A DNA stretch of 23,397 nt from Thermotogota bacterium (lineage in GTDB: Bacteria > Thermotogota > Thermotogae > Petrotogales > Petrotogaceae). This document shows, one piece after another, positions 1 to 23,397 of this stretch; positions within the stretch are counted from its first letter, which is position 1; the number at the start of each line of letters is the position of its first letter. Both the position numbers and the translations under genes were made by a program. Under the pieces are notes generated by a model, which worked only from the letters and a program-made list of their open reading frames with translations, did no database searches and had not been told where the DNA came from. Location of the stretch: contig JBNJGY010000002.1 in NCBI GenBank assembly GCA_051748045.1, positions 1 to 23,397 on the forward strand, read 5' to 3'.

Positions 1-1
1 G

Positions 2-916
2 AAACCTAAAGAATCTAAAAAATATATAGAAACAGTTTATGAAAATAAATTTAAAAAAATGTTATTAGAAATGAAAACTGAAGATGAAGTAATTAAAAAT
101 CTTGAAAAAGAAATAGATAAAAAAATGGCAAAAATATATTTTGAACATGGATATTCAGGATTAAAAAAAGAACTTCGAGATGATTTATCTCAAAAAAAGA
201 AATTTTTTAGAAAAGATGCTCAAGTTATATTCCAAGATCCATATTCTTCATTGAATCCAAGAATGAGAATAAAGAATATTGTTGGAGAGGGTATTAAAAC
301 CCATAAGATAGCAAAAGGAAAAGAAATAAACGACATAGTTGCAGATCTTTTGGAAAAGGTTGGGTTATCTTCTGAATATTTATTTAGATATCCCCATCAG
401 TTTTCCGGAGGACAAAGACAAAGGATAGGAGTTGCTAGAGCTTTAGCTCTTAATCCAAAATTAATAGTAGCTGATGAAGCAGTGTCTGCTCTGGATGTTT
501 CAGTTCAATCTCAGGTTATAAATTTAATGGATGATTTGAAGAAAGATTTTAATTTAACTTATATTTTTATTGCACATGATCTTGCTGTTATAAAACATAT
601 AAGTGATAGAATAGCAGTTATGTATTTAGGAAAAATAGTAGAATTAACAGATAAAAAGAAATTATTTGATAAACCTTTACACCCATATACAGTTTCACTT
701 ATGTCTGCTATTCCTGTTCCTGATCCAGAAAATAAATCAAAAAGGATTATTTTGGAAGGTGACGTTCCAAGTCCTTTAAATCCTCCAACTGGATGTAGAT
801 TCCATACGAGATGTCCAATTGCTAAAGACATTTGTTCAAAAGAAGAACCACCTTTAGTTGAATTAGAAGAAGGACATGAAGTTGCATGTCATTTTGCAGG
901 AGAATTCAAAGGTTAA
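2..916 (+). CDS. oppF: Oligopeptide/dipeptide ABC transporter ATP-binding protein (OppF/DppF type), 5'-truncated by window edge
   Basis: Frame is open from position 2. It has Q-loop [11 protein letters not shown], signature FSGGQRQR, Walker [13 protein letters not shown]-loop IAHDL, and a C-terminal HPYT motif with Cys-rich tail (CRFHTRC..C..CH). Walker A is not in the window. Confidence 0.93.
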
Positions 917-927
917 TTTTTAATTAT

Positions 928-954
928 TGCCGGCTTTTAAAGCCGGCATTTTTT
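928..954 (+). terminator. Rho-independent terminator
   Basis: TGCCGGCTTT-T-AAAGCCGGCA hairpin followed by T6, just after the stop codon at 916. Confidence 0.85.
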
Positions 955-962
955 GTTATAAT
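954..962 (+). promoter_or_regulatory. Extended -10 promoter element (TGnTATAAT) for the ECF sigma gene
   Basis: TGTTATAAT is an exact extended -10 match, 17 nt upstream of the probable ATG at 980. Confidence 0.65.
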
Positions 963-979
963 AATAAAGGGTGAGAAAA

Positions 980-1498
980 ATGTTTGATGAGTTCAGTAAA
1001 AATTATAATTATAAAAAAATTTATAACGAAAATTATAAGTATGTTAGATATATTTTAAAAAAATCCATCAATATAAATGATTTAGATGATGCTACTCAAG
1101 AGGTATTTTTTAGAATATATAAAGGTCTAAATAACTTTAAGGGAAATTCTAAAATTCAAACTTGGATATACAAAATTACAGAAAATGTCTCTATAGATTA
1201 TAGGAAAAAGTATATAAAAGAAAATAAACAAAATATAAATATTGATCAACAAAAAATTTATAAACCATACAATTTTACAAAACATATTTTTGATAAAATA
1301 AAGTATGATCAGTTGGTTAACTATATCGATAAACTAAATCCTAAAGATAGTGTTATACTAAAGATGAGAGACCTAAATAATTATAATTATAAAAAAATAT
1401 CAAAATTATTGAGTTTACCCATTGGTACAGTAAAAAGTAGAATATTTTATGCAAGAAAAAAAGTTAAAAAAATGATTGATAAAGATTATAGGGAGTGA
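980..1498 (+). CDS. ECF-family RNA polymerase sigma factor
   Basis: Region 2 DDATQEVFFRIYKGLNNFKGNSKIQTWIYKI and region 4 ISKLLSLPIGTVKSRIFYARKK. ATG 980 is preferred over GTG 971 because AAGGGTGA then serves as the RBS. Confidence 0.92.
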   Translation: MFDEFSKNYNYKKIYNENYKYVRYILKKSININDLDDATQEVFFRIYKGLNNFKGNSKIQTWIYKITENVSIDYRKKYIKENKQNINIDQQKIYKPYNFTKHIFDKIKYDQLVNYIDKLNPKDSVILKMRDLNNYNYKKISKLLSLPIGTVKSRIFYARKKVKKMIDKDYRE

Positions 1499-1502
1499 AA
1501 TT

Positions 1503-1931
1503 ATGAGAGAGTTAATGATTGTAGAAAAAATAGATGAAAAATATGTTTATCTAAAAACAAATAGAGCTTCAGAATGTTCGACTTGTTCTATTAGTGGTGC
1601 ATGTAACCTCACTGGAACTCCTGATATTGAACTAAAAGCTCTTAAAGAAGATTCTTATATTCCAGGGCAAAAAGTTCTAGTTGAATTACCAGAAGTACCA
1701 TTGACAAAGATAGCAATGCTAGTATATGGTTTTCCATTACTTATTTTTTTAGTTTTAGCTATTATCTCTTATGGTATAGGGTTAAATGATTTAATTTCTT
1801 TTTTAATTGCTGTTGGTGGAATGGGAATCAGTTATTTTGTGCTTTCAATATTAGATAAAAAGAAATTTAAAGATATGTATTTACCCAAAATAATCACAAA
1901 AATTAATAATGATTTAAAAGCAAATACTTAG
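1503..1931 (+). CDS. rseC: RseC/MucC-family membrane protein
   Basis: N-terminal RASECSTCSISGAC (CxxCx5C), GQKVLVEL, then two TM helices with the YGFPL motif. RBS GGAGTG precedes ATG 1503. Confidence 0.85.
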   Translation: MRELMIVEKIDEKYVYLKTNRASECSTCSISGACNLTGTPDIELKALKEDSYIPGQKVLVELPEVPLTKIAMLVYGFPLLIFLVLAIISYGIGLNDLISFLIAVGGMGISYFVLSILDKKKFKDMYLPKIITKINNDLKANT

Positions 1932-1963
1932 AAGAAGCTTATATTTTAGCTTCTTCTTTTTTT
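1930..1963 (+). terminator. Rho-independent terminator
   Basis: AGAAGAAGCT-N8-AGCTTCTTCT hairpin plus T-run directly after the stop codon. Confidence 0.8.
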
Positions 1964-2145
1964 GAAATAATTTTCGTGAAAAATATTTCATACTAATGGG
2001 TATTATAATTATAAACTCATTTAATTACTTCTAATTCATTATAAATAAGATACATTAAATTTAATCAAGCTTTATTTTTTTTCTAAAAAGTTCTAAAATA
2101 AAGGTGTATGAAAAAATATTCCCCAACTATTTTTAAGGGAGGTTA

Positions 2146-3429
2146 ATGAGTATGAGCTTATATGAAAATGCAGTAAGACAATTCAACAAAGCTGCTGATA
2201 TTATGAACTTAGAAAAAGATTTAAAGGACGTTTTAGCAAAACCAAAAAGAGAACTAACTGTAAATTTTCCTGTTAGAATGGATGATGGAACAGTTAAGGT
2301 TTTTACAGGCCACAGAGTACAACATAACGTTGCTAGAGGACCTGCAAAAGGTGGTATAAGATTCCATCCAGATGTAACTCTAGATGAAGTAAAAGCTTTA
2401 GCTTTCTGGATGACTTGGAAAGCAGCTGTTGTTGATATTCCATATGGCGGAGGAAAAGGTGGAATAACAGTTAATCCTAAAGAATTATCAGATGGTGAAT
2501 TAGAAAGAATGTCAAGAAGATTTTTCTCAGAAATTCAAATTATTATTGGAGAGGAAAAAGATATTCCTGCACCAGATGTTAATACTAATGGACAAATAAT
2601 GGCTTGGTTTATGGATACATATTCAATGAATGTTGGAAGAACAGAATTAGGTATCGTTACAGGAAAACCATTAGAAATTGGTGGTTCTGAAGGTAGAACA
2701 GAAGCTACTGGTAGAGGCGTAAGAATTTGTATAGAAGAAGGTACAAATTACTTAAGAAAAATTGGAAAAACTACAAAAGAAAACAAAGATTTAACTGTAG
2801 CTATTCATGGATTTGGTAATGTTGGTACTTATGCTGCTTTATTAACAACAGAAGAAGTTGGTATGAAAGTAGTTGCTATTTCTGATTCAACTGGAGGTCT
2901 TTATAAAGAAGAAGGATTTTCACCTGCAGAGTTAAAAGAATTAAGTGAAAAAACATTATCAAGAAAAGCTGGAGTTCAAGATATAAATGATGGAAGATAT
3001 AAAACAATTACAAATGATGAAATAATTTCTTTAGACGTTGATATATTAGCTCCATGTGCTATTGAAAATACAATTACAATGGAAAATGTAGATGATGTAA
3101 AAGCAAAATTAATTGTTGAAGGAGCTAATGGTCCTATTACTCCTGAAGCTGATGAAAAATTAACAGAAAATGGTGTATTCATTGTTCCTGACTTTTTAGC
3201 GAATGCTGGTGGAGTTACAGTATCATATTTTGAATGGGTTCAAGGTTTACAATGGAACTTCTGGGAATTGGAAGATGTAAGAAAAGCATTACATAGAAAA
3301 ATGACTAGAGCTTTTTATGATGTTATAGATACTATGGAAGAATATAAAACAGATATGAGAACAGCAGCTTATGTAAATTCAATCCAAAGAGTTGCTACAG
3401 CAACAAAATTAAGAGGAATTTATCCTTGA
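2146..3429 (+). CDS. gdhA: Glutamate dehydrogenase (Glu/Leu/Phe/Val DH family)
   Basis: RGPAKGGIRFHP, GGGKGG, DIPAPDVNT, TGKP..GGSEGRTEATGRG, GFGNVG, EGANGP and PDFLANAGGVTVSYFEWVQ motifs; RBS GGAGG. Confidence 0.97.
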   Translation: MSMSLYENAVRQFNKAADIMNLEKDLKDVLAKPKRELTVNFPVRMDDGTVKVFTGHRVQHNVARGPAKGGIRFHPDVTLDEVKALAFWMTWKAAVVDIPYGGGKGGITVNPKELSDGELERMSRRFFSEIQIIIGEEKDIPAPDVNTNGQIMAWFMDTYSMNVGRTELGIVTGKPLEIGGSEGRTEATGRGVRICIEEGTNYLRKIGKTTKENKDLTVAIHGFGNVGTYAALLTTEEVGMKVVAISDSTGGLYKEEGFSPAELKELSEKTLSRKAGVQDINDGRYKTITNDEIISLDVDILAPCAIENTITMENVDDVKAKLIVEGANGPITPEADEKLTENGVFIVPDFLANAGGVTVSYFEWVQGLQWNFWELEDVRKALHRKMTRAFYDVIDTMEEYKTDMRTAAYVNSIQRVATATKLRGIYP

Positions 3430-3444
3430 TTATAGATTTAATGG

Positions 3445-3471
3445 AAAGGCCCTATTTATAGGGCCTTTTTT
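3445..3471 (+). terminator. Rho-independent terminator
   Basis: AAAGGCCCTAT-TT-ATAGGGCCTTT hairpin with T-run after gdhA. Confidence 0.88.
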
Positions 3472-3485
3472 AATTTTTTTATTTA

Positions 3486-3494
3486 TGATAAAAT
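3486..3494 (+). promoter_or_regulatory. Probable extended -10 promoter for the membrane protein-purB-purA operon
   Basis: TGATAAAAT (TGn + TAAAAT) lies between the terminator and the RBS. Confidence 0.5.
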
Positions 3495-3533
3495 AGATTG
3501 TCAATAAATAAATTTTTTCAAGGAGAGTTGTAT

Positions 3534-3971
3534 ATGGCTTATGTTATCGCATCACTTATTATTAATTATGTTATTGGATTTATTTTTGTAGATTTAAATA
3601 TATGGTATCCTTCATTAATAATACCTATAGTAATGATCTTTATGGGATTAAAATATAAAAAAGAAAGTAAAATAACGAATATGTTTTTAATCATTTCTGC
3701 TTTATTTAGCGGAGTGGGATTTGTTCAAGATTTTAATCCTACATATTTTTATTTGTTAATGAATATATCAGCTTTTTTTTCATATTTAAATGTTGTAATT
3801 TCAAAAAAAATTTTTATTTTTATAGCTTGGGGGTTAAATTCTTTTTCAATAGGATATTTGATCACGGAACTAAGAAATATTAACTTAGGTATTATTTTTG
3901 GAATAATTATATTTGTTATAGGTTTTAGAGAGATATTATCTAAAAGTATAAAAGAACAAGGAGGCCAATAA
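3534..3971 (+). CDS. Hypothetical integral membrane protein (about 145 aa, 5-6 hydrophobic segments)
   Basis: Mostly hydrophobic ORF. RBS AAGGAG precedes ATG 3534, and the stop overlaps the purB start (TAATG). Confidence 0.8.
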   Translation: MAYVIASLIINYVIGFIFVDLNIWYPSLIIPIVMIFMGLKYKKESKITNMFLIISALFSGVGFVQDFNPTYFYLLMNISAFFSYLNVVISKKIFIFIAWGLNSFSIGYLITELRNINLGIIFGIIIFVIGFREILSKSIKEQGGQ

Positions 3972-5260
3972 TGATAGAAAGGTATGCTTTATCTCCAGTG
4001 AGGGATATTTGGACTTTGGAAAAACAATATGAAAGATGGTTAGAAATTGAAATTGCTGTTGTGAAAGCTTTTGAAGAAAAAGGCATCGCTCCAAAGGGTA
4101 CAGCAAAAACAATAGAAGAAAAAGCTAAAATTGATGTTGATAGAATTTTAGAAATTGAAAATGTTGTTGATCATGATGTAATTGCTTTTATTAAAGGAGT
4201 TACAGAAAATATGGGTGATGAAGCTAGATATTTTCACATGGGACTAACTTCATCAGATGTTGTAGACACAGCTTGGGCAATGGGACTTAAAGAATCAACA
4301 GGGATTATTTTAGAAGAATTAGAAAATTATATAACAGTTTTAGAAGAAATAAGTTTAGAACATAAAAAAACTTTGACCGTTGGAAGAAGTCATGGCATTC
4401 ATGCAGAGCCTACTTCTTTTGGTCTAAAAATGCTTTCTTTCTTGGCAGAAACCAAAAGAAATTTATTTAGGTTAAAAAATGCTTATGATGGCATAAAAGT
4501 TGGGAAATTAAGTGGAGCTGTTGGAAATTATGCTAATATATCTCCTGAAATAGAAAAAATTGCTTTAAACTATTTAGGATTAGAACCAACTGAAATATCA
4601 ACGCAAATTGTTCCTCGAGATGTACATGCAGAGATATTTTCTGTTTTTGCATTGATAGGATCCGGACTTGATAGATTAGCTACAGAAATTAGACATTTAC
4701 AGAAAACAGAAGTTTTAGAACTTCAAGAGCCATTTAAAAAAGGTCAAAGAGGATCTTCTGCTATGCCACATAAAAAGAATCCAATAATATGCGAAAGATT
4801 ATCTGGTATGGCTAGACTCTTAAGGTCTTACACAATTCCAGCTTACGAAAATATAGTTTTATGGCATGAAAGAGATATTTCTCATTCATCAGTTGAGAGA
4901 ATCAACATTCCTGATGCTACTATGATTACATTTTATATGTTGAAAAAAGCAACATATCTAATAAAAAATCTTATAGTTAATAAAGATAGAATGCTAGAAA
5001 CATTTAAAAGAAGCTATAATTTAGTCTATTCACAAAGAGTATTGTTAGGCTTGATTGAAAAAGGATTATCCAGAGAAAATTCTTATAAAATAGTTCAAGA
5101 AAATGCTTTAAATGCTTGGGAAGATAGAAAAGACTTTAAAATTTATATCAAATCCGATAATAGAATAACAGATCATATTGATGAAAAAGATATTGATGAA
5201 TTATTTTCAAATGAATATTTTTTGAAAAATATTGATGAAGTATATCAAAGATTTTTTTGA
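3971..5260 (+). CDS. purB: Adenylosuccinate lyase
   Basis: MIERYA start, HDVIAF, HMGLTSSDVVDT, GRSHGIHAEPT and the fumarate-lyase signature GSSAMPHKKNP. Confidence 0.97.
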   Translation: MIERYALSPVRDIWTLEKQYERWLEIEIAVVKAFEEKGIAPKGTAKTIEEKAKIDVDRILEIENVVDHDVIAFIKGVTENMGDEARYFHMGLTSSDVVDTAWAMGLKESTGIILEELENYITVLEEISLEHKKTLTVGRSHGIHAEPTSFGLKMLSFLAETKRNLFRLKNAYDGIKVGKLSGAVGNYANISPEIEKIALNYLGLEPTEISTQIVPRDVHAEIFSVFALIGSGLDRLATEIRHLQKTEVLELQEPFKKGQRGSSAMPHKKNPIICERLSGMARLLRSYTIPAYENIVLWHERDISHSSVERINIPDATMITFYMLKKATYLIKNLIVNKDRMLETFKRSYNLVYSQRVLLGLIEKGLSRENSYKIVQENALNAWEDRKDFKIYIKSDNRITDHIDEKDIDELFSNEYFLKNIDEVYQRFF

Positions 5261-5276
5261 TTAGGAGGAAATAAAA

Positions 5277-6533
5277 ATGGAAAGAGTAGCAATAGTTGGT
5301 TCTCAATGGGGCGATGAAGGAAAAGGAAAAGTAGTTAATTATTTTTCAAAAGATTATGAATGGATAGTTAGATTTTCTGGTGGCGCAAACGCAGGTCATA
5401 CTATATATATCAATGGAAAGAAATATGTTAATCATTTATTACCTTCTATAACTCCCAATGACTATTCAAAAGGTTTTTTAGGCGCTGGAATGGTAGTGGA
5501 TCTCGAACAATTAATAAATGAACTTAAAATTTTAGAAGCAGATTTTCCTGGTATTTCTTCAAAAATTTACATAGATTATGAAACATTTCTAGTTTTACCT
5601 TGGCACAAAGAAGAAGATGAAATAAGAGAAAATATGAGAAAAAATCCTATCGGAACAACAAAGAAAGGGATAGGTCCAGCTTATACTGATAAAGTTTCTC
5701 GCGAGGGAGTTAAACTCTACCATATTTTTGATGAAAAATTATTAAAAGAAAGATTGTCAGAAATATTCTATTTAAAAAATAATATATATTCTGGAAAAAT
5801 AAAAAGTACTGATAAAGATGTTTACGAATACTTATTAAAAATGAGAAAAGAATTAGATTATTTAAACGTAAATTATGCAAGTGCTGTAAAGATGGGTGAT
5901 GTGTTTAGAAGTACATCGGTACTTTTTGAAGGAGCACAAGGAGTTTTATTGGATCTTGATTTTGGAACATATCCTTTTGTTACTTCTGGGTCTTGTATGG
6001 CTCATGGAGTTTCATCAGTAGGATTTTCTACTTTTGAACTTGATAAAGTCATGGGAGTTCTAAAAGCATATACAACTAGGGTAGGTTCTGGACCTTTTCC
6101 AACTGAATTGTTTGATGAAACTGGAGAAAAAATAGCGAAATTAGGAAATGAATTTGGTGCTACTACTGGTAGACCTAGAAGAGTAGGTTGGCTTGACTTA
6201 CCCGCTTTAAGATATGCTAAAATTAGAAGCGGATTAAATGAATTTGTTATAACTAAGGCAGATGTTCTTGATGGGTTTGAAGAAGTAAAGATATGTACAA
6301 AATATGATGTTGATGGTAAAATAAAAGAAATTCCAGATTCTTCTTATGATTTTTATAAGGCAAAACCAATATATGAGTCTTTGAGAGGGTGGAAGTCAAC
6401 TAATGATGTTAACTTTTTAAAATACATGTCTTTTATAGAAGAATATACCGGAGTAAAAATTAATTATATTTCTTATGGTCCAAAAACAGATGAAATGTGT
6501 ACCAAAAATGATATGATCATGAGAATAAAATAA
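5277..6533 (+). CDS. purA: Adenylosuccinate synthetase
   Basis: GSQWGDEGKGK, GGANAGHT, IGTTKKGIGPAY, EGAQG..LDLDFGTYPFVTS and EFGATTGRPRRVGWLD. Confidence 0.97.
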   Translation: MERVAIVGSQWGDEGKGKVVNYFSKDYEWIVRFSGGANAGHTIYINGKKYVNHLLPSITPNDYSKGFLGAGMVVDLEQLINELKILEADFPGISSKIYIDYETFLVLPWHKEEDEIRENMRKNPIGTTKKGIGPAYTDKVSREGVKLYHIFDEKLLKERLSEIFYLKNNIYSGKIKSTDKDVYEYLLKMRKELDYLNVNYASAVKMGDVFRSTSVLFEGAQGVLLDLDFGTYPFVTSGSCMAHGVSSVGFSTFELDKVMGVLKAYTTRVGSGPFPTELFDETGEKIAKLGNEFGATTGRPRRVGWLDLPALRYAKIRSGLNEFVITKADVLDGFEEVKICTKYDVDGKIKEIPDSSYDFYKAKPIYESLRGWKSTNDVNFLKYMSFIEEYTGVKINYISYGPKTDEMCTKNDMIMRIK

Positions 6534-6542
6534 GAAAATGTT

Positions 6543-6569
6543 TCGGGCTTTTTAAGCCCGATTCTTTTT
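6543..6569 (+). terminator. Rho-independent terminator
   Basis: TCGGGCTT-TTT-AAGCCCGA hairpin followed by TTCTTTTT. Confidence 0.82.
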
Positions 6570-6577
6570 GTTATAAT
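6569..6577 (+). promoter_or_regulatory. Extended -10 promoter element for the nnr...sirtuin operon
   Basis: Exact TGTTATAAT, upstream of RBS AGGGGGA and ATG 6599. Confidence 0.65.
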
Positions 6578-6598
6578 ATAACATTAGGGGGGATAATT

Positions 6599-8053
6599 AT
6601 GTTTGTTGTAGATTCGAAAGAAATGAAAACAATTGATGATATGACAATTTCAAAAGGTCTACAAGAAAACGTATTAATGGAACAAGCTTCTTTTTCAGTA
6701 AAAGAGATAGTTTCTGATCTTAACCCTAAAAAAACATTAATAATAGCAGGGACAGGGAACAATGGAGGAGACGCTCTGGCTACTGGAAGACTTCTTAAAA
6801 ATGACGGGTTTGAAGTCGAAATTTATATTTATGGAAATGTTGAGAAATCTTCTTATGGATTTAAAAATCAAATGTTGTTATGCAAGAAATATAATATCAA
6901 TTTTATAAATGATATTTCTACTATTGAAAAATATGACATAATCATAGAAGGAATAATAGGAAATGGATTAAATGGTGAAATAAGAGGCGAGTTATTAAAT
7001 ATAATAGAAATAATTAATAGTTCTAAAGGAACTATTGTCTCAATCGATATACCCACTGGTATATCTTCAGATAATGGACAAATTATGGGTAAAGCAATAA
7101 ATGCTGATTTAACAGTTACATTTGGCTATCTAAAAATAGGCCATTTAATTTATCCAGGAAGAGAATATTCTGGTGAGATTAAGTTAACAAAATTATCTTT
7201 TGATAGAGATTTTGAAAAAAATTTAAAAAGAAAATTGATAACAAAGGAAATGGTTGAAAAAATTCTTCCTAAAAGAAGTGTTAATTCTCATAAATATGAT
7301 TATGGAGTTGTTACTATATTATCAGGTAGTAAAAAGTTTCCTGGATCATCTATATTAGCTGCTCTTGGAGCCCAAAAAACCGGTGTTGGTATTGTAAATT
7401 TAGTTACTCCTTCATATACACCTATTCTAGATTATGAACCCTCTATAATATATGAGAACTTAAATAAAGATTATTTTGAAATAGACGATTTTGAAAGTAT
7501 AAAACAAAAACTTGAAAAAAGTGATTCTATTTTGATAGGACCAGGTATAGGTAGAAAATCAGATGGCTTTATAAAAAAGGTTCTTAATAATTATCCAAAT
7601 AAAAAAATAATAGTAGATGCAGATGCCATTCAAAACATAAAAAATATAAATTCTTGCGAGAATATTCTTATAACTCCTCATGTGGGAGAATTTAATAGAC
7701 TTACAAATATTGATGAGCTAGATGTCAAGTTTATAGAAAATTATGCAAAAAGTAAAAATATTAATGTTTTATTTAAAAGTTCAACATCTTTCATAACCGA
7801 TGGATATAATAGCTTTTTCAATGTTTTTGGTGATGATAGTTTATCAAAAGGTGGAACAGGTGATTTATTATCAGGAGTAATATCATCTTTTCTCGCTCAA
7901 GGATCATCTTTAACTGACTCAGCCATAATAGGCAGTTATTTAGTCTATAAAACTTCTTTTGAACTTGGTTCAGAAAAAACAAAATATACTGTCACTCCCA
8001 TAGATATAATACACAATATATACAAAGAATTAAATAATTTAAGAGGTGATTAA
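6599..8053 (+). CDS. nnr: Bifunctional NAD(P)H-hydrate epimerase/dehydratase (YjeF/Nnr)
   Basis: YjeF_N motifs LMEQA, GTGNNGGD and IDIPTG; carbohydrate-kinase-like motifs HKYDYG, IGPGIG, VDADA, TPHVGEF and GGTGDLLSG. Confidence 0.94.
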   Translation: MFVVDSKEMKTIDDMTISKGLQENVLMEQASFSVKEIVSDLNPKKTLIIAGTGNNGGDALATGRLLKNDGFEVEIYIYGNVEKSSYGFKNQMLLCKKYNINFINDISTIEKYDIIIEGIIGNGLNGEIRGELLNIIEIINSSKGTIVSIDIPTGISSDNGQIMGKAINADLTVTFGYLKIGHLIYPGREYSGEIKLTKLSFDRDFEKNLKRKLITKEMVEKILPKRSVNSHKYDYGVVTILSGSKKFPGSSILAALGAQKTGVGIVNLVTPSYTPILDYEPSIIYENLNKDYFEIDDFESIKQKLEKSDSILIGPGIGRKSDGFIKKVLNNYPNKKIIVDADAIQNIKNINSCENILITPHVGEFNRLTNIDELDVKFIENYAKSKNINVLFKSSTSFITDGYNSFFNVFGDDSLSKGGTGDLLSGVISSFLAQGSSLTDSAIIGSYLVYKTSFELGSEKTKYTVTPIDIIHNIYKELNNLRGD

Positions 8054-8055
8054 AA

Positions 8056-8697
8056 ATAAATGCATATATAATATCGGGTGGAGAAAAAACTGATGATCTA
8101 TTTTTTTACAAACAAAAAATATTAAATGCTGATGTAAATATAGCTTCTGACTCTGGTATAAAAATATATAAAAAATTAAATATAATACCAGATTATCTTA
8201 TAGGCGATTTAGATTCTGCGAATGAAAGGGATATATTGTGGGCTAAAGACAATAATGTTGAAATATTAAAATATCCTTCACAAAAAGATGAAATTGATTC
8301 AGAATTATCAATTATGAAAGCACAGCAGTTAGGGTGTGAAAAAGTATATTTGTCTTCTGTAACTGGTTCAAGAATAGATCACACTTTAGCAGGTATCTAT
8401 TTATTAGGTAAGTATTCAAATTTAGATCCAGAAATTATAGAAGAAAAATATAATATAGGTATAGTAAAAGATAAAAAAAATATTATGACAAATATAGATG
8501 ATTCGTGGGCGATATTACCTTTAGGCGAAGATTTAGAAGGTCTAACTCTTAAAGGGTTTAAATATAATTTATTTGAACAAAAACTTGATAAATACGATTC
8601 AATCGGTGTTAGCAACCAAGCAAAAGAAGAAATTATAAGCATCTCTTTAAAAAAAGGAATTGTTGTTTATATACATTACAAAAGTCAAGTTAAGTGA
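8056..8697 (+). CDS. thiN: Thiamine pyrophosphokinase (thiamine diphosphokinase), apparent non-canonical ATA start
   Basis: The frame upstream of the tracked ORF stays open to the TGA at 8047-8049 and encodes the family N-terminus (AYIISGG, IASDSG, PDYLIGDLDS). Downstream are KDEIDSEL, GSRIDH, LTLKGFKYNL and GVSN. The start position is inferred from the RBS GAGGTGA. Confidence 0.88.
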   Translation: MNAYIISGGEKTDDLFFYKQKILNADVNIASDSGIKIYKKLNIIPDYLIGDLDSANERDILWAKDNNVEILKYPSQKDEIDSELSIMKAQQLGCEKVYLSSVTGSRIDHTLAGIYLLGKYSNLDPEIIEEKYNIGIVKDKKNIMTNIDDSWAILPLGEDLEGLTLKGFKYNLFEQKLDKYDSIGVSNQAKEEIISISLKKGIVVYIHYKSQVK

Positions 8698-8707
8698 GGT
8701 GTAGAAG

Positions 8708-9184
8708 ATGTGGATGATAATATCAGATACTCACGATAACATAGAAAAATTGAAAAAAATAAAAAGAATAGTTAAAGAAAATAATGTTGATACTATTTTC
8801 CATTGTGGAGATTATGTAGCCCCATTTAGTTTACCATATCTATTGATCGATGGAGTTAAATTCATAGGAATATTTGGAAATAACGATGGAGAAATTCTTG
8901 GATTAAGTAAAAAATCAGGAAACATCATAACTCCAGGACCTAAAAATATCGAACATCAAGGTAAGAAAATATTTATGATGCATGAACCATATTCATTAGA
9001 AGCTGCTGAAAAATCAAATTTTTATGATTTTGTTTTTTTTGGTCATACACATGAAGTAGTGACAAAAAAAACTAAAAACACACTAATAATAAATCCAGGA
9101 GAAGCTAGTGGATGCTTAACAGGTAATTCAACATTATGTATACTTAACCCAGAAAATAAAGAATATAAAATAATAGAAATTTAA
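8708..9184 (+). CDS. Metallophosphoesterase, YfcE/MJ0936 family
   Basis: SDTHDN, HCGD, GNND, GHTH and NPGE motifs. Confidence 0.92.
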   Translation: MWMIISDTHDNIEKLKKIKRIVKENNVDTIFHCGDYVAPFSLPYLLIDGVKFIGIFGNNDGEILGLSKKSGNIITPGPKNIEHQGKKIFMMHEPYSLEAAEKSNFYDFVFFGHTHEVVTKKTKNTLIINPGEASGCLTGNSTLCILNPENKEYKIIEI

Positions 9185-9196
9185 TCGGAGGTAGAA

Positions 9197-11572
9197 ATGA
9201 GTAAAGAAAACAATTTCATAGATAAATTCATAGACGAATCGAATAAAAAAAACATTCCAAAAGAACTACCAGCTATAGCAACTAGGTCAAAAATGCTGAT
9301 ATATCCAAACTCAGTTATTCCAATGTTTGTTGGGAGAGAAAAATCTGTAAAAGCATTGGAAGTTGCATTGGAAAAATACGACAATTATATATTTTTAGTT
9401 TCACAAAAAAAATTAGAAACTGAAGAACCAAAAGTATCAGACCTATATAGAGTAGGTACTGTAGCAAGAATTGTTCAAGTGTCTAAATTACCAAATGGAG
9501 ATTTAAAAGTACTTGTAGAAGGGGTTAAAAGAGCTAAAATAAAAAATACTGTTCAAGATAAGAAATATTTCATGTTCAACATAAATCAACTAGATTCTGA
9601 AAATAAAAGCTCAAAAAAATTAGAAGCATTAGTTAGAAAAATAAAAGCTCTTTTACAAAATTATATGGAGTTATCTAAAAAATTTCCTCAAGAAGCAATA
9701 ATGGCTATAGAAGAAACATCAGATCCAGAAATAATAAGTGATCTAGTTGCATCAATAATGCCTTTAGATTTAGAAGAAAAGCAAGAATTATTGGAAATAG
9801 TAGAAACAGAAAAAAGATTAAAAAAAGAATTAGAGATTTTAGCGAGAGAGATAGAACTTCTTGAAATAGAAGAAAACTTAGAAACAACAGTAAGAGAAAA
9901 AATTCAGAAATCTCAAAAAGAATTTTATTTGAGAGAAAAAATGAATGCAATAAAAGAAGAACTTTCAGATGAAGATGATGAAGATATAAAAGAAATAAAA
10001 GAAAGATTAGAAAAAGGAGATTATCCTAATGAAGTAAAAGAAAAAGCAGACAAAGAAATAGAAAGACTGAATAAAATGTCTCCTTATTCACCAGAAGCTA
10101 ATGTTATAAGAACATATTTAGATTGGTTGATTGAAATCCCATGGGAAAAAAGAACAGAAGATAATATAGATATCAATAAAGCTGAAGATATATTGGAAAA
10201 GAATCATTATGGGTTAAAAGAACCAAAAGAAAGAATAATGGAATTTTTATCAGTAAGAAAATTATCTAAAAGTTCTAAAGCTCCTATTTTATGTTTCGTA
10301 GGAGCACCTGGAGTAGGTAAAACAAGTCTTGGTAAATCAATTGCAGATGCAACTGGAAGAGAATTTGGAAGACTTTCTCTAGGTGGTGTAAGAGATGAAT
10401 CAGAAATAAGAGGCCACAGAAGAACTTATGTTGGAGCTTTACCTGGTAGAATTGTACAAAAAATTAGAAAATTACAATCTATGAATCCAGTGATTGTACT
10501 AGATGAAATAGATAAACTTGGATCTTCATTTCAAGGTGATCCTGGTGCTGCATTATTAGAAGTTTTAGATCCTGAACAAAATGTAGATTTTGTAGATCAT
10601 TACTTGGAATTACCATTAGATCTTTCAGAAATTATCTTTGTTACTACAGCGAATGTTTTACATACAATTCCGCCCGCATTAAAAGATAGAATGGAGATTA
10701 TTTATATTTCTGGTTATACAGATATTGAAAAATATCAAATAGCACAAAAGTATATAATACCTAAATTGTTAGAAGAACACGGATTAAACGATGACATTTT
10801 TAAAATATCTTATAAAGCTGTCAAAGATGTTATCTCGAAATATACTCGAGAGGCTGGTGTTAGGCAGTTAGAAAAGAAAATTGCAAAAATAATGAGAAAA
10901 TCCGCATTGAAATATTCAGAAACAGATAAAAAAGTTAAAGTCGGAGCTAATAACTTAAATAGTTTCTTAGGAGCTCCTCCTTATTTTGATTCTGAAAAAA
11001 ATGAAAAACCCGAAGTAGGTTCTGTAACTGGATTAGCTTGGACTGCATATGGAGGGACTATTCTTCATGTTGAAGTATTATCTTTGTCTGGTAAAGGTAG
11101 GCTTATAACTACAGGACAATTAGGAGATGTTATGAAAGAATCAGCAAAAATTGCACTATCTTTATCAAGAAAAATAGTTGAAATAAAAGACAAAGAAAAA
11201 GGAAAACTTTTTGATAAAAAAGATTTCCATATACATTTACCAGAAGGTGCAGTACCAAAAGATGGACCATCAGCTGGTGTAACACTCACAACAGCATTAA
11301 TATCTGTTATAATGAATCAAAAAATTAGAAATGATATAGCTATGACTGGAGAAACAACATTAAGAGGTAAAGTTTTACCAGTGGGGGGGATTAAAGAAAA
11401 AGTTCTTTCTGCTTATAGATCGGGTATAAATGAAGTGATACTTCCAAAAGCCAATGAAAAAGATGTTGAGAAAATTCCAGAAGAAATAAGAGAGAAAATA
11501 AAGTTTAACTTTGTAACGAAAATAGAAGAAGTACTGAAAATAGCCTTAGAGGGTAGTGATTTCAATGATTAA
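9197..11572 (+). CDS. lon: ATP-dependent Lon protease (LonA)
   Basis: Lon N-domain, Walker A GAPGVGKTS, RGHRRTYVGALPG, Walker B VLDEIDK and the Ser-Lys dyad PKDGPSAG...GGIKEK. Confidence 0.98.
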   Translation: MSKENNFIDKFIDESNKKNIPKELPAIATRSKMLIYPNSVIPMFVGREKSVKALEVALEKYDNYIFLVSQKKLETEEPKVSDLYRVGTVARIVQVSKLPNGDLKVLVEGVKRAKIKNTVQDKKYFMFNINQLDSENKSSKKLEALVRKIKALLQNYMELSKKFPQEAIMAIEETSDPEIISDLVASIMPLDLEEKQELLEIVETEKRLKKELEILAREIELLEIEENLETTVREKIQKSQKEFYLREKMNAIKEELSDEDDEDIKEIKERLEKGDYPNEVKEKADKEIERLNKMSPYSPEANVIRTYLDWLIEIPWEKRTEDNIDINKAEDILEKNHYGLKEPKERIMEFLSVRKLSKSSKAPILCFVGAPGVGKTSLGKSIADATGREFGRLSLGGVRDESEIRGHRRTYVGALPGRIVQKIRKLQSMNPVIVLDEIDKLGSSFQGDPGAALLEVLDPEQNVDFVDHYLELPLDLSEIIFVTTANVLHTIPPALKDRMEIIYISGYTDIEKYQIAQKYIIPKLLEEHGLNDDIFKISYKAVKDVISKYTREAGVRQLEKKIAKIMRKSALKYSETDKKVKVGANNLNSFLGAPPYFDSEKNEKPEVGSVTGLAWTAYGGTILHVEVLSLSGKGRLITTGQLGDVMKESAKIALSLSRKIVEIKDKEKGKLFDKKDFHIHLPEGAVPKDGPSAGVTLTTALISVIMNQKIRNDIAMTGETTLRGKVLPVGGIKEKVLSAYRSGINEVILPKANEKDVEKIPEEIREKIKFNFVTKIEEVLKIALEGSDFND

Positions 11573-12143
11573 AAAAGCAGAACTTTATAAAACAGCATAT
11601 AGATACGATCAACTTCCCCTAGAAGATAGACCAGAAGTGGCTTTTGCAGGAAGGTCAAACGTTGGTAAGTCTAGTCTTTTAAACTCTTTGATGAAAATAA
11701 AAATTGCTAAAATAAGTTCTAAACCCGGTAAAACAAGGTCTATAAATTATTATCTTGTAAATGATAGTTATTATTTTGTGGATTTACCTGGTTATGGATT
11801 TGCATCTGTAGCAAAAACAGAAAAAGAAAAATGGAATGAATTGATGAATGATTATTTCATGAATAGAATGTCATTGAGAATGGTTTATGTATTGATTGAT
11901 CATAGACATAAACCACAAAAAAATGATCATATGATGATACAATGGTTAAAAAGTATGAATATTCCTTTTATGATAGTCTTAACAAAATCAGACAAACTAA
12001 AACAAAGCGAAAGAATAAAAAGATTAAAAGAAATAAAAAATGATTTATCTATATATGGAGAATATCTATATTTTCAGACCTCAGCAAATAAAAACAAAGG
12101 TTTAGAGGATTTAACAGAATCAATTCTTACAGTATTGAAATAG
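11565..12143 (+). CDS. engB: Ribosome-biogenesis GTPase YihA/YsxC/EngB
   Basis: GRSNVGKSS, PGKT, DLPGYG and TKSDKL motifs. It overlaps the end of lon in the usual lon-engB arrangement; GTG 11556 is an alternative start. Confidence 0.95.
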   Translation: MIKKAELYKTAYRYDQLPLEDRPEVAFAGRSNVGKSSLLNSLMKIKIAKISSKPGKTRSINYYLVNDSYYFVDLPGYGFASVAKTEKEKWNELMNDYFMNRMSLRMVYVLIDHRHKPQKNDHMMIQWLKSMNIPFMIVLTKSDKLKQSERIKRLKEIKNDLSIYGEYLYFQTSANKNKGLEDLTESILTVLK

Positions 12144-12172
12144 AGTACAAACAAAAAGAAGGTTTAATTTAG

Positions 12173-12910
12173 ATGAAAAAATATTATAAAGCAAAAAAAT
12201 TAATAGAATCATCTCATAATATAGTTGTTTTATCAGGAGCGGGAATTTCTACTAACACAGGTATTCCTGATTTTAGAGGTAAAAATGGAATATATAATAA
12301 AGCTGATATTGAGAATCCTGAATTAATTTTTGATTATTATTATTTCAAAGATCACCCTGAATTATTTTATAAATTTCACAAAACTTTTTTAAACTATGTA
12401 GAAAATGCAGAACCTACTTATTCTTACAAAAAACTAAAAGATTTAGAAGATGAGCAAAAATTAGCTGGTATAATAACTCAAAATATTGATTCTTTACATA
12501 AAATAGCTGGTAATAAAAAAGTATATGAGATTCATGGTGGGTTATATCAAAATTTTTGTCTGAATTGTGGTAGAGAATATGATTATGATGAAGTTAAATA
12601 CAAGATGAATAAAGATATAGTTGCAAAATGTGATTCTTGTGGTGGAGTTATAAAACCTGATATAGTATTTTTTGGAGAAATGATAAAAGATATGGATGAA
12701 TCAATAAAATTGATAAAAAACTCAGATTTGTTACTTATACTGGGGTCATCTCTTATGGTTACTCCAGCAGCTTTTCTACCAGCTTATTCAGATGCTGATA
12801 TAATAATTATTAATAAAGGTGAATTTTCTAGAAGTTACTTAAAAGAAGAAAAAATAAAATTCGTTTTTGATGAAGATATAGATTCAGTTTTTAAAAAAAT
12901 TTTTAAATAA
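12173..12910 (+). CDS. cobB: NAD-dependent protein deacylase (sirtuin, CobB/NpdA type)
   Basis: GAGIST..GIPDFRG, ITQNIDSLH, EIHG, two CxxC zinc pairs, KPDIVFFGE and GSSL.VTPA. Confidence 0.93.
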   Translation: MKKYYKAKKLIESSHNIVVLSGAGISTNTGIPDFRGKNGIYNKADIENPELIFDYYYFKDHPELFYKFHKTFLNYVENAEPTYSYKKLKDLEDEQKLAGIITQNIDSLHKIAGNKKVYEIHGGLYQNFCLNCGREYDYDEVKYKMNKDIVAKCDSCGGVIKPDIVFFGEMIKDMDESIKLIKNSDLLLILGSSLMVTPAAFLPAYSDADIIIINKGEFSRSYLKEEKIKFVFDEDIDSVFKKIFK

Positions 12911-12943
12911 AAAAGCCAGGCTTTTGCGAGCCTGGCTTTTTTT
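12909..12943. terminator. Bidirectional Rho-independent terminator between cobB and tig
   Basis: AAAAAAGCCAGGCT-TTTGCG-AGCCTGGCTTTTTT, with an A-run and a T-run flanking, between convergent genes. Confidence 0.92.
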
Positions 12944-12953
12944 AAATATAATT

Positions 12954-14231
12954 TTATTCTTCAGTTTCTTTTTTCTCAAATTTTTCTGAGTCAACTTCTT
13001 CTATTTTAACTTTATCTTTAATAGTGTCAACAACTTTTGATTTCAATGTATCCCAAACAACATCATTCAATAATTTTTGATTAGAGTAAATTGCTTCTCT
13101 TGTTCTTTCATAAGGCATTTGCCACATTTGTGAAATATTTTTAATTGCGTTAGTAATTTCTTCATCAGAAACTTCTATGTTGTTTTCCTTTGCTAATTCA
13201 TCAACAACAACTAATTCTTTTATCCATTTTAAGGAAGATTCTTTTATATTTTCTTTCATTTTTTCTTCGTCATTTTCATTTTTTTCTAGTTCTTCATTAT
13301 ATTTTCCTTCTTTTTTTAATTGGGCAATGTAATTTTCTACATATTCTTCAATAGTTTGTTCAGATATTTCAATTTCTGTATGTTCAGGAAGTTCTCCAAT
13401 AATATAATTTCTAACGAAATCCTTATTCCAATTTTCATATTGTTCTTTACCTTCAGATCTGAATTTATCTTTCAATTCTTCAAGAGATTGTGCGTCAGAG
13501 TCTAATTCTTTAACAAATTCTTCGGTTAATTCAGGGATTTTTCTAGAATAGATATCCTCAAGATTTACTGTATAATGATATTTTTTATCTTCAAAATCTT
13601 TTTCATATTCTATAACATCACCTTTAGATTTACCAACAACTTCTGTTACTATAGGCCTATTGTCGTCTTCTCTTAAGGTATATTCATTCTCTTTATTTTC
13701 TTGTAAAACTTTTCCATCTTGATTTTTTACAGTATATGTCACTCTTACAAAATCATCATATTCTGCTGTACCTTCCTTTGGTTCTAAGATAGCATTTTGG
13801 TCTAATAATTCATTTAATTTGTCATCAACAAATTTTTCAATTATAGATTCAGATTTAGGAATTTCTACAGTAATATTTTCAAAGTCAGTACTTTTAACTT
13901 CAGGATATGCATGAACCGTAATTTCTACTTCAAATTTGCCTTCATCATTAGCTGTCGAATCTACTTTTGGTGGGAATAAAGTTTTTTCATCATCTTGGAT
14001 TTCTTTCATGGCGTCTTCTAAAAGGATATCATTTATCCAATTATCATAATTTTCTCCTAATTTCATTTTTATAATACCAGTAGGTGCTTTACCTTTTCTG
14101 AAACCAGGAAATTTGTAATTTTTATTGACTTCTTTCACAACATCTTTTTCTGCTTTTTGTAATTCATTTGTATCAAATTGTACTAAATACTTTTTAACGT
14201 TTTTATCTTGTGATACTAACTGTTTATCCAT
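12954..14231 (-). CDS. tig: Trigger factor
   Basis: Ribosome-binding signature FPGFRKGKAP, 425 aa three-domain layout, PELTEEF..SLEELK and C-terminal LAKENNIEVSDEEI; RBS GGAGGT. Confidence 0.93.
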   Translation of the reverse strand: MDKQLVSQDKNVKKYLVQFDTNELQKAEKDVVKEVNKNYKFPGFRKGKAPTGIIKMKLGENYDNWINDILLEDAMKEIQDDEKTLFPPKVDSTANDEGKFEVEITVHAYPEVKSTDFENITVEIPKSESIIEKFVDDKLNELLDQNAILEPKEGTAEYDDFVRVTYTVKNQDGKVLQENKENEYTLREDDNRPIVTEVVGKSKGDVIEYEKDFEDKKYHYTVNLEDIYSRKIPELTEEFVKELDSDAQSLEELKDKFRSEGKEQYENWNKDFVRNYIIGELPEHTEIEISEQTIEEYVENYIAQLKKEGKYNEELEKNENDEEKMKENIKESSLKWIKELVVVDELAKENNIEVSDEEITNAIKNISQMWQMPYERTREAIYSNQKLLNDVVWDTLKSKVVDTIKDKVKIEEVDSEKFEKKETEE

Positions 14232-14468
14232 TTCAATACCTCCATAAACTTATATAATCAACATGCTTTAAATATTATACATTTTTAATACTTTTATTTT
14301 GTTAAAATAAAGTCAAATTTAATTTATAAGGTAAAAAATAAGTATCAAATAAGACAACAAAAAACTTAATATAATTTTGTCATTTACCTATCAAATATGA
14401 TATGATTGATATATAGTGTATATTTACTTTAATTTTATTTAATTATAATGTTTATTTATAATTAAAAA

Positions 14469-14477
14469 TGGTAAAAT
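14469..14477 (+). promoter_or_regulatory. Candidate extended -10 promoter for the tagA-like gene
   Basis: TGGTAAAAT in the divergent intergenic region. The AT-rich context lowers specificity. Confidence 0.4.
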
Positions 14478-14549
14478 ATTAAGTGATAATAAACTTTTAT
14501 AGACTTTATGATTAATGATTGGAATAAAATTTAGAGGTGAATCTTTTTA

Positions 14550-15266
14550 ATGATTACTAAATCTTTTATAGAAGGCGCAAATGTATTATATGGTGAAAAA
14601 AAGAAAATATTAAAATTTTTGGAAGAAAAATATAATTTAGGTGAGAAAACATGGATAATTACTTTGAACACATTAATGTATATGGAGTTTTTTAAAAGCG
14701 AAATATATAAAAAATCTTTTCTAAAAGCAGATTTATTAATTCCTGATGGAATTGGTATTGTTAAATATATGAATAAAAAGAATTATTCTACAGAAAGATG
14801 TCCGGGTATTGAAACAATGAAATATTTTTGTGAGATTTCTGGTGAAGATGATAAAGGTGTTTTTTTACTTGGGGCTAAAGAAGAAGTTTTGAAAAAAGCA
14901 AAAGCAAACCTAGAAGAAACATATAATTCAAAAATAAATGGATATATTAATGGTTTTTTTTCAAAAGAAGAAGACGAAAAAATTGTGAATATAATAAATG
15001 AATCTAACTCAGATTTTCTTTTTGTAGGTATGGGTATACCGAGACAGGAAGAATTCATTTTAAGAAATTATGATAAATTAAATGTAAAGGTGATGATGGG
15101 CGTTGGTGGGAGCATAGATGTTTTTGCTGGAGAAGTAAAAAGGGCTCCAGTTTTATTTCAAAAATTAGGTATTGAATGGTTTTATAGAATGATGGTAGAG
15201 CCTAAAAGGTTTAATAAATTTCCAGACTTAATAAAATTTTATTTAAAATATTATTTAAAAAGATAA
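14550..15266 (+). CDS. WecB/TagA/CpsF family glycosyltransferase (GT26)
   Basis: DLLIPDGIG, ERCPGIE, FLLGAK, FVGMGIPRQE, GVGGSIDV and RAP..FQKLGIEWFYR motifs. Confidence 0.93.
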   Translation: MITKSFIEGANVLYGEKKKILKFLEEKYNLGEKTWIITLNTLMYMEFFKSEIYKKSFLKADLLIPDGIGIVKYMNKKNYSTERCPGIETMKYFCEISGEDDKGVFLLGAKEEVLKKAKANLEETYNSKINGYINGFFSKEEDEKIVNIINESNSDFLFVGMGIPRQEEFILRNYDKLNVKVMMGVGGSIDVFAGEVKRAPVLFQKLGIEWFYRMMVEPKRFNKFPDLIKFYLKYYLKR

Positions 15267-15281
15267 ATTGGAGGTGTAATA

Positions 15282-16574
15282 ATGATTTTAAAAAATTGTA
15301 CTTTACTAACTGGAGCCATTGGTGAAGTAATAGAAAATGGAGCAGTTTATGTACAAGATGGAAAAGTTATTGATGTTGGATCAGCAGAAAAAATATTAGA
15401 GAAATATGGAGTTGAAGAGAAAAATATAAGAGATTTAAACAAAAAAATTTTATTACCGGGTCTAACAAATCCATATACAAGCTTTTATATTAATGAACTA
15501 TATTTAAATAGTAAATTAAGAGATTCAAATTTACCTCCTTATGAAAAATTTTCAAAGATCGTTAATTTTGCGCTTAATAAAGCAGAAGACACAGAATTCT
15601 TTAAAGACATAATGACTTTAGGTAGTTTCAAATCTCTAATTAATGGTATTACTTCTACTATAGTATCTTTTCCTTATAGCAAAAACATAGATATAGTAAA
15701 GAAAATAGCTGATGATATAGGTGTAAGAGTCAAACCATCACCAATATTATTAACTGAAAATGGGATTCCTAGAAATATAAGAGAAGATTTAATAGAAAAC
15801 AAGGATATAAAATCTATAACTATATTAGGTGTTTGGGGCTTAGAAAAAGAAGATTATGATTTTCTTGAAAAATTCTTATCAGATGGAAGAAGATTGAGAA
15901 TTGTTATAGTAGATTTTCAACAAGAAGAAAGATATGCTATGCTCAAACATGGAAAAGAATTGATGACAATTTTAAAAGAATTTTCTCTATTATCCAAAAA
16001 AGTTGACGTGATTTTTGCTGGTAATGTAAATCCTCAAGTGATGGATTATTTTGCTTCAAAAGGAGTAAGGTTAATAAAAAGTGTTAGGACTGAATTAATG
16101 GAAATAAATACATCTCCGAATTTATTAGACATGTTGGGGAGAGGAATGAAAGTTGCTATTGGAACTGGATTAATAGATTATTCTCTTTTTAATGAAGCTA
16201 AAACTTTATTGATTACAGAAAAATTTAATAATAAAGCTAAGCATAATATATTATATAATGAAGTAGAAAGAACTATATTCATGAACAACTATCAATTCAC
16301 TTCAGATGAATTTGATCTTCAGTTAGGTAAAATAAGTCCTGGTAAAGAGGCAGATTTTACAATTTTAAGTTCTAGAACAGGAGATTATATTTTCAATACA
16401 AATACTCCATTCACTGAAATATCCTTTAGAATGGGAAATGAGATAGAAGTTTCAGGAGCAGTTGTGGGAGGAGAAATAACTCTTTGGGATAGAGAACCTA
16501 CAAAAGCAGATACTAAAGAAATAAGAAAAATTCAGAAAAAAATTAATGATTATGTAAAAAAATTGAAAATATAA
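15282..16574 (+). CDS. Amidohydrolase-superfamily protein (SsnA / MTA-SAH deaminase-like), catalytic metal ligands degenerate
   Basis: N-terminal beta-sandwich (IENGAVYVQDGKVIDVG...KILLPGL), LINGITS, GMKVAIGT and GKISPGKEADF. The HxH position reads YTS and the GTD position reads GTG. Confidence 0.85.
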   Translation: MILKNCTLLTGAIGEVIENGAVYVQDGKVIDVGSAEKILEKYGVEEKNIRDLNKKILLPGLTNPYTSFYINELYLNSKLRDSNLPPYEKFSKIVNFALNKAEDTEFFKDIMTLGSFKSLINGITSTIVSFPYSKNIDIVKKIADDIGVRVKPSPILLTENGIPRNIREDLIENKDIKSITILGVWGLEKEDYDFLEKFLSDGRRLRIVIVDFQQEERYAMLKHGKELMTILKEFSLLSKKVDVIFAGNVNPQVMDYFASKGVRLIKSVRTELMEINTSPNLLDMLGRGMKVAIGTGLIDYSLFNEAKTLLITEKFNNKAKHNILYNEVERTIFMNNYQFTSDEFDLQLGKISPGKEADFTILSSRTGDYIFNTNTPFTEISFRMGNEIEVSGAVVGGEITLWDREPTKADTKEIRKIQKKINDYVKKLKI

Positions 16575-16610
16575 TAAAAATGCGAGCTAAGCTCGCATTT
16601 TTATTATATT
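16568..16610. terminator. Bidirectional terminator / perfect 21-bp inverted repeat
   Basis: AATATAATAAAAATGCGAGCT-A-AGCTCGCATTTTTATTATATT spans both convergent stop codons. Confidence 0.9.
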
Positions 16611-17554
16611 AATTGAATGCTTAATCTACTCATTTCTGACGATATATTAAGGTAACAAGTGTATTCTGCTTCAGAGAAGTTTGCTGAAATAAATGAACCA
16701 TCTTCTCTTTCTATTAACCCTTCAAAAGTTCTTAAATTTAATTCTCCCAATTGGTTAAGAACCAAACCTACATTTTCAGAGAGCTTAACTGTTATTGTAG
16801 AAATTTCTAAATCAGCATCAATAGATGAATCTTTTTTATTAGAAGGTATCAAAACTATTTTAGATGCTGTAGAATTGATATTGATGTTTTCAGGATAAGA
16901 ATTTCTTAAGTCAAAAAAAACATCAGAAACGCTTAAGTTAGTAGATAAATTGTACTTTAAATTAGTCCTTATTCCAGTGTTCATTTTTGACCTTTCAGGA
17001 ACTTTAATATTTGATACTTTTAATTTATTTTCTATGTTTAACTCTGAATCATTCCAATTGAAAGATCTTTTGAATATATCAGCATCAGCATAAGAGTCTA
17101 CTTGAATATTATAATCTTCAGTTGTTCTAGAAGAAAAATTCAACTTAGTCCAATCTAAAAAATATTTAATATCATATCTATTCAAATTTTTGGGAACTTC
17201 TATTTTCATATGTTTATCTTCAATTCTGTTATTTTTTACATTGATAAATTTACTAGATGTAAAAACAGAATATATTCCCCAACCTACTAAATAAGAAGCG
17301 ATCATTAACAATATAATTTGCCAAAAACCAAGATTTTCTGCAAAAACGTCAAAAGCATCCATTATCAAAATAGAACCAAAAATCAGGCTTCCGATTTTAT
17401 CACTCTTTGGATGTTTAAAAACTTTGAAACCATCAGCTAAAAAAACTATACCAAAGAAAATTTCTACAGCTATAGAGAAACTGATTGTAATTTCAAATAC
17501 AATTCCTAAAAGAATTATTAAACCTATTAATATTGATACAAAAGCTCCAGTCAA
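16604..17554 (-). CDS. Membrane protein: LiaF-like 4-TM N-domain plus C-terminal toast-rack-like beta-solenoid
   Basis: Four hydrophobic segments in the first ~100 aa, then beta-rich repeats ending ENVGLVL..EGL..DGSFISANF.EA. TTG start with RBS GGAGG and a 4-nt overlap with the upstream gene. Family assignment is from pattern only. Confidence 0.72.
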   Translation of the reverse strand: MTGAFVSILIGLIILLGIVFEITISFSIAVEIFFGIVFLADGFKVFKHPKSDKIGSLIFGSILIMDAFDVFAENLGFWQIILLMIASYLVGWGIYSVFTSSKFINVKNNRIEDKHMKIEVPKNLNRYDIKYFLDWTKLNFSSRTTEDYNIQVDSYADADIFKRSFNWNDSELNIENKLKVSNIKVPERSKMNTGIRTNLKYNLSTNLSVSDVFFDLRNSYPENININSTASKIVLIPSNKKDSSIDADLEISTITVKLSENVGLVLNQLGELNLRTFEGLIEREDGSFISANFSEAEYTCYLNISSEMSRLSIQLI

Positions 17555-18063
17555 TTTTTTCTCCTCCCATTTGGTACAAAAGAACTAATTCCAGATGCGA
17601 GTAAAAAAGCTCCTATTAAAACTAATAAGATTTCCCAAAAATTAAAATTCAATCCAAATAAAGTTAGCGAATCTATTAATAAAATAATACCTGCTGTTAA
17701 ACCGAAAATAGTTCTTTTAATTATTTTTTTTAAAATTTTTCTTTTAGTGAAAGTACTTCTTGCAAAACGAAATGAACCTTTAGCAATTTTTCTAGCAAAT
17801 TCTGGCATATCCTTTTCTTCTTCTATTTCTTCTTCTGCTTGATTTATTTGCTCGTTAGCATAATGTATATCATCTTGATTTAAACTATCAAAACTTTTTC
17901 CATTTATGTTTATAGATGGTTTGATCAAGCCTAAACCACTTGAAATAAGTACGATTGAGAAAATTAATTCTACAATTCTCCAAAAACCCATAGAGAAATC
18001 ATAAAAAACACTTAGGAACAACAAAACACCTGCTACAATCATAATCACAGCGATTTTTCTCAT
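17551..18063 (-). CDS. 4-TM membrane protein (LiaF/LiaI-like) with a long charged loop
   Basis: Two TM hairpins, each with an FW motif, separated by a ~70-aa acidic-then-basic loop. ATGA overlap with the upstream gene. Confidence 0.75.
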   Translation of the reverse strand: MRKIAVIMIVAGVLLFLSVFYDFSMGFWRIVELIFSIVLISSGLGLIKPSININGKSFDSLNQDDIHYANEQINQAEEEIEEEKDMPEFARKIAKGSFRFARSTFTKRKILKKIIKRTIFGLTAGIILLIDSLTLFGLNFNFWEILLVLIGAFLLASGISSFVPNGRRKN

Positions 18064-19049
18064 CTTGAAATCCCCCTATCATTAAGAAATTTCTCTGCTT
18101 GTTGATTATCATATCCCATTTCTGATAATAATTCTAGTGCAAAATCATATGAAATCTTTTTTTGTTTTAATAAATCTAAAATTTTTTTCTCTTCTTGGGT
18201 TAAAAAATCTTCAGAATTCATTTTTTGATTTGGTTGATTTGTTTTTTCTTCATTTATACTTTGAGAACTATATTGATCTTGCTCAATCCCTTTTATTTTA
18301 ACATTTCCGGTAATAGCCTTAACTGATATCTTTCTGGTTTCTTTTAACATATCCACATCATCTTTTTCTATCAAATCTATATTTGATTTTAAAGTCGCAG
18401 AATATGGAGTCAATTTTTTTGTAATATATATAGGTTCTTTACCACAAATAGATAAACTAGCATCTCCAGTTATTATTTTAAGTTTTATCAAATCAAAATT
18501 TGAATTTAAACTATCTATTTTAACGTTACCAGTTATTAGATGGCAATCAATATTTTGAATTTTTGAATCCTTATATCTTATATTTCCTGTAGTTACAGAT
18601 ATTTCTTCGTTAATTAAATCTGAATTATCTGCATGAAAATTTCCAGTTATTAATTTTGTTTTATTATTTTTTATTTTACAATTTTTGATATTAGTATTTC
18701 CAGTAATGATTTTATTGTCTAAAAAATTAAGTTCGATATTCTCCAAGTAAATATCACCTTGAGTAAAGTTAATTTTCAATTCTTCAAATTCTTCGGAGAC
18801 ATATAAAGTAGCATGAAAAGTATCATTTGACATAAAACCAAAAAATTTGTTTAAGAATGAATCGTTATCCCTTGTAAATTTGATGAAATAACTATCTTCA
18901 CCTTCTTTTTCTAGAAAAAGATCACTATCTATATCTTCCTCTAGCTCAAAATAAGTTTTATTTGATTTCAAAACTTTTAATTTAATTTCATCAAATTTAG
19001 AATTAATGCTGACTCTTTTAAAGTGTTCTAAGTTAATAGTTCTAGACAT
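18060..19049 (-). CDS. DUF4097-like beta-strand repeat protein with C-terminal SHOCT-like bihelical motif
   Basis: Seven (I/T)TG(N/D)-type repeats; C-terminal EEKKILDLLKQKKISYDFALELL; RBS AGGGGA. Confidence 0.8.
   Translation of the reverse strand: MSRTINLEHFKRVSINSKFDEIKLKVLKSNKTYFELEEDIDSDLFLEKEGEDSYFIKFTRDNDSFLNKFFGFMSNDTFHATLYVSEEFEELKINFTQGDIYLENIELNFLDNKIITGNTNIKNCKIKNNKTKLITGNFHADNSDLINEEISVTTGNIRYKDSKIQNIDCHLITGNVKIDSLNSNFDLIKLKIITGDASLSICGKEPIYITKKLTPYSATLKSNIDLIEKDDVDMLKETRKISVKAITGNVKIKGIEQDQYSSQSINEEKTNQPNQKMNSEDFLTQEEKKILDLLKQKKISYDFALELLSEMGYDNQQAEKFLNDRGISR
18296..18775 (-). repeat. Coding beta-solenoid repeats, 19-aa (57-nt) period
   Basis: xG(N/D) motif codon blocks at + coordinates 18753, 18696, 18639, 18582, 18525 and 18462 (spacing 57,57,57,57,63 nt), with a seventh at 18303. 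Confidence 0.85.
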
Positions 19050-19062
19050 ATTAAATCCCCCT

Positions 19063-19425
19063 TTATTCTAAGTTTAAAAAAACAGTTTGGCCATCTTCAG
19101 TGTTTATTTCAATTTCTTGATTTGAATTGGAATTGATTAAATTATCAATAGCTTCATTAATGTCATTTAATTCATCTTTATCTAAATCAGAATTTTTCAA
19201 GCTTTTTCTAATAATTCCTTTTGATATCTTTAAAACAGAGAGAGGTATTTTCATGTTTACTATTTTTTTGTTATTTTTCTCTATTATGACTCTCAAATAT
19301 TTTTTATTTTTATTTTTTACTTCCTCTTTTTCAGAATATAAAGTCTCTATAAAATCTGCGGCATCATATATGTTTATCGTCTCATCTTTATACATTTTTA
19401 AAATTTTAATCAAGTCTTCTCTCAT
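19063..19425 (-). CDS. Small protein with N-terminal SHOCT-like (YvlB/LiaX N-terminal-like) motif
   Basis: REDLIKILKMYKDETINIYDAADFIETL, then KYLRVIIE..KIVNMKIPLSVL; RBS GAGGTG. Confidence 0.78.
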   Translation of the reverse strand: MREDLIKILKMYKDETINIYDAADFIETLYSEKEEVKNKNKKYLRVIIEKNNKKIVNMKIPLSVLKISKGIIRKSLKNSDLDKDELNDINEAIDNLINSNSNQEIEINTEDGQTVFLNLE

Positions 19426-19436
19426 AATTTCACCTC

Positions 19437-19811
19437 TTATGAATTTCTATATTTCTTTAAAATTCCTTTTGCTTCTTCAGGTGTGATCTCACCTTTTTCA
19501 ATTTTTTCTAAAATTTCCATTGTTTTCTTTCTATTATCTTCTTCAGATTCATAACCTAAAGCTTTAACTAATTCTTCTAATCTAGCTTTTGCGGTAGGAT
19601 AGGATACTCCTAATTCTTTTTGTAGTTCAGATAGATTCCCTCTGTTTTTTATGAAAATTTTCAAAAATATCAACTGTTCATCTGTTAATTGAGCAAATTC
19701 TTCGATTTGGAAACTTCCAGTTATTTCAGTTGAACATTTTTCACATTTATATTTTTGAATTTTAAGTTGTCCACCACAAATAGGGCAAGTAGTCAATCTT
19801 CTTTTAAACAT
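19437..19811 (-). CDS. DUF2089-family protein (zinc ribbon + HTH + SHOCT-like tail), putative transcription regulator
   Basis: CPICGG..CEKC zinc ribbon, RGNLSELQKELGVSYPTAKARL HTH and ILEKIEKGEITPEEA tail. RBS GGAGG at 19820-19824 places the start at 19811. Confidence 0.88.
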   Translation of the reverse strand: MFKRRLTTCPICGGQLKIQKYKCEKCSTEITGSFQIEEFAQLTDEQLIFLKIFIKNRGNLSELQKELGVSYPTAKARLEELVKALGYESEEDNRKKTMEILEKIEKGEITPEEAKGILKKYRNS

Positions 19812-19887
19812 AATTTGATCCTCCTTTTTTTGAATAATAAATTTAAAAATTCTAATTATTATGATAAAAAAATTAAATAACAAATAA

Positions 19888-19916
19888 ATTATACAATAAA
19901 AAATCAATAATGTCAA
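19888..19916 (-). promoter_or_regulatory. Consensus sigma70 promoter for the DUF2089 operon
   Basis: On the minus strand: TTGACA (19916-19911), a 17-nt spacer, then TATAAT (19893-19888). Confidence 0.85.
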
Positions 19917-20066
19917 TATAAAAATGAAATAATTATAAATATTATTCAAATAAAACTAAATAATATTTATATTATAATAAAATATATTAATGTTAATTAT
20001 TTCTCTTATATTTTTAAAAGAGGGGAAATAATAAAATAGTATCATTACAGAGGAGGAGGATTTTTA

Positions 20067-21347
20067 ATGAAAAAATTTGTTAATAAATTAGATAATAAAA
20101 TAATATATGAAATTTTTCCGAGAAATTATTCAAAATCTGGAACTTTTAATGAAATTTATTATGATTTAGAAAGAATTAAAAAATTAGGTACCGATATAAT
20201 TTGGTTTATGCCTTTCTATCCTATAGGTGAAAAAAATAGGAAAGGTACATATGGTTCACCATATTCAATAAAAAAATATGATATTATATCAAATGAGTTT
20301 GGGAATATTGATCAATTTAAAAAAATAATAAGAAAAGCTAATGATTTAGATTTGAAGGTTATGATAGATATTGTTTTTAATCATACTTCTAATGACTCTT
20401 TTTTATCTAAGAATCATAAAGAATGGTTTAGATTAAATAAAAAGGGTGATTTTGAAAGAAAAGAGCAAGATTGGTTTGATATTATTGATTTAGATTTTGA
20501 AAAAAAGGACCTCTGGGATTATTTGATAGGTATATTAAAATATTGGAGAGATATAGGAGTTTCTGGGTTTAGGTGTGATGTAGCTTCTATGATTCCAATT
20601 GATTTTTGGGAGAAAGCTAGAAATGAAGTAGACCCTCAAGGAGAGATGATTTGGCTTGCAGAGAGTTTAGAACCAAAGTATATTATTGCTTTGAGAAGAA
20701 AAGGGTATAATATTCTTTCTGACAGTGAATTATATAAAGTTTTTGATTTAACATACGATTATGATGGATATCAGCATATAGATGAGTATTTTAAAGGCGA
20801 AAAAGAAATAGAATGTTTAATAGACTACATTAAGATTCAACAAGCTATTTACCCTTGTAATGCTATGAAAATGAGGTTTTTAGAAAATCATGATAAGCCC
20901 AGAATAGCAAGTATAATTTTTTCAAAAGAAAAATTAAAAAATTGGACAACTTTTTATATGTTATTACCAGGTGTTCCGCTAATATATGCTGGACAAGAAA
21001 TTAAAACAGAAGTTTATCCTGATTTATTTGAAAAAAGTTCTATAAACTGGGATAATGGAGATTATGAGTTCTTAAACTTTATTAAAAGAATAATAATGAT
21101 ATCTAAAGAGATAAAAACAGAAGCTAATACTTTTAAAATTAATCAAATTAAAAATGGAATTATAGAAATTATATGGGAAAGTAATAGTATAAAATATTAT
21201 ATTTATATAAATCTTGAAGAAAAATATGGTGATATAAATTTAAGCAAATCTTATAGTGGATTTGATATGATTAAGGGTGAGAACATAAAAATTCAAGAAA
21301 ATTTGAAAATTGGAAAAGAACCAATTATCATTAAGTCTATAAAATAG
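20067..21347 (+). CDS. Cytoplasmic alpha-amylase-family glycoside hydrolase (GH13)
   Basis: IYEIFPRNY, DIVFNHT and catalytic GFRCDVA / WLAES / FLENHD motifs; no signal peptide; RBS GGAGGAGG. Confidence 0.93.
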   Translation: MKKFVNKLDNKIIYEIFPRNYSKSGTFNEIYYDLERIKKLGTDIIWFMPFYPIGEKNRKGTYGSPYSIKKYDIISNEFGNIDQFKKIIRKANDLDLKVMIDIVFNHTSNDSFLSKNHKEWFRLNKKGDFERKEQDWFDIIDLDFEKKDLWDYLIGILKYWRDIGVSGFRCDVASMIPIDFWEKARNEVDPQGEMIWLAESLEPKYIIALRRKGYNILSDSELYKVFDLTYDYDGYQHIDEYFKGEKEIECLIDYIKIQQAIYPCNAMKMRFLENHDKPRIASIIFSKEKLKNWTTFYMLLPGVPLIYAGQEIKTEVYPDLFEKSSINWDNGDYEFLNFIKRIIMISKEIKTEANTFKINQIKNGIIEIIWESNSIKYYIYINLEEKYGDINLSKSYSGFDMIKGENIKIQENLKIGKEPIIIKSIK

Positions 21348-21387
21348 CATATAGACTATAATATAGTTTTATTTTTCAATCAAAAAA

Positions 21388-21396
21388 TGTTATAAT
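21388..21396 (+). promoter_or_regulatory. Extended -10 promoter element for ftsY
   Basis: Exact TGTTATAAT upstream of RBS GGAGGTG. Confidence 0.6.
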
Positions 21397-21431
21397 TTTC
21401 TAAGTGTAAACATAAAACTTGGAGGTGCATA

Positions 21432-22340
21432 ATGGGGCTTTTTGATAAATTGAAAAAAGGATTGAGTAAAACCAGAGAATCATTCTTTGGAGGAATAAAA
21501 ACCCTATTCACTGGGAAAAAATTAGATGATGAACTACTTGAAGAATTAGAAGAAATTTTGGTTATGTCTGATATGGGTATGGAAACTGTAGAAAAAATTT
21601 TAGACGATTTAAAAAGAGAATATAAAAAGAATGAACCGGAGGATGCGCTAATATTATTAAGAGATATAATGATTAGTAATCTTGAAGCAGAAGGATTTAA
21701 TGCAAATCCGGATAAAAAGCCTTATGTAGTTTTTGTTGTAGGTGTAAATGGTAGCGGAAAAACAACAACTATTGCTAAACTTTCTAAAAAATATATAAGT
21801 GAAGGTAAAAAAGTAGTTATAGCTGCTGCTGATACTTTTAGAGCAGCAGCTATAGAACAAATTAAACATTGGGGAGAAAAAACTGGTGCCACTGTTATTG
21901 CACATGAACATGGATCTGACGCAGCAGCTGTGGTTTTTGATACATTACTACATGCAAAGTCAAAAGATAAAGATGTAGTTATAATTGATACAGCTGGAAG
22001 ACTTCACAATAAAAGCCACCTTATGGAAGAATTAAAAAAAATCAAAAGAGTAATACAGAAAGAAACAGATGGTCCTCATGAAACACTATTAGTTTTAGAT
22101 GGTACAACAGGACAAAATGGTATACAACAAGCCAAGGCATTTAAAGAAGCTGTAGATATTAGCGGAGTAGTTGTAACAAAACTTGATGGAACCGCTAAAG
22201 GTGGTATCGCATTTTCTATAAATAATCAATTAAACATACCAATTAAAATGATCGGTGTGGGAGAAAAAGAAGACGACCTACAAATGTTCGAACCAAAATT
22301 ATATGTAAATGCACTTCTTGGAGTTGAAGATGATGGCTGA
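21432..22340 (+). CDS. ftsY: Signal recognition particle receptor FtsY (NG domain only)
   Basis: MGLFDKLKKGLSKTR, GVNGSGKTTT, DTFRAAA, DTAGRL, DGTTGQN and TKLDGTAKGG. Confidence 0.97.
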   Translation: MGLFDKLKKGLSKTRESFFGGIKTLFTGKKLDDELLEELEEILVMSDMGMETVEKILDDLKREYKKNEPEDALILLRDIMISNLEAEGFNANPDKKPYVVFVVGVNGSGKTTTIAKLSKKYISEGKKVVIAAADTFRAAAIEQIKHWGEKTGATVIAHEHGSDAAAVVFDTLLHAKSKDKDVVIIDTAGRLHNKSHLMEELKKIKRVIQKETDGPHETLLVLDGTTGQNGIQQAKAFKEAVDISGVVVTKLDGTAKGGIAFSINNQLNIPIKMIGVGEKEDDLQMFEPKLYVNALLGVEDDG

Positions 22341-22998
22341 TTATTGGAAAGATACCGCGAAATGTCCAATATGTGGTAATGAATTTATGTATTCTAAGGT
22401 CTCAAGTTCTGTGATTAAAGTTAGAGAGAGGGACTTAGATTTAAAGCCTGTTTATAAAGATATTAATCCATTAAAATTTTCTTTGATAACTTGTCCAAAC
22501 TGTTATTTTACTTTTAACGAAAAAGATTCTGAAGAAATTCAAAAACAGATAAAAGAACAACATTTTTCTGCAATAAAAGACTTTTTAAATTCTTTATCTG
22601 AAAAGGACATGAAGGGTTTGGACAACTATGAAACAAAAAAATTAGAATTTTATAAAAAACAGTTGGTAATAGCTTCTGAAATATACTCCATACTTGAAAA
22701 ACCTTTTGAAGTTTCAAGATTATTATTAAAACTTTCTTGGGTTTACAGAGAAGAAAATGACGAAAAAAGAGAATTAAAAATATTAAATAATATTTTAAAA
22801 ATAAATGAAAAATACTACGAATCAGCAAATAACGATAGAGATACTATTTTTCTTTTATTTTATAATTCTTACATAAACTTTAGGCTAGGAAGAAGAAAAG
22901 AAGCTGCAAAAAATATTGAGAGGCTTATGAGGAGTTATGGAAAAACTAAATCTCCTTATATTAATGCTGCAAAAGAATTACGGGGTGAAATTGAATGA
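22330..22998 (+). CDS. DUF2225-like protein (zinc-binding N-terminus, helical TPR-like C-terminus)
   Basis: CPICGNEF, RDLDLKP.Y.DINP, TCPNCYF and LKLSWVYRE. Start is ATG 22330 or 22333 after GGAG, overlapping the end of ftsY. Confidence 0.8.
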   Translation: MMADYWKDTAKCPICGNEFMYSKVSSSVIKVRERDLDLKPVYKDINPLKFSLITCPNCYFTFNEKDSEEIQKQIKEQHFSAIKDFLNSLSEKDMKGLDNYETKKLEFYKKQLVIASEIYSILEKPFEVSRLLLKLSWVYREENDEKRELKILNNILKINEKYYESANNDRDTIFLLFYNSYINFRLGRRKEAAKNIERLMRSYGKTKSPYINAAKELRGEIE

Positions 22999-23397
22999 GA
23001 AAGATTTTTTTTATTTTATTGATTCTAACTATAATGGTTTTATCGGGCTGTTCAATGTTTTCTCAACAGGAAAATCCTGAATTACCAAGAGAAGATATTG
23101 AAGAATTGAAGACTAGTATAGAAACTTTAAATCAAAAATTAACAAAAATGGAAGGAGAAATTAACGATTTATCCGATGAATTTTATCAGAATAAAAGAAA
23201 AGAGAGTTATGATTATAATGTTATATCTGATTTAAAAACTCAGTTTTCTTCCATGAAAGAAAGACTTACTTTAGTAGAAGGGTTAATATACAAAGGAGAA
23301 AGCTCTGATAAAGTAGAAAAAATATTAGAATTAAATGAAAGAGTTGATAGTATAGAAGATTCTTTAACTTCTATAGAAACAGGAGGAGATGCTTCTT
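22995..23397 (+). CDS. Coiled-coil lipoprotein, 3'-truncated by window edge
   Basis: Not in the ORF track. It translates as MRKIFFILLILTIMVLSGC-SMFSQQENPELPREDIEELKTSIETLNQKLTKMEGEINDL..., with lipobox LSGC, heptad pattern, ATGA overlap and RBS GGGGTG. The frame is open to the window end. Confidence 0.88.
   Translation, partial: MRKIFFILLILTIMVLSGCSMFSQQENPELPREDIEELKTSIETLNQKLTKMEGEINDLSDEFYQNKRKESYDYNVISDLKTQFSSMKERLTLVEGLIYKGESSDKVEKILELNERVDSIEDSLTSIETGGDAS

Follow-up and report, generated by a model that had tools for sequence, protein, structure and literature searches.

The five-gene operon on the minus strand of the window (the whole stretch of 23,397 nucleotides of Thermotogota DNA that was analysed) appears on balance to represent, for Thermotogota, a type of DUF2089/Toastrack envelope module that lacks PspA and in which an autorepressor would be relieved by a membrane-linked signal. 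Its predicted features, listed in the direction of transcription, are the following:

19946..19958, minus strand: weak upstream box of a 21-bp-phased palindrome array, at offset -42 from the -35 start
19925..19937, minus strand: box 1, candidate DUF2089 operator, TATAATTATTTCA (family consensus TNAAWWWWTTTNA)
19904..19916, minus strand: box 2, candidate operator, TTGACATTATTGA, covering the -35 hexamer and the first part of the spacer
19888..19916, minus strand: sigma-70 consensus promoter TTGACA-17-TATAAT, 12/12
19820..19825, minus strand: ribosome-binding site AGGAGG, read from the sequence
19811-19437, minus strand: gene 1, 124 aa, ATG start behind AGGAGG; Zn ribbon (C9, C12, C23, C26), HTH (GN..SYPT) and C-terminal SHOCT-like hairpin
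19425-19063, minus strand: gene 2, 120 aa; diverged N-terminal SHOCT-like hairpin and a small beta-beta-alpha-alpha-beta-beta domain ('SHOCT-like+X')
19049-18060, minus strand: gene 3, 329 aa; soluble Toastrack (DUF4097) beta-solenoid with a C-terminal SHOCT-like hairpin at aa 284-312
18063-17551, minus strand: gene 4, 170 aa; LiaI-LiaF-type 4-TM protein with a charged insert of ca. 65 aa between TM2 and TM3
17554-16604, minus strand: gene 5, 316 aa; LiaF-like architecture, 4-TM plus cytoplasmic Toastrack of the 4QRK type
16568..16610, no strand assigned: intrinsic terminator hairpin, 20 pairs

The five ORFs are packed with gaps of 11 and 13 nt followed by two 4-nt overlaps. Among the 46 promoter-like sites found in 15000-21500, only that of the operon scores 12/12, while the other 45 correspond to the chance level (shuffle mean 44.9). 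The terminator hairpin (z -8.0, matched by 0/200 shuffles) is situated between gene 5 and a convergent amidohydrolase gene and is probably bidirectional, serving both. Gene packing, promoter and terminator thus predict a real operon, as the initial annotation had claimed, and its domain assignments agree with the Pfam matches, the homologue scans and the structural match of gene 5 described below. A 170-aa TTG-started ORF was rejected as gene 1 because it contains the promoter. No Rfam families or tRNAs were found in the window. Five metatranscriptome runs contain just 0.07-0.16 of the sampled words and are not counted as evidence on transcription.

Gene 1 matches the DUF2089 HTH (E 2e-22), Zn ribbon (3e-13) and SHOCT-like (2.5e-6) profiles, all at or above the Pfam cut-off, which places it in the DUF2089 family. 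Its recognition helix is conserved (Y71 in 55/55 and G58-N59 in 55/55 sequences). A search of PDB sequences with the gene 1 profile returned short Zn-ribbon matches only and no solved HTH relative, the phage collection searched contained no DUF2089 relative, and no experiments on any DUF2089 protein were found in the literature searched. DNA binding by the gene 1 protein is predicted, and the conserved operator-like signal described below lends it indirect support.

A promoter scoring 10-12/12 precedes 53 of the 62 DUF2089 genes examined. In DUF2089 promoters, boxes consisting of AT-rich 13-bp palindromes recur at a spacing of 21 bp over the sigma-70 consensus; these palindromes, overlapping the gene's own promoter, are clear in relatives and degenerate in the window. 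Pairs of boxes 20-22 bp apart occur in 9/9 type-B promoters versus 0/119 control upstream regions, and the best-pair box score peaks at 21 and 42 bp. A matrix derived from type-B sites only has its maximum at offset -20 when applied to 40 other promoters, with a mean score of 0.0 versus -6.8 in 53 controls; the two DUF2089 clades lie far apart in the tree, yet this signal is common to both. The register of the boxes depends on the lineage (type A, -21/0; type B, -18/+3/+24/+45; family f6, -12/+8/+50), and with a positional type-A matrix the type-B, f6 and f7 promoters remain at background. Since related genomes are not independent, the p-values are overstated.

In the window, box 1 is degenerate (0.8 bits with the type-B matrix, as high in 7/53 controls). 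Box 2, lying 21 bp from it, scores 4.1 (as high in 1/52 controls), and its 3' half beyond the hexamer departs from controls across 25 promoters. The upstream box scores -0.7, a value reached by 2/52 control promoters, and offset -42 is raised across 25 type-A promoters. With a non-core matrix (27 training promoters from other genera) the operon promoter ranks first among the 161 promoter-like sites of the genome; in the leave-one-out test 4 of the 27 training promoters fell below 7 or more controls. In genus g9, four of the five relocated gene 4-5 promoters score 10.6-12.0, exceeding all 160 other sites, and no clear array was seen at 11 loci with relocated 4-TM genes outside this genus. As to a wider regulon, no second promoter stood out in the genome, the next site (6.6) being unconvincing as a promoter, and two or three other Toastrack genes of the genome were absent from the top 12 matrix-ranked sites. 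Seven promoters from outside the phylum gave a mixed picture, with AT-rich sites resembling the boxes in three loci (two from Bacillota, one unclassified) and none or few boxes in the others; this set is not counted as support.

The SHOCT-like hairpin is common to the products of genes 1, 2 and 3 (hhalign: gene 2/gene 1, 89%; gene 3/gene 1, 86%). Gene 2 itself has no Pfam match, while the SHOCT-like family is matched by 18 of its 22 aligned homologues; it is homologous to the gene following DUF2089 in two Bacillota plasmid loci. The best hit of a fold search with its model (Z 6.5, rmsd 3.2, 79 aligned) is below the trust level, and weak Not3/GAS matches were dismissed as coiled-coil noise. A search of another genome of the genus yielded no gene 2, which is predicted to be dispensable to the module. 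Gene 3 contains DUF4097 above the cut-off (E 2e-7), the domain is also matched by 42/42 aligned homologues, and both gene 3, by DUF4097, and gene 5, by its 4QRK fold, fall within the Toastrack superfamily. The idea that the hairpins of genes 2 and 3 are mutually exclusive was dropped because the profile had been iterated on the same sequences and most gene 3 proteins show weak hairpins.

Genes 4 and 5 each encode four hydrophobic segments, and hhalign shows the TM regions of the two to be homologous (99.7%). LiaI-LiaF-TM is matched by gene 4 at E 1.4e-3, under the cut-off; among its homologues LiaF-TM is found at E<=0.01 in 11/15 (best 1e-6), and among those of gene 5 LiaI-LiaF-TM is matched in 5/31. 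Membership of both in this family, though divergent, is likely from these profiles. The model of gene 5 (pLDDT 84.6) comprises four helices and a Toastrack fold matching PDB 4QRK in Foldseek (E 3.5e-13, TM 0.73 by target). The predicted topology has short outside loops with the Toastrack in the cytoplasm, and the gene 4 insert is placed inside by the positive-inside rule.

DUF2089 is present in 126/129 Thermotogota genomes, while PspA exceeds the cut-off in 6; another 15 sub-cut-off PspA matches were treated as coiled-coil noise, and a very diverged PspA may exist in the phylum. In the genome studied here (99.65% complete) searches detected no PspA/LiaH (also 0/22 in the family; control found in 9/14), no PspC sensor (control found in 7/14) and no zf-HC2 anti-sigma (0/1 genome; control found in 3/14). 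A DUF2089 gene is accompanied within 3.3 kb by a partner of gene 2, gene 3 or SHOCT-beta-helix type at 59/61 Thermotogota loci, a 4-TM gene adjoins it at 30/61, and all five genes occur together at 4/61. The conserved unit is DUF2089 with a SHOCT-like or beta-solenoid partner, not the five-gene form, and since the gene 5 profile was found in 0/15 of family f5 and the 4-TM gene is adjacent in only half of the loci, the membrane part is not obligatory. Other partners vary and include tiny TM genes, DUF2207, MFS and ABC exporters, an M1 peptidase and bactofilin-like helices; for families f8 and f9, the long SHOCT-tagged partners scanned (2/2) turned out to be bactofilin-like beta-helices. No bacteriocin gene is evident beside the operon.

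Known systems share many of these parts. A computational study published in 2024 in mSystems by Ravi et al. (PMC11237479) proposed that DUF2089 acts together with Toastrack and LiaI-LiaF-TM in a lia-like role that does not involve PspA; it splits DUF2089 into ZnR+HTH+SHOCT-like, and its Table S4 lists a DUF2089 to SHOCT-like+X pair from Bacillus megaterium. As far as the available portions of that paper go, the operon agrees with these contexts in the architecture of gene 1, the SHOCT-like+X pair, the Toastrack and the probable LiaI-LiaF-TM and LiaI-LiaF-TM+Toastrack partners and the lack of PspA, and it differs from their four-gene core, which includes a sigma factor and zf-HC2 anti-sigma, in having neither; in the same portions the stem 'Thermotog' is absent from the main text and supplement and the text gives no operator (PMC11237479). 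Bacillus subtilis liaIHGFSR likewise contains genes for a 4-TM LiaI-like protein, a Toastrack and a LiaF-like 4-TM+Toastrack protein, whereas the Thermotogota operon is devoid of LiaH/PspA, LiaS and LiaR, relies on a one-component HTH protein and SHOCT-like tags, and has no TM anchor in gene 3, whose LiaG match is weak (E 5e-7, far below the cut-off). The YvlB/LiaX loci (yvlABCD, lmo2487-2484, enterococcal liaXYZ) also place a soluble Toastrack with a SHOCT-like hairpin near small membrane proteins, but they are controlled in trans (sigma-W, LiaR) and not by a co-encoded DUF2089; the gene 3 hairpin is C-terminal, its LiaX match is weak (E 3.5e-5), and PspC is absent from the genome. The AucIA/AucIB and DdC/DdD pairs for leaderless-bacteriocin immunity, tied to resistance to a membrane-active peptide, consist similarly of a DUF2089-family gene followed by a small membrane gene; according to the text available, a DUF2089-family gene is homologous to aureocin A53 orf11, which belongs to the immunity pair (PMC13176088, PMC8538875). 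In contrast to gene 1, the one such protein scanned lacks the Zn ribbon and matches just the HTH, and no Toastrack was found in the scanned immunity locus.

The operon type having been predicted in print, it is not a new system, and its earlier description as undescribed does not hold. The absence of PspA noted at the same time stands, as does that of a histidine kinase within the operon, which also holds no linked LiaSR pair and no linked sigma factor. A self-contained five-gene relay was too strong a claim given the few complete loci, the inconstant 4-TM gene and the lack of gene 2 in a same-genus genome, and it is further weakened by a HisKA_3/NarL pair on a separate contig, C27, beside another Toastrack gene; in the conservation survey it is DUF2089 with its SHOCT-like or beta-solenoid partner that was borne out. 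What appears new here, judging from the genomes compared, is the near-universal DUF2089 versus the scarce PspA in the phylum, together with a candidate operator of 21-bp spacing.

The mechanism proposed would begin with the consensus sigma-70 promoter driving the five packed genes up to the single terminator. Dimers of the gene 1 product would, with good probability, bind the AT-rich palindromic boxes two helical turns apart, one of them over the -35 hexamer, and repress their own strong promoter. From domain kinship with LiaI/LiaF, it is fairly likely that genes 4 and 5 form an intramembrane complex sensing membrane damage and presenting a cytoplasmic Toastrack platform. More tentatively, the SHOCT-like hairpins of genes 1, 2 and 3 could be interchangeable docking tags, so that the Toastrack of gene 3, in response to a signal from the membrane, captures the repressor via this tag and lifts repression; gene 2 would be an optional modulator of this step. 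The main output would be the operon itself.

It is possible, if rather unlikely, that the operon is a protective effector module with no relay: DUF2089 would autoregulate, the TM/Toastrack proteins would protect or scaffold the membrane like LiaI, YvlB/Lmo2486 or AucIA/AucIB, and the repressor would read the signal directly, either through its Zn ribbon (metal or redox) or from the membrane via its own hairpin. The free variation of partner genes and the presence of DUF2089 in bacteriocin immunity clusters fit this well, as does a regulon apparently restricted to the operon, so that its products must be the output; in the portions of Ravi et al. available, SHOCT-like domains are read as membrane anchors (PMC11237479). 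However, the retention of a SHOCT-tagged or solenoid partner at nearly all DUF2089 loci suggests physical coupling, and in Bacillota the LiaF-type architecture seen in gene 5 serves signalling, as stated in the text available (PMC12791056).

A control in trans, with the boxes acting as a UP element or curved DNA for RNA polymerase or as sites of another factor, and DUF2089 working elsewhere or without binding DNA, is improbable. Box 1 agrees in place and sequence with the distal subsite of a UP element, the window boxes score low, and the genome offers possible trans regulators in the HisKA_3/NarL/Toastrack unit and in an ECF sigma encoded in the window at 971-1498, 15 kb from the operon. Against this, the box register differs by lineage and the boxes cross the -10 and start region, unlike a UP element, the signal is missing from other strong promoters of the genome, and the operon promoter has the consensus of housekeeping sigma-70 and does not resemble an ECF promoter. 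It seems most improbable that the module has a housekeeping function unrelated to stress, in envelope or toga assembly or in cell shape, with autoregulation for homeostasis only. Such a role would accord with the near-universality of DUF2089 in the phylum and with the bactofilin-like partners in f8 and f9, but the combination of a perfect promoter with an array of several boxes hints at activity inducible over a wide range, and responses to membrane-active peptides are on record for relatives of the parts, LiaX binding antimicrobial peptides (PMC6936494) and garvicin KS inducing a Listeria Toastrack operon (PMC12791056), as reported in the parts of these papers available.

Although DUF2089, SHOCT-like and Toastrack domains occur widely, no direct test of their mechanism was found in the literature searched. 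The autorepressor reading has its value in its testability, owing to the fixed 21-bp candidate operator and the natural relocation of two genes keeping the promoter signature. A doubtful extension of it is that in Thermotogota, almost all of them devoid of PspA/LiaH, the DUF2089 autorepressor with its 21-bp-phased array is a phylum-wide envelope-stress switch, the SHOCT-like hairpins being a kinase-free partner-swap code from membrane-tethered Toastracks to the repressor. If true, the switch would offer a one-component counterpart to the PspF/PspA and LiaSR systems, and DUF2089, SHOCT-like tags and the docking of Toastracks would each gain a first function. With the regulator near-universal and PspA nearly absent, the phylum may point to how membrane damage is sensed under the unusual toga envelope.

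The operon is real: on re-checking the sequence, the promoter, the terminator, and the five open reading frames with the gaps and overlaps between them all matched the initial annotation. The window opens contig C2 of a genome that is 99.65% complete; named relatives put this genome in Thermotogota, close to Petrotoga, Oceanotoga, and Marinitoga. The window contains the following features.

19916-19888, minus strand: gene 1 promoter, TTGACA-17-TATAAT
19811-16604, minus strand: genes 1 to 5, coding for a DUF2089 regulator, a SHOCT-like small protein, a Toastrack plus SHOCT-like protein, a 4-TM protein, and a 4-TM plus Toastrack protein
15282-16574, convergent with the operon: SsnA-like amidohydrolase gene (E 2e-25; 89 of 444 bits, far below the family cut-off), its product possibly diverged or inactive
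971-1931: ECF-type sigma factor gene, followed directly by an RseC/MucC gene
22309-22998: gene for a DUF2225 zinc-binding/TPR protein; the gene overlaps the end of an ftsY-like gene

The amidohydrolase gene and a WecG/TagA gene adjoin the operon in several members of the window's family. The gene 1 promoter is the sole 12/12 site among 46 promoter-like sites of a 6.5-kb region; it is strong but not unique, since 25 perfect 12/12 sites precede a ribosome-binding site genome-wide.

In gene 1, residues C9, C12, C23, G58, N59, and Y71 are invariant among 55 aligned homologues. The gene 2 product itself has no Pfam match, 18 of its 22 homologues match the SHOCT-like family, and its model, a two-helix hairpin plus a small alpha/beta domain, gave no clear match in a fold search. 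At two loci on Bacillota plasmids its profile recovers the gene that comes after DUF2089 (E 1e-18 and 4e-17), which identifies it as the "SHOCT-like+X" partner. Gene 3 codes for a soluble Toastrack protein with a SHOCT-like hairpin at the C-terminus, and genes 4 and 5 have in common a 4-TM domain of the LiaI-LiaF type, scoring below the Pfam cut-off in the window's proteins; of 15 homologues of gene 4, however, 11 match it. An insert of ca. 65 aa is present in eight of the 15 aligned gene 4 rows, all from the window's family. The terminal Toastrack of the gene 5 model matches 4QRK, and the number of representatives in the gene 5 family is 12 at E<=1e-30, rising to 2,990 at E<=0.001. From the charge distribution and the positive-inside rule, both termini and the middle loop of the gene 4 and 5 products are predicted to lie inside, with outside loops of at most 10 residues.

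DUF2089 is found above the cut-off in 126 of 129 Thermotogota genomes and in all 45 genera, and PspA in six of the 129, all within one genus, and in none of the 22 genomes of the window's family; 15 further genomes have weak, sub-cut-off PspA matches. Gene arrangement was compared in 61 loci, i.e., the window and 60 loci hand-cut to span families, which are a subset of all matches, include near-duplicates, and in some cases end at contig edges. Within 3.3 kb of DUF2089, gene 3 is present in 45 loci, genes 2 and 5 in 23 each, a stand-alone 4-TM gene in 16, and at least one partner of the gene 2, gene 3, or SHOCT-beta-helix type in 59. Two layouts recur: in type A, DUF2089 is followed by a Toastrack protein with a C-terminal hairpin, and in type B by a protein with an N-terminal hairpin. 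All five genes occur together in four of the 61 loci (a fifth candidate, L040, ends with gene 5 at the contig edge). The five-gene form is therefore a full version of a modular locus rather than the conserved unit. Gene 2 is present in 56 of the 129 genomes; the profile survey did not find it in a genome of the same genus, G001, in which genes 1 and 3 are separated by 76 nt.

Other arrangements were also seen. In families f8 and f9 a bactofilin-like beta-helix often takes the place of the Toastrack as the SHOCT-tagged partner (L083:4372-5451, L085:4982-6010), and MFS or ABC exporter genes often come next. In f3, f5, and f7, one or two genes for hydrophobic proteins of ca. 70 aa, with no Pfam match, lie between DUF2089 and the Toastrack gene (loci L064, L066-L071, L077, L079, and L082). 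In genus g9 (L108-L112) the operon is split: DUF2089-Toastrack lies ahead of an M1 peptidase gene, genes 4-5 have a separate location, and an unannotated membrane gene precedes a second DUF2089-gene 2 pair.

A sigma-70 promoter of 10-12/12 lies upstream of 53 of 62 DUF2089 genes (three loci, duplicate, mis-started, or out of phylum, having been dropped). In a dyad scan, CAAA-N3-TTTG occurred in 10 of 60 upstream regions, vs. 0.8 in shuffles and one of 119 control regions, the latter with a G+C content of 0.33 vs. 0.25. Palindromic matrix sites lie, counted from the start of the -35 hexamer, at -18, +3, +24, and +45 in type B (f8/f9); in f6 they are at -12, +8, and +50, and in type A at -22/-21. 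Since the matrix was trained on these regions, site presence is circular, and spacing is not. Box pairs 20-22 bp apart occur in 9/9 type-B promoters, 10-13 of 60 overall, and none of the 119 controls, with spacing peaks at 21 and 42 bp. Across 40 other promoters, the peak of a type-B-only matrix, whose sites were chosen by a hand-written consensus, is at -20; a matrix built solely on type-A box 1 shows renewed rises at -42, 0, and +8. With a positional matrix of the non-core columns of 27 promoters from other genera, the window promoter tops 161 promoter-like sites of its genome (11.4, the next 6.6). Of the five promoters of the relocated genes 4-5 in g9, four score 10.6-12.0 and one scores 1.4.

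On the other side, single boxes in the window are degenerate by matrix scoring. The positional matrix does not work for promoters of type B, f6, and f7, nor for four of the 27 training promoters when these are left out. In other families, 11 loci with a relocated 4-TM gene or a second gene 5 showed no clear array, the g9 promoter may simply have been kept as a copy of an ancestral promoter, and all these statistics come from related, non-independent genomes. Box 1 also fits the UP-element consensus. A repressor site is favoured by the register shift between lineages and by the reach across the -10 region; that two distant DUF2089 clades share one box type points to DUF2089 as the binder.

DUF2089 dimers most likely occupy the phased boxes and keep the very strong promoter down, a repression suggested by the DNA conservation. 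The LiaI/LiaF-like membrane pair (genes 4 and 5) would detect damage, Toastrack surfaces and the shared SHOCT-like hairpins would couple it to DUF2089, and induction would increase the module's own products. The link to the envelope is suggested by kinship of the parts, and domain sharing hints that the repressor may be captured via the hairpins. In the main rival explanation, genes 3-5 code for protective effectors and the repressor senses the signal directly.

The genome has further related genes. One run of genes on contig C27 (L128:382-3184) forms a second, kinase-linked Toastrack unit, coding for a HisKA_3 kinase, a NarL-type regulator, and a DUF4097 Toastrack whose N-terminus is hydrophobic. 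Two stand-alone DUF4097 genes are present (L129:3197-4261 and L130:3057-4145), with a third, weak match on contig C66. A profile search of the genome found no zf-HC2 anti-sigma.

Literature searches for COG3877 (presumably the COG number for DUF2089), PF09862, and DUF2089-HTH gave no matches, and neither a DNA-binding test nor an operator was found in the literature on DUF2089, Toastrack/SHOCT, and Thermotoga PspA/envelope stress, most subscription journals being outside the coverage. In the accessible text of Ravi et al. 2024 (PMC11237479), Toastrack and LiaI-LiaF-TM are defined, DUF2089 is split into ZnR, HTH, and SHOCT-like parts, the pair DUF2089 -> SHOCT-like+X is listed, and a lia-like role is proposed for PspA-free contexts; the core described there includes a sigma/anti-sigma pair, whereas the window operon has neither. 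The PspA- and kinase-free membrane-to-DNA relay initially put forward as uncharacterised is plausible but not new, such contexts having been predicted by these authors. Judging from the accessible parts of the respective papers, a DUF2089-family gene is tied to leaderless-bacteriocin immunity, its role being left unresolved there (PMC7332713, PMC13176088, PMC8538875), DUF2089 genes are listed in one bacteriocin and one antibiotic cluster (PMC13491596, PMC11007384), one appears in an iron table (padj 0.087; PMC10434189), garvicin KS induces a Toastrack operon (PMC12791056), and LiaX binds antimicrobial peptides (PMC6936494). An annotated aureocin A53-family bacteriocin gene and an HTH-only DUF2089 gene (L107:3212-3803) lie in divergent orientation on a plasmid of Lactiplantibacillus.

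The operon is a new variant of a kind predicted computationally, and the candidate operator together with the phylum-wide pattern makes it directly testable.
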